The notes under the pieces: model-generated
What the model was told of the DNA's origin: nothing
What the model saw: the letters and a program-made list of their open reading frames with translations, nothing else
Databases searched by the model: none
Source of the DNA: a virus
Taxonomy: Duplodnaviria; Caudoviricetes
Direction: 5' to 3' (one strand)
IMG/VR virus record: IMGVR_UViG_3300031992_000012
Span: 96,001-160,000 of that record
Length of the DNA: 64,000 nt
Shown here: positions 1 through 64,000 of the stretch, piece after piece
Layout: each line of letters begins with the position of its first letter
Position numbering within the stretch: position 1 is the first letter of the stretch
Position numbers and translations under genes: made by a program

Positions 1-101
1 GGACGAGGAAAAGGGGAAGAGGCTGCTGATAATAGCGGCCCTTAAGGACACGGAGGACATGTTCATGAATCTTTCAAGACTTCTTAAAGGAGAACCGCAG
101 A

Positions 102-863
102 ATGAAGATAACAACAATAACGGAACAGGACATTCTTAAGGCGCCGCCACAGGAGCTGTATTCGCTGCTGTCACTCGTGGCGCAAGCATGCTCGCTGTTC
201 ACCCGGCTACTTCAATACCCGTTGCTGAACCTTGACGGCGAGGCTTGCCTGGGCGTGGAGCGCGTCGACATGAAGGACGGACGGTGGCAGTTCACGCTGA
301 TGCTCTACGACAGCAGGGAAACCTGGTACGAGACCGGCGATTGCATGGAATGCACGAGGAAGGCGCTTGAGCATGTCAGGAACTCAATCGCGGCCTCCTT
401 CCTCAAGAAGGTCTACCCTGACAGGAACATCGAGCTGATCGAAGGTCTTGTTGTGTTCGTGGGGCACAATGTCGAGCGGCTTGCCGATGCCAACGGCTGG
501 CGGTACGACATGCTCGACGAGAACCGGCATCCCGACGACCTCGTCGAGATGGGCAGGGACATCGTGGCGCGCCTCAAGGAAAACGGGGAGCAGCGAATCA
601 TCAAGGTGAACAACCCGGACACCCTGCAGTCAATCAACCTTCACGCGATGGACATGGATGTCTACGACAAGGTCCAGTTCATCCTCATGGAGGGCGACAA
701 GGCCGTCGACGTCGGAAAGGACACCGACAAGCTGTTCGAGACATTCACGCCGTCTTTTGACAAGCTGCAGGCGCTTCGCACGAAGCTGCTTCATGAAAAC
801 AAGTACAAACGCAATCCCGACAGGGAAAAGGAGGACAACATGGATGGACAGGAACAGATGTGA
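102..863 (+). CDS. Hypothetical protein; C-terminal half resembles a degenerate ABC/AAA_15-type ATPase C-terminus
   Basis: SD (aaggag) upstream. 'DENRHPDDLVEMGRDIVARLKENGEQRIIKVNNPDTLQSI...DKLFETFTPSFDKL' parallels EPExxLHP...IIxTHSP...IYxxLxxPFxxL; no Walker A. Confidence 0.55.
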   Translation: MKITTITEQDILKAPPQELYSLLSLVAQACSLFTRLLQYPLLNLDGEACLGVERVDMKDGRWQFTLMLYDSRETWYETGDCMECTRKALEHVRNSIAASFLKKVYPDRNIELIEGLVVFVGHNVERLADANGWRYDMLDENRHPDDLVEMGRDIVARLKENGEQRIIKVNNPDTLQSINLHAMDMDVYDKVQFILMEGDKAVDVGKDTDKLFETFTPSFDKLQALRTKLLHENKYKRNPDREKEDNMDGQEQM

Positions 864-1201
864 GAACTGCGGATATTACGAAAATGCGGGCGGCTATTCC
901 TATTGTCTTCGCCATTCGCCGATACTGATCGTCGACCCCGAGAAGGGGGCGCAGACACAGTGGGGCCGGACAGCCCCTAAAAGAGTGGTGCTCGGAATTC
1001 CGCGACGCCAAGCTGCACATACGTGGCGACAACTGCTGCCGCCACTGCCGCAACGCTTTCATAAGGGACAACGGGCAGCTTACATGCTGCAAGAATCCCC
1101 CGGCATTGCAGTTCAACAAGGCAAACACAATATGGCATCTATCCATCAGCGCCGACATGTGGTGCGGTGAATTCGAGTCAAAGGACGCCGACCATGATTA
1201 G
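844..1201 (+). pseudogene. Cys-rich two-repeat protein interrupted by a +1 frameshift at the A4 run 979-982
   Basis: MDRNRCENC...CLRHSP...TAPK continues in the +1 frame as EWCSEF...CCRHC...CCKNPP...MWCGEF to TAG 1199-1201, matching intact paralog 3341-3724. Confidence 0.6.
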
Positions 1202-1505
1202 GAAGACAAGCTATCTGCAGGAGGTGCCCTTCGTGCACTACGAGGGGCCGGGGTCGCTCAAGGACGTGCGCGCCATCGTGCGCATGGCCAACAGGCACGA
1301 CCCAATCTACGAGGTGGTGGCGAAGAAGGGCGAGGAGCCCTATGTCGCCTACTACACCGGATACCAGCATGGAAGCATCCGCCTGAAGAACGACTGCTTC
1401 CTTGTCTGGTTCGACAAGGAGCTCGTGGTCATGGACGCCATGACGTTCTGCCACAAGTTCGGAACCTACCGGCGAGTAGTGGACGAAGAGCATTACGGGA
1501 CATGA
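1194..1505 (+). CDS. Hypothetical phage protein
   Basis: ATG 1194 after aaagga; coding-like codon use; tightly packed with neighbours. Confidence 0.7.
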   Translation: MIRKTSYLQEVPFVHYEGPGSLKDVRAIVRMANRHDPIYEVVAKKGEEPYVAYYTGYQHGSIRLKNDCFLVWFDKELVVMDAMTFCHKFGTYRRVVDEEHYGT

Positions 1506-1514
1506 GGAGGCCCA

Positions 1515-2141
1515 ATGGAAGAACTTAAATTCAACACCAAGGACGTCGGCCGCCTGAAGGAAGGCGAGATACGCGTAGCCGGAATCACGCTGCTGACCGG
1601 CGACGTGGATTTGTCCGACATATTCTCCGACATCATCATGAGCCCCGGGTCGTGCACGGTAGAGGGCGACTGCTCGCTCTCCGACAGGCCAGGCCCGGAC
1701 ATTTTTCGCGGCATCATCTACGGCAATGTCCGCATGGACGATCATGGAAACCCGCAGATAGAGTCGCCGGACTCGCTGTTAGGGAGAAGGACGTACGTGC
1801 TGCGCCAGCCCGAGGTGGGCCAGTACTATCAAATCGACCGGAACTACGGGCACTACATCTACCCTCCTAAGCAGCTCAAGATAGTCGAGGAGCTTGTGTC
1901 ACTGTTCAACAGCGGCGTGCGCATAATCGTGCTGTCAAACAGCGACTACGTCCTGTTCGGGCTGCGCATCGCGCTGAAGAACGGGCTGATAACGCCCTCC
2001 GACCTTTCGATCGTCTACTTTCAGGACGACGGACGTGCAATCGACTACGTCGGCATACGCTCCTACCCGGACGGGATGCTGGAGGACTGGCCGATGGGTT
2101 TCTTCGACACGTTTGACAAATGCCTTATGGAGCTAATGTGA
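1515..2141 (+). CDS. DUF3696-like protein (degenerate ABC-ATPase C-terminal region)
   Basis: 'LRQPE...YPPKQLKIVEELV...GVRIIVLSNSDYVLFGLRIALK...IVYF...DGMLEDWPMGFFD' matches the AAA_21 + DUF3696 pattern (WPxGFFD); H-loop His and Walker B acid are replaced. Confidence 0.7.
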   Translation: MEELKFNTKDVGRLKEGEIRVAGITLLTGDVDLSDIFSDIIMSPGSCTVEGDCSLSDRPGPDIFRGIIYGNVRMDDHGNPQIESPDSLLGRRTYVLRQPEVGQYYQIDRNYGHYIYPPKQLKIVEELVSLFNSGVRIIVLSNSDYVLFGLRIALKNGLITPSDLSIVYFQDDGRAIDYVGIRSYPDGMLEDWPMGFFDTFDKCLMELM

Positions 2142-2398
2142 CAGGAAAGGAAAACGAACCGCATTGCGTTTTCAACGGCGTGAGTGTCAAGTCGCTGAAG
2201 GCGCTGTGCGAGAAGGCAAGCAGGGAGACCTTGTCCGACTGGGTGGTAACCAGGGAGGACGGCAAGGTCTTCATCGACCGCTATGACAACAACATCCCCC
2301 ACAGGACGCGTGTCAACGAGGGGGACGCCGTAATCTTCCACAACGGATGGCTTTTCGTATGCCCCGAAGAGGAGTACAGGAGGTTCCATGGCGAATGA
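2138..2398 (+). CDS. Hypothetical phage protein
   Basis: GTGA overlap with upstream stop; start uncertain. Confidence 0.6.
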   Translation: MTGKENEPHCVFNGVSVKSLKALCEKASRETLSDWVVTREDGKVFIDRYDNNIPHRTRVNEGDAVIFHNGWLFVCPEEEYRRFHGE

Positions 2399-2780
2399 GT
2401 ACACACCTACAAAACGGGACAAGCCGGACTTCGAGACGTCCAGCCACTACAAGGGCGACATGTGGGACAAGCCGCTGGGGCACTGCTGCAACTGCAGGTT
2501 CTTCCGGATGGACGACTACATAATGAAACCCGGCGACCCGAGTATGCTTGTGCATTTCTGCGCCCTTACGACGTCGTACACCGCCGACTGCCGTCCTTAC
2601 AAATGCGTAGCCTACCGCTACTGGTACATGGACAGGCTAAGAAAGCGTAGGAAGCGTCTGAAGGAAATAGGCGACTTGGCGCTTGCGGTATTCCTCCTCC
2701 TGCTGCTGATATGCGTGGTGGCGGGAATAATCACGGGCGTTTCAATTCTGATAGTCAACGGGATAAGGGGGATGAAATGA
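2388..2780 (+). CDS. Cys-rich protein with C-terminal transmembrane helix
   Basis: CCNC...C...C...C then basic patch and hydrophobic LALAVFLLLLLICVVAGII. Confidence 0.7.
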   Translation: MANEYTPTKRDKPDFETSSHYKGDMWDKPLGHCCNCRFFRMDDYIMKPGDPSMLVHFCALTTSYTADCRPYKCVAYRYWYMDRLRKRRKRLKEIGDLALAVFLLLLLICVVAGIITGVSILIVNGIRGMK

Positions 2781-3082
2781 GAAAAGGGACGCCTTTCATG
2801 AGCCGTGTAATCCTTACCGAGCGGGAGCTCGGGTATTCGGTGCAAATCGAGAAGGCCTGCTATCCCGACATGCACTGGGACGGGAAGATTGTCGCCATCC
2901 CTGCCGTTGTTTGCGCGGACGGCCGTGTCCGGCAGGACAGGGAGTGGTGGACGTTCTCGAAGCCGGGCAAGGAGGACATACGCCAGACGGTCTTCGCCCT
3001 GTGCGAACAGGCGAGGAAGGACAATCAGACAAGGACAGACAATCTGGAGAAGTTCGTTAATGAAAGAAATAAAGGTAAGTGA
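2777..3082 (+). CDS. Hypothetical protein
   Basis: ATGA overlap with the previous gene. Confidence 0.65.
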   Translation: MRKGTPFMSRVILTERELGYSVQIEKACYPDMHWDGKIVAIPAVVCADGRVRQDREWWTFSKPGKEDIRQTVFALCEQARKDNQTRTDNLEKFVNERNKGK

Positions 3083-3344
3083 TTTGATCAAGCTCCTGCA
3101 GGGTGTCCTGAAGGAGCATGGCGATTTGGACGTCTGCACCTACGACGACGAGCGCTGCCGTCTGTACCCGCTTGTCAACGACGGTCGCGGGCCTGATCTC
3201 ATGGTGCTTCCGAACCAGTACCGTCCGTCGTACGGCGACGACGACTGGGACAAGTCCAAGGAGGACGAGTACCACAAAATCGAGTACCCGATGTGCAGCA
3301 AGGACTGCGCGAAAAACCTTACGCCAAAGGTATTCGTCGTATGA
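3060..3344 (+). CDS. Hypothetical phage protein
   Basis: MKEIKVSDLIKLLQ...HGDLDV is a common small phage protein N-terminus. Confidence 0.7.
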   Translation: MKEIKVSDLIKLLQGVLKEHGDLDVCTYDDERCRLYPLVNDGRGPDLMVLPNQYRPSYGDDDWDKSKEDEYHKIEYPMCSKDCAKNLTPKVFVV

Positions 3345-3724
3345 AAGGAAAGTGCGAGACCTGCCTGTACGCCCGCGAGGAGCCGGGTTGCGTCCGCTGC
3401 TACCGTTATCCGCCAAGCGTGGTGTCGTATGAGGGCAGGCTTGAACAGGTATTCCTGAAGGTGGTGCCGAACACGGTGTGCGGAGAGTATGTGAACAAGT
3501 ACGACCGCCCTGACGAGGATCGCCCGGGTGTTGTGCATACCTGCGCAACGTGCGAATACCTGAATCCTGAGGCGACGGGCCTGTTCTGCCTCAGATACCC
3601 GCCGACGGTGCTTGTGCACAAAGGCGGAATAATAAGCGCCACTCTCTGCGTGAACTCCACCGGCTTCTGCGGGGAGTGGAGGAAACGGGACAATCCCGAA
3701 GAACAGCATGGAGAGGCACAATGA
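3341..3724 (+). CDS. Cys-rich two-repeat (putative metal-binding) protein
   Basis: Two CxxC...CxRYPP...CGE[YW] repeats; ATGA overlap. Confidence 0.7.
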   Translation: MKGKCETCLYAREEPGCVRCYRYPPSVVSYEGRLEQVFLKVVPNTVCGEYVNKYDRPDEDRPGVVHTCATCEYLNPEATGLFCLRYPPTVLVHKGGIISATLCVNSTGFCGEWRKRDNPEEQHGEAQ

Positions 3725-4134
3725 GAAGACAGGAGACATTTGTATGCGACATATGCGGGCGCGCCTTCTTCACGGAGGACGCCTGTCTTAAGCATGAAAG
3801 GGAATGCGGGGCGGCGAAGGTCAAGTGCGTCCGCGTCTCGCTGACAGACAAGGACAGCGAGGCCAAGTTCGCATTCGGACTTCAGTTCAACTGCTCCGGC
3901 GAAAAGAGCAACCTCGGAGTCATCTGCGTGCACCCATGCGGGCTTGGCTTCCTTATGGACACGTATGTGCAGGAAAGCCTTGTCCACCAGGCCGTGGAGT
4001 CCCTTGCCGCCAAGGCTGAAAAGCTTATACTGGAACGCGAGGAAAGGCTTCTGCATCTGCGTAAGTCGCTCACAGGCGCGAAAGAGGATGTAAAGCGCGA
4101 GCTCGACCGTTACCAGCTACGTGACTCCGAATGA
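3721..4134 (+). CDS. Hypothetical protein with N-terminal zinc finger
   Basis: CDIC...C-x2-HERE-C at the N-terminus; SD ggagagg. Confidence 0.7.
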   Translation: MRRQETFVCDICGRAFFTEDACLKHERECGAAKVKCVRVSLTDKDSEAKFAFGLQFNCSGEKSNLGVICVHPCGLGFLMDTYVQESLVHQAVESLAAKAEKLILEREERLLHLRKSLTGAKEDVKRELDRYQLRDSE

Positions 4135-4137
4135 GCG

Positions 4138-4170
4138 AGCCCCCTTCCTTTGCCGGGAAGGGGGCTTTTC
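4138..4170 (+). terminator. Intrinsic terminator
   Basis: agcccccttcc/gggaagggggct stem followed by T-rich sequence. Confidence 0.75.
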
Positions 4171-4215
4171 GTTATTTCTTTTTTAATCTGTATATTAAGC
4201 CAAGGAGGACAACAA

Positions 4216-4644
4216 ATGCCCGATATCAACAACACATTCTGGGTTCTGCTTCTGGTGTGCGCCTATATGCACATCATCGACGATTTCGTTCTGCAAAAGG
4301 CCACGCTGTGCGACCTCAAGCAGAAGAGCTGGTGGTTCAAGCAGTTCGGACCCGACTTGAACAGGAGCCAGTACAGCCACGACTACATAGCCGCCCTCAT
4401 CGTCCATGCGGCGCAGTGCTCCATAGGCATGCTGCTGCCTATGATTGCCCTCACGCTGTGGAAGGGTATTCCGGTGGACACGCTGTACTTCTGCCTGGCG
4501 TTTCTGCTCAACACGGTTGTCCACGCCTTCACCGACAATCTGAAGGCGAACGAACTGTCCATTAACCTTATTGAGGATCAGATGGTGCATGCGGTGCAGA
4601 TTGTCGTCACCGTGGCGATATTCTGCTCGAGGAACCTTATATGA
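4216..4644 (+). CDS. DUF3307-like membrane protein
   Basis: SD aggagg; H-x2-DDFVLQ...H...H-x3-D...DQMVH pattern with several TM helices. Confidence 0.75.
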   Translation: MPDINNTFWVLLLVCAYMHIIDDFVLQKATLCDLKQKSWWFKQFGPDLNRSQYSHDYIAALIVHAAQCSIGMLLPMIALTLWKGIPVDTLYFCLAFLLNTVVHAFTDNLKANELSINLIEDQMVHAVQIVVTVAIFCSRNLI

Positions 4645-5237
4645 TTGACTGGATTGCGGTGAAGGAGGCATCCCTTCCAAAAGGATATACAGGGGGAAGG
4701 ATTCACTGGAACCCGTGGATTGGTGAGTACAGGGCCCATCCGAGCGACAATGACCTGGAAGCCCTTAGCAAGCTGCCCGAAAGCAAGTACCGGCGAATCC
4801 GCGACATAATAGCCGACAACGACCAGTGGGCGCGTGAGGACGCCGCGTTGAAACGGTCGATGCACCACTGGAAGGCGTTGGACGTGGTTCCCGTCCCGGC
4901 GGTCACCATGCCGGATATAGCGGCAGTGGACGCCAAGGCGGCGCAGAAATCCGAGGGGAATCCGGAATACGAGGCCGCCAGGAAAGCCATGCACGAGACA
5001 ATGCAACTGGACCCCAAACGCGTGGAGAAATACCGCAAGAAGATTGACGGCCTTGTCGCAGACCTCAGGGCGCACGCCGCAAAGACCGCCCGCGACACCT
5101 CCCCGCGTTACACCGACCGTCTACGCCGCAACGCCGAGTTCTTCATGGAAATGCGCAACCGCAAGGGCATCTGGGACGTAATCGACATAAACGGAAATCC
5201 CGGTAAAGTAAACGGCGTAGGCCTTTTACACAACTGA
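4641..5237 (+). CDS. Hypothetical protein
   Basis: 198-aa ORF with ATGA overlap. Confidence 0.7.
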   Translation: MIDWIAVKEASLPKGYTGGRIHWNPWIGEYRAHPSDNDLEALSKLPESKYRRIRDIIADNDQWAREDAALKRSMHHWKALDVVPVPAVTMPDIAAVDAKAAQKSEGNPEYEAARKAMHETMQLDPKRVEKYRKKIDGLVADLRAHAAKTARDTSPRYTDRLRRNAEFFMEMRNRKGIWDVIDINGNPGKVNGVGLLHN

Positions 5238-5255
5238 AAAAAATTCTGAGAAATC

Positions 5256-5340
5256 TTGCTTTCGTCTTTTGACGAACTATCTTAATGGCTGTTCCAAAAG
5301 GGACGGCCATTTTTTTAGCTAGTAGAAAGGAAGAAGCAAG
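5256..5340 (+). promoter_or_regulatory. Promoter/leader cassette, copy 1 (TTGC-N18-TATCTT, hairpin, TTAGCTAGTA, SD)
   Basis: Same arrangement recurs at 7392-7487. Confidence 0.55.
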
Positions 5341-6528
5341 ATGACAGAACAGAACAACGACTACAATTGGACTGAGTTTCGCGCCATTGAGGAAGTGGCG
5401 CCTGCACCCGCATACCTAAACGACCAGGCGCTTCGCGGACTTGTAAGGGATATCGAACGCACACATTTCAGGAGGACCGCGCGGGAGTGGGCGGCGAACG
5501 TCACGGCGGGGGACACCCCGCAGGAATGGACGGTGGACGTAACGGCGGGCGACGCCGTGATAGAGGACACGGGCACGGCCGATGCGGCATTTGCCGCCGG
5601 CGACTTCTTCCGCGTCCGCAACCGCGAGGAAGGCGTAGGCAACGGCATCTACGTACCACGCCCGCTTATCAAATGGGCCGGCGGAAAGCAGAGGCTCATG
5701 CCGGAAATCGTCAAACGCCTCCCTGGCGGAATCGGCAAGCTGGACGGAAGGATAACAAAGTATGTGGAGCCCTTCCTCGGCGGCGGCTCCGTGTTCATAG
5801 AGATGCTGCACCATCCGTTCAGCGACCGGATAGTGTCCGACATAAACCCGGCCCTCATCAACATGTACCAGACCGTGAAGGAAGCGACCGACCGGGTGTT
5901 CTCGCGCCTGTACGAATTGGAGCGTGCGTGGAACGACCTTGATACGGAAGAGGAAAGAAGGGCCTGCTACAACGGCGTGCGTGACTCATTCAACACCTAC
6001 AACCCGCAGAGCGACATGGGAAGCCCCGAATGGGCGGCGGCCTTCATCTTCCTCAACAAGACATGCTACAACGGCCTGTACCGCGTAAACTCAAGGGGGT
6101 TGTTCAACGTTCCCATGGGAACCAACACTCACCTTGACTTCCGCGCCGGCGAGTACATGGGCTTCCGCTACGCCGTCAGGAACGTACGGTTTGAGTGCAG
6201 GGACTACATGGAGTGCCTGGACGACATCGACAGCCATACCTTCGTGTACATCGACCCGCCGTACCGCCAGCTTCCCGGAAAGAACAGCTTCACCGGCTAC
6301 ACGCCTAACGCCTTCACCGACGTCGACCAGGAGGGCGTGGCGCGCTTCTGCGACCTTATAACCGACAAGGGCGCAAAGTTCCTGCTGAGCAATAGCGACA
6401 CAGGCGACGGGTACTTCGAGAGACTTTACGAACGCTTTACCATCGAGCATATAAAGGCGCCACGCAGCATCAGCCGTGACGGCGCTACCCGAGTCAAGAC
6501 GGGCGAGATACTTGTGAGAAACTACTAA
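5341..6528 (+). CDS. dam: DNA adenine methyltransferase (Dam/D12 class) with N-terminal extension
   Basis: KWAGGK, YVEPFLGGGSV, NKTCYNGLYRVN, YIDPPY, LSNS motifs. Confidence 0.95.
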   Translation: MTEQNNDYNWTEFRAIEEVAPAPAYLNDQALRGLVRDIERTHFRRTAREWAANVTAGDTPQEWTVDVTAGDAVIEDTGTADAAFAAGDFFRVRNREEGVGNGIYVPRPLIKWAGGKQRLMPEIVKRLPGGIGKLDGRITKYVEPFLGGGSVFIEMLHHPFSDRIVSDINPALINMYQTVKEATDRVFSRLYELERAWNDLDTEEERRACYNGVRDSFNTYNPQSDMGSPEWAAAFIFLNKTCYNGLYRVNSRGLFNVPMGTNTHLDFRAGEYMGFRYAVRNVRFECRDYMECLDDIDSHTFVYIDPPYRQLPGKNSFTGYTPNAFTDVDQEGVARFCDLITDKGAKFLLSNSDTGDGYFERLYERFTIEHIKAPRSISRDGATRVKTGEILVRNY

Positions 6529-6540
6529 GGAGGAAGAAGA

Positions 6541-7410
6541 ATGAACGAAAAGAAAGTTGCGGAAGAAATCGAGCGCGCAATAGACAATGTTATGGGCAGG
6601 TTCGCAAAGGAGCTGGCGGACGTCATCGTGGAGGCAATCTTCCCGAGCAGCACCATTGGGTCGATGTCGCCCAAGGACGCCAAGGGGCTCCGTGAGTTAA
6701 TTGAAGCGGTGGCCGACCGTCTGGAGGAGGTGGAGAAGGCGGAAGCTGAGCCAATCAAGGCGGATTTCGTCGACGGCATGCAGTCGGAGGCGGACGAAGT
6801 CTGGGCGGAGGAGCACCCGGACGAAACGCCAAAGGACAACACCTGGACAGGCGTTCACAACAGCCATCTGGAAGCTGCCCTCAAGCAGGAGCGCAAGGAG
6901 GAGATGAATAGGAAGCCCGACAAGACAGCGTGGAAATGCGGCTCCCCGTATTTAGCCGAACACGCAGACAACCCGCTTGACTCCCTGGCGGAGGACATGA
7001 GCAGGCGCAAACCGCGCGCCGAGGTTGGTGGGACTACCGATCGTTTCGGGCACAAACAGTGCATGAACTTCGCTGAGGCCATGAAGTCGCTGGAGCAGGG
7101 AATAGCGGTACGACGCTCCTCATGGCCTACCTACGACTTCATCTGGAAGCCAAAGCAGATACCGCTGCCTGAAGGATGCAGGTTCTCGCAAGTTGACCCC
7201 GTCATGAAGATGGCCATAAGCATACGCCCGGGCAATACATTCTTTGATTCCAATATCCTTGAGTACCGCCTTGAGTTCGACGAGAACAGGAAGCTCCAGG
7301 GGCGCGTCATAGCGGGGTTCGATTTCATGGGCATCGACGGCGGAGACCGCGACTGGGAGGAGTTCTTCGTTCCCGGCAAGGATTCTCCGGTTTGCGATAA
7401 AACTGAGTGA
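6541..7410 (+). CDS. Protein with C-terminal DUF2829/Tad2-like domain
   Basis: 'MNFAEAMKSLEQGIAVRRSSW...DRDWEE' resembles the DUF2829 consensus MNFGEALEALKxGKKVARxGW...DxLAxDW. Confidence 0.6.
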   Translation: MNEKKVAEEIERAIDNVMGRFAKELADVIVEAIFPSSTIGSMSPKDAKGLRELIEAVADRLEEVEKAEAEPIKADFVDGMQSEADEVWAEEHPDETPKDNTWTGVHNSHLEAALKQERKEEMNRKPDKTAWKCGSPYLAEHADNPLDSLAEDMSRRKPRAEVGGTTDRFGHKQCMNFAEAMKSLEQGIAVRRSSWPTYDFIWKPKQIPLPEGCRFSQVDPVMKMAISIRPGNTFFDSNILEYRLEFDENRKLQGRVIAGFDFMGIDGGDRDWEEFFVPGKDSPVCDKTE

Positions 7411-7487
7411 TAGTATCTTATGTAGTCGCCACGGCACCCGTGGCATTCCTCTGGGTTTTTATTAGCTAGTAAAAAAGGAAGAAAGCG
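7392..7487 (+). promoter_or_regulatory. Promoter/leader cassette, copy 2
   Basis: TTGC 7392, TATCTT 7414, gccacg/cgtggc hairpin, TTAGCTAGTA 7462, aaggaagaa SD. Confidence 0.55.
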
Positions 7488-8021
7488 ATGAAAAAGGAAA
7501 AGAAGGAACAGGATGTCGTAAGCCACGTCATGATCAACGGCCATGACTGCACCGAAGTCGTCAAGGAAGGCGAAGGCAAGAAGCTGTTCGCCAAGCTCCG
7601 CAAGGCCGCCAAGATCGAGGACGAAGACACGGTCATCGAGTGCGCGGAGCAGATTCTCGGAATGCTTCCGAAGGACAAGAAGGAAATCAGCGTCAAAGAA
7701 GCCGTCGAGAAGCTGGACGACAAGGAATGGGACATGCTGGCCGACCAGCTTGAAGAAAGCGCCCCCGTCGACGCCCGCACGGCTGATTCCATCCGCAAGT
7801 CCGTAAAGGCCCAGAAGCAGAACCGCGACGCCAGCGGCAAGTTCGTCAAGGGCAACAAGCCTGAGAAGTGCTGCAAGGGCAAGTGCAAATGCGCCAGGAA
7901 AGCCCAGTTCGGCAAGCCAATCCGCAAGAAGGAAGAGGAGATCGACGACGCCTACGTCGACGCCTTCCTGCGCCGTATGGCCGCTTTGGACGCAATCCTC
8001 AGTCTCCTCTGCGAGGACTGA
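7488..8021 (+). CDS. Hypothetical charged protein
   Basis: Strong SD; Lys/Glu-rich; RDASGKF motif. Confidence 0.8.
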   Translation: MKKEKKEQDVVSHVMINGHDCTEVVKEGEGKKLFAKLRKAAKIEDEDTVIECAEQILGMLPKDKKEISVKEAVEKLDDKEWDMLADQLEESAPVDARTADSIRKSVKAQKQNRDASGKFVKGNKPEKCCKGKCKCARKAQFGKPIRKKEEEIDDAYVDAFLRRMAALDAILSLLCED

Positions 8022-8044
8022 GCAGTCCATGACTAGATAGTGGT

Positions 8045-8081
8045 AAAACCCATCAGGATATATATTGTCCTGATGGGTTTT
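8045..8081. terminator. Intrinsic (possibly bidirectional) terminator
   Basis: aaaacccatcagga/tcctgatgggtttt inverted repeat. Confidence 0.75.
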
Positions 8082-8121
8082 CGGTTTTTACAACGCGTTG
8101 AAAATTTCAAGGAAGATAAGT

Positions 8122-8721
8122 ATGCCTTCAGAACTAGAAGCAAGGATTGAAGCCGTCATGAAGCGGCTTAGCAGCAAGGTGGCGTTCGCGCCACAGGGCA
8201 GCATGCCTGCCCCGGACCCGACAATGGGTGGCGCGGTTCCTCCGATGGACCCCGCTGCGATGGGCGGCGCCCCTATGCCTCCTATGGACCCGGCCGCAAT
8301 GGGTGGTATGCCGCCTATGGACCCAGCTGCGATGGGTGGTATGCCTCCTGCTGATCCGGCCGCTATGGGCGGTATGCCTCCGATGGACCCTGCCGCGATG
8401 GGCGGCGCTCCTGCCGAGCCGGCTCCTCCGGGATTGCAGCAAGGGGGAGGCGACCCGATGCAGATGCTCTCGGACGTCAACGACAAGATTGACGCCCTTG
8501 GCGACCTTGTGCTGAAGCTGTGCCGCCACTTCAACGTCTCCCTCGCGGAGGATGAAGGCGGTGCCGAACAGCTTGTCAATGACGAAGAGCTTGACACGAT
8601 GGAAGCCGCCAAGGCAGAGGACGCGGCCGCGCAGGAACCCCTGTCCGACCAGGCGCAGGAAGCCATTGGCGGAAACGACTTCATAAAGAAGCAGCTTGAA
8701 GGTCTTGGAGGCGGTTACTAA
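8122..8721 (+). CDS. Pro/Met/Gly-rich putative head-associated protein
   Basis: Tandem PPMDPAAMGG repeats after 'SKVAF'; acidic C-terminus; start uncertain (8098 TTG or 8122 ATG). Confidence 0.75.
   Translation: MPSELEARIEAVMKRLSSKVAFAPQGSMPAPDPTMGGAVPPMDPAAMGGAPMPPMDPAAMGGMPPMDPAAMGGMPPADPAAMGGMPPMDPAAMGGAPAEPAPPGLQQGGGDPMQMLSDVNDKIDALGDLVLKLCRHFNVSLAEDEGGAEQLVNDEELDTMEAAKAEDAAAQEPLSDQAQEAIGGNDFIKKQLEGLGGGY
8212..8412 (+). repeat. In-frame tandem repeat encoding (PPMDPAAMGG[M])n, about 6 units
   Basis: Visible in DNA and protein with synonymous variation. Confidence 0.85.
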
Positions 8722-9533
8722 TGGGAATGGATTTCTACAAGAAAGAAGCCGATGAACCGCGCAGCCCCTGGGTAAGCGCAGGAATCGGCGCGGGCGGTGG
8801 TGGATTGCTTGCAGCCGCCCTAGGCTATATCTACGGGCATCGTGGCAAGTGGCTGGCGTATGATACGCTTACAGGCGGTCTTGCCGGCGGTGCGGCCGGG
8901 TACGCTATTGAACAGAGTAATAAGAACAGGATAGAAAACGGGCCTAAAGAAGGCCCGGAGACAGACTATGCCCACAACCCCGTAGGTGTCAGCGCCGGCG
9001 CCCGCATGAAGATAGACCGGGATTACGACGCCGCTAACAAGGAGCGAATGAAGGGTCTGGAAAAATTCGGTAACTGGAAAGACGCTCTCTTGGCCGGATA
9101 CAAAGGGCAGACAGCACATCCAGGTAGCAGGTCGGCCGAGTATACAAGGGACGAAATAAAGTCTCTGGTGGAATACACCAATATGTCCCCGGACACGGCC
9201 AGAAAGATTGTTGAATGGAGTCCCTTCCACGCCCTGGGCAGAGGAATAGCATCCATAATGGATACTGTCAGAGGACCCAAGAGAGCAGACCCGTTCCGTG
9301 ATGAAGATGCCCAGCTTGCGTCCGCCGGAAAGAAGTATGAAAACGGCAGGATAGTCAATCTCAGGCCAGGGGAGCATAGTCTAGTTAATCCTGATTCAAA
9401 GCATGAACGCTTTAAGAAAGCGTTCGCCGCCAGACTGAAAGCCGAGCGTGCCAAGGCGGCGGAAGAGAAGATGAAATTCTGGATGCAGGACCCGGAGGAA
9501 ATCAGAAATCCGAGACTTGCCAGGAATAAGTAA
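8721..9533 (+). CDS. Glycine-zipper protein, putative internal virion/ejection protein
   Basis: KKEA then AGIGAGGGGLLAAALG...GGLAGGAAGY; TAATG coupling. Confidence 0.65.
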   Translation: MGMDFYKKEADEPRSPWVSAGIGAGGGGLLAAALGYIYGHRGKWLAYDTLTGGLAGGAAGYAIEQSNKNRIENGPKEGPETDYAHNPVGVSAGARMKIDRDYDAANKERMKGLEKFGNWKDALLAGYKGQTAHPGSRSAEYTRDEIKSLVEYTNMSPDTARKIVEWSPFHALGRGIASIMDTVRGPKRADPFRDEDAQLASAGKKYENGRIVNLRPGEHSLVNPDSKHERFKKAFAARLKAERAKAAEEKMKFWMQDPEEIRNPRLARNK

Positions 9534-9537
9534 ATAA

Positions 9538-11829
9538 ATGCCGACCACAACAACAGTAGGACGCATAATGCTCGACGCCGCCCTCCCGCCATCGGCGAGG
9601 GGGCATTACGACGAGCTTAACAGCAAGGGCCTGTCCAAGCTCCTCACCTACATGGCGCAGGAGCACCCGGAGGACACGGCCGCGACTCTTCGCGCCCTTG
9701 TCGACGTCTCCCGTGACACCATCTACTACCGTGGACGTGACGCCTCCCTGGGTCTGGCCGATCTTGTCATGCCGCCGGAGCTCCAGAAGTACCGGGACTC
9801 CGTCCGTGACGAGGTCAGGCTCATAATGGAAGGGCCAGGTTCCGCCAAGGAGAAGCAGAAGCAGACTATAGCCCTGCTTATGAAGCGCATCGGGGAAATA
9901 CCCGACACGCTGCTCCAGAAGCTCCCGGAGGACAACGCACTCGCCATGCAGGTTCGATCAGGCGCCCGAGGAAACAAGAGCCAGCTAATGCAGACGCTTT
10001 TCGGCGACGTTCTTGTCGTAGACGCGCAGGACCGTCCGGTCCCTATTCCCTCGCTTCACGGATATGGCGAAGGCGTCACCCCGATGGAGTACTGGGCCGC
10101 CTCAAACGGGGCCCGTAAAGGCTCCGTGTCGGTCCAGTTCAGCACGGCTGAAGGCGGTTATTTCGGCAAGCAGATGAGCAACGTGGGCCATCGTATCGTC
10201 GTCACCTCCCGTGACTGCGGTACCACGCGCGGCATACCTGTCGACGCGGACGACGAGGACAACGTGGGCTCCGTTCTGGCCGCCGACGTCGGACCATACA
10301 AGGCCGGCACGATTATAACCAAGGACATGATGGGCAAGCTGGGCGACGGGAAAATCCAGGTTCGCTCGCTTGTGACATGCGAACAAGGAGACGGAGTGTG
10401 CAGCAAGTGCTGCGGCATGCGCGAGAAAGGGCGTCTTCCGGACATCGGAGACCCGGTCGGAATCGTCGCGACCCGTTCCATTTCAGAGCCTGTCACGCAG
10501 GCCGGCCTGAAGTGCCTTGACCCGCGCACCGAAGTGCGCATGGCCGACGGCTCCGTGAAGAAGCTGATGGACATGCAGATAGGCGACATGGTTCTCGGCG
10601 TCGACAAGGACGGCAAGACGTCGCCCGCCAAGGTGCTCAACGTCTATTACAACGGATACAAGAAGACAATCTGGTCTGTCTGGGTCAGCGAGGACGGCAG
10701 CGACGCCGCCAGCCTGGTCTGCACGCCCGACCACAAGTTCCTCTGCCTCAACGACGACAACGAGATCGAGGAACGACCAATAAAGGATATTACGCGGCTT
10801 CTTTCGCAGGAAGGCAAGCCGCTTCTGCTTATCGACTACATGTCGCTGGACGGTCCGTCCGAGACAATGGACATAGAGGTCGACAACAAGGACCACCTGT
10901 TCATGCTGGCGGAAGGCGTCAGCACATCCAACTCCAAGCACACCGGCGGCGTCGCCGGTTCGGACGACAAGCAGGTGTCCGGCTTTAAGGAAATGAATCA
11001 GTTCGTCCAGGTGCCCGAGAACTTCATCGGCGCCGCGACCCTGGCCAGCGAAGACGGCCTTGTAACGGCTGTCCAGGCCGCCCCGGCAGGCGGCTGGAAC
11101 GTGTCGATTGACGGAAAGATCAACTACGTCCCGGCGGGACGCAACGTCATCGTCAAACCCGGCGAGCGCGTGTACGCAGGCGACATGCTTTCAGACGGCA
11201 CGCCCAACCCGGCCGAGCTCACCAAGTATAAAGGTATAGGAGAGGGCAGGCGCTACTTCGTCGAGAAGTACCGCGAGCTGCTAAAGAAGAACGGCGCGGC
11301 CGTCCACCGCCGCAACATCGAGGCGCTTGCCCGTGGCTTCATCAACCGCGTGGAGATAGACGACCCGGACGGATACGACGGATACATAATGGGCGACGTG
11401 ACGCCGTACGACTCATTCGCGCATGACTACAGGCCGAGGCCCGGCTCCTTGAAAGCCGACCCGAAATCGGCCACTGGAATGTACCTGGAGCACCCGGCGA
11501 TGCACTACTCCATCGGCACAAGGCTTACACCCCGTGTCGTGGACGAGCTGCGCAAGGGAGGTGTGAACGAGGTCATAGTCAACAAGAACGAGCCCGTGTT
11601 CAACGCCAAGGTGGTCCGCGCACGTTCAATGCTTTCCACCGACCCCGACTGGATTACGCGAATGGCGGGGGAAAACCTCAAGAAGAACATGCTGGAAAGC
11701 GCCCGTATGGGAGCGTCCAGCACACCGGCCGGAACATCGTACTTCCCCGCGATGGCCAATCCGACGCAGATAGACAAGTATCTCGGAGGACGCCCACGCT
11801 CCACCGACACCATGTACACGGAGATTTGA
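9538..11829 (+). CDS. rpoC: DNA-directed RNA polymerase beta' subunit, C-terminal part, intein-containing
   Basis: TTVGR, SGARG, EG-x-TPMEY, GARKG, TAEGGY (bridge helix), DCGT, RSLVTC...C-x2-CCG, VGIVA-x2-SISEPVTQ...HTGG (trigger loop). No NADFDGD motif. Confidence 0.93.
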   Translation: MPTTTTVGRIMLDAALPPSARGHYDELNSKGLSKLLTYMAQEHPEDTAATLRALVDVSRDTIYYRGRDASLGLADLVMPPELQKYRDSVRDEVRLIMEGPGSAKEKQKQTIALLMKRIGEIPDTLLQKLPEDNALAMQVRSGARGNKSQLMQTLFGDVLVVDAQDRPVPIPSLHGYGEGVTPMEYWAASNGARKGSVSVQFSTAEGGYFGKQMSNVGHRIVVTSRDCGTTRGIPVDADDEDNVGSVLAADVGPYKAGTIITKDMMGKLGDGKIQVRSLVTCEQGDGVCSKCCGMREKGRLPDIGDPVGIVATRSISEPVTQAGLKCLDPRTEVRMADGSVKKLMDMQIGDMVLGVDKDGKTSPAKVLNVYYNGYKKTIWSVWVSEDGSDAASLVCTPDHKFLCLNDDNEIEERPIKDITRLLSQEGKPLLLIDYMSLDGPSETMDIEVDNKDHLFMLAEGVSTSNSKHTGGVAGSDDKQVSGFKEMNQFVQVPENFIGAATLASEDGLVTAVQAAPAGGWNVSIDGKINYVPAGRNVIVKPGERVYAGDMLSDGTPNPAELTKYKGIGEGRRYFVEKYRELLKKNGAAVHRRNIEALARGFINRVEIDDPDGYDGYIMGDVTPYDSFAHDYRPRPGSLKADPKSATGMYLEHPAMHYSIGTRLTPRVVDELRKGGVNEVIVNKNEPVFNAKVVRARSMLSTDPDWITRMAGENLKKNMLESARMGASSTPAGTSYFPAMANPTQIDKYLGGRPRSTDTMYTEI
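10513..10932 (+). mobile_element. Mini-intein (140 aa, no endonuclease)
   Basis: Starts CLDPRTEVRMADG, block B CTPDHKF, ends DIEV...HLFMLAEGVSTSN, +1 Ser. Excision restores EPVTQAGLK-SKHTGG. Confidence 0.9.
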
Positions 11830-11832
11830 TTA

Positions 11833-12348
11833 ATGGACAGGAAATACCTGGCCGGGCTGATGAAGCTAGGGGCCGCCATGAAGAAGGCCGACGGCTTAGA
11901 CCTCCCGCTCGGCATGATAATAGGAAGTTCCATAGCAAGCGGAACGCCACGCGAGGAGTCGCCGAGCTACGCCGACGCGCAGGTAGTGGCCAACGTAAGT
12001 AACCCCGACCAGCGTGAAGCGCTTATAAAGAGGATGACAGCCCAGGCCCGTACCAACAACGGGCATATGAGCCGTGCCGGAAGCATGATTACCGGCGGTA
12101 TCGTCGGCGACATGCTGGGCGTCGGTCTCGGCGGGCTGATCTCCTCCATACTGGCCTCCCGCAAAGGACGTACCGTCGCAAACACTCTTACTCCCCTGGC
12201 AATGGGACACGCCCTCGGCATAGGCGGAGGCGTACTTGCAGGGTATGGTATTGACAAACGCAATCGCAGACTGCGCAAGGAACGCTACGAGCGCGAGCTG
12301 CGCGACAAGATAACAGCCCTTCGGTCTTCGGAGGAGATGGACGCATAA
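11833..12348 (+). CDS. Glycine-zipper protein, putative internal virion protein
   Basis: MKKA leader; GGIVGDMLGVGLGG and GHALGIGGGVLAGYG helices. Confidence 0.65.
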   Translation: MDRKYLAGLMKLGAAMKKADGLDLPLGMIIGSSIASGTPREESPSYADAQVVANVSNPDQREALIKRMTAQARTNNGHMSRAGSMITGGIVGDMLGVGLGGLISSILASRKGRTVANTLTPLAMGHALGIGGGVLAGYGIDKRNRRLRKERYERELRDKITALRSSEEMDA

Positions 12349-14415
12349 ATGGCTACTGAACCTTTTGAACAAAAATTTGGCATTCTCGCGGACAGCACGC
12401 TCAACGCCAAGCTGCCGGAGATGAAGACTTTCGCTATCGGCTTCCAGGTCGTAGACACGGAGGACGAGAACAGCCGGGCCTTTGGCGTCCAGCTCTACAA
12501 CATAGGCAAACACCTCGTAATGGTCCCCATGTTCTGGCTCAAGGGCAAGGTCAAGGGCGGCGAGGTCATGTACGTAAAGGACCTGAACCGTTTCCTCCCG
12601 TTCACCGAGGTCGACGTGAACAACCTAAAGACGGGCAAGACCTTCAGCATGGGCGACCCCGAGCCGGAAGGCGACAAGAAGAGCAAGGGCGACGCGTACA
12701 GCGTCTCCACGATGGAGCTCAACTGGCTCAATACCAAACGGGCAGGCGAAGTCACGCTGATCGACAAGCGCGACATCGCGCAGATGCTAGCCCATACAGG
12801 CGAGTACAAGATGCCCGAACTGAAGGACATCAGGATGTTCGGCCCCAAGGCCGCCGCCGACTTCACGCAGACCATGAAGGACCATCCGGAGTTCACGAAT
12901 ACCCTCATGCGTTTCCACACGCCGGAGGAAATAGCGGACGCCGTGATGCCTGGGCTGCGCAACGGCGCCCTTATAGAGAAGACGGCCTCGATAAAGCCGA
13001 AGACCGCACTCTACTTCGTGGACGACCCCTTCTGCAAGGAGGCCAAGGAGCTTCCTATGGAGCTCAAGCAGCTCCTCATGCGGGAAGGCATAGTGGCCGT
13101 GGACTCCCGTAAGGAGGCTTCAATCGCTCTCAAGGAGAAGAAGGCCGTAACTCGCTATGCGAACCCGACGTCGTCCGGCAAGTACAAGCTTGTAGGCTAT
13201 GACGGGACGCTCAAGGACGCAGAAATTATCGTCTTCAACGGGAAGGCCCCGGGATGCGAGGAAGTCCCGTGTTGCTGCGCCGCCGACACGCCGCTCATGC
13301 CCGGAAAGGCCCTCGTGGTCATGGACGGGAGGGCTAGCTACGCCAAGCCATCCCAGCTTACCGTCGACACCGAGGACGTTAAGGATGCCGACCTGGGCAA
13401 GTCCGTCACTGTCGAGGGAATACGTTCCAGCCTTGCCAAGCCAGACGGCGAATGGCAGAGGGACGTCTTTGAGCAGAAAGGCAACGTCGTGTTCTACGAC
13501 AAGTCGCATGATACGGCCTACTGCGGTGAATTAAGGACGGAAGGCGCAGAAATCGTCTTCCGTACAGGCTGGGACCAGCCAACGCTTCGGCTTGTCCTTA
13601 CAGGAAAGCCGGGAACGCTCTTCATCGAGGCCGGTGTCATGTACATACCCTCGACTGCGAAGATGATTGACCTTAGCTCATACAAGCGCAACGACCAGCG
13701 AGAGTTCAAGAGCGTCCAGAGCGCGGTGTCCGACACGCTCGTCCGTGGCGGGTTCGAGACCGTGAAGGTCGCCTCCGACGGTTCGCTGTGGCGCATCGCC
13801 GACAGCAAGGGCGGAAAGGACATGGTCGGATACAACGACAGCTTCCGCTACCTGGTGTCGGAGGTGGGTCTTCGAGCCAAGCAGGCCGCCGAGATTCTCG
13901 CCGACGCAAAGGCCGACAGCAAGTTCGGTCGTTTCGGCGACGGTGTCTCGTTCTGGGTCAAGCGCGCTTCGTTCGACCCGGCGGACGACCCATGGAGGGG
14001 CATCGGCAACGACATCTACGAAACGCGCGAGGCCGGTCTCAAGCTGAGCGGGCCGCTGGACGACAAGGCGCTCAAGCGCATAGAAGACGCCAGCAAGACA
14101 GACGTCAAGGAACTTTTCGACACACAGGTCATGACCGAGCTCGCAAAGAGCGCGTACAGCGTGGACAAGGTGCAGGAATACCTGCCTTACATGGCCCGCG
14201 CCCTCGACCGCGTCTGCCGCACGCTCATCATGTTCTATTGGCATAACGAGGACTTCGAGGAACGCTACGGAAAACAGAACATCCCGCAGCTCGAGGACTC
14301 CCTCAAGGACAATATCCAGTCGCTCGGCGGTCTTATCAGCTACCTGAAGGACAAGACGGTAAAGGACGACGACATGGAAGAGGATGAAGACGAACTCTCG
14401 GAGGAGATGGCATAA
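12349..14415 (+). CDS. Large hypothetical head-module protein
   Basis: 688 aa; KRAG, KTAS, KVAS, KRAS motifs; position in head cluster. Confidence 0.8.
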   Translation: MATEPFEQKFGILADSTLNAKLPEMKTFAIGFQVVDTEDENSRAFGVQLYNIGKHLVMVPMFWLKGKVKGGEVMYVKDLNRFLPFTEVDVNNLKTGKTFSMGDPEPEGDKKSKGDAYSVSTMELNWLNTKRAGEVTLIDKRDIAQMLAHTGEYKMPELKDIRMFGPKAAADFTQTMKDHPEFTNTLMRFHTPEEIADAVMPGLRNGALIEKTASIKPKTALYFVDDPFCKEAKELPMELKQLLMREGIVAVDSRKEASIALKEKKAVTRYANPTSSGKYKLVGYDGTLKDAEIIVFNGKAPGCEEVPCCCAADTPLMPGKALVVMDGRASYAKPSQLTVDTEDVKDADLGKSVTVEGIRSSLAKPDGEWQRDVFEQKGNVVFYDKSHDTAYCGELRTEGAEIVFRTGWDQPTLRLVLTGKPGTLFIEAGVMYIPSTAKMIDLSSYKRNDQREFKSVQSAVSDTLVRGGFETVKVASDGSLWRIADSKGGKDMVGYNDSFRYLVSEVGLRAKQAAEILADAKADSKFGRFGDGVSFWVKRASFDPADDPWRGIGNDIYETREAGLKLSGPLDDKALKRIEDASKTDVKELFDTQVMTELAKSAYSVDKVQEYLPYMARALDRVCRTLIMFYWHNEDFEERYGKQNIPQLEDSLKDNIQSLGGLISYLKDKTVKDDDMEEDEDELSEEMA

Positions 14416-14939
14416 TGAACGAACTTAAGCAAAAACTCCATGAAAAGCTTCTGGCGAAGAAGCAGGCCGGCCTCGGGGGGGATGCCTCGGAGGGCATCAA
14501 CGCCCCGCTGTCCCGTATGAGCGACGGCCGTTACAACATGGCCGGCGCGGCTCTCATGGGTGGTGGAACCGGTCTTGCAACCTACCTGATCAGCCGTCTG
14601 TTCGGACTCAAGAACGGCCCGAGCATCGTGGCTGCGCTGCTGGGCGGCCTCGGCGGAATCCACTATTCAATGGGCAAGCAGTACGCCAACGGCGGCGTAT
14701 ACAGCCCCATGAACTTCGACTGGTTCAACGACGCCTACAAAAGATGGCAGCAGGCCAAGAAGGGCATTCTGCCAACACCTGAACAGGCTGCACAGACTGC
14801 GCACAATATGGAAGTCGCCAAGAATCAGCGCAGACGTCCGGCCCCCTCTCCAATCCAGCAGCCGGAAACACATATGGCTGAAACAGAAATGAACAGGGAA
14901 GCGCTGAACAGCCGGGCCGAACAAAACGGCCTCCAGTGA
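14415..14939 (+). CDS. Glycine-zipper protein
   Basis: KKQA leader then GAALMGGGTG...AALLGGLGG. Confidence 0.65.
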   Translation: MNELKQKLHEKLLAKKQAGLGGDASEGINAPLSRMSDGRYNMAGAALMGGGTGLATYLISRLFGLKNGPSIVAALLGGLGGIHYSMGKQYANGGVYSPMNFDWFNDAYKRWQQAKKGILPTPEQAAQTAHNMEVAKNQRRRPAPSPIQQPETHMAETEMNREALNSRAEQNGLQ

Positions 14940-14967
14940 TAATTGATTTTTTAAAAGGGACAACACA

Positions 14968-15801
14968 ATGCTAGACTACCGGCAGGACATCTCAGAGGGT
15001 CCGGCCCGGCTATGGCGGAGGATTCAAAAAAGGGCGCAGATGCGTTCCCGTGGCGAGTCCCCCGCCGTATTGCCGATACCTGTCGAGGATACGGACATCG
15101 AATCCTTCTACGAGGTTATGACGGACCATACGATACCCATGGAGGTCGTGGAGCAGGCCTTCCCCGACCACTACAGGGCTGTCCGCTGGTATTTGTCGAC
15201 TTCGCAGAGCAGCCCACGCTGGCTGCTCGAGGCCTACCTGCTCACAGGACGCCCGATGGACGGCATACTGCAGGAGACGGGGATGAAGAATTTCTCCCTC
15301 TCCGTCGACATCTACCGTAGGGCCTTCTTCAATGTCCTGCCTGAGCAACTTGAGAGCCCGGTCTGGATGAACACGCACATATGGGTGCCTGGATCACTCC
15401 ACGCCAACGGGCTATACTACTATGATTACATATTGAAGCTGGCCGCCGTATCGCGTCCGGACCTTATATTAATACTGGCGTCACCCAGGCACCTACCCAG
15501 CGAGGCGCAGAAGTGGCTGCGCCACACAGTCGAGGACCACCGTGACAGGCAGGCCCTCGCCGCAGGCAACATCGCATCCAAGGCCCCTGTGGAGACACAG
15601 GTGATGATTACGGAGAACACTCTCCGCGATTGGCGCGCCGACCGCGAAAGCGAAGGCCTCGCCGCCCAGGACAGCGAGGCGCTGCGGGAACTAATGGAAG
15701 TAGTCGAACGCAACGTGTCCATACCGAGACCGGAGGACAAGCTGCCAGACATACAGGAATTCATATCAGAGAAATACTCCGACGAGGACATTATCAAATG
15801 A
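14968..15801 (+). CDS. Hypothetical protein
   Basis: 277-aa ORF, aaaggga SD. Confidence 0.8.
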   Translation: MLDYRQDISEGPARLWRRIQKRAQMRSRGESPAVLPIPVEDTDIESFYEVMTDHTIPMEVVEQAFPDHYRAVRWYLSTSQSSPRWLLEAYLLTGRPMDGILQETGMKNFSLSVDIYRRAFFNVLPEQLESPVWMNTHIWVPGSLHANGLYYYDYILKLAAVSRPDLILILASPRHLPSEAQKWLRHTVEDHRDRQALAAGNIASKAPVETQVMITENTLRDWRADRESEGLAAQDSEALRELMEVVERNVSIPRPEDKLPDIQEFISEKYSDEDIIK

Positions 15802-17897
15802 AGAAGATAAGCCCCATGGCGGAAATGCGGATGGTTGACACAATCCGTGCCGCCCGAGAATCCAGTGGCCGGGGAACGAACCCCAGCGAGGCCGTGGCGA
15901 AACTCGCCATGGAGCAGAACATGTCCACCGAACAGGCGGCCCGCATCTGCGAGGCCTTCAACAAGCTCGCGTCCATAGACCACCTGTCCAGTGATCAAGG
16001 GGACAGGGCGGCCAACTTCCCGCTGGCCGACAGCTCGGCGGTGCGGAAGATTATGCGCGACTCGCTCAAGATCGCCAACGAGCCGTTCAAGTTCCGCCGT
16101 ACGATAAACGACGATTTGCCTTTGCCCAAGATGACGGACAAGCAGGCTATGGAAATGATCTACAAGCCGACCGAGGAAGAGCGGAAGATGCTCGACACGG
16201 CGACAGACCGCATGCAGTATCTCGCGGACTGGGAGAGGATGCAGAGCGGAGTCAAGGCCATGAAGGTCGCCTCGGAGGAGGCGCGTCTCGGCGAGCTGAT
16301 GTTCGGCGAGGCTTTTATCAAGTTCGGGAACAAGGTCGCGTCCATGGATGACAGGGCCGTCGACAACATGGCCCGCTACGCTGTCTACAACTATGGAAAG
16401 GACGGTGTGAATTTTCTAACGGCGTTGGAAAATTTGACAGGCCGTGAGATCGACAAGAGCAGCCGCCCCTGCATGAAGACAGGGAGCGACGCCGAGAACG
16501 AAGTCGACAGGCTCATGTTCATGGCGGACAACGCCAAGGCGCTCAAAGTGGCGGCCGACCTTGTGATCGACGGGAATAAAATACCTTTTGGGTACTCGAT
16601 GTCTATTTACGACCCGAACCTCAATCCAGCGCAAGTAAACCAGGCGTCGAGTGACCTTACAGCTAAAAGAAAGGCTCTACAGAACATAAACTCTAACTAC
16701 GCCTATCAGGTTAACGAGGATTTGGCAGAGAAGCTGGATCGTCCCGACCTTACCGGAGCCGGCTCCGAGGCTGTCAAACAGTGGAATAGCCGGCTGAATA
16801 CTGTTGGGAAGCTAAAGGACACGACGTTTAATGAATCGCAGCGTGACACCGTTGAGGACACTAAGAAGATTCAGAACGCCATAAGCAAGATCAGGGCTGA
16901 GTTTGAGAAAAACGAGCTTGGTACTGTCCAGGACACCCAGCACATCCGTAATGAGATGGGTCATACCCAGGCTCAGCACGACCAGGCCACACAGGCCACT
17001 CGGAACAGCACCGACGCAATCCGTGTCAGCCTTGATAACGCCAGGGCGTTGTTCGACCAGCGGCAACAGCCCGGAAAGCTGATTACGGAAGCTGACAGAA
17101 ACCAGGTCGAAGCGGCCAAGGCCCGTGACGCGGCGGCCGAGCAGAGGGCCATAGACAACGCCCGTGCTACCGGTCGTTTGAGCACCGTCGAGGACAACGC
17201 CCTTAGGACGGAGGAAACAAGAGAGCTGGAGGCAGAGCAGAAATACCAGCATGCCCAGGCCGTCAAGGACTACGAGAACGCCCTTGCCGGTCGAGGGGAT
17301 ACAGAAGCCAAGCGCATGCTGCGCCAGTATGAGCGCGCCGAGGCCGACCGTGCATGGATGGAGGAGGAACGCCTCCGCAAGTCACGCGTCGACAATTTCA
17401 ACAGGCTGAAGGAACAGGGCGACCGCACGTCCAAGGCCCTGCAGGAAATGGCGAACAACACGCTCGCCAACACCAAGAGCGTCCTCAGCGGCGCCGTCGG
17501 CATAATGCAGAAAGCCGACGCGATCCGTCAGGCCCTCACACCGGAACAGCGTTCGGGAAACGCGGCCGCGCGCCCGCTCTCCAACGCGGCCACCAAGTAT
17601 CTTGAGAATCTCCGCCTCCACGACGTCTTCGCAAAGACATACCTTTCCGACCCGTACCTGCACCAGTATTCGCCGTCGGAAGTTGCGGAAGCCTTCAATA
17701 TCGTCTATGAGGTCGCCCCCGAGCTTGTGCGCCACGGGAGCAACCCGCATATAATCGGCGCCCTTATCAGGAAGTACCTCGCCAACACCAACCAGCTTGA
17801 CCCGCTCGAAATCCGCGACCTCACCTCGACAGAGAAGGACCGTGTGGACACGATGCTCAAGCAGGAGCAGCTCGAGGCGATTAAGAGGGGCAAGTAA
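15798..17897 (+). CDS. Coiled-coil head-associated protein
   Basis: ATGA overlap at 15798; KLAS, KIAN, KVAS x2, KVAA motifs; helical Q/E/R-rich centre. Confidence 0.75.
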   Translation: MKKISPMAEMRMVDTIRAARESSGRGTNPSEAVAKLAMEQNMSTEQAARICEAFNKLASIDHLSSDQGDRAANFPLADSSAVRKIMRDSLKIANEPFKFRRTINDDLPLPKMTDKQAMEMIYKPTEEERKMLDTATDRMQYLADWERMQSGVKAMKVASEEARLGELMFGEAFIKFGNKVASMDDRAVDNMARYAVYNYGKDGVNFLTALENLTGREIDKSSRPCMKTGSDAENEVDRLMFMADNAKALKVAADLVIDGNKIPFGYSMSIYDPNLNPAQVNQASSDLTAKRKALQNINSNYAYQVNEDLAEKLDRPDLTGAGSEAVKQWNSRLNTVGKLKDTTFNESQRDTVEDTKKIQNAISKIRAEFEKNELGTVQDTQHIRNEMGHTQAQHDQATQATRNSTDAIRVSLDNARALFDQRQQPGKLITEADRNQVEAAKARDAAAEQRAIDNARATGRLSTVEDNALRTEETRELEAEQKYQHAQAVKDYENALAGRGDTEAKRMLRQYERAEADRAWMEEERLRKSRVDNFNRLKEQGDRTSKALQEMANNTLANTKSVLSGAVGIMQKADAIRQALTPEQRSGNAAARPLSNAATKYLENLRLHDVFAKTYLSDPYLHQYSPSEVAEAFNIVYEVAPELVRHGSNPHIIGALIRKYLANTNQLDPLEIRDLTSTEKDRVDTMLKQEQLEAIKRGK

Positions 17898-19309
17898 TGA
17901 ACAAGAACTACGCGTATAAATCCCTTCTGCCGGACGACAACAAGACCGAGCCCGCTGTCCTCATCGACAGCAAGGTCCTGCCGGACAAGCTCGCGTCCAA
18001 GTGCGCGTCCGACACGAAGGAGTTCATAAAGGGCATAAAGCCTGACAAGGACCACAGCTACGTCCACCTTATCAGCACAGGCGCCCTGGAGTGGTACGGC
18101 CCCAACAAGCGCGGCGACTCCTTCAACGAGGCCGGCGGCATCTACAAGCCGACCGAGCCTTACTGCAAGGAGGCGTCGGAAGTCGAGCTTGACGGCGGGC
18201 TTACCAAGTACCACAACCCGACCTTCCAGGCCAACGGCAAGGTCTACCGCGAGCACCACAGCATTGTCGAGGACGCGTCCAACAAGCCGCTCGGAGAAGT
18301 GGTGTTCGCCACATACAACCAGCCGATGCACCGTGGCGAGCTTGTTGTAAAGCTCTCCAACGAGGAATGGAAGGACGACCTTGAACGCCTGGCCAAGGGA
18401 AAGCCCTGCTATTACAGCATGGGCTGCCTGACACCGGACGATGTCTGCTCTGTCTGCGGAAAGAGGACAAACCCAAACGACACCAAGAACCGCTGCGAAC
18501 ACCTCAAGGACCATTTGCTCGAGTACACGGACAAGGGCGTCCAGGTGCATGCGATAACCGACCATCCAATCTTCTACGACATCAGCCGTGTCGCGCGTCC
18601 CGCCGACAAGATTGCGTTCTCGCTCGGCAAAGTCGCCTCCGACCGTGGCCCTCTTCCTGTAATCCCGGTAAGGATGGTGGATGGCTCAATGTCCCGCCGC
18701 GCCGACCGCCTCGACCTGATTATGAAAATCGCCGCCGAGGAGAAGACGATGACGGAGCAGGAGAAAGTCCCGGTAGAGGACGTCTCCGAGGAGGACAAGG
18801 AGACAATCAAGAAGCTGAAGGGAAAGGACGGCGGAAAGGTTCTCATCATCCTGCGGAAGCACAACACCATGCTACCCCCGCCCGCTTTCCTTGAACTGCT
18901 GGCAGGCGACGGCAACGTCCCGCATGACGCCCTTCCCTTGATCGGTGAACACCTTGATGGTATCTTTAACTCGTTGTTGAAGGACGGCTCCATCAACGGG
19001 TTTGTTGACGACGGGACGTATGACGGCGACGCAGACGACAGGGAAATAGAAGACATTGTCATGCCCCTTGTCAGACGCTACTCGTTCGATGACGTTCCCT
19101 TCCAGAAGAGAATAATAAGAATCACAATCTGCCCTGGCTCGAAGATAGCCTCCGACAGACGAATGATAGTTACCCCCGGGGCCGACGCGCTTGCCGCCAA
19201 GCTCGCCAGGGAGTATGCCCGTTATCAGTTGTCGTTCCTAACAGAGCATCCGGATCGCCGCACGATAAGGCAGGCCCTATCGGGCAACCACCCGTTCGTG
19301 ATGGCATGA
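17897..19309 (+). CDS. Putative prohead maturation protease
   Basis: NKRGDSF...H...LGEV...SMGC-x5-CSVCG...CEHL...DISRVARPAD-x2-A fits an HK97/assemblin-type Ser protease with a Zn-finger insert; lies upstream of scaffold and capsid. Confidence 0.75.
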   Translation: MNKNYAYKSLLPDDNKTEPAVLIDSKVLPDKLASKCASDTKEFIKGIKPDKDHSYVHLISTGALEWYGPNKRGDSFNEAGGIYKPTEPYCKEASEVELDGGLTKYHNPTFQANGKVYREHHSIVEDASNKPLGEVVFATYNQPMHRGELVVKLSNEEWKDDLERLAKGKPCYYSMGCLTPDDVCSVCGKRTNPNDTKNRCEHLKDHLLEYTDKGVQVHAITDHPIFYDISRVARPADKIAFSLGKVASDRGPLPVIPVRMVDGSMSRRADRLDLIMKIAAEEKTMTEQEKVPVEDVSEEDKETIKKLKGKDGGKVLIILRKHNTMLPPPAFLELLAGDGNVPHDALPLIGEHLDGIFNSLLKDGSINGFVDDGTYDGDADDREIEDIVMPLVRRYSFDDVPFQKRIIRITICPGSKIASDRRMIVTPGADALAAKLAREYARYQLSFLTEHPDRRTIRQALSGNHPFVMA

Positions 19310-19405
19310 TGCTGAGAAACGCCGCCCTGTCCGGCGGCCCGCGCCAGGCACGCCACGCGTCCTGGAAGGCTCGAAGACACGAGTCATGGACACATAGAAG
19401 AGATT

Positions 19406-20650
19406 ATGGCAAACAAGACTACTTATCAGGACGCGATGCAATTCGCCATGCAGTTCCTCCAGAACTACGGGGCTGACCCGAAGCTCGCCGAGGACCCCAA
19501 CCGCCCGGCGCTTGTCCCCGATGACATGAAGGAAGGCAAGCCACAGACCGACGAAGTCGACAAGGGCGACGGAAACAAGCAGGAACAGGGTGCCCCCGGC
19601 AAGGAAACAGCCGAGGACGTCGCCAAGATGGAACCCGACGGCGCCAGCGTCGAAGGTGATCGCAAGAACACCGGCGACAGCGCGGAAGGCATCATCAAGA
19701 ACCCGCCCACCGTCTCGACCTCGGAAGAGCCGAAAGACGACATCGACAAGATGGACAATGTCGACCCCGCCTTCAAGAAGGCGTACGCCAGCTACCTCAA
19801 GCTGTCGAACGGAGTCATTGGCCTGATTGACGACACGTTCAACGAAGCCGCTGAAAAGAACGCCTCCGACGACGCCGTCCTCGACGAAATCGTCCAGAGC
19901 GCAATCAACACCAAGGCCCAGCACATCGACTTTCTCGTCCATGAATTCGGCGTCTCGCCGAAGCAGGCGAACGACATGCTGAACCAGTTGGCCGACCAGG
20001 ACCCTACCGCCGTCCTCCCTCCCGAAGCCATCAGCGATGAAGAGGCCGAACAGGTCCTCGCAGACGCCGCTGCCGCCGACGCGGGCGCCCCTGCCCCCGA
20101 AGCCGCTCCTGAAGGCGGCGACGATGTCGACGCCGACATCCAGCAGTTCATTGAAGAGATGCAGGGTCAGGGCTACTCCGATGATGAAATCATGGCAGCC
20201 CTAGAACAGGCCGCCGACATCGTTGGGCAGGAAGAAGGCGGCGCCGCCGCCCCGGAAGGCGAAGTCGCGCCGGAAGCCGCGAAGGCCGCCTCGGACCCTA
20301 CTGAGCCGGGCGCCGCTGAAGTCGGTGGCCCGGGAGAAGCCGAAGCCGCTGCCGCCCCTGCCCCTGAAGCCGCTCCTGAAGGCGGCGACATGGGCAACGT
20401 CGAAGGCGAGCTGAGCGAAATCGTCTCGCAGCTCCAGGACGAAGGCTACAGCCAGGAGGATATCGCGCAGGCCCTCATGGAAGAACTCGACATTTCGCCT
20501 GACGAAATCGTCGACACCGTCATGCAGGACCTCCAGTCCAAAGGCTTCACCGAAGAGGAAGCCGGTGAGTTGCTCTCCAATCTCGGGGAGCTTGAACAGC
20601 AAGGTGTGACACCTGAGCAGTTCGCGCAGGTCATCGACCAGCTCCAGTAA
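19406..20650 (+). CDS. Acidic scaffold-like protein
   Basis: Very D/E/A-rich, internal duplication APAPEAAPEGGD; between protease and capsid. Confidence 0.6.
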   Translation: MANKTTYQDAMQFAMQFLQNYGADPKLAEDPNRPALVPDDMKEGKPQTDEVDKGDGNKQEQGAPGKETAEDVAKMEPDGASVEGDRKNTGDSAEGIIKNPPTVSTSEEPKDDIDKMDNVDPAFKKAYASYLKLSNGVIGLIDDTFNEAAEKNASDDAVLDEIVQSAINTKAQHIDFLVHEFGVSPKQANDMLNQLADQDPTAVLPPEAISDEEAEQVLADAAAADAGAPAPEAAPEGGDDVDADIQQFIEEMQGQGYSDDEIMAALEQAADIVGQEEGGAAAPEGEVAPEAAKAASDPTEPGAAEVGGPGEAEAAAAPAPEAAPEGGDMGNVEGELSEIVSQLQDEGYSQEDIAQALMEELDISPDEIVDTVMQDLQSKGFTEEEAGELLSNLGELEQQGVTPEQFAQVIDQLQ

Positions 20651-20662
20651 GGGAGGTTGACA

Positions 20663-21058
20663 ATGCCCGACATCGCAAAACTGTCTGCACTTTCGTTGCA
20701 GGCCCTCAAGGCAGCCGAAGAGGTCCGCCTCTTGCAGTCGAGCAAGATCGCCAGCCAGGAGGCGGAGATCAACCGTCTCCGCTCCCAGCAGCAAGGCGCG
20801 GAGCAATTCCGCGCCCTTGTGGCAAAACTTGCCTCCGTCGGAGTTGTAGACCGCCTCAACGCAGTGTATTTTGATAAAAACGTTACCGACGAGAACGTGA
20901 CCGAGTTCATCACAAAACTTGCGAGCGCCGTCGATACGCCCAAGCAGAAGACAACCGTGTCACCCTACGAAGTGACGGGAGTCACGGAACAGAGTACCAA
21001 CAGGGACCAGGCAGCCGGTGACTGCGAGCGCAAGCTCCGCGACATCGTAGGCCGATAG
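20663..21058 (+). CDS. Small head-associated protein
   Basis: SD gggagg; KIAS and KLAS x2; start 20657 TTG or 20663 ATG. Confidence 0.7.
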   Translation: MPDIAKLSALSLQALKAAEEVRLLQSSKIASQEAEINRLRSQQQGAEQFRALVAKLASVGVVDRLNAVYFDKNVTDENVTEFITKLASAVDTPKQKTTVSPYEVTGVTEQSTNRDQAAGDCERKLRDIVGR

Positions 21059-21139
21059 GTTTAACCACAGAACGCGGCGAGCCACGCCGTATGCGCCTTT
21101 CGAGAGGAAGGAAGCCCGTCAAGGGCATGGCCACTAGAT

Positions 21140-21712
21140 ATGCCGAATACAAGATTTACTGCCCAGATGTACGACCACATCATCGACCCTGTCCGTGGCC
21201 CCCAGGTCGGACACCGTCTTGAATACTACGCGCCTGCGGCCATCGGCGAAAGCTGGAACCGTGGCGCGGTCATCAGCGCTGACAACACCGGCAAGCTCGT
21301 TGCCGGCTGCCTTGCGGGTTCCTCCTTCAACCGCCCCATGCCGATGTTCGCCCTTCAGGGCACCGATGACCTCGACGTGTGGTCGGACGACGTCAATCCC
21401 CAGCGCGACGGCGCGGGCGCCCCTGCCGGCGTCCCCTCGGCGCTGGTCGCCTCCGGCGGTTTTGAAATCGCCACCTCGGAATTCGAAGCTGAAGACAGCG
21501 GCGACGCCGTCATCTACAACGTCAACGACCAGCTCACCTGCGATGAAACGGGCAAGCTGATCAAGAAGACCTCCGCTTCGGAACCCACCGTCGGTATCGT
21601 CTCGGCCGCTCGTACGGCCAACGGCGTCCGCAAGAACGAACTCGGTGTCCAGGTCCGCCGCTACACGACCGACCTGCTCTTCCTCTGGACGTTCTTCATC
21701 CCGGCCGAATAG
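21140..21712 (+). CDS. Putative capsid decoration/cement protein
   Basis: 190-aa beta-rich protein just upstream of the capsid gene; YNVNDQLT...GKL...VGIV pattern; strongly biased codons. Confidence 0.6.
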   Translation: MPNTRFTAQMYDHIIDPVRGPQVGHRLEYYAPAAIGESWNRGAVISADNTGKLVAGCLAGSSFNRPMPMFALQGTDDLDVWSDDVNPQRDGAGAPAGVPSALVASGGFEIATSEFEAEDSGDAVIYNVNDQLTCDETGKLIKKTSASEPTVGIVSAARTANGVRKNELGVQVRRYTTDLLFLWTFFIPAE

Positions 21713-21867
21713 TTAATCGCGGCGCCAGCCGCTTTCGACAAGCCCCGTGTAAAAAGCGGGGCTTCAGGCATAAACAAAAGACATGCGGTGAAGCTACATC
21801 GTGTAAGTCCGCAGCCCGCTGCGGGAACAGGAGGGGCCAAGGCCCTGACGCTTAGCCAAATAAACAT

Positions 21868-22896
21868 ATGAGTATTGTTGACCCCAACATCAGAGAAAGC
21901 AACGCCGTCCTTATCGAAGGTCTGCGCAATGAAGCGACACGCAAGGAAGCGGCCGACACCGTCCGCGATTATTTGCGTATTCGTAACCGTGAAGACGGCA
22001 TGGTTGGCAAAATCCTGCCGCGTACGAATATCACCTCCGCCCAGCTCGACCGCCAGGTCGACACCCCCGACCCCGTGGTCGTGAACGACATCGAAGCCGA
22101 CAGCTCCGGCGCCGACGTCGTGGCGTTTGGTACTGGCCCCAAGACCGTCATGATCGACGCCGGTCGTTATGCCGTCGTCTTCAAGCGTATTGAGTCGCGC
22201 CGGTATCAACAGGACGTCAACCGCATGCTGACGTGGAACATGGACATCAAGCAGCAGCTCAAGGACTTCCTCCTGAAGGATATCCAGTACGCTGAAGACG
22301 CCGGTTTCATCGCGGCCTGCAACAGCATCGTCGGCGAAGTCAACACCGTCAACGAGAACGTCGAAAGCTGCCTCTGGACAACCCAGGGCCCGCTGGACCG
22401 TGTCTCCTTCTCCAACGCCCGCAAGGGTCTCCAGGCGACCAACCGTCACCTGCGCTCCACAATCGGTCTGATGAACGACCTCACGGTCTGGGACATCCCG
22501 AAGCTGAACCGCAACGAAATCGGTGGCGACCTTGCTGAAAAGCTGTTCACCGACGGCAACATCATGACCAACGTCATGGGCCTGAACCTGGTTGTCACCA
22601 TCAAGAACGAGCTGGTTGCCGACAACGACCTCTGGCAGTTCGCCAACCCGGAATACCTGGGTGACTTCCTCGTCCTGGACGACATCATCCTCTCTACCGA
22701 GAACATCAACTTCTGGATTGAGTTCTTCGGCTATGAAACCATCGGTATGGCCATCAAGAACATCGCGGCCCTGTGCCGTACATCGTTCACCGGCACCGCC
22801 ACCAACTGGCGTACCGGCGCTCCGGACGGCAACGCCCGTAGCTACTACACCATCCCGAATACCCCGGCGGAAGACGCCAGCAGCTCGGGTAACTGA
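21868..22896 (+). CDS. Major capsid protein (HK97 fold)
   Basis: 342 aa, strongest codon bias; 'LKDIQYAEDAGFI', 'FFGYETIGMAIKN' resemble HK97-fold spine helix and C-terminal strand; synteny. Confidence 0.8.
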   Translation: MSIVDPNIRESNAVLIEGLRNEATRKEAADTVRDYLRIRNREDGMVGKILPRTNITSAQLDRQVDTPDPVVVNDIEADSSGADVVAFGTGPKTVMIDAGRYAVVFKRIESRRYQQDVNRMLTWNMDIKQQLKDFLLKDIQYAEDAGFIAACNSIVGEVNTVNENVESCLWTTQGPLDRVSFSNARKGLQATNRHLRSTIGLMNDLTVWDIPKLNRNEIGGDLAEKLFTDGNIMTNVMGLNLVVTIKNELVADNDLWQFANPEYLGDFLVLDDIILSTENINFWIEFFGYETIGMAIKNIAALCRTSFTGTATNWRTGAPDGNARSYYTIPNTPAEDASSSGN

Positions 22897-22907
22897 GTAA
22901 TCCATGG

Positions 22908-22988
22908 TGCGGTGTAGAGCAGTGGTAGCTCGCTGGCCCCATAAGCCAGGTCATTAAGTCGTGCGTTCGATTCGCACCACCGCTACCA
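22908..22988 (+). tRNA. tRNA-Met(CAT), initiator-like, atypical
   Basis: T1:T72 mismatch, GAGC/GCTC D-stem, CTGGC-CC-CAT-AA-GCCAG, TTCGATT T-loop, ACCA end; 11-nt variable region. Confidence 0.8.
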
Positions 22989-22995
22989 AATCTCC

Positions 22996-23029
22996 AGCCC
23001 TGACGACAGAGATGCCGTCAGGGCTTTTT
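22996..23029 (+). terminator. Intrinsic terminator
   Basis: agccctgacg/cgtcagggct followed by TTTT. Confidence 0.8.
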
Positions 23030-23100
23030 GCGTTATATTTATAGATGTCCCCGGCCAACGCCGGAATTAAAAGGGAACGAAACAGAAAAGGAATCAAGAC

Positions 23101-23616
23101 ATGATTTACTGCAAGATTATCAACAAAACGAAAACGCCGCTTGCCCTCAACTGGATTCCTGGCGGGATTTCCATTCCGGTAGGTTCGGCAGCTATTCTCG
23201 AATACGACCCCTTCACGCTCCTCGACAAGCGCGGCAGCGTGTACAGCGGCGCCATGGCCATGCTGGACAACGGCCTTATCGAAGTCCAGTACTGCGCGAT
23301 GCCGCCAGCGAAGACAATCCCGTCGCTGACCTCCCAGGCTGAAGTCAAGGAGGAGGCCCCCAGGAAGGTCGAGCCACCGAAACAGCGCAAGTCAGTGTTC
23401 GAGACCGACGAGGAAAAAGGTTCCGCCCTTGACCTGGAAGTCTCGGTGGCTGCGGCTAAACCGGCCGAGAAGAATACCGACGAAGGTGTCGCGGTCTCCG
23501 TCCCGAAGGACGCCCCCAAGACCGAAGCGCCTGCAGAGAGCGTTGCCGACGAGGCTGTTGCGGAAGCCCCCGCAGAAGAGGCCCCGAAACGCAAGCGCGG
23601 TTCCAAGAAGATTTAA
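23101..23616 (+). CDS. Hypothetical protein with low-complexity C-terminus
   Basis: SD aaagga; A/E/P/K-rich tail. Confidence 0.75.
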   Translation: MIYCKIINKTKTPLALNWIPGGISIPVGSAAILEYDPFTLLDKRGSVYSGAMAMLDNGLIEVQYCAMPPAKTIPSLTSQAEVKEEAPRKVEPPKQRKSVFETDEEKGSALDLEVSVAAAKPAEKNTDEGVAVSVPKDAPKTEAPAESVADEAVAEAPAEEAPKRKRGSKKI

Positions 23617-23625
23617 GGAGACCAC

Positions 23626-23940
23626 ATGAACGGTCAAGTCTGTTTTGGCGACGCTGTCCCGCTGTCCGCTTCGGTCAGCACGACCAGCACGGCCATTATA
23701 AGCACGATTGGCGACCCCAGCCTTCGCAACGACGCGAAGTACCTCCGTGTCTCCAATCTTTCGTCGAACTATGTCTACCTGTCGGTGAACGCCCCGGCCG
23801 AAAAGAACAAAGGCCTTGTCCTGGCCCCGAAGGGCACGGACGGCTGGTACGTCGAGTTCAACAACACGAACATGTTCTACGGCACGCTCAACGCGATCTC
23901 GGATGGCTCGGGAACGCTTGCCCTTCTCATCGGAGGCTGA
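23626..23940 (+). CDS. Small beta-rich virion protein
   Basis: SD aaggag; LRVSN...VYL...GLVLAP pattern. Confidence 0.7.
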   Translation: MNGQVCFGDAVPLSASVSTTSTAIISTIGDPSLRNDAKYLRVSNLSSNYVYLSVNAPAEKNKGLVLAPKGTDGWYVEFNNTNMFYGTLNAISDGSGTLALLIGG

Positions 23941-23941
23941 C

Positions 23942-24361
23942 GTGACGTCAAGGGATGTCCTGAAAGAAAGGTTCAGGCTCCTTCTGGGTGAGGCGGCCGC
24001 CGGTGTAGGTGAATCAATGCACCGGGTGGTCGCCGCTTCGTATTCCCTGGGAGTGAAGTACTCCATTCCGGAGGCGATCGAATTTTTCAACGCGTTGGAA
24101 GATCCGACCAAGGTCCCGGGGTGGCTGGACTATCTCCCCGAAGAAGTGGAGTGCGAGTTCCCGGTAAGGGAGAAATGCTTCGACTGTTTTTATGTAAGAC
24201 TGTGCGCGGCCAGCGCGGCCGAAGGCGTGACAAGGGAGGCTCTGCTGATGGACGCCTACGAGTACATGCCCGAGGATTTCCACACCAAGCCTGAGTGGGG
24301 TATCGGTCTTCTTATGGATGCAGCCGATTCGTACAGGGAGCTAAAGGATTTGGAAGCATGA
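23942..24361 (+). CDS. Hypothetical protein
   Basis: GTG 23942 after ggagg; ATGA overlap downstream. Confidence 0.65.
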   Translation: MTSRDVLKERFRLLLGEAAAGVGESMHRVVAASYSLGVKYSIPEAIEFFNALEDPTKVPGWLDYLPEEVECEFPVREKCFDCFYVRLCAASAAEGVTREALLMDAYEYMPEDFHTKPEWGIGLLMDAADSYRELKDLEA

Positions 24362-25167
24362 TTTTCGACACCGTCTTTTCAAGCACAGCCGAGTCTACCT
24401 CCCTCCCTGTGATAACAGGGCTGGAAGGAGCCAAGAGGGAATGGAACATAACACTGCGCATGGACGCCGGCGAGTCCTCCCTCCCTTATGACCTGTCCGA
24501 CATATGGAAGGTCAAGTTCATATGCAAGACTTCGCCGGAGGACCGTCGCATAGCCATTGAGAAGGACTGCGAGATAATCAACCCGAAAGCAGGCGTAGTC
24601 CGTCTCATGCTGGAGCCGAAGGACATGAAGCGCTCCGGCTTGTGGTGGGGCGCTATACAGCTTTTCGACAATGACAAGGTTCTTGTCGAGCAGTTCAAAT
24701 GCTGGCTGCTCGTCAGGCAGACGATAGACGGCACAAGCAAGCACAAGACGCTTACCGTCCCGGAAGTCAGGGCGTTCCTGTTCGACAGGTGCGCCGAGGA
24801 CAACCGCCTGCTGGCCTCCACGCAGTTCACCGATGACGAGATAATGGAGGCCATGAAGAATCCCGTCGACGAGTGGAATTCCACTCCGCCCTCGGTATGC
24901 TGCTTCACCACCGTCAACTTCCCCTGGCGACTTCCCTGGATGAAGGGGACAGCCGCCTACCTGCTCAAAAGCCTGGCCATCCAGCAGATTCGCAACAACG
25001 CCACCTACCAGACAGGCACGGTCAGCGTGAACGACAGCGACAAGGGGCAGGCCTTCCTTCAGATAGGGGAAATGCTTTACAAGGAATGGCGCGACTGGCT
25101 AATGGCCAAGAAGCGCGAAATAAACATCGACATGGGCTGGGGTCACGCAGCCTGGGCCGACTTCTAA
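24358..25167 (+). CDS. Putative head-tail adaptor with N-terminal BppU-like domain
   Basis: YDLS...GVVRLML beta domain; helical C-domain FTDDEI...RNNATYQTGTVSVNDSDK; synteny. Confidence 0.55.
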   Translation: MIFDTVFSSTAESTSLPVITGLEGAKREWNITLRMDAGESSLPYDLSDIWKVKFICKTSPEDRRIAIEKDCEIINPKAGVVRLMLEPKDMKRSGLWWGAIQLFDNDKVLVEQFKCWLLVRQTIDGTSKHKTLTVPEVRAFLFDRCAEDNRLLASTQFTDDEIMEAMKNPVDEWNSTPPSVCCFTTVNFPWRLPWMKGTAAYLLKSLAIQQIRNNATYQTGTVSVNDSDKGQAFLQIGEMLYKEWRDWLMAKKREINIDMGWGHAAWADF

Positions 25168-25176
25168 GGAGTTACA

Positions 25177-25380
25177 ATGAAGAACATCGACATCTTTAAG
25201 AGCTACCTGTACGCATACAAGCAGGCTTCCGAAGCCGAGTGCTGCGGTCCTCAGACGACTAGCAAGGCCAACGAAAAACCGGTCGACTGGCGCGAACGCG
25301 TCCGTCGCGGAGTCATGAAAGGACTTGGCAAGGCCAAGCAGACCGTCGGAAAAGGAACTGACGCCGTAAAAGGCAAGTAA
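25177..25380 (+). CDS. Small K-x-A motif protein
   Basis: SD aaggag; FKSYLYAYKQAS. Confidence 0.65.
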   Translation: MKNIDIFKSYLYAYKQASEAECCGPQTTSKANEKPVDWRERVRRGVMKGLGKAKQTVGKGTDAVKGK

Positions 25381-26246
25381 TGGAATTCAACCCCTTCGAC
25401 GATATCACCCCTCCTGAACAGGCGTTCTCGTCGGTGGACATCATGCTGGACACTTCCCTGCGCACTGTTGTGAGCTGGAAGCTCAAGCAGGCGATGCCCG
25501 CCGAGGACGGCCTGTTCTGTGTTGAACGCTCCGTGTATGGCGAGCCCTTCCAGCCGGTCACGGGCATGCTGGATGACTGCTCGGCAGTCATAGAGGGCAT
25601 GCCGGTTCCGTCGCCTGACAAGGACTCCATACAATGGCGTGTCGTCTATATCGCCGGGGGTCGCCGGTGGGAGTCGATACCGCTACGCGTGGCGTCTACA
25701 ATAGACAAACGCGAGAGAGGCCTGCTGGACGTCATCGCCCACAGGGAGGCCGTCACCATCGAGAGATACAGCGGGGCAAAAGGTCTTCTGCTAAAGTCAA
25801 GGACATCCGGGCGCCCGTGCCCCATATGCTTCGACAAGGGCATAGAGTCCGCGACAAGGACATCCTGCCCGAACTGCTTCGGAACGGGGCATGCAGGAGG
25901 CTTCTACCATGGAAAACCATGGACGGTCAATATCCTCGGCGAGCCCGACACGTCCAAGGACACCCACCCCGTACTGGGCGCGGTCGAAAAGAACAACAAG
26001 GTAACGGCCAGGGCCATGCACCTCTACCCGGCGGAGCCCGGCGACATATGGATTGACTCCAACAGCCAGGAACGATGGGTCATAGGTGACGTCCAGCCGG
26101 AAATATCCTTCCGTGGGGTCGTGTTGACGGTAAAGATGAGCATGTCCCGTCTGCAGCGCTCCGCCGCCCATCCAATCAACGAGCCGGAAGTGTCCGAGGA
26201 ACTGCAGAAGACGCTTACAGAGGAGGAGAAATGGGCCCAGCTCTGA
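25380..26246 (+). CDS. Putative head closure/neck protein with zinc finger
   Basis: CPIC...CPNCFGTG-x2-GG; PGDIW...RW beta-barrel; synteny. Confidence 0.55.
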   Translation: MEFNPFDDITPPEQAFSSVDIMLDTSLRTVVSWKLKQAMPAEDGLFCVERSVYGEPFQPVTGMLDDCSAVIEGMPVPSPDKDSIQWRVVYIAGGRRWESIPLRVASTIDKRERGLLDVIAHREAVTIERYSGAKGLLLKSRTSGRPCPICFDKGIESATRTSCPNCFGTGHAGGFYHGKPWTVNILGEPDTSKDTHPVLGAVEKNNKVTARAMHLYPAEPGDIWIDSNSQERWVIGDVQPEISFRGVVLTVKMSMSRLQRSAAHPINEPEVSEELQKTLTEEEKWAQL

Positions 26247-26911
26247 CATTCGAGAAGCCGAAGTTCCCGGACGCGGTGCAGATGGAATGCGCTACGCCTC
26301 CGGGCGCGCGCACACCGGTCCTTCCCTCCGTTCTCATGAGCCGTGTGGCAGACCTGCTACGCGCCATGTTCAGCGACCCGGCGAACATATGGCATACGCA
26401 GCTCCGCGACATGCTCTTCTCGGACGACCACGAGAAGACCAAGGTGTTCGTGATGATGGGGTTCTCGACCACTCCGGAAACAGAGCAGGCCGAGACCTTC
26501 CCCAGAGTTGTCGTAAACGGAACGGACGCCTACTTCGGCAATCTCACGCCGGTCACGGACGGACTGTTCGTCAACACGGATTCCCCTGAGGGAGAAGTGT
26601 TTGGGCTGGACGACAGCCTTGAGCACTTCGAGGGGCAGCTACATATAACGTGCGCCTCCAGAGGCGCCCTGGAAGCCCTCCTTATGGCCGAATCAGTTGT
26701 CATGTTCTTCCGGCAAAACTCAAATTATATAAGGAAGGACTTGTGCCTATCCAACTTTGATGTTAGGGTACTTAAAAGCCCTCGTAAAGCCGAAGGCGCG
26801 GATGGAATCTACGAGTCATCCCTCACCGTCGCATGGAGCAGCGGAATGGCCTGGACAAGCGTCCAGGACGGTCCCGCCCTCGGTGCAGTGGGTGCCCAAG
26901 GCATCGGTTAA
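26231..26911 (+). CDS. Putative tail completion/terminator protein
   Basis: FPRVVV...ITCAS...EA-x3-AE pattern; directly upstream of the sheath. Confidence 0.55.
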   Translation: MGPALTFEKPKFPDAVQMECATPPGARTPVLPSVLMSRVADLLRAMFSDPANIWHTQLRDMLFSDDHEKTKVFVMMGFSTTPETEQAETFPRVVVNGTDAYFGNLTPVTDGLFVNTDSPEGEVFGLDDSLEHFEGQLHITCASRGALEALLMAESVVMFFRQNSNYIRKDLCLSNFDVRVLKSPRKAEGADGIYESSLTVAWSSGMAWTSVQDGPALGAVGAQGIG

Positions 26912-26989
26912 ACAATCAGACGCGGTGTGCTGCACCGTGCGTGTCAGCGGAGACGCTGAAAGTCCCTAGACAACAGCATAGAGATATAA

Positions 26990-29284
26990 ATGAGTTATCA
27001 ACCTCCACAGACCAGGGTCTTCACAGAGTTTGCGGAATCGACAACTGTCACGGCTGCCGAACTGTCCGCCTGCCTTGTCGGCCCCTACTACGATGTCCAT
27101 GACAATGTGAAGCTGGGTTCCTACGCCTCCACGGCCACGACATATCCCTATGTCGACCTCGACGGCACGGATTCCATCGAGCCTAGCGACATGGCCAATG
27201 TCTTCACCTGCGTTCTTCGCAACGCCCAGGTCCAGGCTTACCGTAACATCACCTACTCCGACACGGAAGGAACTGCCGGATTCATCGGCTCGGACGGCAA
27301 GTCCCTGCTTACCGGCATGACCGTCGCCAACGGCGGCGGCGTTTCCGTCCCTGCTGGCTTCCCTGCACTGTCCATCGGCGACACCGTTCTTCGCTACGGT
27401 TCGGACAACGCTCTCAAGAGCACCAACACCGTGGCCGGCTTCCTTCCGGCTAACGCCACATCCTATGGAATAGGGCTCGCCAAGTTCGACACGGCCAACG
27501 AACATAGTGCCGGTGACATCACACTCGGCGGAACGCATACCTACACTTCCGACGCGGTCCTCGTCTTCACGATTACCGCCGGTGGCAAGATTGGCACCGA
27601 CAGCGTCAAGGCGTCCCTCAGCATCAACGGCGGCGCGGCCATCCAGACCAACATCACCTGCGGCACCAGCGCGGTCTCGCTCTCCGGTGCAACGGGTCTC
27701 ACAACCCTTACTGTCTCGTTCGCTACGAACGTCACCTGGACGACCGGCGACAAGATTTCCTTCGGCATCAGCGCCCCGACGAACTATACCTCCCCCAGCG
27801 ACATGGGCTACGGTGTCGTCGTCCTAACCAACGCCGAAACATCCATGGCCGAAGGCGACTATTTCGTCCTCTACTACAACGCGGGCGACATCGAGAACCC
27901 GACCGGCGCCACATTCGGCGCGGAAGGTCTTACGGTCACCGCTTCCCTTACATCTGGCGGTCTCTCGCTCTACTCTGGCACGTTCTACGCCACGTACCGC
28001 GTCCGCAAGCACGAGTTCACCGAGAAGGTCTACACGGTCGGCACCACGGCCGAACTCACAGGCATGATTGGTGCCCCGCACCCGTTGAACCCGTTGTCCA
28101 TGATGTGCAGCCTCGCGCTCGCCAACAGCAACGGCAGCTCCGTCACCTTCGTGGCGGTCGCGGACGACTCGGATAATGCTTACGCCAAGGCCTTTGAAAT
28201 CGTCGGGACGAACGGCAACGCCTGGGCCGTCACGCCCTACAGCGAATCCGTCACTGTCCAGCAGTACGCTTTCAACGCCGTCAAGGAATTCGGCAGCCCC
28301 GAGAACATGAACTGGAAGACCGCGTGGCTAGGCTACGACACGGAATCGCTCCAGACAGTCATGGCGACGCTTGCCGGCGAAGTCCATACCCCCGAATACT
28401 ACACGAACAGCGGCACGGAGTCCGCTGCCACGTCGAACCGCATCTACGTCAGCGCGGCCAGCTACGACATCACGGTCCTGAAGGCCGGCGACGTCATCCA
28501 GTACAACGGAAACACCTACACGGTCGTGAGCGTCTTCACGGCGGTCACCAACCCGTATATCCTCATCAACGCCCAGCTCGCCGTCGGCGCCATCAGCGGT
28601 GCCTCGGTCATCCGCCCTGTCAGCGCAGCCGACAAGGTGGCCGAGGTAAGCGCGTACGCGTCCTCGTTCAACAGCGAGCTCGTCCGTGTGTTCTACGGCG
28701 ACACGCCATACCTCACCGCCTTCCCGACCGCCGACTGCCCCATGAGCTATGTCGCGGCTGCCTGGGCTGGCAAGCGTTCGGGCGTTCCCCCGCACCAGAG
28801 CCTGACCCGTTCGACCATCGACGGAATCTCGTTCGCCGGCCTGTCCGGCTTCTCCACCTCGGAACTCAACGAGATGGGTGGCGCCGGTGTCTGGCTGACA
28901 ATCACGGACTCCACCGACGGTACGACCTATTGCCGTCATCAGTTGACAACCAAGAGCCAGACCGAGAACTACAACCTCAAGGAAGACTCCAAGATTGCCA
29001 ACGCGCATGAAATCAGCATGACGGTCCGTACGGCCCTGGACGTCTACTACGGCCGTGCCAACGTCGTCGACGCCGCGCTCGAACTTATCCGCCTGAAGTC
29101 CATCAGCGTCATCAACAACGTCCAGGCGCGTGCCTGGAGCGACCTGCTTGGCCCGCAGATTACGGAGCTGGAGAGCATCAGCGTCGAGAAGGACGCCAAC
29201 TACAGCGACCGCGTCAACGTCTACATCAACTGCGCGACGCCTGACCCGCTGAACAACCTCGACGTCTACCTGACAATCCGATAA
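26990..29284 (+). CDS. Tail sheath protein
   Basis: MSYQPPQTRVFTE N-terminus; AAAWAG...PPHQSLT; CRHQLTT; YYGRAN; DRVNV...PDPLNNLDVYL C-terminus. Confidence 0.88.
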   Translation: MSYQPPQTRVFTEFAESTTVTAAELSACLVGPYYDVHDNVKLGSYASTATTYPYVDLDGTDSIEPSDMANVFTCVLRNAQVQAYRNITYSDTEGTAGFIGSDGKSLLTGMTVANGGGVSVPAGFPALSIGDTVLRYGSDNALKSTNTVAGFLPANATSYGIGLAKFDTANEHSAGDITLGGTHTYTSDAVLVFTITAGGKIGTDSVKASLSINGGAAIQTNITCGTSAVSLSGATGLTTLTVSFATNVTWTTGDKISFGISAPTNYTSPSDMGYGVVVLTNAETSMAEGDYFVLYYNAGDIENPTGATFGAEGLTVTASLTSGGLSLYSGTFYATYRVRKHEFTEKVYTVGTTAELTGMIGAPHPLNPLSMMCSLALANSNGSSVTFVAVADDSDNAYAKAFEIVGTNGNAWAVTPYSESVTVQQYAFNAVKEFGSPENMNWKTAWLGYDTESLQTVMATLAGEVHTPEYYTNSGTESAATSNRIYVSAASYDITVLKAGDVIQYNGNTYTVVSVFTAVTNPYILINAQLAVGAISGASVIRPVSAADKVAEVSAYASSFNSELVRVFYGDTPYLTAFPTADCPMSYVAAAWAGKRSGVPPHQSLTRSTIDGISFAGLSGFSTSELNEMGGAGVWLTITDSTDGTTYCRHQLTTKSQTENYNLKEDSKIANAHEISMTVRTALDVYYGRANVVDAALELIRLKSISVINNVQARAWSDLLGPQITELESISVEKDANYSDRVNVYINCATPDPLNNLDVYLTIR

Positions 29285-29359
29285 CGGAGACAGGACGGCC
29301 AGAATAAACCGGCCGGGGCTTGAACAGGCTCCGGCCGAACACCAACGGAATAAGTAAAA

Positions 29360-29860
29360 ATGCCTGACAACACGTATTCTTCGATATTCGGAACATCGAC
29401 CACCCCGGTCGCCCTTTCCCTCGGCAAGCGTATCCTGACAATCGCCGGCGACAACAACACGTCATACAAGCTGGCTGTCAACAGCCTCCGCTACACCTTC
29501 TCCCGTACCATGACCCCCTACTACCCGCTGAACGCCGCCGATATCGGCAAGATTCTCGTCGCGGGCGAACCGGTCGGACAGCTCACGCTGACCTACCTCA
29601 TGGGCGTCGGCACGAATGTCACGGCTTTCCTGAAGAAGTTCAGCGACGTCTGCAGCATCGACAGCAACAGCATGTCGATTGACGTCGGCACGAACAGCGA
29701 CTGCGGCAACAACGCCACCAACACATTCAACGTCAACCAGAAGTTCACCTTCACCGGCATGCTGATTACCTCGGTGTCCGGCGATGTGACTCGTTCCGAA
29801 CGCGGTAACCTCTGCGTTGGCACGGTCACCATGTCGTTCATGGACATGGTAGCCCAGTAA
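29360..29860 (+). CDS. Tail tube protein
   Basis: 166-aa beta-rich ORF following the sheath; high codon bias. Confidence 0.7.
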   Translation: MPDNTYSSIFGTSTTPVALSLGKRILTIAGDNNTSYKLAVNSLRYTFSRTMTPYYPLNAADIGKILVAGEPVGQLTLTYLMGVGTNVTAFLKKFSDVCSIDSNSMSIDVGTNSDCGNNATNTFNVNQKFTFTGMLITSVSGDVTRSERGNLCVGTVTMSFMDMVAQ

Positions 29861-29995
29861 GCTTGTCATCTCACATTTGTATCTTCTTCCCGGCGGGTAT
29901 CACACCCCGCTGCAACCGAGGTGACAATCCCCCCGCCAGCGGTGGCTTTTCCTCCCTTTTCCCACCGCTGACGGGTTTTTCTTTAACGGAGCCTT

Positions 29996-32647
29996 ATGAA
30001 TACCACAGCAACAGCGAAACGCTTCTATCAGAACACAACGATGCTGGGCGGCTCACCGTCTGTTCCCGCCGCCATTGAGTTGGAATGTGTTGTCGTGGCG
30101 CAACTGACAGGGACGAACGGCTATGTCCTGAGACGCGCCGAGGGCCCCGTTGTCCCCCAGGGAGGACTTATAATCGGCGTGGACGGTTCTTCGCTCATGC
30201 CTTATGGAACAGGCGTGTCCACGACAGGAGTCCCTTACCCTCCGGGTACAAGGGTCAGGGTCGTGGAAGTCCCTATCGCCGCCGACGCAGGCTCGGTAGG
30301 GCGTTCAGGAGCGTTGCAGATTACCGGCGTGTGCAACGAGTCCCCGGCACCAAATACAAGCTTCTACCCGGTGTGGAAGATGGATGCGGATGGTCTTGAC
30401 ACTAGCGAGTATGACAACGCGCTATTTGGATACGCAGTCGCCGACAAAGTGGATCGACTGCGTGGAAAGCCGAGTGATTTGACCCCTGGAGACTGGGGCG
30501 TGTTCGGCTTTATGAAGAACAATATTTTTGTCGGCGGGTGCAGGACGTCAATTGAGGGGAGCCCCTACGCAGGACTGCACATGTACGCCGACGACTCCAC
30601 AGTGATATTCAACAAGGGTCTCAAGTATGTCGAGGACAGTCCCGCGTCCCGCAGGGCGGAGATACTTGACGTCGACGGCCGCTCCGTCGACATGGAGATG
30701 CTGGCCGACGACTTCATCGACGCCGCAGGCGTCTCAAGGGAAGCTCCAACGACACCTGCCATAGACGAAGCGTTCACCTCCCCGGCTGACACTGAAGTGA
30801 GACTGCCTGGAACGGAACTACCACGCTGGCATGAGGTTAATCTGCGTGGTGGCGCGGTTGGCGGAAAGATTTTACAACGCGTTGGAAAAAGGGAAAGCGA
30901 CACGCTCTCCCCGATAGTCACCGATTTCACAGGCAACGACGGCGTCTTCTATAAAGGTTCGATACACAGCCTTACCTTCTCCCGTTCCTTTGAACTTCCG
31001 CTTCTGGAATACACAAGGGAACTGGACAGCACCGAACCGGAAACGCCGGACGACACAGGGAACTCGCCCGACCCGGCCGGCTCGCTTGATTTCGAGGGGT
31101 ACGCGTCGCTATATGCAGATTTGCTGTATGAGCTTATGCGCGTGCGTTTTGCAGAACGCTACTGGGCGAAGCTGAGAAGACGCACAAAGGAGTGGACAGC
31201 CCTGGGACCCAAGGAAGTAGCGGAAAGAATGGCAAGGGCCATGACGAGAGACGCCCGTCTTCCAAAGATTGAAGACGGCGCCCCGGCCTATCAGGACGAC
31301 CTTGTTCCCGTGACCGACCCGCTTGTCGACGACGACCTGGAAATGCGTCTGGCAAGGCTTGAGTCCTACATTCACCTGTCGCAGACGGGCTCGCTAGTCC
31401 TGTCGGACTCCCGTGGTTCGGAAATAAGGCTGGAAGGGGGCAACATCACGATTTCCCCGGCTGTCGACATGAGGCTTGTCCCGGGACGCGACATGACCGT
31501 TCTCGCCCCACGGACACTGTCCATTACAGGCGGCAACCGTGTCGAGCTTAACGCTGACAGCGGGGAGTTGGACATACACGGAAACAAGAATGTCGTCGTG
31601 TCGGCGGAGGGCGTGCTTACGATGGAATCCCGCGACACGTCGAACGTCGCTTTTGCGGACTATGACAAGAGGAACGCAGGCGGTGGAGGTGTAATCATAC
31701 GTAGCGCGACAGGAACCCATGTCATAGGCGCCAGCGTCAGGCTTGCCGTACAGGGGCCGACGGACCGCGAGGAGGACGGCGTGACGCCTTTCGGCGGCGG
31801 CGCAATCATACTGGACGCCGGCGCATCGCCCCTTTGCCTGATGGGCGACAGCATAAGCGAGCACGCCGACAGGGACATCTGCATAGTGTCCGGCGCCAGC
31901 GGCTCGGGTATTGTAATCAACCCGTCCGGCACGACCGTGGCCGGTGATTCGTTCGTCGCATGCGTTGGCTCCGCCCTGTTCGGCGGTGAGGCCGAGATGC
32001 GCTGGATGAGCATTTCAACGGGTGGCGAGGTCAAGCCTGAGCTGTCTGTGTACACCGTGTCTCACAATGACAACAATGTGTCCGTAGGGGTAAAGGGCTC
32101 GATGGTCGTACGCAAGAATCTGGGCGTAGAGTCCATATCGGCGGTAAACGGCGTATACAAGACTCTTAGGGCCTTCACCGGCCGTGAACAGGAAAGTCTC
32201 TACATACCTCCAAAGCAGCGTTCGGTAGTAACGCAGAACATATCAATATATGCACAGTTGGATAACACGAATATATCGGTAGAGACACATGCCGCAGAGG
32301 CTGTCGACAACTGGTACACGACCTATGAGGACGACCCGCTGCTTACGGCGGACGGGGTGCGCCGGCTTGGAATATATTATCCTGACGCGGAAGGGTACAT
32401 GACCGACAAGTCGTTCTGGGTCACGTCTCGCTGGCAGCGTATGCTGAGGGCGTCCGGAGGTGACTCCTGGCAGCCTTCGGCGATACAGGACGAGGACGGA
32501 CGCATGATGCTGTACTTCCCCGGATACGAGATGTGGACTGATGATTCAAAGGGGTTTGTCCGTACATGGACAGTAGGCGCGGAGGAGCTAGACGCACCGT
32601 CCAGCCTTCAGGCCTCATGGACGATAAACTGCACACTTAATGCTTAG
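29996..32647 (+). CDS. Putative baseplate spike/hub (gp5/VgrG-like)
   Basis: N-terminal OB-fold-like (YPPGTRVRV); repetitive beta-helix region SYIHLSQTGSLVLSDSRGSEIRLEGGNITI. Confidence 0.6.
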   Translation: MNTTATAKRFYQNTTMLGGSPSVPAAIELECVVVAQLTGTNGYVLRRAEGPVVPQGGLIIGVDGSSLMPYGTGVSTTGVPYPPGTRVRVVEVPIAADAGSVGRSGALQITGVCNESPAPNTSFYPVWKMDADGLDTSEYDNALFGYAVADKVDRLRGKPSDLTPGDWGVFGFMKNNIFVGGCRTSIEGSPYAGLHMYADDSTVIFNKGLKYVEDSPASRRAEILDVDGRSVDMEMLADDFIDAAGVSREAPTTPAIDEAFTSPADTEVRLPGTELPRWHEVNLRGGAVGGKILQRVGKRESDTLSPIVTDFTGNDGVFYKGSIHSLTFSRSFELPLLEYTRELDSTEPETPDDTGNSPDPAGSLDFEGYASLYADLLYELMRVRFAERYWAKLRRRTKEWTALGPKEVAERMARAMTRDARLPKIEDGAPAYQDDLVPVTDPLVDDDLEMRLARLESYIHLSQTGSLVLSDSRGSEIRLEGGNITISPAVDMRLVPGRDMTVLAPRTLSITGGNRVELNADSGELDIHGNKNVVVSAEGVLTMESRDTSNVAFADYDKRNAGGGGVIIRSATGTHVIGASVRLAVQGPTDREEDGVTPFGGGAIILDAGASPLCLMGDSISEHADRDICIVSGASGSGIVINPSGTTVAGDSFVACVGSALFGGEAEMRWMSISTGGEVKPELSVYTVSHNDNNVSVGVKGSMVVRKNLGVESISAVNGVYKTLRAFTGREQESLYIPPKQRSVVTQNISIYAQLDNTNISVETHAAEAVDNWYTTYEDDPLLTADGVRRLGIYYPDAEGYMTDKSFWVTSRWQRMLRASGGDSWQPSAIQDEDGRMMLYFPGYEMWTDDSKGFVRTWTVGAEELDAPSSLQASWTINCTLNA

Positions 32648-32662
32648 AAAAGGAAAAGGAAG

Positions 32663-33199
32663 ATGACCGAGGAACGCAAGACGAACGAAGGAACAGAGAA
32701 CGAGACGAAGGACCAGTTCATCCGCCGTATAACAAGCGGTGGAATAACGGAAAAGGACATCCCGGACTCCGCCCGTGAAAACTGGACGAGAAGCGTGCTG
32801 GGCATGACGCCGTTCTCGCATTCCATGAGTATCATGGACGGTAGGATTCACGTGGTCTTCAGCGAGCCCTCGCCGGAGTTCCGCAACATCTACAGGCTTC
32901 TGTCAGGGCGTATTCCGAACGACATGTTCATGACGCTTACAGGGCTCTCGATACTGCTGTACCTACGTGAAATCAACGGCGAGTTCAACCTGTCGTTCGA
33001 GCCGCCCAGGGACCTGCTGAAATTGGCGCCCGCCATGCAGGGGACGCCCGAGGCAATCGCCGACATGGTGAACTTCCATTACAGCGACTGGTGCGCCAAA
33101 ATTCCCTCGGCGATAGCCCGCATGCTCCCGACGCTATGGGCGATGTACAGCAGCATGGTCGCCTGGTTCACAGAGAACGACATGCCTGATTCTTTTTAA
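32663..33199 (+). CDS. Tail assembly chaperone (gpG-like)
   Basis: Upstream of tape measure; ends TCT TTT TAA. Confidence 0.6.
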   Translation: MTEERKTNEGTENETKDQFIRRITSGGITEKDIPDSARENWTRSVLGMTPFSHSMSIMDGRIHVVFSEPSPEFRNIYRLLSGRIPNDMFMTLTGLSILLYLREINGEFNLSFEPPRDLLKLAPAMQGTPEAIADMVNFHYSDWCAKIPSAIARMLPTLWAMYSSMVAWFTENDMPDSF

Positions 33200-33489
33200 A
33201 CGGGCGCTGGTTCCGTCTTGCGTGCCGGGCGTCCAGGACGGGCGCCATTAACTACTCGAAGTGGAAAGGCACGGCACGGGACTATCAGCGGGAGCGCTAC
33301 ATATTCAATGACCTGGAGAGGGAGCTCGAAGCCACAAGCATTCGTGCGTTCCTCTCCGTTGGTGAACGGGAGCGGCTGCCCCTGGCCGAGACCGCAAGAG
33401 ACCTTGAGATGCCCTGGCTCCAGGAGAAGGGCGACGACAAGACAATCCTCCAGGACCTAGACGAGTTCCTGGAGAACGCAGAGAAATAA
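33193..33489 (+). CDS. -1 frameshift extension of the tail chaperone (gpGT-like), absent from the ORF track
   Basis: Open 98-codon frame FLNGRWFRLAC...MPWLQEKGDDKTILQDLDEFLENAEK* fills the gap exactly to the next ATG and has no 5' ATG. Confidence 0.7.
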   Translation, partial: FLNGRWFRLACRASRTGAINYSKWKGTARDYQRERYIFNDLERELEATSIRAFLSVGERERLPLAETARDLEMPWLQEKGDDKTILQDLDEFLENAEK

Positions 33490-36189
33490 ATGACACAAGA
33501 AGGATACAACGCATATACGCCCGCATGGGAGTCGTTCGAGAAGCTTTTCCCGATACTTGAGAACCTTGTCTCGTTTGGCTCCTACATGGCCGAGGGTTCA
33601 GATACTTTCTCGGGCATACCCAGGCTGGTGAATGCGTTCAAGTTCAACAGCGGTGTCCGCCCACTCTACGAAGGCGATTCACAGGCCATGAGCCAGCTTG
33701 TGAACATGTTCAACCAGAAAACGGCCACACCGTCCGCGACGCCTTTTGAATCCTTCGCCAGATCCGGTCTGGCCTACCTTGTCGACGGCAAGGCCAAGGC
33801 CGACGAGGCCGTAAGGAGCGTGGGGCGCATCACAGGCGCCGGGTACACGTCCTTCGCCAACCCCGGCTATACAATGGCTGAATCCTTCGGCACGTGGGAC
33901 AGGGGTCAGTATGGAGACCATACGGCGGCTCTTTCCCAGACGATGGCGGACGTGTACTTGTCCACGCCTGACGACAACGTGACGCGTGGTATGCGCCAGG
34001 CGTTGTTCGTAAGGCAGATGGGCGGCGACCAGACAGTCGTGCAGGCCAACGCCAAGGCTCGAATCCTGATGCGTGAAATGGGAATCGACGAGGGCTTCGA
34101 TGAACGCGACCCTGAAAAGTGGGCGCGCCTGGAGCGCGATTTCGACAATATCGTCGAAAGCAAGAGGAACGAGCGCCGTCGTGGCGCCGAGGACCAGCTT
34201 GTGTACGAGGAGACTGCCGGAACCCTGACACCCGAACGCCGCAACTTGCTCATGAAGCAGATTGCCGGAGAGACCGAGGAGGACAGGAAATACGACGAAT
34301 CGGCCAAGGCCCTGAAGGATTTCGTAACGACAATCAACGACGCAGGGAGGCACCTGTCGGAATTCACCGCAGCCGCCGCAGACTGGGGCAAGATGCTGAA
34401 GACAGACGCCGATACGGCCACAACGCGTGTCGGAAATCTTCTCGGTGTGGACGCGGCCCGTGCGTATACAGGCGCCGAATTCGGCTACATGACCCACATG
34501 ATGCAGAACGCCGCGCAGTTGAGCGGCAATTCCACCGAGCGCATAATGCAGCTCGCCGGAGTCGCCCAGCAGCAGTTGTCGGCAAACGGCTTGTCCGCCG
34601 AATCGTCGATGGCGATAGCGACGATAGCCTCGTTGTCGTCAACCTCCAGCGGAAGCCGGCGTACGACGCAAAATTCCCGTGAAGCTGCGGACATCGCCTC
34701 CTACGTCTCCCTGATGAAGTCAGACGCCGGGCAGCTTGCGCTGGGTGGATTCCAGGTGTTTGCGAGCAACTTCCGTGGTTCTCCGGAAGAGGCCGCGACA
34801 GCATATATGCAGCGTTTGGAGAACATGGGGGGGATAACGCTTGGAAATGTCCAGCGTCTCACGGGTGTGAGAGGAGGTCTCGACTTCTTCAACATGCAGG
34901 GGAACGGCGAATACGCCCAGCAATTGGTGGCGACGCATCCCGAGTTCCTGTCCACCATGAGGTCGATGGCCACGAGAAACACTATAATGACGGAGCTGCA
35001 GTCTCAATGGAATTTCACAGCCAACGGCAGACGGGTTAACGTACTGTCTGAAAGGAACAGGCTTGATAGCATGACCCAGTCCAGGGCAGGCGTATCCCTG
35101 GAGACCGTCATGAATTCCTGGACACCGGAACAACGCAAGGCAGCTCTGGGAGAGGAACTGGACCAGCAGATACGGCAGTTCGACGGCGCCTACAGGACAG
35201 CACTGGTTAATGTCAACCGTTCAGGCCACCTCGGACGGTCCTACCTTAATGCTTCGTCTGACATAACCCTCAACCTGCTGGACGAGCAGGTATCCCGGGA
35301 AACGGTTGCCAAGGTGCGGGAAGCGCAGGCGCGTTCGCGCATCCAGGCCGACTACACCTCCGGCGGTTTCGGACGGGTGCTGTACAATTCGATAATAAAC
35401 AACCCGGATGTCTCGCTCGGTTCACTGTTCTCAACGGCCACCGGCATGACACTTCAGGCGGACACGGTAAAGTTCCTGTCCGGAAACGGTTTCGGAAAGG
35501 AGGAGCGCAGGGCTCTGTCCGATGTCCTGTCGTCCAAGGAAGGAATCGAGAACAAGTATGACAAACTATTCGAGGGAAGCATCCACCGCTTCGACCAGCT
35601 CAGGAAAGAGGGTGTCCAGCTAGACAAGGCCATAGAAAGCTCCGGTCTCGGGAAGTTCGGCTTCGGGGTGAACGGGGAGAACCTGACCTTCAACGGGGCT
35701 GGGCTGGACGCGAGTCTCAAGGAATACGCCTACAAGGACAGGAAGCTCAAGGAAGACACCTCCGCCGAGCACAAGGAAATGGTGGAGAAGTGGTCGAAGG
35801 ACATAGACGCCGACCCTACAACCAGCCTTGGCAAAAGATACGACGTCGCCGAACGGCTCACGGTGTATGATGTCTTCAAGGAGAAGGTCAAGTACAAGGA
35901 CGTCTATAACGAAGAGCAGAAGAACGCCCTTCAAAAATACCAGGACGCCATATCCGGGACGGACGATGAAGACATCAAGCAAGCCGAGAGGACATTGAGA
36001 AACGTCTTCAAGGACGACAAGATGTGGAACGACGCCAGGGCCAAGAACCGCTCAGAGATGGGAATCCCCAACAACGGAGGCGCGTTCGAGCAAATCATGC
36101 TAGGTTACATGTCGAAGCTAATGCAGAAGCTCTTCGCCGGTGAGAACGACCCGATCTTCGTACAGTTCAAAGGCGAGGGAGGCAACTAA
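33490..36189 (+). CDS. Tape measure protein (putative)
   Basis: 899 aa, helical, A/G/S/M-rich; follows the chaperone pair. Confidence 0.7.
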   Translation: MTQEGYNAYTPAWESFEKLFPILENLVSFGSYMAEGSDTFSGIPRLVNAFKFNSGVRPLYEGDSQAMSQLVNMFNQKTATPSATPFESFARSGLAYLVDGKAKADEAVRSVGRITGAGYTSFANPGYTMAESFGTWDRGQYGDHTAALSQTMADVYLSTPDDNVTRGMRQALFVRQMGGDQTVVQANAKARILMREMGIDEGFDERDPEKWARLERDFDNIVESKRNERRRGAEDQLVYEETAGTLTPERRNLLMKQIAGETEEDRKYDESAKALKDFVTTINDAGRHLSEFTAAAADWGKMLKTDADTATTRVGNLLGVDAARAYTGAEFGYMTHMMQNAAQLSGNSTERIMQLAGVAQQQLSANGLSAESSMAIATIASLSSTSSGSRRTTQNSREAADIASYVSLMKSDAGQLALGGFQVFASNFRGSPEEAATAYMQRLENMGGITLGNVQRLTGVRGGLDFFNMQGNGEYAQQLVATHPEFLSTMRSMATRNTIMTELQSQWNFTANGRRVNVLSERNRLDSMTQSRAGVSLETVMNSWTPEQRKAALGEELDQQIRQFDGAYRTALVNVNRSGHLGRSYLNASSDITLNLLDEQVSRETVAKVREAQARSRIQADYTSGGFGRVLYNSIINNPDVSLGSLFSTATGMTLQADTVKFLSGNGFGKEERRALSDVLSSKEGIENKYDKLFEGSIHRFDQLRKEGVQLDKAIESSGLGKFGFGVNGENLTFNGAGLDASLKEYAYKDRKLKEDTSAEHKEMVEKWSKDIDADPTTSLGKRYDVAERLTVYDVFKEKVKYKDVYNEEQKNALQKYQDAISGTDDEDIKQAERTLRNVFKDDKMWNDARAKNRSEMGIPNNGGAFEQIMLGYMSKLMQKLFAGENDPIFVQFKGEGGN

Positions 36190-36674
36190 TGGAACATCTA
36201 TTCGATTTCGACTCGACCCCCGCAGCGGTGTACAACGGCGGGAACGGAATAAAGGGCCTCATCACCGTCAAGACCAACAGGAACGGCAACGACCCAGACG
36301 GAGGAAGCAACTTCCTTGTGGCAATCCTGTCGATAAACGGCGAGAAGGAGGCCAATGCGCAGATGACCGCCAACTTGAAGAACGAGGCCTACTACACGCT
36401 GTTCGGCGACAAGATGACTACCACCACGCTTACCTGCCTTGACATACCCGGCTATTGCGGGGCGGGGCATAAAATCAACCGCCTGTACAACGCCGTTCGT
36501 CTCATGGACAACGCCATAGCGTCGGGCAACCTTCCGAGCATCAAGGTAACATACGCCTCGGCAGGGCACTCCGGCACGGTGACAATAAAAGGCTATCTGA
36601 CGAAAATATCGTTCGGCATGGCGCAGCAGTACAACGGTTCTATGACCCTTACCATACAAGGATACGTTTCATGA
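36189..36674 (+). CDS. Tube-like baseplate/tail initiator protein
   Basis: YYTLFGDK...IKGYL beta protein after the tape measure. Confidence 0.5.
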   Translation: MEHLFDFDSTPAAVYNGGNGIKGLITVKTNRNGNDPDGGSNFLVAILSINGEKEANAQMTANLKNEAYYTLFGDKMTTTTLTCLDIPGYCGAGHKINRLYNAVRLMDNAIASGNLPSIKVTYASAGHSGTVTIKGYLTKISFGMAQQYNGSMTLTIQGYVS

Positions 36675-37303
36675 CCTACAACATCACATGGGGGCTGCTC
36701 CACGGGGCGGCGAACACGGGTGAACCTTGGGTGAGAGGATCGAGCTGTACGCCGGGCTTTCACGGGAGGGACGCAAAGGTGCGCGCCCTCTTCCCTGATT
36801 TGGACCCCAGCATCCGTGGGTGGCTTGTCGAGACGTTCGTGCAGGCCGCCCTTCTGTCGTCATGGCGGAAGGAGCTGCTGAAGCTTGACGGGCTTAACAC
36901 GTATTTCGACCCACTCAAAGGACCGCTGCTCCGCCTTTACCCGAGCCGCAAGGGGGTTTTCGTGGAACATCCTGCCGCCGAGCCTGGCGACATATTCATG
37001 CGCTCCGTCCGGTACGCCATAAACGGGCAGGGTCCGTACAGCGTCTCCTACACGCGCTCCGACGGCATGTCCGACACCGTCACGCTGGAGGAGAACGACG
37101 GCAAAATGCTGCTTCCGTTCTACGACGGGACAATAACGCTCCGTAACGCGGCCTCAGCCAAGGAGGACGGGGAGTTCCAGGTAACACTTGCCAGGCTTCC
37201 GTACTACCTGCCAGAGGACAAGCTTATGGAACGTCTTGGAACAAAGAATCTTCCAGAAGCAGCAGGTGCATTCTGCACAGAACTTCTCAGAGGACTTAAA
37301 TGA
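36671..37303 (+). CDS. Hypothetical tail/baseplate protein
   Basis: ATGA-coupled ORF. Confidence 0.7.
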   Translation: MTYNITWGLLHGAANTGEPWVRGSSCTPGFHGRDAKVRALFPDLDPSIRGWLVETFVQAALLSSWRKELLKLDGLNTYFDPLKGPLLRLYPSRKGVFVEHPAAEPGDIFMRSVRYAINGQGPYSVSYTRSDGMSDTVTLEENDGKMLLPFYDGTITLRNAASAKEDGEFQVTLARLPYYLPEDKLMERLGTKNLPEAAGAFCTELLRGLK

Positions 37304-38889
37304 GTTTCAACATAGACAAGTCGTCCGCGCTTGAGGTGAAGCTGCTGGAGCTGCATGTCAGCGGCCTCGGCAGCTTCGAGCTTTCCCGCGTTTCCATCAA
37401 TATGAATGTGAACGGGGAAAGCACGGCCACATGCGAACCCGTGCCTGGCAAGGACACCATAAAGAACCAGCAGTCGCATATAAACCGTCTGTCCGCCATA
37501 ACGCCGGACATGCGCTGCCGGGTCTACATGAAGCTAGGCAACAACGGAAACCTGGCGCCCTACAGGAGCATGCTGTTCGAGGGACGGCTTGCAGGAGACA
37601 CCATACAAGTCCTGTCCAACCCGCTGGGCAGCTCGGCGCAGGTGCACATAAACCTGCGGCATATAACAACAGCCGACCTCGGCGGAGTGTCTGTAGCAGA
37701 ACGAACATATTATCATGATGGCGCTCAGAATATTCCTTTCCGTATAACGAATTACACCCCTTACTACACCACACAGCAGTTCCGCAACACCACGCTCGAC
37801 GAAGGAAGACTGGCCCTTTACATCAAGCAGCTAGTCAACGCCCTGTTCCTCTGGTACACCAACGGCGGAACTAACAGTATAAACGTCAACAACATTCTAA
37901 AGGCCGTGCCCTGCAAGGTGAGACAGGACCTTGAGATGATGGAGAACGGCAAGGGTGGGATAATCTGGGGGATGGAAAGCGTCATAGACCGGACGTTCCA
38001 GGGGGCGATGGGCTCCAAGGCCACGCTCCTGTCCGTCATGAGCACGCTGTGCAATTACTGCCTTTTCAACCTGATACCGACAAGCAACGCGCTTGTGATA
38101 ACCCCGAACCTCAATGTATCCCGGTGGAATGACGACGATGTGTTCCTAAGCAGGAAAAGGCTGGTCAATGTAACCATCCCGTTCACCTCGCAGAGAATAC
38201 CAATCGAAAAAGTCTGCCTCAATTATTTCGCCGGCGTTAGATACTACTCGGACGGCGGGGAGGATGTCACCGACCCAAACCGTAACAAGGACTGGGCCAG
38301 CAAGTACCGCTGGCCTCCTATAGACGGCGGCGGCGCAGTCCTGGTGGACCCCCCGCCAATACTGCGGGATGTCGTGGATGTCTCGCTAAGCGCCGGCAGC
38401 CAGCTTCTACCTCCCCGGCCGCTATCAAAGGGCGGGAGGGCCACTAACTCTGTAAACAGCGCTGGTGCACAGGCTTATAGATACCCCTGGGACCTTGATA
38501 CCCGTATCGGAACAATAGCGGCCAAGCTGGAGTGGTCCCGTCTCGCCTTTTCACAGAGGACGCTGTCCGTCGGGATAATGCCACACTGGATATTCAGCCC
38601 CTCCTTCGCCGAGGCGCTTGGCAGCGTGTACGAGGAGGGGACCCCGTGGGGGCTCCTTGGGAAGACCGTCAAATTGCGCGCCCCGTACAGCATAATCGAC
38701 TCCAACAAGTCTGACGATATCGCGTACATAGGGTATGTTAATGGAATGCAACTTGACGTTTCAGTTCCCGACGCGAGACTGACAACGCACGCCGTACTTT
38801 CCAACGTAAGGACGGAGACGGAGGACCGATGGGCCTTCCCAACCGCCGACAATCCTCTATATGACGACACCGAACAACAACCAGTCTGA
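37300..38889 (+). CDS. Putative baseplate hub protein
   Basis: MLFEGRL...GYVNGM pattern, size and synteny. Confidence 0.5.
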   Translation: MSFNIDKSSALEVKLLELHVSGLGSFELSRVSINMNVNGESTATCEPVPGKDTIKNQQSHINRLSAITPDMRCRVYMKLGNNGNLAPYRSMLFEGRLAGDTIQVLSNPLGSSAQVHINLRHITTADLGGVSVAERTYYHDGAQNIPFRITNYTPYYTTQQFRNTTLDEGRLALYIKQLVNALFLWYTNGGTNSINVNNILKAVPCKVRQDLEMMENGKGGIIWGMESVIDRTFQGAMGSKATLLSVMSTLCNYCLFNLIPTSNALVITPNLNVSRWNDDDVFLSRKRLVNVTIPFTSQRIPIEKVCLNYFAGVRYYSDGGEDVTDPNRNKDWASKYRWPPIDGGGAVLVDPPPILRDVVDVSLSAGSQLLPPRPLSKGGRATNSVNSAGAQAYRYPWDLDTRIGTIAAKLEWSRLAFSQRTLSVGIMPHWIFSPSFAEALGSVYEEGTPWGLLGKTVKLRAPYSIIDSNKSDDIAYIGYVNGMQLDVSVPDARLTTHAVLSNVRTETEDRWAFPTADNPLYDDTEQQPV

Positions 38890-39595
38890 CGACAAGCCCC
38901 AGGACCCTATGGACCTGGCATGGCAGGCGTGGAAGGCGGAGGACACACCCGACACGCGCAGGAACCTTCTTGCGGCCGTGTCGCCGCAGGTGAACACCGC
39001 CTTGCGCACGTTTGCGCCCGGGATGGAGCAGAACCTTCTTCTTCAGGCTAACAGGCTGGCCCTTGACGCGGCCACGACATACGACCCGTCCAGGGGCATG
39101 AAGTTCAAATCCTATGTCTACCAGCACCTGCAGCCTTTGCAGCGCATGGCCGGAAAGAGGGCCAACATGGTCTCCCTGCCTGAGCGCCATATCATAGAAG
39201 GCTCAAGGCTGAAGGAGCAGGAGCAGAGGTTCATCGAGCAGAAGGGCTACGAGCCGTCACTCGCCGACCTGGCGGATTTCACCGGAATGAGCATGAAACG
39301 GATCGAGACGATACGCCGCCACAAGGGCGCCGTCAACGAATCCAAGACATACAGCCCAGAGGGCGACCCGATGGCGTCAGGTACGGAGGACCTCCAGAAA
39401 ACCTGGTGCGACTACATATACAGCTCCCTTCCTTCGATGGACCAGAAGATATACGAGTGGAGAACGGGCTACGGCGGCGCTCCTGTTCTCGGCGTCGTGG
39501 AGATAGCCAAGCGGCTGAACACGTCCCCGGCCACGGTGAGCAACCGCCTGTCCAAGATAATCGGGCTTATCCAGGAGGGAATGAGCCTTGAGTGA
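38861..39595 (+). CDS. Sigma-70 family sigma factor (FliA/SigB-like)
   Basis: YDPSRGMKFKSY (region 2), GYEPSLADLADFTGMS (region 3), EIAKRLNTSPATVS (region 4 HTH). Confidence 0.88.
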   Translation: MTTPNNNQSDDKPQDPMDLAWQAWKAEDTPDTRRNLLAAVSPQVNTALRTFAPGMEQNLLLQANRLALDAATTYDPSRGMKFKSYVYQHLQPLQRMAGKRANMVSLPERHIIEGSRLKEQEQRFIEQKGYEPSLADLADFTGMSMKRIETIRRHKGAVNESKTYSPEGDPMASGTEDLQKTWCDYIYSSLPSMDQKIYEWRTGYGGAPVLGVVEIAKRLNTSPATVSNRLSKIIGLIQEGMSLE

Positions 39596-39953
39596 CACCG
39601 GAAAGTACATAATAGAGGAATACACTCGAGGAGCGAAGACGCTCTGGCCGCGTGTGCTTGACGTAGCCGTTCCCGAAAAGCCGTTCGACGAGAACAGGCT
39701 TCGCAGGGACATGGCGGCGGTGGAGTCCCAGGTGTCTGAGTACTTTCCGAAGGCCGACGAGCCGGAGAAGCTCAGGGCGTTCGAAAAAGGGGCGGCGGCG
39801 GAGGCCGGGTTCCGTGGGATAGCCGCCTCTATGCTTCATAAACGCCACCAGCTAGGCCGCACGCGGAAGCTCATGGCAGCCATGAACAGCGCGCTTGGGT
39901 TGTTCGACACCAGCGGCCGTGTCGCCAATCTGCAAGGAGGACTTCCTGAATGA
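39588..39953 (+). CDS. Hypothetical protein
   Basis: TTG start overlapping the sigma stop; fills the gap. Confidence 0.6.
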   Translation: MSDTGKYIIEEYTRGAKTLWPRVLDVAVPEKPFDENRLRRDMAAVESQVSEYFPKADEPEKLRAFEKGAAAEAGFRGIAASMLHKRHQLGRTRKLMAAMNSALGLFDTSGRVANLQGGLPE

Positions 39954-40315
39954 AGGACCTGAACATTCTCCGTATGATTATGGACGCCGACCCGGGCTAC
40001 ACCCGAAACGAGCATGAGGTCTGGGCGCAACGGCTTATGGTAATCCTGATGGGCTCAGAGGACAACGACGTCGGAAGGGCCTATGGCGGTGAACTGGCCG
40101 CCTTCGTCGGCGGGGCGATACTGTCGCCCGACGTCCTTGAGCTTAAGGTCAAGGCTACCATAAAGGAGGCCGTCGAGTGGCTCAAGGCCAATTCGTACGC
40201 CCCGGCGGACATGACCGCCGACGTCGACACCTATGACCTGGACGGCGATCATCTGACAATACACATAACGGTATCCTACGCCGGGGAGAGCTCCTCGGCT
40301 GATTTGACCCTATAA
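39950..40315 (+). CDS. Baseplate wedge protein, gp25/W-like
   Basis: 121 aa; AQR-x3-IL...YGGEL; precedes the J-like gene. Confidence 0.55.
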   Translation: MKDLNILRMIMDADPGYTRNEHEVWAQRLMVILMGSEDNDVGRAYGGELAAFVGGAILSPDVLELKVKATIKEAVEWLKANSYAPADMTADVDTYDLDGDHLTIHITVSYAGESSSADLTL

Positions 40316-40321
40316 AAGAAT

Positions 40322-41869
40322 ATGCTCAACAAGGACAAGACAGACAACGAGGCGGTGTTCGCCGCCGAAAACGCCATGGCCGGCGTGTTCTCGTCTAAAT
40401 ACGGTATAGACGCTGCCCCCGGTTCGGCAACGCGCGAGCTGGCAATACGCCCTGCCGCCGTTCTCCGCTCAATGGAGGAGGATTGGCGCACGGCGCTGAC
40501 AACGTCGCTGAACCTCTTCAGTATTGCCGACGGCTCCGTGGAGGGGCAGGACGACCTGGTTGACGCAATCGCCTCCATCTACCGCATAAAGAGGCGCGGT
40601 GGTGCCGTCTCGGCCGGTACCATGATGGTCGAGGTGGCCGAGGTTCCTACCGTCTATATAAACAGCGGCATGAGCTTCTCCATAAACAACGTCCGCCTTG
40701 AAGTCCCGGGCGTGTACGTCGGGCATTCAGGAAGCCTTCCGGAAGGCTCCGCCGACGGCGTCCACCATGTGATGATTCGCCGGTACGCCAAGGGCGTGGA
40801 CCTCGACGGAAGCGTCATATACTCGTTCTGCATGCTCGTCCCCGTCTACTGCGAGAGTGGCGACTCCTTCCCGGCCGGAATACCGATAGCCATGAACGGT
40901 CCCTCCGGCGGGATAATCGAATGCAGCGTGTTCTCCGCTATAACCGGCGGAGGGAACGAGGAGAGCAACCAGGATTTGGCAAGACGCGTCCTTGAAGGTC
41001 TTCCCCCGGGCGTAATGTCCACTCCCCTGCAGATAAAGAACACATTGTCCGAGGAATTCGGCATACCTCCCCACAGGACGAAAGTACTTGGGGCGTCGGA
41101 CTGCACTTCGCGTTCATGCGATATAATCACGGGGCTGCCTGTTCCAGGAACGGTGGACATATGCGCCGCCCCGACAGGCGACTGCCCTGTCGAGACGGTG
41201 GAGACAACGCCCATGCTGTTCAGCGGCACGACCTGGATGATAAACCTCGACGAGAACGCCGCAGCAGGCATGTACGAGGTGACCTCCCTTGTCGTAAACG
41301 GCAACGCAGTAAGCGAGTACACGGTCGAGTGGATGCCGTCGGAAGTCGGCTTCCATCAGATAAAGTGGAACAACGGCTACCGTTTCTCGGCTTTCCAGAC
41401 GGCGACAGTGACTTTCGACAGCGACGACGACCTGTCGAACGCCACAGCCCTTCTCACCATCCGCCGCCAGCCGCTTGTGCCGGTCATACAGAGCTTCGTC
41501 GACGGGACCGACAAAAGGGCTCCCGGGCAGGATACGGTCGTCTACTCGCCGTTCCCGGTGTTCCTGCGCATGTCCCTTGCTGTAAGCGGGGGAAACGCCT
41601 CCGACGAAACGCTGCGCACCACTCTCTGCAATTATCTGAACAACCTTCCGGTCGGACGAGGGTATGTCGACGGCCAGGACTGCTTCGACGCCCTCAACGC
41701 GATAGGCGTCAAGGTAGTCTTCCCGATTACCATGTATGCGCATATCCTCACGGACGGCGTGTCGTACGACATCATGTCGTCCAACGGAAGACTTGAATAT
41801 GGCTCCATCACAAAGGGCAGGGATGTAGTCTACGTCTCCGCCAACGATGTTAGGATGACCGCCGGGTGA
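40322..41869 (+). CDS. Baseplate J-like wedge protein
   Basis: PGSATREL, IKRRGG-x2-SAG, ITGGGNEESNQDLARR, GTVDI motifs. Confidence 0.8.
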   Translation: MLNKDKTDNEAVFAAENAMAGVFSSKYGIDAAPGSATRELAIRPAAVLRSMEEDWRTALTTSLNLFSIADGSVEGQDDLVDAIASIYRIKRRGGAVSAGTMMVEVAEVPTVYINSGMSFSINNVRLEVPGVYVGHSGSLPEGSADGVHHVMIRRYAKGVDLDGSVIYSFCMLVPVYCESGDSFPAGIPIAMNGPSGGIIECSVFSAITGGGNEESNQDLARRVLEGLPPGVMSTPLQIKNTLSEEFGIPPHRTKVLGASDCTSRSCDIITGLPVPGTVDICAAPTGDCPVETVETTPMLFSGTTWMINLDENAAAGMYEVTSLVVNGNAVSEYTVEWMPSEVGFHQIKWNNGYRFSAFQTATVTFDSDDDLSNATALLTIRRQPLVPVIQSFVDGTDKRAPGQDTVVYSPFPVFLRMSLAVSGGNASDETLRTTLCNYLNNLPVGRGYVDGQDCFDALNAIGVKVVFPITMYAHILTDGVSYDIMSSNGRLEYGSITKGRDVVYVSANDVRMTAG

Positions 41870-43221
41870 AACTATCTGACTTCTACATAAAGGGCAGGAA
41901 CGCGGACCTGGTGCCAGGAATACTCGGTCTGTTCTGGACAAGGGTGTTCCCGCAGGACAACGGCCTTGTCCAGGCCGTCGATGAGACGGCCGGGCATACT
42001 CTAGACTACGGTGAGACATATATGCGCCGTATGATCGACTGGCTTACCGGGGGCACCGACGACGTCGACTTCGTCGAGCGCATGGAGGTTGTCCCTGTCG
42101 AAAGCGTCTACCAGGACCTCGTCAAAATCGGGGACGGGCAGCGCATAGGTGACGGCGTCTATATAGGCGCCCCGGGGGGCTCGCTCAGATGGATTCTTCC
42201 GCTTTCTAACGAGTACGCCGACATACCTGTCATAATCCCGGTAGGCGGCAAGCCTCTTCTGAAGAACGCCGACTACGTAGTTGACGGCCGCAAGGTGGTT
42301 TTGCGCGAGAATCCGCTGGAGATGGGGATTTCCCCGTCGCTGGAGGACATCGACGGGGTTCCTACGGCGGCATACGGCCTTCTTCTGGCCGGTTGCGTGC
42401 CGTCAAACGGGGGAGGCGACAACTTCAGCTTCTACAGGCTTCCGGACGGCGCAAGGAAGGTCATGCTGGACATAGTGACGCACGAGGCCTCCCTGGACCG
42501 CATCCTGCAACTGGTGCAACGCTGCGCCGGCTGCATACCGCCTAGCGTTTTCGAGAAGACAGACGAGGAGGGCCCGTACACAGTCATAACCAGCGTATGG
42601 CAGGAGGAAGGACGTTCCTATGGTCTCACTACCGGCGGGGAGATTGTAAAGATTCCAGAGGGCCTTCTGTTCGCGCAAGGCATGGCCTATGACGAACGGC
42701 TCAAGGTGCGCCCCTGGGAGAACATAGCAAGGGGCATAGACGTAAAGGAAAAGGCGTCCGACAGCGGGATAATCGGCCTGCGCGCCCTGGACGCGCTGGC
42801 GCCAAACAGGGCCGACACGTTTTCCGCCGGAGAGGCCGGTGTAATTGGCGGCGCCAGGTGGGAGGTTTATTTCGAGGGCATTCTTGACGACTACGGAAAA
42901 ACGCCCGAGGAGCTCCTGCCGGCCGCCACGGAGAACGTTCTTGTGCGGCTATACGACCGGCTAGGAAGAAAACAGCCGTCCGTGGTGTATCTTGATAATC
43001 CGGCCGCCTCAAGGGTGGCTGAATTTTCCGACGCGTTGGAAATTCTCAGGGACTGCCTGCCCGCCGGTTCGCTCCTTGTGACGGCCGTGAACGACAACAT
43101 TGAGGACAACGCGTCAATATCTACTGAAGACAATATCGAGACGTTTCCGGCGGTTGTTCTGTCGGACGTTGTCGAGGCGACAATTTCCGACAGAAACTAC
43201 ATACGTGGAACACTGCTATGA
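41866..43221 (+). CDS. Putative baseplate wedge protein
   Basis: LGLFW N-terminus; DCLPAG near the C-terminus; follows J. Confidence 0.55.
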   Translation: MKLSDFYIKGRNADLVPGILGLFWTRVFPQDNGLVQAVDETAGHTLDYGETYMRRMIDWLTGGTDDVDFVERMEVVPVESVYQDLVKIGDGQRIGDGVYIGAPGGSLRWILPLSNEYADIPVIIPVGGKPLLKNADYVVDGRKVVLRENPLEMGISPSLEDIDGVPTAAYGLLLAGCVPSNGGGDNFSFYRLPDGARKVMLDIVTHEASLDRILQLVQRCAGCIPPSVFEKTDEEGPYTVITSVWQEEGRSYGLTTGGEIVKIPEGLLFAQGMAYDERLKVRPWENIARGIDVKEKASDSGIIGLRALDALAPNRADTFSAGEAGVIGGARWEVYFEGILDDYGKTPEELLPAATENVLVRLYDRLGRKQPSVVYLDNPAASRVAEFSDALEILRDCLPAGSLLVTAVNDNIEDNASISTEDNIETFPAVVLSDVVEATISDRNYIRGTLL

Positions 43222-43742
43222 ACACGACAGCCAATCTTAGAATAAAGGGCAGCGTCGAGCTCTTCCTGCGTCAAAACGGAAAGGATTTCCTGCTGCCAGG
43301 AAACCACAACGCTTTCCAGGAAACAGGAAAGACGGCAATCGTCAACGCGCTCGGGAAAGGGCTCAAGCTTACGCATATCTACTTCATATACGCAAACAAC
43401 GACGCTCAGACAATAGGGGCCGACAGTGGTGACCTTACTGCCGCTTCCATTCAGGCGCTGGCGGACGTCAATACAGGCATTTTGAAAGTTCCCGTGTTCT
43501 GCATGGGGACGGAGGCGTCGGACGATGTCGTGGACACCGCTGTTCTCGCCGGTATCACGGACCCCTCCGGCTATATCGGCGGAGTAGTCTTTGCGGACGG
43601 AAGGTGGGTCTACGGCCTGGGACTGGTCCAGGAAACCGACAATGGCGATGTTTTGTATGCCGCTGCGGACATAACTCCTATAAGGGTGGCTGCCAATGCC
43701 CAGGTCGGGGCCAAGTGGAAGACAACGATTATAACTGACTAA
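43218..43742 (+). CDS. Tail fibre attachment/collar-like protein
   Basis: HN-x4-G...GLGL...LYA...W pattern typical of fibre N-terminal domains. Confidence 0.5.
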   Translation: MNTTANLRIKGSVELFLRQNGKDFLLPGNHNAFQETGKTAIVNALGKGLKLTHIYFIYANNDAQTIGADSGDLTAASIQALADVNTGILKVPVFCMGTEASDDVVDTAVLAGITDPSGYIGGVVFADGRWVYGLGLVQETDNGDVLYAAADITPIRVAANAQVGAKWKTTIITD

Positions 43743-43753
43743 GGAGGACGGGC

Positions 43754-45277
43754 ATGACTTTGGACCTTTACAAAGATTCCGAGGATCTGTCAGCCGAAGT
43801 GCTGAATCGTCCTATTGTTCAATTGGAGGCGCTGGTGGCGTCCCTGCAGCAGCAGGTTACGGCGTTCGTATCCGGTTCCAGGACCGTTACGACCTCCCCC
43901 TATGACACGACGAGCGACAGTCCTGTCATTCCCGGTTGCATAGCCTACATCGGCAACGACGGCCTGGCTAGAAAAGCCGCCGCCCTGTGGAACGCCAGCC
44001 CTACAGCGCAGGGTGTCATAATGCCGGCGGATTCGGCGTACAGCGCGGGTCTCGTGCTGGCCGTCAACACGGGAGCAGGAACCTGCGACATAATGACCAG
44101 AGGCTCAATCCCCTACAACTTCACGCCGAGTCTGGCGACAAACCTGTTCAAGGACGGTACTGCCCCGTACACAGGGGCGTGGAACCTGTCCCAGACCGAC
44201 TCGGGAAAGGTGGAACGCGACAGCAGCGGACTGTACCTGAAGATTCCCGTTGTCCGGGTCGACGCCCTGGGCAACGTGTACTACACAGGAGCGCAGCCGG
44301 CCGCCGGATATCATATCCACAAAGTGTTCACCATTCCTGCGGACGCCACATGGACGCCGGACACTCTCGGCGAAAGCTGGAGCTACGAGGGTGAGGCTGT
44401 AGCCGAACTGGATTACTTCAACTGGCAGGACTTCACGGCGTCCTTGGACGGCGTGGAGGACTACGCTGGAGTCATATCGCTGTCCGAAGGGGACAACGGT
44501 GTTGTCGTGACCTCCGCCGAGGACCCGACTGGAAAGGTCGTCCGTATATGGACGGCCCTGCCCGATTCGCACGAGCAGCCTGTTGTCAGGGGCATACGCA
44601 CGGTAGGCACAAGCCGTCTGTCGGTGTCCTCCAACAATGGACTCGTGACAATAGGCATAGATGGCTGGTCTGGCGAAGAACCAACCCCGATGTACCGTGA
44701 CAGGGCCGTCGGCGCACTGACGGACAACGGCGGCTACACGATGACCCACAACGTAAGCGGGCTGGCCGGCGACGAAACCGTCCAGCTAGTGAAAGGCTCG
44801 AACGGCGTGTGGTCCATCTCCTGCGTGAACCTCAAGTACGTCGAACCGGCGATAACCTCACTGGACAACGCCACGACAACTGTCAGCGGCGGAGTCCTGT
44901 ACTATATTTTCCCCGGCTCCCGCGCTTCGGGAGTGACAGGTCTTGTAAGAATACCCGCCCCGCCGGAGGGGTTCCATTGGACCCTGCACCCCTTCGTGCA
45001 GGCCGCGTCCGGAACGGTAGCCGTGGCGGCCTCGTTCAAGTGGGCGGCCAGACCGGAGGACAACGAGGCTGATGAAGCCGCCGAAAGCCTTACTCCGTCG
45101 ACGATAAGCCTGACGGCGGCCGCCGGAACAGGACGCTACCTCGCAGTGGCGGAAACCGGATGGGACGTCGACGCGGGAGGCGATGGATGGATACGGCTCT
45201 CGGCCGACGGTTCGTCCGCCGAGGACATGAATATGATTAGTTTCGGGGTCAAGCTCGAATCCGTGGAGAACGAATGA
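43754..45277 (+). CDS. Putative tail fibre/baseplate protein
   Basis: VLNRPIVQL N-terminus; beta-rich. Confidence 0.55.
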   Translation: MTLDLYKDSEDLSAEVLNRPIVQLEALVASLQQQVTAFVSGSRTVTTSPYDTTSDSPVIPGCIAYIGNDGLARKAAALWNASPTAQGVIMPADSAYSAGLVLAVNTGAGTCDIMTRGSIPYNFTPSLATNLFKDGTAPYTGAWNLSQTDSGKVERDSSGLYLKIPVVRVDALGNVYYTGAQPAAGYHIHKVFTIPADATWTPDTLGESWSYEGEAVAELDYFNWQDFTASLDGVEDYAGVISLSEGDNGVVVTSAEDPTGKVVRIWTALPDSHEQPVVRGIRTVGTSRLSVSSNNGLVTIGIDGWSGEEPTPMYRDRAVGALTDNGGYTMTHNVSGLAGDETVQLVKGSNGVWSISCVNLKYVEPAITSLDNATTTVSGGVLYYIFPGSRASGVTGLVRIPAPPEGFHWTLHPFVQAASGTVAVAASFKWAARPEDNEADEAAESLTPSTISLTAAAGTGRYLAVAETGWDVDAGGDGWIRLSADGSSAEDMNMISFGVKLESVENE

Positions 45278-46293
45278 TAACCGAGAACGTCCTTAAGGAA
45301 TGGTATTCGGAGAACGCCTCAAGGCGCTTCCCCCTGGCCACGCCCGTGCCTGTTTCAGGCACTCGCCCCAGCGGTCTGGACGACAATGGAAAGGCCCTTC
45401 CAAACGCCTTGCTTGTCGGCATGCAGCTAACCGTTCCACGGACGATGCTTGCGACGCGCGACCTGGGCTCCGGGCTTCCTTACGACTCGCTGGCCAATAC
45501 ATACTGCATATATCTCAGCCGTGTCGTAATATCGCTGACACGGGTCGAACTGCTGTTCACCACGGTGTCCGGCGAGGACATAGCCACGGCCGTCTGGACT
45601 CCGGAAACGGAGATAGCCGGCCTGCCTGTGCATGGCGTGCCTATAACGCCCCTCCGTACCGACGACCCGAACATAGGCATAAACAACGTGTTCGGGTACG
45701 TTTTCCTCGGCCCGGACTCCATGTGGTCCGCCCACACCGGAATCTACACGTATTCTGACGCCAACATCTACAACAGCATGGTGTCGGAGTCTGTCATAGC
45801 CGTGGACGACGCCAACAGGGTAACAGGTCTTATCGTCAACGGCGAGAAGATGATTGGCGACATAACCTTCGTGGCGGGCGAGAATGTGAAATTCAGCGTG
45901 GACACCGACAGCAACGAGTTCAAAGTTGACTTCGCGGGCGACCTGGACGACACGGGCATACAGAACCGCGAGGAGCTTATAGAGGCCATAAAGGAGACTT
46001 ACGGCGACCCCGTCATGTCGATTGACGGCGTTTTCGCCGACGGGGACGGCGAGTATACCATAGAGCCTGCCGACGAGTGCATACACATATCCGCCGTTCA
46101 GCACGGCATAACGATAACGGCCGGATGCGGCGACAGTTGCTGCGACCGCTCCGTTATCAGCGGACTCTCCGGAAACGTCCAGGAACTTAATGTCAAAGTA
46201 GCCAGAATAGGAAGCTTCCAGCGGTCCGTGGCCGCCGCTGTCAACGCGCTTCAGAACGAACTGGCCTATCTGAAGATGGTGGCCAACCAATAA
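45274..46293 (+). CDS. Tail/baseplate-associated protein
   Basis: EW-x2-EN-x2-RRFPL; VMSIDGV; CGDSCC then coiled coil. Confidence 0.55.
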   Translation: MITENVLKEWYSENASRRFPLATPVPVSGTRPSGLDDNGKALPNALLVGMQLTVPRTMLATRDLGSGLPYDSLANTYCIYLSRVVISLTRVELLFTTVSGEDIATAVWTPETEIAGLPVHGVPITPLRTDDPNIGINNVFGYVFLGPDSMWSAHTGIYTYSDANIYNSMVSESVIAVDDANRVTGLIVNGEKMIGDITFVAGENVKFSVDTDSNEFKVDFAGDLDDTGIQNREELIEAIKETYGDPVMSIDGVFADGDGEYTIEPADECIHISAVQHGITITAGCGDSCCDRSVISGLSGNVQELNVKVARIGSFQRSVAAAVNALQNELAYLKMVANQ

Positions 46294-48029
46294 TGCCTAC
46301 TTTCACTGTTAGAAATTCAGACGGCCAATTCACCTGGCATCCTATCGGGGACGTCAGGCTGAACGACAACTCGCTCGTGGAGTACGAGGTTGATCCCGTC
46401 AACAAGGCCGTCACGGTAAAATGCGCCGTGGAGGACGGGTACAAGAGCAAACTGTACCAGACGGAGTACGATTGCGTCGTAGCCCACAGCACGACAGAGG
46501 TAACTCCAATCGACTCTGCCGTGTCCGTGGATTTCACGCATTACGACACCGTTGTCGTCAGCAGCGCCGGCGGAACGTCGAACGTAAAGCTTCCCGTCGA
46601 CAGCCCGGGAAACCCGGACGGGTACTGGGTTGCCCAGATAAACAAGGTGAAACCGCTCAAGGGATGCCTTGACATAATAGGCGGCGACAGACTACGCTGG
46701 GAGGCAACCGGAAACGGCCTGTCCATCACCGACGTGTCACGCCCCTCCTTGGACTGTGTCGACTATGTTCGCGTGGCCGGGTACATAGCCTGCATAGAGG
46801 ACAGTCTAAACGAGCTGGCTGCACAGTTGGCCGCTGAACCCGGAACAGTGGTGGACGAGCAGGAGATGTATGGCCTGTTCATGCAGTACCAGTCCATGAG
46901 AAATCTCTGGAATTATCTGGTAATAAGAAACATGATTGCCTTTACCTCGGTATACCAGGGCGACACGGCGTATGTCCAGAGCAGGCTTACCAACAACACC
47001 GGTTCGGATTTGCATGTCGGCGACATAAAAATCGACTTCCCGACGGAAGGCATACCCGCCACCGGAGGTGAACGGGATTTGGACGCGACCTATGTCAGGT
47101 ACACGTTTACGCAGAAGAATTCGTCCGGCCCGCAGCCAGCCTTCACCATGATTAACGGCGAGCGCCAGCCAATGGCCGGGGCGAGCTTCAAGCTGGAGGG
47201 TCCGGAGGGAGGTGTGACAATACCTCCTGGAGACTCCTGCGAGCTGACTGTCCAGTTCAAGGTCAGCGCCACCATTTCAGCCAACGACCCGATTGCTGTC
47301 GACGTGCAGCATCGTGACACGCCTTGGGCCGGGCAGTGGCCTACGTTCTCGAACGGAAAGATTGTCAAGCCGGGTCGGCTGAGCTACTACAATACGCACT
47401 TCAACCCTACGACCTACGGCTCCGTTACCCCCGCCAGCGTGCCTCCTGTCGGAGACGGCTGCGCCCTTCGTATGGCCCCGGGCACGGCTACTGTCGCCTG
47501 GAACGCCCAGGGACTGGCGAGATGCGTGCTCAGGCCTGAAGTCTACATAGGACTCACTTGCACGGCGGACGCCACAACGTCGGATTTCACATCCAATTTC
47601 AGCGGCGTAGTCGACTGCAACGATACAAGCGAGGGAACGTACTCCCTTTCATTCACGGCCACCACATGCTCGCTCATGCTTACACCGGCCAGTGGAGGTG
47701 CGGCTTTCGAGGTTCTTGTCATAACGATGACAAACCGCCATTTCCATGAGGGCGACGGCATAGCTGTCGCCCTTCCCAAGACCTGGTCCACTGCTTTCGC
47801 CGAGGCTGTACAGACAGGGCTGAACATCCCGGTTGAATGCACATGGGAGCTTCCCGCCAGCGAGGTGCTGCCTTCCAACTCCGAGGCCGGCAGTACGAAG
47901 ATGCTGTTCATACCGCCGGAAGCGGTGGACAACAACAGCATGATAAAGCGAATCAAGCTTGACAGCCAGATGTACAAAGTCGACTCCGTTCGTGGCATCG
48001 ACGTGTACGGCCAGACAGTAGAGGTGTAG
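46293..48029 (+). CDS. Tail/baseplate-associated protein
   Basis: VAQINKV; coiled coil; Ig-like C-terminal half. Confidence 0.55.
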   Translation: MPTFTVRNSDGQFTWHPIGDVRLNDNSLVEYEVDPVNKAVTVKCAVEDGYKSKLYQTEYDCVVAHSTTEVTPIDSAVSVDFTHYDTVVVSSAGGTSNVKLPVDSPGNPDGYWVAQINKVKPLKGCLDIIGGDRLRWEATGNGLSITDVSRPSLDCVDYVRVAGYIACIEDSLNELAAQLAAEPGTVVDEQEMYGLFMQYQSMRNLWNYLVIRNMIAFTSVYQGDTAYVQSRLTNNTGSDLHVGDIKIDFPTEGIPATGGERDLDATYVRYTFTQKNSSGPQPAFTMINGERQPMAGASFKLEGPEGGVTIPPGDSCELTVQFKVSATISANDPIAVDVQHRDTPWAGQWPTFSNGKIVKPGRLSYYNTHFNPTTYGSVTPASVPPVGDGCALRMAPGTATVAWNAQGLARCVLRPEVYIGLTCTADATTSDFTSNFSGVVDCNDTSEGTYSLSFTATTCSLMLTPASGGAAFEVLVITMTNRHFHEGDGIAVALPKTWSTAFAEAVQTGLNIPVECTWELPASEVLPSNSEAGSTKMLFIPPEAVDNNSMIKRIKLDSQMYKVDSVRGIDVYGQTVEV

Positions 48030-48031
48030 CG

Positions 48032-49057
48032 ATGACGTTCATATTGGACAGACTTGATTCTCCAACCTGGCCTTTCGACACGCCGATGGACGGTTTTCCG
48101 ACTACGCTGTTCTGCGACGCCAACATAGTGTCCGCCGACAGGTGCGTGGTCACGTCCGTTCTTGTCGGTAACGGAGTAGTGTACGTCCAGGCGACATCAT
48201 ACCTGAACAACAATCCGGTAACACTTCACTCGAACGCGACAGGACTGGAGAGGGGAGGAAAGGTCTACCTGTACGACGATGACGACAACTGTTTCGGTTG
48301 GCTTCTTATGGGATGGCCCCTGCCCGAGGCTTATACGGCCGACGGGATAAGCAGGGAGCTGTGCCGTTCCACATGCACCCCGTTCGGAGAGGTTCAATCG
48401 GTTAACCCTTCCGGAATGACAGGCGATTGGATGGTGGAAGGGCTCGACGGAATAGAGGTGACCCATGAGAACTCGGGCGGGACAATGGTGATAAAATTCG
48501 ACACGGACGAATCGTACTTCAATGTCCCTTCAGGCGACGAAGTTGATTACGGAAACGGAATAGGCATATACGCCATAAACAACCAGCCAGGCCCGACCGT
48601 AGCCTTCGACATGGACGGGAACGGTGACATGTTCGCTGTCACCGCGACCGAGGACGGAGAGGAAGTACTCAAGGAAATAGTACTCATCCCTGACATGTTT
48701 CTGGAGTATCCTTATTCCCCGCCGGGCACCGACCCCACGGAGGTCGTGGACAGGGAGGTGCGGACAATACAGTTCAGCGGACCCACGCTTATCGGGGGCG
48801 ACATAAACCACATACGCTGGAGCGGCTGGTATCTTCAGTACGAAGGCGCGTTCCTAGTAAGCACGCCCGAGTTCGGAGGGTATGTCGATCTGAATGCTTA
48901 CCCGACTGGAATCTACGGCCCGTCGCTTTACATAAAATGGCCCGCGTGCGTGCGAAGGGATTATGTAAGAAGCATAATAAAGACGTCTACCGAGGACGGG
49001 AGCTCCATTCCGTATCCTCTGGACAAGGTTCTGAACGACGATGGCTCAGGTAATTAA
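48032..49057 (+). CDS. Tail-associated hypothetical protein
   Basis: TWPFD, IYAINN; paralogous features with neighbours. Confidence 0.6.
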   Translation: MTFILDRLDSPTWPFDTPMDGFPTTLFCDANIVSADRCVVTSVLVGNGVVYVQATSYLNNNPVTLHSNATGLERGGKVYLYDDDDNCFGWLLMGWPLPEAYTADGISRELCRSTCTPFGEVQSVNPSGMTGDWMVEGLDGIEVTHENSGGTMVIKFDTDESYFNVPSGDEVDYGNGIGIYAINNQPGPTVAFDMDGNGDMFAVTATEDGEEVLKEIVLIPDMFLEYPYSPPGTDPTEVVDREVRTIQFSGPTLIGGDINHIRWSGWYLQYEGAFLVSTPEFGGYVDLNAYPTGIYGPSLYIKWPACVRRDYVRSIIKTSTEDGSSIPYPLDKVLNDDGSGN

Positions 49058-49727
49058 CAAAAATTTCAAGGACTGGTCGGCCGGTAGGAAGTACCCGTTC
49101 GACGAGGAATGCGACCTCACCTGCACCGACGGCCGCCGTCTTCCCCTGTCCTATTTTGTAGACGCCGTCATCTATCCGGCGCTCGACGGGACGTTCGACA
49201 TTACCCGCATAGACGCGGAAGGAATGGTCATATCGTCAACCAACTGGGAGGGCGAAGCGCTTTTCTCGAGCTACCAGAACGGCTGGATGCCTGTTATAAG
49301 AAGGGGAAGCATAGTGGGGAGCATAGTCCTTAACGACAACGACTACGCCTATGTCCTGGGGCTCGCGTCCGTTCACCCGATGACGTTCCGCACCGGTCAC
49401 CTTCGCTTCACCCCCGGTGTTGTGCGCTCCTTCTGTAAAAGGACGGAGAATCTCGAGGAGAAGCCTACATTCTTCGGCGAGGAAGTCGAGACGCTTGACG
49501 CCTCGCTTGACTCGGAGCGTTTCACCGTTCTCCAGGACTACACTGTGGACCTCGACCTGACCGTGACGGCCTACACGGTTCATCAGCCGATAACGCATAT
49601 ATCGGTAAAGGGAGCAACATACGCCCTCGGCAAGAACGGCCATTTCATGATACGCACGCCAATATGGTGCGACGACCCGTTCATTTCCACAGGTGACGGC
49701 ATTATACTGCACAGGAGGGGCGCATGA
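49041..49727 (+). CDS. Tail-associated hypothetical protein
   Basis: RKYPFD...DG-x2-LP-x3-FVD. Confidence 0.6.
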   Translation: MAQVINKNFKDWSAGRKYPFDEECDLTCTDGRRLPLSYFVDAVIYPALDGTFDITRIDAEGMVISSTNWEGEALFSSYQNGWMPVIRRGSIVGSIVLNDNDYAYVLGLASVHPMTFRTGHLRFTPGVVRSFCKRTENLEEKPTFFGEEVETLDASLDSERFTVLQDYTVDLDLTVTAYTVHQPITHISVKGATYALGKNGHFMIRTPIWCDDPFISTGDGIILHRRGA

Positions 49728-50347
49728 CGTTTCAGCCAATGGACGTGCCGGTCTATGACATAGACTGGCCAATGCTTGAAGGCAAAGTCGTCGGACTGCA
49801 CGACATAAAAGTCGTGGTGTACCGCCGGCCATCCGGGGCGCAGGTTCCCTGCGACGTCATCGTGACATCCGCATCCGCCGGCTCGCTTACCATAGCTTTG
49901 GCGGCAAGAGGCACGGGCACGCCGTACCAGGGCACGTACATGACAATGACCGGGCTGACAGGCACGGGCATATCAAGCGGATTCGACAACGGATTCATGA
50001 GGGTCGACGTCACGACAGACGGACGCACGCTGTCGAAGGAAAGCGGAAACCTCAGAATAATGCCTACGTGCGTGTTCTGGCTATGCCCCGCACGCGAGGT
50101 GTTCGACCCGTCCAAGCTCCCTGTCCCCCACGAGGGGTGGACAAGGGAGGACGACTACGTCAACCGTAAAATCACCTACCGTGCCGACGAGACTACCACC
50201 ACTCCGCCTACACCGAATAAATTAATGATGATAAACGGGCTCTCCCCTACAAATCTGACTATAATGTCCAACGGCGTTGCGGACATAGTCAGCGGCGGAG
50301 GCACTATAACTATTTCACCCTACACCAGAGACGATGAACAACAGTAG
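49724..50347 (+). CDS. Tail-associated hypothetical protein
   Basis: ATGA overlap; LMMINGLSP. Confidence 0.6.
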   Translation: MTFQPMDVPVYDIDWPMLEGKVVGLHDIKVVVYRRPSGAQVPCDVIVTSASAGSLTIALAARGTGTPYQGTYMTMTGLTGTGISSGFDNGFMRVDVTTDGRTLSKESGNLRIMPTCVFWLCPAREVFDPSKLPVPHEGWTREDDYVNRKITYRADETTTTPPTPNKLMMINGLSPTNLTIMSNGVADIVSGGGTITISPYTRDDEQQ

Positions 50348-51002
50348 TTGGGAAAGTTGTCATGTTGATATAGACCAGCCGGGATTCTATGTATCAGACA
50401 TAAGTGTCCTCGGGAGCGAGGTCACGCCCCTGATGGAGGACAGCCTGATACGCACGCTCCCGGAAGAGGTGGTCGTGTGGGACTCCAAAATCGAGTACTA
50501 CCCTGTATTCAGCGACGTTAGCTGGTCCGCGAAACCACCGGCGATATTCAACCCGGACCCGTACGATGGTGACGACCAGGACCTCTACGACCCGGAGATA
50601 AGCTTGGGCATCCCGTTCCCGACGTCCATATACAACCCGTCGGTGAACGTCGAATTCCCTGGAGGGTTCCTGCGTCCGCCGACTCCGAAAATAGAGTACC
50701 AGGTGAACCCGTACATGCCCCCGCTTAACCTCGACATACCTCCGCTCAGCCTTCCCGACATAAGCATTCCGTACCTGGCCCTTCCCGATCTTGACATAAC
50801 AAACATCATCAGAAACGTTAAAGGACTGCGCACGGTAGAAATCAGCTTTCTCGGACCGTGCCTCGCTGCATCCAACAATTTCGACAGCACGTCCACGACC
50901 GAGACCATATTGGTGTCCTGGAACGCTCCGTCAACTGGCAGATACGCCCTGTTCTCCTCCAACGGGCAGTGCTACTGGCAGCCCATAAACGTCTGTCCTT
51001 AA
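50334..51002 (+). CDS. Proline-rich hypothetical protein
   Basis: Last gene of the + strand run; P/I/D-rich. Confidence 0.65.
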   Translation: MNNSSWESCHVDIDQPGFYVSDISVLGSEVTPLMEDSLIRTLPEEVVVWDSKIEYYPVFSDVSWSAKPPAIFNPDPYDGDDQDLYDPEISLGIPFPTSIYNPSVNVEFPGGFLRPPTPKIEYQVNPYMPPLNLDIPPLSLPDISIPYLALPDLDITNIIRNVKGLRTVEISFLGPCLAASNNFDSTSTTETILVSWNAPSTGRYALFSSNGQCYWQPINVCP

Positions 51003-51631
51003 AGATGTGACCGCCAGGTGTTTATATCCTCTACCAGGTGCGGGTATAAAAGCTTTCCGCGCGTGGTATAGGTCAGGATGTCAAGTTCAGGCTGCCCTGT
51101 CATGTCCTGCTCCTTCTCGAAGCAGGCGTCGACGCCGACGAATTTCGGCATCGGCGACCCAAGGTCCTTGTAGATGAACGGCGCCCCTTCCGTGCACGTC
51201 GCCTTTATCCTCATGAACGGACAGCTTTCGTCCGACTTCTTTATCGAGACGGGTCCGATTATCTCGCTCGGCGCGTTCTCAAGACTGTCCTCCATGAAAG
51301 TCATTAGGTCGACAAGCTTTGTCCTGCGCTCATCCAAGGTTCGCAGAAACTCCTTCATCCGGTATTCGTTGGAGAACATGAAGGAGGCCTTCCTGTCCCG
51401 GTACATTCCATGCGGCCTTTCTGGTGCTCCGAACTTGTACTCGACAAGCGAACATGGGTTGGCGAATGTCTCAAAGGCGGGAGGCGCCTTCCTGTTAAGC
51501 AGATTGGTCTTGGCGTGCAGAAGGAAGAAGCCGGGGTCGTCGAAACCTTCGCAGGCCGACACCCATACGTTAAGACGCCATTTATTGAGCGCCACATGTT
51601 CCTGGGTATTGTCGAGTGTTATCGAATACAT
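50999..51631 (-). CDS. Hypothetical protein
   Basis: 210-aa ORF convergent with the tail operon. Confidence 0.7.
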   Translation of the reverse strand: MYSITLDNTQEHVALNKWRLNVWVSACEGFDDPGFFLLHAKTNLLNRKAPPAFETFANPCSLVEYKFGAPERPHGMYRDRKASFMFSNEYRMKEFLRTLDERRTKLVDLMTFMEDSLENAPSEIIGPVSIKKSDESCPFMRIKATCTEGAPFIYKDLGSPMPKFVGVDACFEKEQDMTGQPELDILTYTTRGKLLYPHLVEDINTWRSHL

Positions 51632-51640
51632 CTGATTGTC

Positions 51641-51928
51641 CTATAGATAGAAAGATTCCGTGCCCATTATAAAACGACAGCGTGGAACGACAGACAGGCG
51701 CATTATCCGTTTCACGCTCTCCCTGACACTCTCGCGCATTTCCGGGGAAGCGGTGTTAAGCGCCCGGAACAGATGCGGGTACTGCATCGTGGCCTCGACC
51801 TTCTGCTTGCACTTCCAGCATTTCGGAGGTCTTGCGTTCCTTGCATAGTTTGTTGCCAACGCGGCCACAGAAGGGTCGCCTAGCAGCCATCGGTAATTCG
51901 ACGGGGTCACTGTTATTTCTGGGGTCAT
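51641..51928 (-). CDS. Small protein with CxxC
   Basis: ATG 51928 after gagga; CWKC. Confidence 0.55.
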   Translation of the reverse strand: MTPEITVTPSNYRWLLGDPSVAALATNYARNARPPKCWKCKQKVEATMQYPHLFRALNTASPEMRESVRESVKRIMRLSVVPRCRFIMGTESFYL

Positions 51929-52634
51929 TCGCTTTTTCCTCAAGCGTTCTGCACGCAATATATAGATTTTCCGGAAGCACGCCGCCCGTCGTGTCCAGCC
52001 AGGCGTTCACCTTTGTCCCGTGGCTTTCAAGCACATTCTTGAGACTCCTGGCGCCCAGGCATATGACATGCCTGTCGTAGAATGTCAGGTCCGGCACCGG
52101 GGATTTCTTAATCGAGCCATGGCATGACGACCATGTCACGTCCGGCAGCCTTCCTTCCGCCCGCCAGTAAGCCTCCATGACACGTACGGCCGTCTTCGGG
52201 GAGTCGCAGGCGAATACTGTATCACGGTATTCGTTATGCAGCCATGTATGGAACAGCCGCATCGAGGACCGTGGCCGCCCTGTCGAGTCGCAGTCCAGCC
52301 ATACCGGCTTGACGCCGTCGTGGTTCGGGCGGTATTCGACCAGCATCCGCTTCCCCGGAAGGGTTCCGTCGAACAATAAGATACCCTCGCGCATGGCCAC
52401 CCGGCCCTTAAGCAAATCCACGGGAAACCCGGTGTCCATGAAGGCGTTTCTCTTAAGCCATTTTTCAACGTCGTTCCTGCACCTCCCCCACCACCAGTCG
52501 CTGAACCAGGGTCCGATGCGTTTTGTCTTGGCGTTTGTCCACCCGCACCTTAGACAAAAAAGGACGCAGGGTTTAATTTTGCAGGGAACGACTGTATATT
52601 CTTTTTTGCAGAAAGGACATTTCAGGTACAGCAT
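51756..52634 (-). CDS. Zn-ribbon protein, possibly degenerate primase-like
   Basis: CPFC...CLRCG at the N-terminus; 3' end overlaps the next gene by about 170 nt. Confidence 0.55.
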   Translation of the reverse strand: MLYLKCPFCKKEYTVVPCKIKPCVLFCLRCGWTNAKTKRIGPWFSDWWWGRCRNDVEKWLKRNAFMDTGFPVDLLKGRVAMREGILLFDGTLPGKRMLVEYRPNHDGVKPVWLDCDSTGRPRSSMRLFHTWLHNEYRDTVFACDSPKTAVRVMEAYWRAEGRLPDVTWSSCHGSIKKSPVPDLTFYDRHVICLGARSLKNVLESHGTKVNAWLDTTGGVLPENLYIACRTLEEKANDPRNNSDPVELPMAARRPFCGRVGNKLCKERKTSEMLEVQAEGRGHDAVPASVPGA

Positions 52635-52653
52635 TCAGGATTATTCCGTAATA

Positions 52654-53661
52654 ATGAGAAACGCCTATAACGACAGTTCCGCCCTGAGGCATGAGGAGAT
52701 TTGCCGCCTCTACGGGCTTGATCCGACAGTCCATAATATAAAGGAAGCGGACGACTCTCCAAAGGCCCGCCATTTCGGGTGGCCGGCGGCCGAACGCTAT
52801 CCCATTGACACACCGGAGAGGACAAGGCTCTCCTGGGCGTACGCCAGCGAGGACGCCACGGGCCCCATGCGCGACAGCATCCTCGGCGCAATCAAGAAAG
52901 CCGCCGATTTCTGGGGTATCGAGCTCCCCGTCCGCAAGGAGGAGGAGAAAGAGAAGTCCTATGTCATCAAAATCAGCGGGGAAGGCTGGTCCGACAGCTA
53001 CGAAGTACGCAACCCGACGGAATTGAAGGCAATCGCGGAGCATGTCCGCAAGAACGCTTCCGACTTCTCTTATGACACCAAGCTACAGTTCGCCGACGGC
53101 ATCGTCTCGGCTCCCCGTTTCCTCAAGGAAAGGCTGGACGATGAGGACGTCAACTGGCTCCGTCGTGTCCGTGGTGAATTCCTTACCGACGGAAACTGCG
53201 TGAAAAAGGCCTGCGACGCCCGTGCACGCCATATCGAGGACTGCAAGAAGCCCGAATTGGGTAAAATCATCCGTGATTTGGGTACGAAAGCGGCCAGCAT
53301 GAGCGAAATGACTCCTGAATTGGTGCGTAAAGCCGCCTCCGCGTTCGATTTTGTCGACCGCGTGTGCGGTTTGACGCCTTTGTACGGCTCCAAAATGCTT
53401 AATTACCCGGAAATGTCCATTGAAGGCATGACTCCGGAAGCCCTGAAGTTCGCAACCGACAACGCGGTGTTCACTCCTACCGGTCGTATGACCTCCAGGA
53501 CCAGGATTGCCGTCCGTCGTAATGACATCAACGCGTTTTTCAGCAAGGTTTCCGGCGAGGACACCAGCAAGCTGGACATAAACGGCATCGTCACCCGCAT
53601 GCACCGTATGACGCCTGTGGAAGCCGACGCCTTCGAGGCGCTTCTGGGGGACAAGCTCTGA
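52654..53661 (+). CDS. Head-type protein with DUF6582-like motif
   Basis: FGWPAAERYPIDTPERTRLSWAY...IKKAADFWGI; KEAD, KNAS, KAAS motifs; real start probably ATG 52654. Confidence 0.65.
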   Translation: MRNAYNDSSALRHEEICRLYGLDPTVHNIKEADDSPKARHFGWPAAERYPIDTPERTRLSWAYASEDATGPMRDSILGAIKKAADFWGIELPVRKEEEKEKSYVIKISGEGWSDSYEVRNPTELKAIAEHVRKNASDFSYDTKLQFADGIVSAPRFLKERLDDEDVNWLRRVRGEFLTDGNCVKKACDARARHIEDCKKPELGKIIRDLGTKAASMSEMTPELVRKAASAFDFVDRVCGLTPLYGSKMLNYPEMSIEGMTPEALKFATDNAVFTPTGRMTSRTRIAVRRNDINAFFSKVSGEDTSKLDINGIVTRMHRMTPVEADAFEALLGDKL

Positions 53662-53662
53662 T

Positions 53663-54322
53663 ATGCGCAAACTCGATCTTTGGCAGAGCGACGAGGCGTT
53701 TGGTTCCTCCCTTCTTATTGCCTGCCTGGACGACTGGGGCTCCGAGTTCCTGAACTGGGAACCCGAGACCATGGAGATAACGGTAAGGGAGAAGTACGGG
53801 AAAGACGTACGGGACGACAACATCCTGCGTCTTCTGGCGGCTGTCTCCGTGTTTACCTCCGAACTTTTCTATGTTGACCTGAACGCTTTCTGCGCAGCCT
53901 GCACGGTTCTGGATTTTGAACGTACATCTGTCGACAAATTCGTCCCGGCAGGGCTCGACGAGATAATGTGGGGGCTTACTGAGGCCCGCATGTTGCTCGG
54001 CGGGATAGACCAGAGGAAGTTTTCCGACGAGGTGGCCCTCTACACGGGCAAATTGCTTGAGGAGGAGGGCATCGAAAACCCGCCCGATGCGTTAAAGTAT
54101 GCGAAGCGAGTCATGCAGGGCACCTCGGCGGACACGCTCGCCGACCTACCGGACCTGGCGCAGATGTTCCAGGAGGACCAGGAACTAACCAAGGAAGAGC
54201 TAGACCGTGGTGCCATGGAAAAGCTAGCAAGACTCCTTGACCAGATAAACGAACTCAAGCTGGACACATCCGACCTCTCTGAGTTCAAGGAAATGCTGAA
54301 CCGGATGAAGGAAGGAAAATGA
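53663..54322 (+). CDS. Hypothetical protein
   Basis: 219 aa; acidic; WEPET motif. Confidence 0.75.
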   Translation: MRKLDLWQSDEAFGSSLLIACLDDWGSEFLNWEPETMEITVREKYGKDVRDDNILRLLAAVSVFTSELFYVDLNAFCAACTVLDFERTSVDKFVPAGLDEIMWGLTEARMLLGGIDQRKFSDEVALYTGKLLEEEGIENPPDALKYAKRVMQGTSADTLADLPDLAQMFQEDQELTKEELDRGAMEKLARLLDQINELKLDTSDLSEFKEMLNRMKEGK

Positions 54323-54690
54323 GCCAGCCAGGGATGCAGATGATACCAGGTCAGCGGCCCGACCCGCTGGCGCAAGGCGACTACCTGATGGACGGCGCCG
54401 GGCCTTTCGCAATGGCGGATGCAATGGCCGCCCAACAGGCGGAAGGCGGGCAGACAGCCGACCAGCAGGAGGCCGAAAAGCAGATTCTCGACCGTTTGAA
54501 GCAGGAGCAGGAGCGTCTGGGCAACTCCAACAAGATTAAGGAAATGTCCCTTAAACTTGTCGAGGAGATGCAGAAGGCGCAGGAGCTCGAAGCGAGGATG
54601 CAGGAGCACCCGGAAGTCGAGGATATGGTAATGCAGCTTCTTCAGGAACAGGACCAAGAAGATAACACAGAAGGAACGATTGAACAATGA
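54319..54690 (+). CDS. Q/E/M-rich coiled-coil protein
   Basis: ATGA overlap. Confidence 0.7.
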   Translation: MSQPGMQMIPGQRPDPLAQGDYLMDGAGPFAMADAMAAQQAEGGQTADQQEAEKQILDRLKQEQERLGNSNKIKEMSLKLVEEMQKAQELEARMQEHPEVEDMVMQLLQEQDQEDNTEGTIEQ

Positions 54691-55139
54691 ACGAGTTTTT
54701 CAATTTGGCGGCCAAAATCGCCTATGACAACAGAATCGCGGCCAAGGAAGCCGGTGAAAAGTGGGACAAAATCAAGGCCGCTGCCAGCAAGGCGGGAGAA
54801 AAGGCCAAGACCATCGCCAAAAACCCGCATTTCCAAAAGGGCGCTGCATCAGTGGCTGCCGGAACAACTGCCGGTGTAGCCGGAAAAATGCTTGGAATGA
54901 GTGGTAAGGGTGCTCTCGGTCTAGGTGCCGGCGTTGCTGCTGGTACTGAAGCGGGTCTCGAAGGCGGTCCTGCGCTTGTAAAAGCGATCAAAGACCGTAT
55001 TAATAGTAAGAAATCCAAAGTCGACCCGACTCTGGGATTGAGAAAGGTTGAAGGAACAAATCTGACTACACACAAGGACTACTTGGCGCCGGAAGCGAAG
55101 AAAGAAAAAAGACCCGGGCCTTTTAAAGAAAACCTTTAA
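54687..55139 (+). CDS. Glycine-zipper protein
   Basis: KIAY/KEAG leader then AAGTTAGVAG...GALGLGAGVAAG. Confidence 0.65.
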   Translation: MNEFFNLAAKIAYDNRIAAKEAGEKWDKIKAAASKAGEKAKTIAKNPHFQKGAASVAAGTTAGVAGKMLGMSGKGALGLGAGVAAGTEAGLEGGPALVKAIKDRINSKKSKVDPTLGLRKVEGTNLTTHKDYLAPEAKKEKRPGPFKENL

Positions 55140-55150
55140 TAAGATGTAAT

Positions 55151-55187
55151 AGAGCCCCCGGAGATTACTTCGGGGGCTTTACTTTTT
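55151..55187 (+). terminator. Intrinsic terminator between convergent genes
   Basis: agagcccccggag/cttcgggggcttt followed by a T-run. Confidence 0.75.
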
Positions 55188-55248
55188 ACAACGCGTTGGA
55201 AAATTGCCAAAATTGGCCGATTTTTGACCGAAAAATTGCCAAAAACGC

Positions 55249-55701
55249 CTATTCTTCTGATTTCGCGGCGTTTATAACCTTCTTATCGCGTTCTATTTGC
55301 GCTTTTTGAGCCTTTTTCTGGGCTTCGACGGCCGCTTCGACCTCTTTTTGGGCCAGTTCACTCTTGTTCATGGCCTCGTAAAGCTTTCTTTCTATCTCGA
55401 TCAGCATCTCGCTGACCGATTTTTGGTCTTTCAGAGGCACTTTTTTGAGAACATAGCGCATCCGCATGAGTCTCGCGGCCATTTCCTCGTACGTGAAGAA
55501 CACGGAATCGCGTAAATCCGTCACAGAGGGCTTCAAATAGACCACAAAACCGATGCCGGTGTCCTCGATTGAGCGGATTCTGGTGTACTCCTGCTCCACC
55601 GAGCCCGTTTCTCTGGCGACGGAATCACCTTTAAGAGCCTCGTTTTGGGCAATTTCAGACGATCTGACCGTCTTTTTGCCGTCAGCACCAAGAATTTGCA
55701 T
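55249..55701 (-). CDS. Hypothetical protein downstream of terminase
   Basis: SD aaggagga before ATG 55701. Confidence 0.75.
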   Translation of the reverse strand: MQILGADGKKTVRSSEIAQNEALKGDSVARETGSVEQEYTRIRSIEDTGIGFVVYLKPSVTDLRDSVFFTYEEMAARLMRMRYVLKKVPLKDQKSVSEMLIEIERKLYEAMNKSELAQKEVEAAVEAQKKAQKAQIERDKKVINAAKSEE

Positions 55702-55733
55702 GTAAAATCCTCCTTTTTGGCCTGAAAAGGCCC

Positions 55734-57476
55734 TTATTTCCAGTTTTCCCTGTTGTCGTAACGCGAAATAAGCGAGCCGAGTGACGGTCTGCGCTGATTT
55801 ATGTACCAAGCGGCGTTCGCCGCGAGGTTGATTGCATGCGCCGTATCGTCCGGATGGGTGCCCATTCGCGTTATAAGTCGTATTTCGCCGCAGTTCTGAG
55901 TCTTTCTAATGTCCTCGCCGAGGGCAAGGAAGTCGTCAAGAAGGTCGGAGCACGTACTATACTCCGGCAACAGCAGTTGTTTTGCCTTGATTGCGCCTAA
56001 AGACAACGCTAGAGAGCGTGTTTTATCCAGTGTGTAATACCCCGAACGCCCTCCGGACGGCGGCATGAAGCGCAAAGTATCCTGTCTGGGCGCCCACATG
56101 TACACCAAAGGCACCGTTGTGATGCCTGTCCCGGACATTTCCTGTATCAGCATCTCCTCCTTCACCGCTCCGGCGCCCGTTCCGTCATGCGCTATGATGT
56201 CGCATCCGAATTCTCCGGCCAGAGATACCGCTTTTCCTATCTGTTCGGGCGTGGAAACGCCGAGGGGAACCTTATAGATGTATAAAACTTCCATCGCTTC
56301 CCGCATCGGATGAATGCCAAGGACTGCCATGACAGTGAAAGACTCCCCATCAAGTCCGTATCCACCCCAGTCAACTCCTAGAATTCGTTGTGCAAAGGAC
56401 TTTGTTACGCTCAAGGCAGCTTCCATTGTATTAGGACGACCAGTAGTTGCGCTTTCAAGGTCTCCTCGTGTAACAAGACGGACGGCTTCATCACAAGGCT
56501 CGCCTAGACATTCGTTCTTGAACTGCGCCGATGGGTATTCCGCCATCTTTTTAAGCAGTTCCTGCCATTTGGCCTCCGATGTGCAATGTAGCGGGTGTGT
56601 AACCTGCGATAGATGGAACCCATCAAATGCCGCTCTACGTTCGGGATGCCGGAATGAAAAGTAGCTGTGTCTAACATCCAGGGGTTTTCCACATTTCGCG
56701 CAGACACATGTATGCTTTCCAATCATCCTCTGAAGGTCATATTCCAGCGAACCTATGTTTTCCTTGTGACAGTGTTCACAACGAATAGTCACCTCTCCCA
56801 TCGAGGATTTATTGAAATAATAGGGAAGCGTCCCGTCTGTAAGTTTAGGCGTTCCTGTAAACAGGTATGTACCGCCTTCGCGAACAGCGGACATTGTTTC
56901 CGCAGCGATGTTTATGACATCGACCTCCATGTCATCCGCTTCGTCACACACCATTAATTTCACACTGCTAACTCCGCGAATACGGCCAGCATCTGTGCCG
57001 ATATACGCAAAATGAACGCGGCTTCCGGAGCAAAACTCACGAATGAGCATGGAGTTATTGCATTTGTTGTTTATGAAGTAGTTTGCTATGAAAGATTGCG
57101 CCACCATGTTTCGGAAGGTGATGTTGGATATGTTCCTGACCTGGGAAAACTGAGGTTCGCATATCATCATGTGGTTGTTAGGTATAAGCCCGCATCGCAG
57201 AATACAACTACTAACCAGCCCTTGTGACTTGCCGACCTGACGCCCTGTCATAAGCACCATGCGCCGTGGCATTCTCAGCCGGTACAGCGGTTCAAGCTGG
57301 AAATGGAACTTAAGGGAATACGGATGCCCCTCGAAGCGGAGAAGCGGCAGGAACGTCGCAAGAGTCGGTTCCTTGTCCCTTTTGCTGAGGGTTATGAGGT
57401 TCTTGACTATTTCCGGTACGCTCGCACCCACCTTTATGCCGGTGTCGCTCTCGCCCGGAACCCACAGGTCTTCCAT
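55734..57476 (-). CDS. terL: Terminase large subunit (lambda gpA-like)
   Basis: GRQVGKS Walker A, VCDEAD Walker B, GTP coupling motif, CEHC/CAKC zinc finger, NECLG, GVDWG and PDDTAHA nuclease motifs. Confidence 0.92.
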   Translation of the reverse strand: MEDLWVPGESDTGIKVGASVPEIVKNLITLSKRDKEPTLATFLPLLRFEGHPYSLKFHFQLEPLYRLRMPRRMVLMTGRQVGKSQGLVSSCILRCGLIPNNHMMICEPQFSQVRNISNITFRNMVAQSFIANYFINNKCNNSMLIREFCSGSRVHFAYIGTDAGRIRGVSSVKLMVCDEADDMEVDVINIAAETMSAVREGGTYLFTGTPKLTDGTLPYYFNKSSMGEVTIRCEHCHKENIGSLEYDLQRMIGKHTCVCAKCGKPLDVRHSYFSFRHPERRAAFDGFHLSQVTHPLHCTSEAKWQELLKKMAEYPSAQFKNECLGEPCDEAVRLVTRGDLESATTGRPNTMEAALSVTKSFAQRILGVDWGGYGLDGESFTVMAVLGIHPMREAMEVLYIYKVPLGVSTPEQIGKAVSLAGEFGCDIIAHDGTGAGAVKEEMLIQEMSGTGITTVPLVYMWAPRQDTLRFMPPSGGRSGYYTLDKTRSLALSLGAIKAKQLLLPEYSTCSDLLDDFLALGEDIRKTQNCGEIRLITRMGTHPDDTAHAINLAANAAWYINQRRPSLGSLISRYDNRENWK

Positions 57477-57843
57477 GTTGCCCTTTCCTTGTTATATTAG
57501 ATAAAAACAGCAATAAAATGCGTAATAATGACTTGCGATTGCAAGTAGTCCCTAAAAGGGCTATTTGTGCTGACATCGCAAAACCAGAACCGTAAACCCG
57601 GTTCTTTTCTTTAGTACGTAAATTACAGCGGGTTCCACAGATGGCAAACCCGCCATAGGTTGTCGGGCTTCTTGAAGGCATCCTTCAAGGCGGCGCATGC
57701 TGTTCACATCTCTGTCTTCTACAGCCGGCTGCGAGCCGGCTTCCGCAGATGGTTAAAGGACAACCGTTGATTTTGTTTAAAGCCGTAAATGATACCGTCA
57801 CGGGAATCCCGTGACCGGCGTAGTGTTTCCTGGGGATTTTCAT

Positions 57844-57918
57844 AAGCCCTTCCCCGGGTACCCGCCGTGAACCCCTCCCTTCGCTCCCGCTTCACGGCGG
57901 GTACCCGGGGAAGGGCTT
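57844..57918. repeat. Perfect 28-bp inverted repeat with 19-nt pyrimidine-rich spacer
   Basis: aagcccttccccgggtacccgccgtgaa (57844-57871) and its reverse complement (57891-57918). Confidence 0.95.
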
Positions 57919-58016
57919 TACTGTAAAGATTTCGGCATTGACTATAATTAAGGCATTGAAGAACGCCGGGGAATCCCCGGCGGGTGAAAAAGCCGGCCGC
58001 CATCAGATTCTCTTAT

Positions 58017-58486
58017 CTGTAGGGACCGGCACTCCACGTTCGCCCGAACTTTATCCGGATTCCATCCGGAACAGTTCGAGGCTCAGTTACGGCTGGTCCC
58101 TACAGAACGCTCAAATGAAGAATGCCTTTTGGTTTAACACGAGTAGTTGGAAAAGCCACGGGCTGCCCGTGGCGCCGAAGATGCCAGGTCCTAATGGCGC
58201 ATCTTCACCCGCAACTCGAGCTGGAGCCGCCTCCTGGGGCAGGAGGCGGAGCCAGCTCGAGTGTCGGCTTACAGATGAGTAAAGAACTACTTGACGATGT
58301 TTGGGATTTGTCGCAGGCATCCTGCGACGCACAGATTGGTCGGTGGGAATTCAGTCCAGGCTCCACCAATCCGGATACCTTGAGGCAGGCTACGCGGCCA
58401 ATCGCCTGTCTCCGTCAAGACAGGCACGGCCAGCTCGCCTGCCTCAAGGTATCGCTACTGGTTCCGTGTGTATAAGGAAACATCGT
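58017..58486 (+). ncRNA. Candidate structured ncRNA(s) upstream of the tRNA array
   Basis: Stems 58017-30/58092-105, 58215-58261, 58374-90/58437-53, 58294-302/58478-86; no credible ORF. Confidence 0.5.
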
Positions 58487-58503
58487 GTATATTTAATTTC
58501 TGC

Positions 58504-58580
58504 GCAGGCATGGCTGAGTGGTCAAAGGCGCCGGACTGCAAATCCGTTAGTCACTGGTTCAAATCCAGTTGCCTGCTCCA
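58504..58580 (+). tRNA. tRNA-Cys(GCA)
   Basis: GCAGGCA/TGCCTGC acceptor, CT-GCA-AA loop, TTCAAAT, TCCA. Confidence 0.92.
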
Positions 58581-58590
58581 AGCTCTTTTT

Positions 58591-58682
58591 GGTGGGTCTT
58601 CCCCTCGCCGGTCTGTAAAACCGGTGTCCATGAAACAGAGGGGTCAGTTTGACGAGTGGGGCGGAACCACGACCCGCCACCA
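58591..58682 (+). ncRNA. tRNA-like RNA with GTA anticodon arm and rearranged fold
   Basis: GGTGGGTC/GACCCGCC + ACCA; CCCCTC/GAGGGG encloses GCCGGT-CT-GTA-AA-ACCGGT; no D-loop. Confidence 0.65.
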
Positions 58683-58689
58683 TCTTTAC

Positions 58690-58762
58690 GGTTTCGTAGC
58701 TCAGTCGGTAGAGCAGCGGACTCTTAATCCGTCGGTCCTCGGTTCAAGCCCGAGCGAAGCCA
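58690..58762 (+). tRNA. tRNA-Lys(CTT)
   Basis: Canonical cloverleaf, CT-CTT-AA; CCA not encoded. Confidence 0.92.
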
Positions 58763-58769
58763 TCATATA

Positions 58770-58844
58770 GGCCTTGTAGTACAGTGGTCAGTATGCGCGG
58801 CTGTCTACCGCGCGACATGGGTTCAAATCCCGTCAAGGTCGCCA
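58770..58844 (+). tRNA. tRNA-Asp(GTC)
   Basis: CGCGG-CT-GTC-TA-CCGCG; GCCA end. Confidence 0.9.
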
Positions 58845-58853
58845 GTTTTATTT

Positions 58854-58940
58854 CGGCGAGTAAGCTCAGCGGTCTTATAAGCCGTGCGTTTATAATCGAG
58901 CAGCGGTTGCATGCAGGTCCGACTCCTGCCTCGCCGACCA
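58854..58940 (+). ncRNA. tRNA-like RNA with TAT anticodon arm and rearranged fold
   Basis: CGGCGAG/CTCGCCG + ACCA; GCTC/GAGC encloses GCGGT-CT-TAT-AA-GCCGT; T-arm GCAGG-TCCGACT-CCTGC. Confidence 0.65.
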
Positions 58941-58950
58941 AAGCTCTAGT

Positions 58951-59026
58951 TCCAGCGTAGCTCAGTTGGTAGAGTAAGTGGCCGTTAACCACAAGGTCGC
59001 AGGTTCAAAACCTGCCGCTGGAGCCA
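58951..59026 (+). tRNA. tRNA-Asn(GTT)
   Basis: TCCAGCG/CGCTGGA acceptor; CC-GTT-AA loop; GCCA. Confidence 0.9.
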
Positions 59027-59135
59027 GTTTGTCCCCCGTCCGTGTTTCCCTTTGTTTGACGATTCAAAAAGTAAACGTGCCTGTTTATCTCTGAATTGGT
59101 GGTTGATGTTAGTTCCCGGACGGGGGACTTTTCAA

Positions 59136-59225
59136 GGAAGGATGCCGGAGTTGGTCTAACGGAACGGACTGCTAATCCGTGGGGATTCAATGCCCGCCTG
59201 AGTTCGAATCTCAGTCCTTCCGCCA
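59136..59225 (+). tRNA. tRNA-Ser(GCT)
   Basis: Long variable arm; CT-GCT-AA; GCCA. Confidence 0.92.
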
Positions 59226-59235
59226 TTCGTTTACC

Positions 59236-59307
59236 GCCTTCGTAGCACAGCGGCAGTGCAGGCGCCTTGTAAGCGCCAGGTCCTCGGTTCAAATCCGAGC
59301 GAAGGCT
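59236..59307 (+). tRNA. tRNA-Thr(TGT)
   Basis: GGCGC-CT-TGT-AA-GCGCC; CCA not encoded. Confidence 0.9.
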
Positions 59308-59311
59308 TCAT

Positions 59312-59402
59312 GGAGGGATGCAGGAGTGGTTTATCTGGCCGGTCCCGAAAACCGGTGTGCGCCTCAAAACGCCCCTGGGTTCGAATCCCAGTCCCTCCGC
59401 CA
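59312..59402 (+). tRNA. tRNA-Ser(CGA)
   Basis: CCGGT-CC-CGA-AA-ACCGG; long variable arm; GCCA. Confidence 0.9.
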
Positions 59403-59660
59403 TAGATTTCATCACAAGCAGGAAAGGGTTCTTTTTACCTCTCTTCAATCTCATCTGTTTTTGAACCTCTTGACTGTTTGACGATGAAAAAGAAAGCAGG
59501 CTTAATGGGAGAGGCGAGCTCCCCTGCGTTCCCGTGGTAACAGCGGGGCAACGTGGTAGTTTAAATTGCGTAAAGAACGCCTGCGGGCATTTCCGCCGTA
59601 CGCATAAGGGAGTCCCGTCATACCTCCTCCCGCAGCGCAACCTTCGGCGGCTTTTGCGAC

Positions 59661-59694
59661 GACCCGTCCATCAGAAACGAGGACGGGTCTTTTT
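59661..59694 (+). terminator. Intrinsic terminator after the tRNA array
   Basis: gacccgtcc/ggacgggtc followed by TTTTT. Confidence 0.7.
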
Positions 59695-59753
59695 GTACGA
59701 ATGGCTACGACCGGCCTTCGTGATATTCCGATGAACCCACATATGTCCGACGC

Positions 59754-59782
59754 TTGATTGACAGGTCGTCCCGATGTAGAAT
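59754..59782 (+). promoter_or_regulatory. Sigma70-like promoter
   Basis: TTGATT-N17-TAGAAT upstream of an SD-led small ORF. Confidence 0.55.
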
Positions 59783-59827
59783 AAGCTCCACTGAGTCGAA
59801 ACAGACGTAACAAGGAGCGCAATCAAC

Positions 59828-59977
59828 ATGACAAGGGCAGACGACTATTTGGCGGCGAAAGGACATAGGACACTCCTCCTGAACGGCGGTGAAACTTCGT
59901 ATACGAGCGGAAACGTCCGTTCACTCGGAGTAAAGAGGAAGACTGTGAAAGATGGGGTCAAAGGAAGACAGGATTGA
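59828..59977 (+). CDS. 49-aa basic protein (not in the ORF track)
   Basis: SD aaggag; MTRADDYLAAKGHRTLLLNGG...GRQD*. Confidence 0.5.
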   Translation: MTRADDYLAAKGHRTLLLNGGETSYTSGNVRSLGVKRKTVKDGVKGRQD

Positions 59978-60089
59978 ATTCAATGTGCCAGGAGTGGTCG
60001 TGCTTCTGGCGCTTGCGCTGTTCTTCCCGGTGGAAACGCTGCTGATGTGTGCGTTGGCCGGGTTGCTGTGGCGCGCGATGGGCGATTAG
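59952..60089 (+). CDS. 45-aa membrane peptide (not in the ORF track)
   Basis: MGSKEDRIEFNVPGVVVLLALALFFPVETLLMCALAGLLWRAMGD*. Confidence 0.5.
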   Translation: MGSKEDRIEFNVPGVVVLLALALFFPVETLLMCALAGLLWRAMGD

Positions 60090-60264
60090 GAAAGATGTCG
60101 CCCTCTGGGTTTTGAGGAACACCGGGGATTCCCCGGTGGACGCGCAAAGGCGGTTGGAATTGCAGAAGCCTTACGGACTTCAGCTTATGAAGAGTACACC
60201 CGGAAAGAATATGTCATCCAAGGCTTTGTATGACATCCTTTCCGAGTCCACTCCTCACCGCTGA

Positions 60265-60830
60265 AGACCGACGGCTTCCCGTATTAAGAACACCCAGGAA
60301 AAACTTCGTGACTGGTATCCTGCTCGATGCTTCCCTATCGGGTTGTGAGCCCTGAAGACGGCAATGGCGCATTTGTGGCCATTACCGTGCCCGCGACAGG
60401 GGTTTTGTTTGATTTTACCCTGTCCCTGCCTGCCTGTGAGCAGCCATCCATTGAGGGGGCCTGCTCGGTCGCCGCTGGCCGAAACTCCACAGCTAGTAGA
60501 AGGCGGCGATCGTCCCCGAGGCGCGTCATAGGGGAGTATCGCAGGCAAACGCGTCCTTTGATTAATCTGGAGTAAGCTTGAACTTCGCCAGGGCAACCCT
60601 GGCGTGTCGCACTTGCATGTGACATTCAACGGCTTTTCCAGAAGAACGTATTCGCGTCTCAAGTCGCCGATCGATAGACGAACACGCTGCACTCGTTCAT
60701 CTCTCGATCGGCGACCAACCGTCGCGATACTTACTTCTGGATTAAGCTCTAAAGAAGCCCCTACCCTTTAATACAATGTTTGGACATGCCATGGCATCCA
60801 TGGCGGTTCCCGTCGGAACAGTCAATACGG
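60265..60830 (+). ncRNA. Candidate large multi-stem ncRNA
   Basis: At least eight stems, several nested, G-U pairs mostly on the + strand; no credible ORF. Confidence 0.5.
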
Positions 60831-61569
60831 CGAGCGCACTACGGACCTAGTCCGGAAGCTTCACGTTATTTAACACGGAAGTTAAATAACCTTCCAGCTT
60901 CCGGACTCAGTCCACCGTGCTTGCCCATTTCAAAGAAACATTCAAAAGCGTTTTGGACCATGTCCGGGAACTCCGGACGACTCGTAAAAGGAGAAAGGAA
61001 TCTAGTTACCTTGACGCGGCCGTAGCAGCGCGCACAGACCAGCATCCACTTCGGTAGCTGCTAGGTCTGATGTCGCGCTGCTACGGCCGCGTCCTCGTTT
61101 CAACAAAAGGAAAACGCAATCAAATTTCCCGAAGGACATTCGGACACCGGCCGGGAATCCTGGCCGTCTCTGAAAGGGACAGAGAATAATGGAATCTTAA
61201 ACCAGGTGCACCCATGCTCCAGCTACGGGATGGCGCCACACGCCGTACGCGTCGTGCCGGCGCCATCCCACGCTTACGCGGGTACACCGATGGTTTACCA
61301 TTCCCATAAAAGGAATGTCAACGTCACCATAAAGCATTCGACTAAGGGCGAGGTACCCTCGCCGTGTTCCATTTGGAACAGGGAATTCACGGGACTCGCG
61401 CAGCCCAGCGCTGTGCGTGCCCTATGACGACTAATTCCCTGGCAGAAATATGAATGCCAGGCAATTCGTCAGCCACAGTGCCCGCACAGCGCTGGGCTGC
61501 TCTCGTCACCACAAAGGGAATGCTTTCCGCACGGCCGCCAGAACGGGTTTTCAACCATACAGGTATGAA

Positions 61570-62133
61570 ATGAAGATTCTAGCAATGGACCCCGCCCTGC
61601 GGCACACCGGCATAGTCCTCTTCGAAGACGGAAACCCTGTCTATGCAGACGTCCTCACCACCAAGCCGAACAAGCAGAAGTGGATGACGGTCGCCGAAAA
61701 AGACCAGGGTGACATGTCAGACTGGGCAAGGACGATTCGCCGGATAATCAGGGAGAAGCAACCGGACATCATCTGCTGTGAGCAGAGTCTGGGTGGTGGC
61801 CAGAGCGCGAGCTCCGTCAAGGCTCTCGCTCTGGTCAACGGCGCGATGTATGCGATGTCGACGGAAGACGCGATGCCACCGTGGATTTTCACGAGAGTGC
61901 ACGATGCCAAGAAAGCCGTCACGGGGAAGACAACCGCTTCGAAAAACGAAATGATCGAAGGCGCTGTCAAGATGTTCCCCTCAATTCGCAAACGTCTCGT
62001 GTCGGTCAAATCGGCCGACGGATGGACAGGCGACGCAGAGCATATAGCCGATGCGTGCGCGTCCTATCTTGTCTGTGTGAACTCCCCCGCAGTCAGAGTA
62101 TTGCTGAATCCGAAAGGAAGATGCAAAGAATAA
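61570..62133 (+). CDS. RuvC-like Holliday junction resolvase
   Basis: KILAMDP-x4-TG, PDIICCE, KKAVTG-x3-ASK-x-EM, HIADA. Confidence 0.88.
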   Translation: MKILAMDPALRHTGIVLFEDGNPVYADVLTTKPNKQKWMTVAEKDQGDMSDWARTIRRIIREKQPDIICCEQSLGGGQSASSVKALALVNGAMYAMSTEDAMPPWIFTRVHDAKKAVTGKTTASKNEMIEGAVKMFPSIRKRLVSVKSADGWTGDAEHIADACASYLVCVNSPAVRVLLNPKGRCKE

Positions 62134-62645
62134 TTGGCTGCACTCATTTTGACGATGAGAACATGGCCTCTATCAGGGGGTTCGCCTCCGTGTCCGAAAT
62201 GGACAGCATGATGGAGGCCATGTGGAACTCGGCCGTATCTGAAGATGACTTGATCTACGTGCTTGGCGACTTTGCGGTACGTAGGCCGGCATACTGGAAT
62301 GAACGGCTGAAGGGAAGGAAAATCCTGATACTCGGAAACCATGACGGTTTCATGGCGAAGGAGGCGGGATTTATTTCGGTACAGGAAACACTGATGGTCA
62401 ACGTAAGGCTTCAACGCGACACCCAGGCATGCTTCCTGTCGCACTACCCGTTTCTAAGCTGGCCGGAGCGAGGGAACGGAAGTGTGCATCTGCATGCCCA
62501 CTGCCACGGAAGACAGCCCGCGTCGCTGCCCGGAATGCCGGGGCCTGCACGTTTGGACATGAGCGCCGAACTGTGGAGGTTCCAGCCTGTGCCACTCGAA
62601 CAAGCAATCAACAAAGCAAAAGAAAAGGAAGAAAAACATGGCTAA
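62121..62645 (+). CDS. Calcineurin-like metallophosphoesterase
   Basis: xTHF, WNSAV-x3-D-x2-YVLGDF, GNHD, SHYP, HLHAHCH. Confidence 0.85.
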   Translation: MQRIIGCTHFDDENMASIRGFASVSEMDSMMEAMWNSAVSEDDLIYVLGDFAVRRPAYWNERLKGRKILILGNHDGFMAKEAGFISVQETLMVNVRLQRDTQACFLSHYPFLSWPERGNGSVHLHAHCHGRQPASLPGMPGPARLDMSAELWRFQPVPLEQAINKAKEKEEKHG

Positions 62646-62877
62646 CAATATCACGATTTGTGTCCGCGTTAACAACGACGATGTGTACCTCACCTCCGGC
62701 GACGTCCACCACAGCTTCACCGCCGGCGAACTCCGCCGCGCCGCCGCCGCGTACGGCATCTCCATCAACGACGCCAAGCTGATTCGCAATGGCCAGACCA
62801 TCTCCGACGGCGAAATCGTCAACGACGGCGATGTCATCCGCACGCATTTCGGCAAGGGTGAGGACGGCCTCCGCTAA
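62638..62877 (+). CDS. Ubiquitin-like (beta-grasp) protein
   Basis: 79 aa; FTAGEL...IRNGQ...IVNDGDVIR...GEDG-LR; directly upstream of an E2-like gene. Confidence 0.65.
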   Translation: MANNITICVRVNNDDVYLTSGDVHHSFTAGELRRAAAAYGISINDAKLIRNGQTISDGEIVNDGDVIRTHFGKGEDGLR

Positions 62878-62900
62878 TCCGCTGGCCTGACTAATCCCAT

Positions 62901-62953
62901 CGGGCCGGTGCAGCAATATCCAAGCTGCACCGGCCCGTTTCCTTATTTTTTTA
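62901..62953 (+). terminator. Hairpin/terminator between Ubl and E2
   Basis: cgggccggtgcagc/gctgcaccggcccg (14 bp) followed by a T-rich run. Confidence 0.7.
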
Positions 62954-62972
62954 TTAGCAATCAGGAGAACCG

Positions 62973-63752
62973 ATGAACAAAGAGCTGGAACCAGAATTGC
63001 TTATCGTGGGGAACACCATTCACAAAGTGAGAAGAACCATTGAAGAATCCGCGTCGTTCGACGACCTGGTTGCGCAGGTTCGTGTCGAGCGCGGCGACAA
63101 CCTCACGATGACACCTCCTCTCCCCGCCGCCGACGGCGCCTGCCGAATCTACGCCGAGCGCGGCAAGTATCGCGGGATGCTCATACAGAACAACCCGTGC
63201 GTGCGCAAGATCAATTATCACGACATCACCGACGACAGGCAGCCCGAGAAGACCTTCGAGGTATCTCTGCCATGGGTATGGGTGATGTGCGTATTCCAGG
63301 AAACGAACAAGAACAAGTTCGAGTGGATCAACTGCTACTTGTGCGCGACCTACCAGAACATCGTACAGAACGACCTGTCCGAGCCTGTCTTCCGCGTCCC
63401 TCTCCCGAATCAATGGGGAGCGGGACAGGGAAAGATGTGCACGGGCAGCGCTTTCCGTGGCATGGACACGTCCATGGCCCTCACGGCTGGACGCTGGATT
63501 ACCTGTCTCTGGGACTCGACCTTCAACGGCGACCTGGAGCCAAGCGTCCCCTCATCCCTCAGCTCCGCCTGGCGCGCGCCCCGTGGCGATGTCCATCGAA
63601 CCGTCCGCATCATGTCCATGCTCCGCAAGTGGGAGGAGATGACCAAGGAGAACAAGGTCTGCTCCCTCAGCCGTGAATTCGGCCTTCAGGAATACGGATG
63701 CAACATCGGCGGATTCATACAGCACGCGTTCTCAGGTCGTGACCACCTGTAA
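62973..63752 (+). CDS. Prokaryotic E2 family D / PRTRC protein B-like
   Basis: VSLPWV...VFRVPLPN-x5-GKMCTG...WDSTFNGDL; conserved Cys. Confidence 0.75.
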   Translation: MNKELEPELLIVGNTIHKVRRTIEESASFDDLVAQVRVERGDNLTMTPPLPAADGACRIYAERGKYRGMLIQNNPCVRKINYHDITDDRQPEKTFEVSLPWVWVMCVFQETNKNKFEWINCYLCATYQNIVQNDLSEPVFRVPLPNQWGAGQGKMCTGSAFRGMDTSMALTAGRWITCLWDSTFNGDLEPSVPSSLSSAWRAPRGDVHRTVRIMSMLRKWEEMTKENKVCSLSREFGLQEYGCNIGGFIQHAFSGRDHL

Positions 63753-63761
63753 GGAGGAGTC

Positions 63762-64000
63762 ATGAACCAGGAATACGTGAAAATCGAAACCGAGAAGGAG
63801 CTAAAGCAGAGCTTCTTCGAAGCGTTCCAGCGTGCCCGCAGGACACCAGTACCAAACCACCCGTTTGTTGTGGTAGCCGAGATTTTCCGGCAGCGCAACA
63901 TTCCGACCGAATGGATGACAGACGGTCAGCTTATCCAGGACGACGTCAAACGTCTCCTGATGAGACTTGAGATGAACGGGCTTCCTGTGGCCACCTCATA
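63762..64000 (+). CDS. Hypothetical protein, truncated by the window end
   Basis: SD aaggagg; MNQEYVKIETEKELKQ... open to the end. Confidence 0.65.
   Translation, partial: MNQEYVKIETEKELKQSFFEAFQRARRTPVPNHPFVVVAEIFRQRNIPTEWMTDGQLIQDDVKRLLMRLEMNGLPVATS

Follow-up and report, generated by a model that had tools for sequence, protein, structure and literature searches.

A large uncultured phage appears to encode its own ubiquitin-like conjugation module, a diverged, ParB-less relative of the PRTRC cassettes; we give this reading a probability of about 65%. The elements of the cassette stand in the order Ubl, terminator-like hairpin, E2-like protein, 109-aa protein, JAB protease, and E1, in the part of the phage genome that serves DNA recombination and replication. 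The window, i.e., the whole stretch of DNA analysed, covers 64,000 nt of a 94%-complete, 205-kb record, whose IMG/VR class, CheckV estimate, and PHROG matches point to a phage. Searches of the 205-kb genome with the Terminase_6N and Peptidase_S77 profiles were blank, and the latter profile had no match in any control genome either.

The upstream neighbour is a RuvC-like Holliday-junction resolvase gene (61573..62133, plus strand; Pfam RuvC, E 3.5e-5; phrog_159, E 3.2e-22), whose synteny with the cassette is kept in two metagenome relatives (L003 and L004). It is followed by a calcineurin-like phosphoesterase gene (62112..62645, plus strand; phrog_547, E 1.5e-36), for which 62112 is the first base of the stretch searched rather than a mapped start codon. 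Read from the sequence, the phosphoesterase stop codon and the Ubl start overlap by 8 nt (ATGGCTAA). Homologues of the phosphoesterase lie near the cassette at seven loci.

An earlier note, made from the DNA letters of the window, had placed two open reading frames on the plus strand, a 79-aa Ubl at 62638..62877 and an E2-like gene at 62973..63752, and both are found there. Since both proteins have relatives and the same gene order recurs on two metagenome contigs (L003 and L004), these frames are, on comparative grounds, not chance frames. The Ubl relatives share 90, 37, and 29% identity with the window protein, which is present in a single copy in the genome. The model of the Ubl precursor (AlphaFold pLDDT 84.4) has the order β-β-α-β-β-β, with strands at residues 5–11, 14–20, 47–50, 53–55, and 66–70 and a helix at residues 29–39. 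The best Foldseek matches in the PDB are Mth1743, the UBL of Dsk2, NEDD8, ubiquitin, and SUMO (E 1.4e-4 to 1e-3, probability 1.0, TM 0.5–0.6). Model and structural matches thus bear out the β-grasp fold that the earlier note had proposed. The protein has no match to the Prok_Ub profile, and PRTRC_C (TIGR03738) has none anywhere in the genome (E ≤ 10). The strong codon bias claimed for the gene is real, and stronger than in any of 11 neighbouring genes: GC3 is 0.82 and Nc is 31 (the latter noisy at this short gene size), as compared with 0.61–0.77 and 40–61.

The Ubl ends in F-G-K-G-E-D-G-L-R. Residues Gly74 and Gly77 (codon 62866-62868) are invariant in six sequences, giving a G-x-x-G end. In alignments, Gly77 falls on the final residue of a di-Ubl in one viral relative (L008) and on the junctions between the units of a poly-Ubl in Bacillus phage Edson. 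Gly77 is therefore the predicted mature C-terminus, and Leu78-Arg79 a predicted propeptide, in agreement with the expectation that the LR tail would need removal. Gly74 was considered as the mature end and discarded, since the terminal glycines align with Gly77 instead. The proposed link to the Edson poly-Ubl is through this C-terminal motif alignment only; hhalign of the Ubl profile with the Edson poly-Ubl gave no significant match.

Between the Ubl and E2 genes lies an intrinsic-terminator-like element (62901..62957, plus strand), composed of a G+C-rich 14-bp stem (62901-62914 and 62924-62937), a 9-nt loop, and a T-rich tail. Folding of the surrounding 106-nt intergenic stretch (62870-62975) gives −40.1 kcal/mol (z = −4.34), and none of 200 shuffled sequences is as stable, which confirms the strong hairpin seen before. 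A consensus terminator scan did not detect it, because the loop is longer than 8 nt. The Ubl genes of L003 and L004 are followed by a hairpin and a U-tract as well (z = −4.5 and −4.0), so that all three close relatives, this phage included, have a terminator-like hairpin 3′ of the Ubl gene. The suggestion that the hairpin gives an excess of Ubl over E2 gains from these similar elements at the same site, the excess itself being plausible.

The E2-like protein (259 aa) carries the motif P-L-P-N-Q-W-G-A-G-Q-G-K-M-C-T-G, with L-P-N encoded at 63402-63410 and the putative carrier cysteine, Cys156, at 63438-63440. It matches Pfam Prok-E2_D (PF14460) with E 1.2e-4 and 22.2 bits, under the 25-bit gathering cut-off. 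Among 1.84 billion representatives, 37 E2-like relatives were found. Prok-E2_D is matched by 25 of 34 relatives (E ≤ 0.01; best 2.8e-9), and by the Edson homologue with 40.1 bits. Taking its own sub-threshold score together with the matches of its relatives and of the Edson protein, the window protein is best classified as a diverged branch of the Prok-E2_D family, in line with the family D-like reading of the earlier note. PRTRC_B is matched by 12 of the 34 relatives and has no match to the window protein.

Cys156 and Asn146 are invariant in the 34 sequences and Pro143 is nearly so; a cysteine that is not conserved, together with the absence of E1 and JAB, had been named earlier as a point that would count against the conjugation reading. 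The spacing from Asn146 to Cys156 is 10 residues, like that of H-P-N...C in UBCs, and leucine takes the place of the canonical E2 histidine (L-P-N). A further conserved motif, F-N-x-D-L, lies downstream. The best 50 structural matches of the E2 model include UBC, UEV, RWD, Cap2, Bub, and Atg10 entries, the Cap2 and BubCD chains being weak matches. Scans of viral contigs with the E2 protein, or with alignments of it, were blank, two E2 relatives had no match among plasmids, and PDB sequence searches with the E2 profile, JAB, and E1 gave nothing useful. In tblastn searches of cultured phages, the window E2, the adjacent E1, an SbcC-like protein, and P0019 had no match. Some of the metagenomic relatives of E2 and E1 are on contigs of 97–188 kb.

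The genes for the 109-aa protein, JAB, and E1 follow at L002:4762-8508 and run directly beyond the window end. The acidic 109-aa protein fills the interval between E2 and JAB; according to the open reading frame lists, its first 79 codons are in the window (63762..64000, plus strand) and its gene (L002:4762-5091) ends 91 bases beyond it. It has no family match in profile searches. The same slot holds frames of 83–113 aa in L003, L004, L008, and L025, of which those of L003 and L004 have a C-terminal L-I in common. Another cassette protein, of 298 aa, has a C-x2-C-x6-C-C-x5-C cluster and no homologue in L008; it may be an E3 or a zinc-finger partner. ESM Atlas look-ups of this protein and of the JAB C-terminal domain were uninformative.

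The earlier note predicted that E1 and JAB genes should lie just beyond the window, and both are there, a JAMM protein followed by a ThiF-family E1. The JAB protein (603 aa) begins 105 bases beyond the end of the window. From residue 164 it has an exact JAMM motif, H-S-H-N-V-M-N-A-F-W-S-G-V-D (H-S-H-x7-S-x2-D), which is kept in 20 of 20 full-length homologues, and the upstream Glu103 is invariant. The Pfam Prok-JAB model does not match the protein, PRTRC_A matches it with E 8e-7 (28.8 bits; cut-off 101.8), and its N-terminus has a weak match to DUF2016. It also contains an AT-hook-like stretch, R-G-R-P-R-K.

The E1 gene follows the JAB gene (ATG at L002:6937). Its product (523 aa from the ATG) matches Pfam ThiF (PF00899) with 50.2 bits, over the 28.1-bit cut-off, and PRTRC_ThiF with E 7.5e-9 (35.3 bits; cut-off 144.75). 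The 13 sequences compared all have GxGGxG, D44, N50, R53-Q54, K65, D117-N118, and R122. Cys188 (S-C-E-E, numbered from the ATG) is invariant in the same number of sequences, Edson included, and is probably the catalytic thioester site. Both JAB and E1 have long C-terminal extensions without matches.

The E2-JAB-E1 order is found on 19 of 21 IMG/VR viral contigs. On the other two the triad is incomplete: L023 has no E2 (its upstream flank is cut), and L024 has no detected E2 and a loose JAMM-like motif only, upstream of E1. The order is also present in Bacillus phage Edson (PV796108.1) and Vibrio phage D69 (OZ195729.1); Vibrio phages D181 (OZ196140.1) and D148 (OZ196545.1) were matched via the JAB protein only. 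In all four phages the cassette genes are annotated "hypothetical protein". Counted by E1 lineage, at least 16 groups of large phages retain the module, with a constant position among genes of replication and recombination.

The β-grasp fold of the Ubl, the motifs, the conserved residues, and the gene order are shown here; from the sequences we infer processing, thioesters, conjugation, and targets, as follows. The Ubl precursor would be produced in excess, as the codon bias and the attenuating hairpin suggest. The JAMM metalloprotease would cut off Leu78-Arg79 and free Gly77, which the ThiF-type E1 would adenylate with ATP, the Ubl probably then passing onto the invariant cysteine of E1. The Ubl would next be handed over to Cys156 of the E2-like protein and joined to amino groups of phage or host proteins, from which JAB may take it off again. 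Neither an E3 nor a conjugation target has been identified, and the literature searched holds no report of what the phage cassette tags. If Ubl is attached through Gly77, trypsin, cutting after Lys73, is predicted to leave G-E-D-G on the targets (about +358.1 Da, from the sum of residue masses).

The same chemistry could instead serve as a weapon carried by the phage, tagging structural proteins of competing phages or mobile elements, as Bil does with tail proteins. Defence genes are frequent phage cargo, and we regard this use as conceivable yet unlikely. With PADLOC 2.0.0 (2023 library, in which the presence of Bil models is unconfirmed), Ubl, E2, the 109-aa protein, JAB, and the 298-aa protein have no match. 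E1, the sixth, has weak matches to CBASS E1-E2 models (best E 2.8e-6), confined to the N-terminal Rossmann stretch (mostly residues ~12–110, at most ~150). In addition, the module has the same setting of replication and recombination genes in the 16 lineages, which looks more like a core function of the phage than like a variable defence island. Still less probable is a sulfur-carrier role of the Ubl, like that of ThiS or MoaD, in which it would be adenylated and thiocarboxylated and would give its sulfur to a cofactor or to RNA or DNA, with no tagging. The best NCBIfam match of E1 is indeed a sulfur-carrier ThiF adenylyltransferase (E 7e-10), and the closest PDB match of the Ubl, Mth1743, is a protein that we take to be ThiS/MoaD-like. 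However, E1 has no detected rhodanese domain, there is no cysteine desulfurase among the neighbouring genes scanned, and an E2-like partner with an invariant cysteine is always there. The tandem poly-Ubl precursors of relatives, a hallmark of conjugated modifiers, also argue against a sulfur carrier.

A cassette for DNA segregation or element maintenance, as is loosely assumed for PRTRC given its ParB gene, is very improbable here. The label "partitioning cassette" comes from annotation-level remarks in a paper that states PRTRC function to be unstudied (PMC13366799). The AT-hook-like stretch of JAB would fit such a role, whereas ParB_N (PF02195) has no match at E ≤ 1 anywhere in the 94%-complete record (11 of 14 control genomes were positive) and the 205-kb record has neither end repeats nor plasmid-like lifestyle signs. 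A functional tie of the module to the phage's retron-type reverse transcriptase and array of template-like RNAs is an unlikely further reading. In this genome the RNA array flanks the cassette on one side and the reverse transcriptase gene on the other. Two other viral lineages, distantly related, also have reverse transcriptase homologues no more than 6 kb from the cassette, with a different gene order; counted by lineage, 3 of 16 have the gene within 10 kb, which is no more than suggestive. In D69 (5 kb on each side of the JAB match) and in Edson (7 kb on each side of the E2 match), no reverse transcriptase is present. Were the tie true, Ubl tagging could toggle the reverse transcriptase, or a protein on the DNA that it makes, during infection.

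CBASS Cap2, Bil, and Bub have lately been proven to be conjugation machines active against phages, and a phage-owned set of Ubl, E2, JAB, and E1 would be their viral counterpart. The present instance offers testable details, namely a precursor tail that JAB could remove and a conserved attenuator between the modifier and enzyme genes, and D69 and Edson are culturable relatives. Cassettes of this kind were predicted in 2006, and according to a 2026 paper a Burkholderia prophage carries a PRTRC cassette; the instance is therefore a good lead, not a first.

The nearest known system is not CBASS or Bil, which the earlier note had named, but PRTRC (ParB-Related, ThiF-Related Cassette; TIGR03734-TIGR03741), which in our reading is operon type 6d of Iyer, Burroughs, and Aravind (2006; PMC1779556). 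PRTRC and the phage cassette have in common a small Ubl with a conserved C-terminal glycine, an E2-like protein without the classical histidine, a JAB peptidase with an additional N-terminal domain, a stand-alone ThiF-type E1, and a small, fast-evolving additional protein (PMC1779556). Remote similarity is seen in three parts (PRTRC_A, PRTRC_ThiF, and PRTRC_B), all curated cut-offs being widely missed. The 6d E2s have a conserved downstream histidine (PMC1779556), in place of which the phage E2 family conserves F-N-x-D-L. PRTRC has a ParB gene, and its carriers are plasmids or ICEs, whereas the present carrier is a large phage. Since E2, JAB, and E1 fall far below the PRTRC cut-offs, the Ubl has no PRTRC_C match, and ParB is not detectable, the cassette is, by these profile comparisons, a strongly diverged variant of PRTRC rather than a member. 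The literature searched contains no biochemistry on any PRTRC-type cassette.

Bil, Bub, and CBASS Cap2/Cap3 are prokaryotic systems of E1, E2, Ubl, and JAB-type peptidase with real conjugation (PMC11601603), but they are cellular anti-phage or stress operons, whereas the present cassette is the phage's own; unlike in Cap2, its E1 and E2 are separate proteins. In Edson and D69, as here, the Ubl gene is upstream of E2-JAB-E1, but two unrelated genes lie between Ubl and E2. The Edson E2 matches the family profile with an hhalign probability of 98.9% (E 1.8e-17), and its JAB and E1 match with E values of 9e-10 (BLASTP) and 1e-4, respectively. The Edson Ubl is a Prok_Ub polyprotein of five units, in contrast to the single 79-aa unit here. 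The D69 JAB is 31% identical, the D69 E2 and E1 match the profiles built here, and its Ubl-like end, G-T-K-G with a five-residue tail, is on a 263-aa protein. TAPI (Ubl) and TAPK (JAB plus NlpC/P60) of phages lambda and T1 likewise pair a phage β-grasp protein, with a conserved C-terminal glycine, with a JAB neighbour (PMC1779556). TAPI and TAPK belong to a tail module without E1 or E2, whereas the present Ubl has a full set for activation and transfer beside it, in a neighbourhood of DNA-metabolism genes.

The 79-aa Ubl ORF (62638-62877, plus strand) and the 259-aa E2-like ORF (62973-63752, plus strand) are present as described in the earlier note, and the interpretation given there, that the phage carries its own protein-conjugation system, is supported. 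The window covers bases 96001-160000 of the IMG/VR virus record, which is 205,081 bp long and 94% complete according to CheckV. Since the pair lies only 1.3 kb from the window end, record bases 155001-175000 were added to the analysis (L002; window coordinate = L002 coordinate + 59000).

The Ubl matches no model in Pfam, PHROG, NCBIfam, or PADLOC. Only one close relative (90% identity) is on record, and homologues in the same gene order are found on two metagenome contigs, L003 and L004 (37 and 29% identity). The structure predicted from four sequences (pLDDT 84) shows the beta-beta-alpha-beta-beta-beta order of a beta-grasp protein, and all of its top PDB hits belong to the Ubls (Mth1743, Dsk2 UBL, NEDD8, ubiquitin, and SUMO; probability 1.0), consistent with the fold suggested from the ORF. 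The three C-termini read K-G-E-D-G, K-G-K-D-G, and K-G-G-G-G, followed by L-R, Q-A-C, and R-R, respectively, while the tandem di-Ubl of a more distant viral contig (L008) stops directly after A-G-S-K-G. No column of the joint alignment is invariant apart from Gly74 and Gly77, and the Gly77 column holds the terminal or junction glycine of the related Ubls, which makes the L-R tail a predicted propeptide and backs the suggestion that it would have to be removed.

The phosphoesterase gene upstream runs 8 nt into the Ubl ORF, which has a good Shine-Dalgarno sequence. Its strong codon bias holds up (GC3 0.82 and Nc 31, compared with 0.61-0.77 and 40-61 for its neighbours), making it the top gene of the neighbourhood in this respect. 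The hairpin behind it consists of a 14-bp stem, with a T-rich tail after it. The surrounding intergenic stretch folds with z = -4.3, and the terminator-like hairpin is conserved among close relatives. Together, the conserved hairpin and the biased codon usage suggest that the modifier is made in large excess over the enzymes, which suits a stoichiometric tag.

The E2-like protein carries P-L-P-N and G-K-M-C-T-G and scores 22.2 bits against Prok-E2_D, just under the 25-bit cut-off, in accordance with its assignment as E2 family D-like. Among 1.84 billion representatives, searched exhaustively, it has 37 relatives. In an alignment of 34 sequences, P51, P100, N146, C156, G158, and D187 are invariant; 25 of the 34 match Prok-E2_D and 12 match PRTRC_B. 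The predicted structure is confident (pLDDT 91, pTM 0.81); Foldseek finds no relative of it in the PDB, and its fold recurs in uncharacterised viral proteins (best E 5e-14). At about half of the viral loci, the E2 domain forms the end of a protein of 820-890 aa (819-884 aa in L006-L020; e.g., L012:5540-8194), where 600 N-terminal residues precede it. One relative (P0017) is listed for a Candidatus Njordarchaeia (Asgard archaeon) MAG, on a contig of 156 kb.

Downstream of the E2 gene, five genes on the same strand encode, in order, a 109-aa acidic protein, a 603-aa protein, a ThiF-family protein, a 298-aa protein, and a reverse transcriptase (RT). The JAB and E1 that the earlier note expected just beyond the window are among them. 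An exact JAMM motif (H-S-H-x7-S-x2-D) starts at residue 164 of the 603-aa protein (L002:5105-6916), Glu103 is invariant, and the protein matches PRTRC_A (E 8e-7). Its N-terminus matches DUF2016 weakly and is interpreted as the domain that Iyer et al. call 'JAB-N'. At residues about 235-400, a Gly/Ser/Tyr/Thr-rich low-complexity linker and an AT-hook-like R-G-R-P-R-K stretch lie between the JAB domain and a C-terminal domain of 200 aa and unknown fold, a hint that the peptidase may be tethered to DNA. The ThiF-family gene, most likely starting at the ATG at L002:6937, encodes all adenylation motifs and a Cys188 invariant in 13 sequences, and matches most of PRTRC_ThiF (E 7.5e-9). Therefore, every part of a conjugation pathway (Ubl, E2, JAB, and E1) is present, as predicted. 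The 298-aa protein (L002:8509-9405), between E1 and RT, has a C-x2-C-x6-C-C-x5-C cluster, and neither relatives nor a fold were detected for it; the protein may bind metal and act as a partner of the cassette or the RT.

The cassette neighbours include a RuvC-like resolvase, a phosphoesterase, the RT, an Mre11-like phosphoesterase, a GcvH-like protein, an SbcC/Rad50-like ATPase, a helicase, and a RecA/KaiC-like ATPase. SbcC-like and phosphoesterase genes again lie near the cassette in other lineages, and targets of tagging in DNA metabolism are no more than a reasonable guess. The GcvH-like gene (L002:11742-12155; lipoyl-carrier fold, Pfam GCV_H E 1.4e-17) is oddly located between the Mre11-like and SbcC-like genes.

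Scanning with the E1 alignment retrieves 21 IMG/VR viral contigs (30-527 kb). Home-made profiles and all-against-all comparison place E2, JAB, and E1 in this order on 19 of them, the exceptions being L023 (cut upstream) and L024 (E2 not found). Once Bacillus phage Edson and this phage are included, the E1 proteins of these loci fall into 16 lineages at 70% identity. In Edson (PV796108.1; cultured, 234 kb), a gene with five Prok_Ub domains and two unknown genes are followed by those for Prok-E2_D (40 bits), a JAB-like protein, and ThiF, every one annotated as 'hypothetical'; its E2, JAB, and E1 are homologous to the three enzymes here. Its 'polyubiquitin' (L005:3979-4878) comprises five head-to-tail 57-aa units, each ending A-G-T-K-G, four of them nearly identical, with a 14-residue tail behind the last. 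The same set of genes recurs in Vibrio phage D69 (187 kb), where the Ubl-like end is G-T-K-G with five more residues as a tail; D181 and D148, also Vibrio phages, match on the JAB protein only.

The retron-type RT (L002:9402-10760, some 4.4 kb beyond the window) has homologues adjoining the cassette in L008 (12278-13456; E 3e-25) and, with a different gene order, in L025 (4289-5299) and L026 (E 5e-10). Such an RT lies 1-6 kb from the cassette in three distantly related viral lineages, downstream of E1 in two and upstream of E2 in one. As the other 13 of the 16 lineages have none within 10 kb, the RT is not an obligate partner.

On 11 viral contigs, RNA polymerase genes for shortened beta' (about 900 aa) and beta (about 1000 aa) subunits lie closely downstream of the cassette (L013:13651-16359 and 16819-19869; also L006, L007, L009, L011, L012, L014-L017, and L020). 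Both closely resemble bacterial enzymes (E about 1e-100 and 1e-89 to solved structures). A second ThiF-like gene separates them from the cassette on 10 of the 11, that of L016 being found by profile search only.

Among known systems, operon type 6d (Iyer, Burroughs and Aravind 2006, PMC1779556) is the one whose layout fits; it combines a small Ubl, an E2-like protein that lacks the classical His, a JAB carrying an additional N-terminal domain, a free-standing E1, and a small, rapidly evolving protein. No PADLOC defence model matches the cassette, except for a weak similarity in the Rossmann stretch at the N-terminus of the E1. In our reading, type 6d is the system that NCBIfam names PRTRC. A PRTRC cassette has been described in a Burkholderia gladioli prophage, in a 2026 paper stating that PRTRC function has never been studied (PMC13366799); our literature search turned up no publication devoted to Ubl conjugation cassettes of phages. 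The phage cassette differs from PRTRC in that it stays under every curated cut-off, its Ubl does not match PRTRC_C, and ParB is not found anywhere in the phage genome. Therefore, it is a diverged variant of PRTRC rather than a member. Conjugation is the predicted activity of this new and strongly diverged phage variant, which belongs to an already known kind of system.
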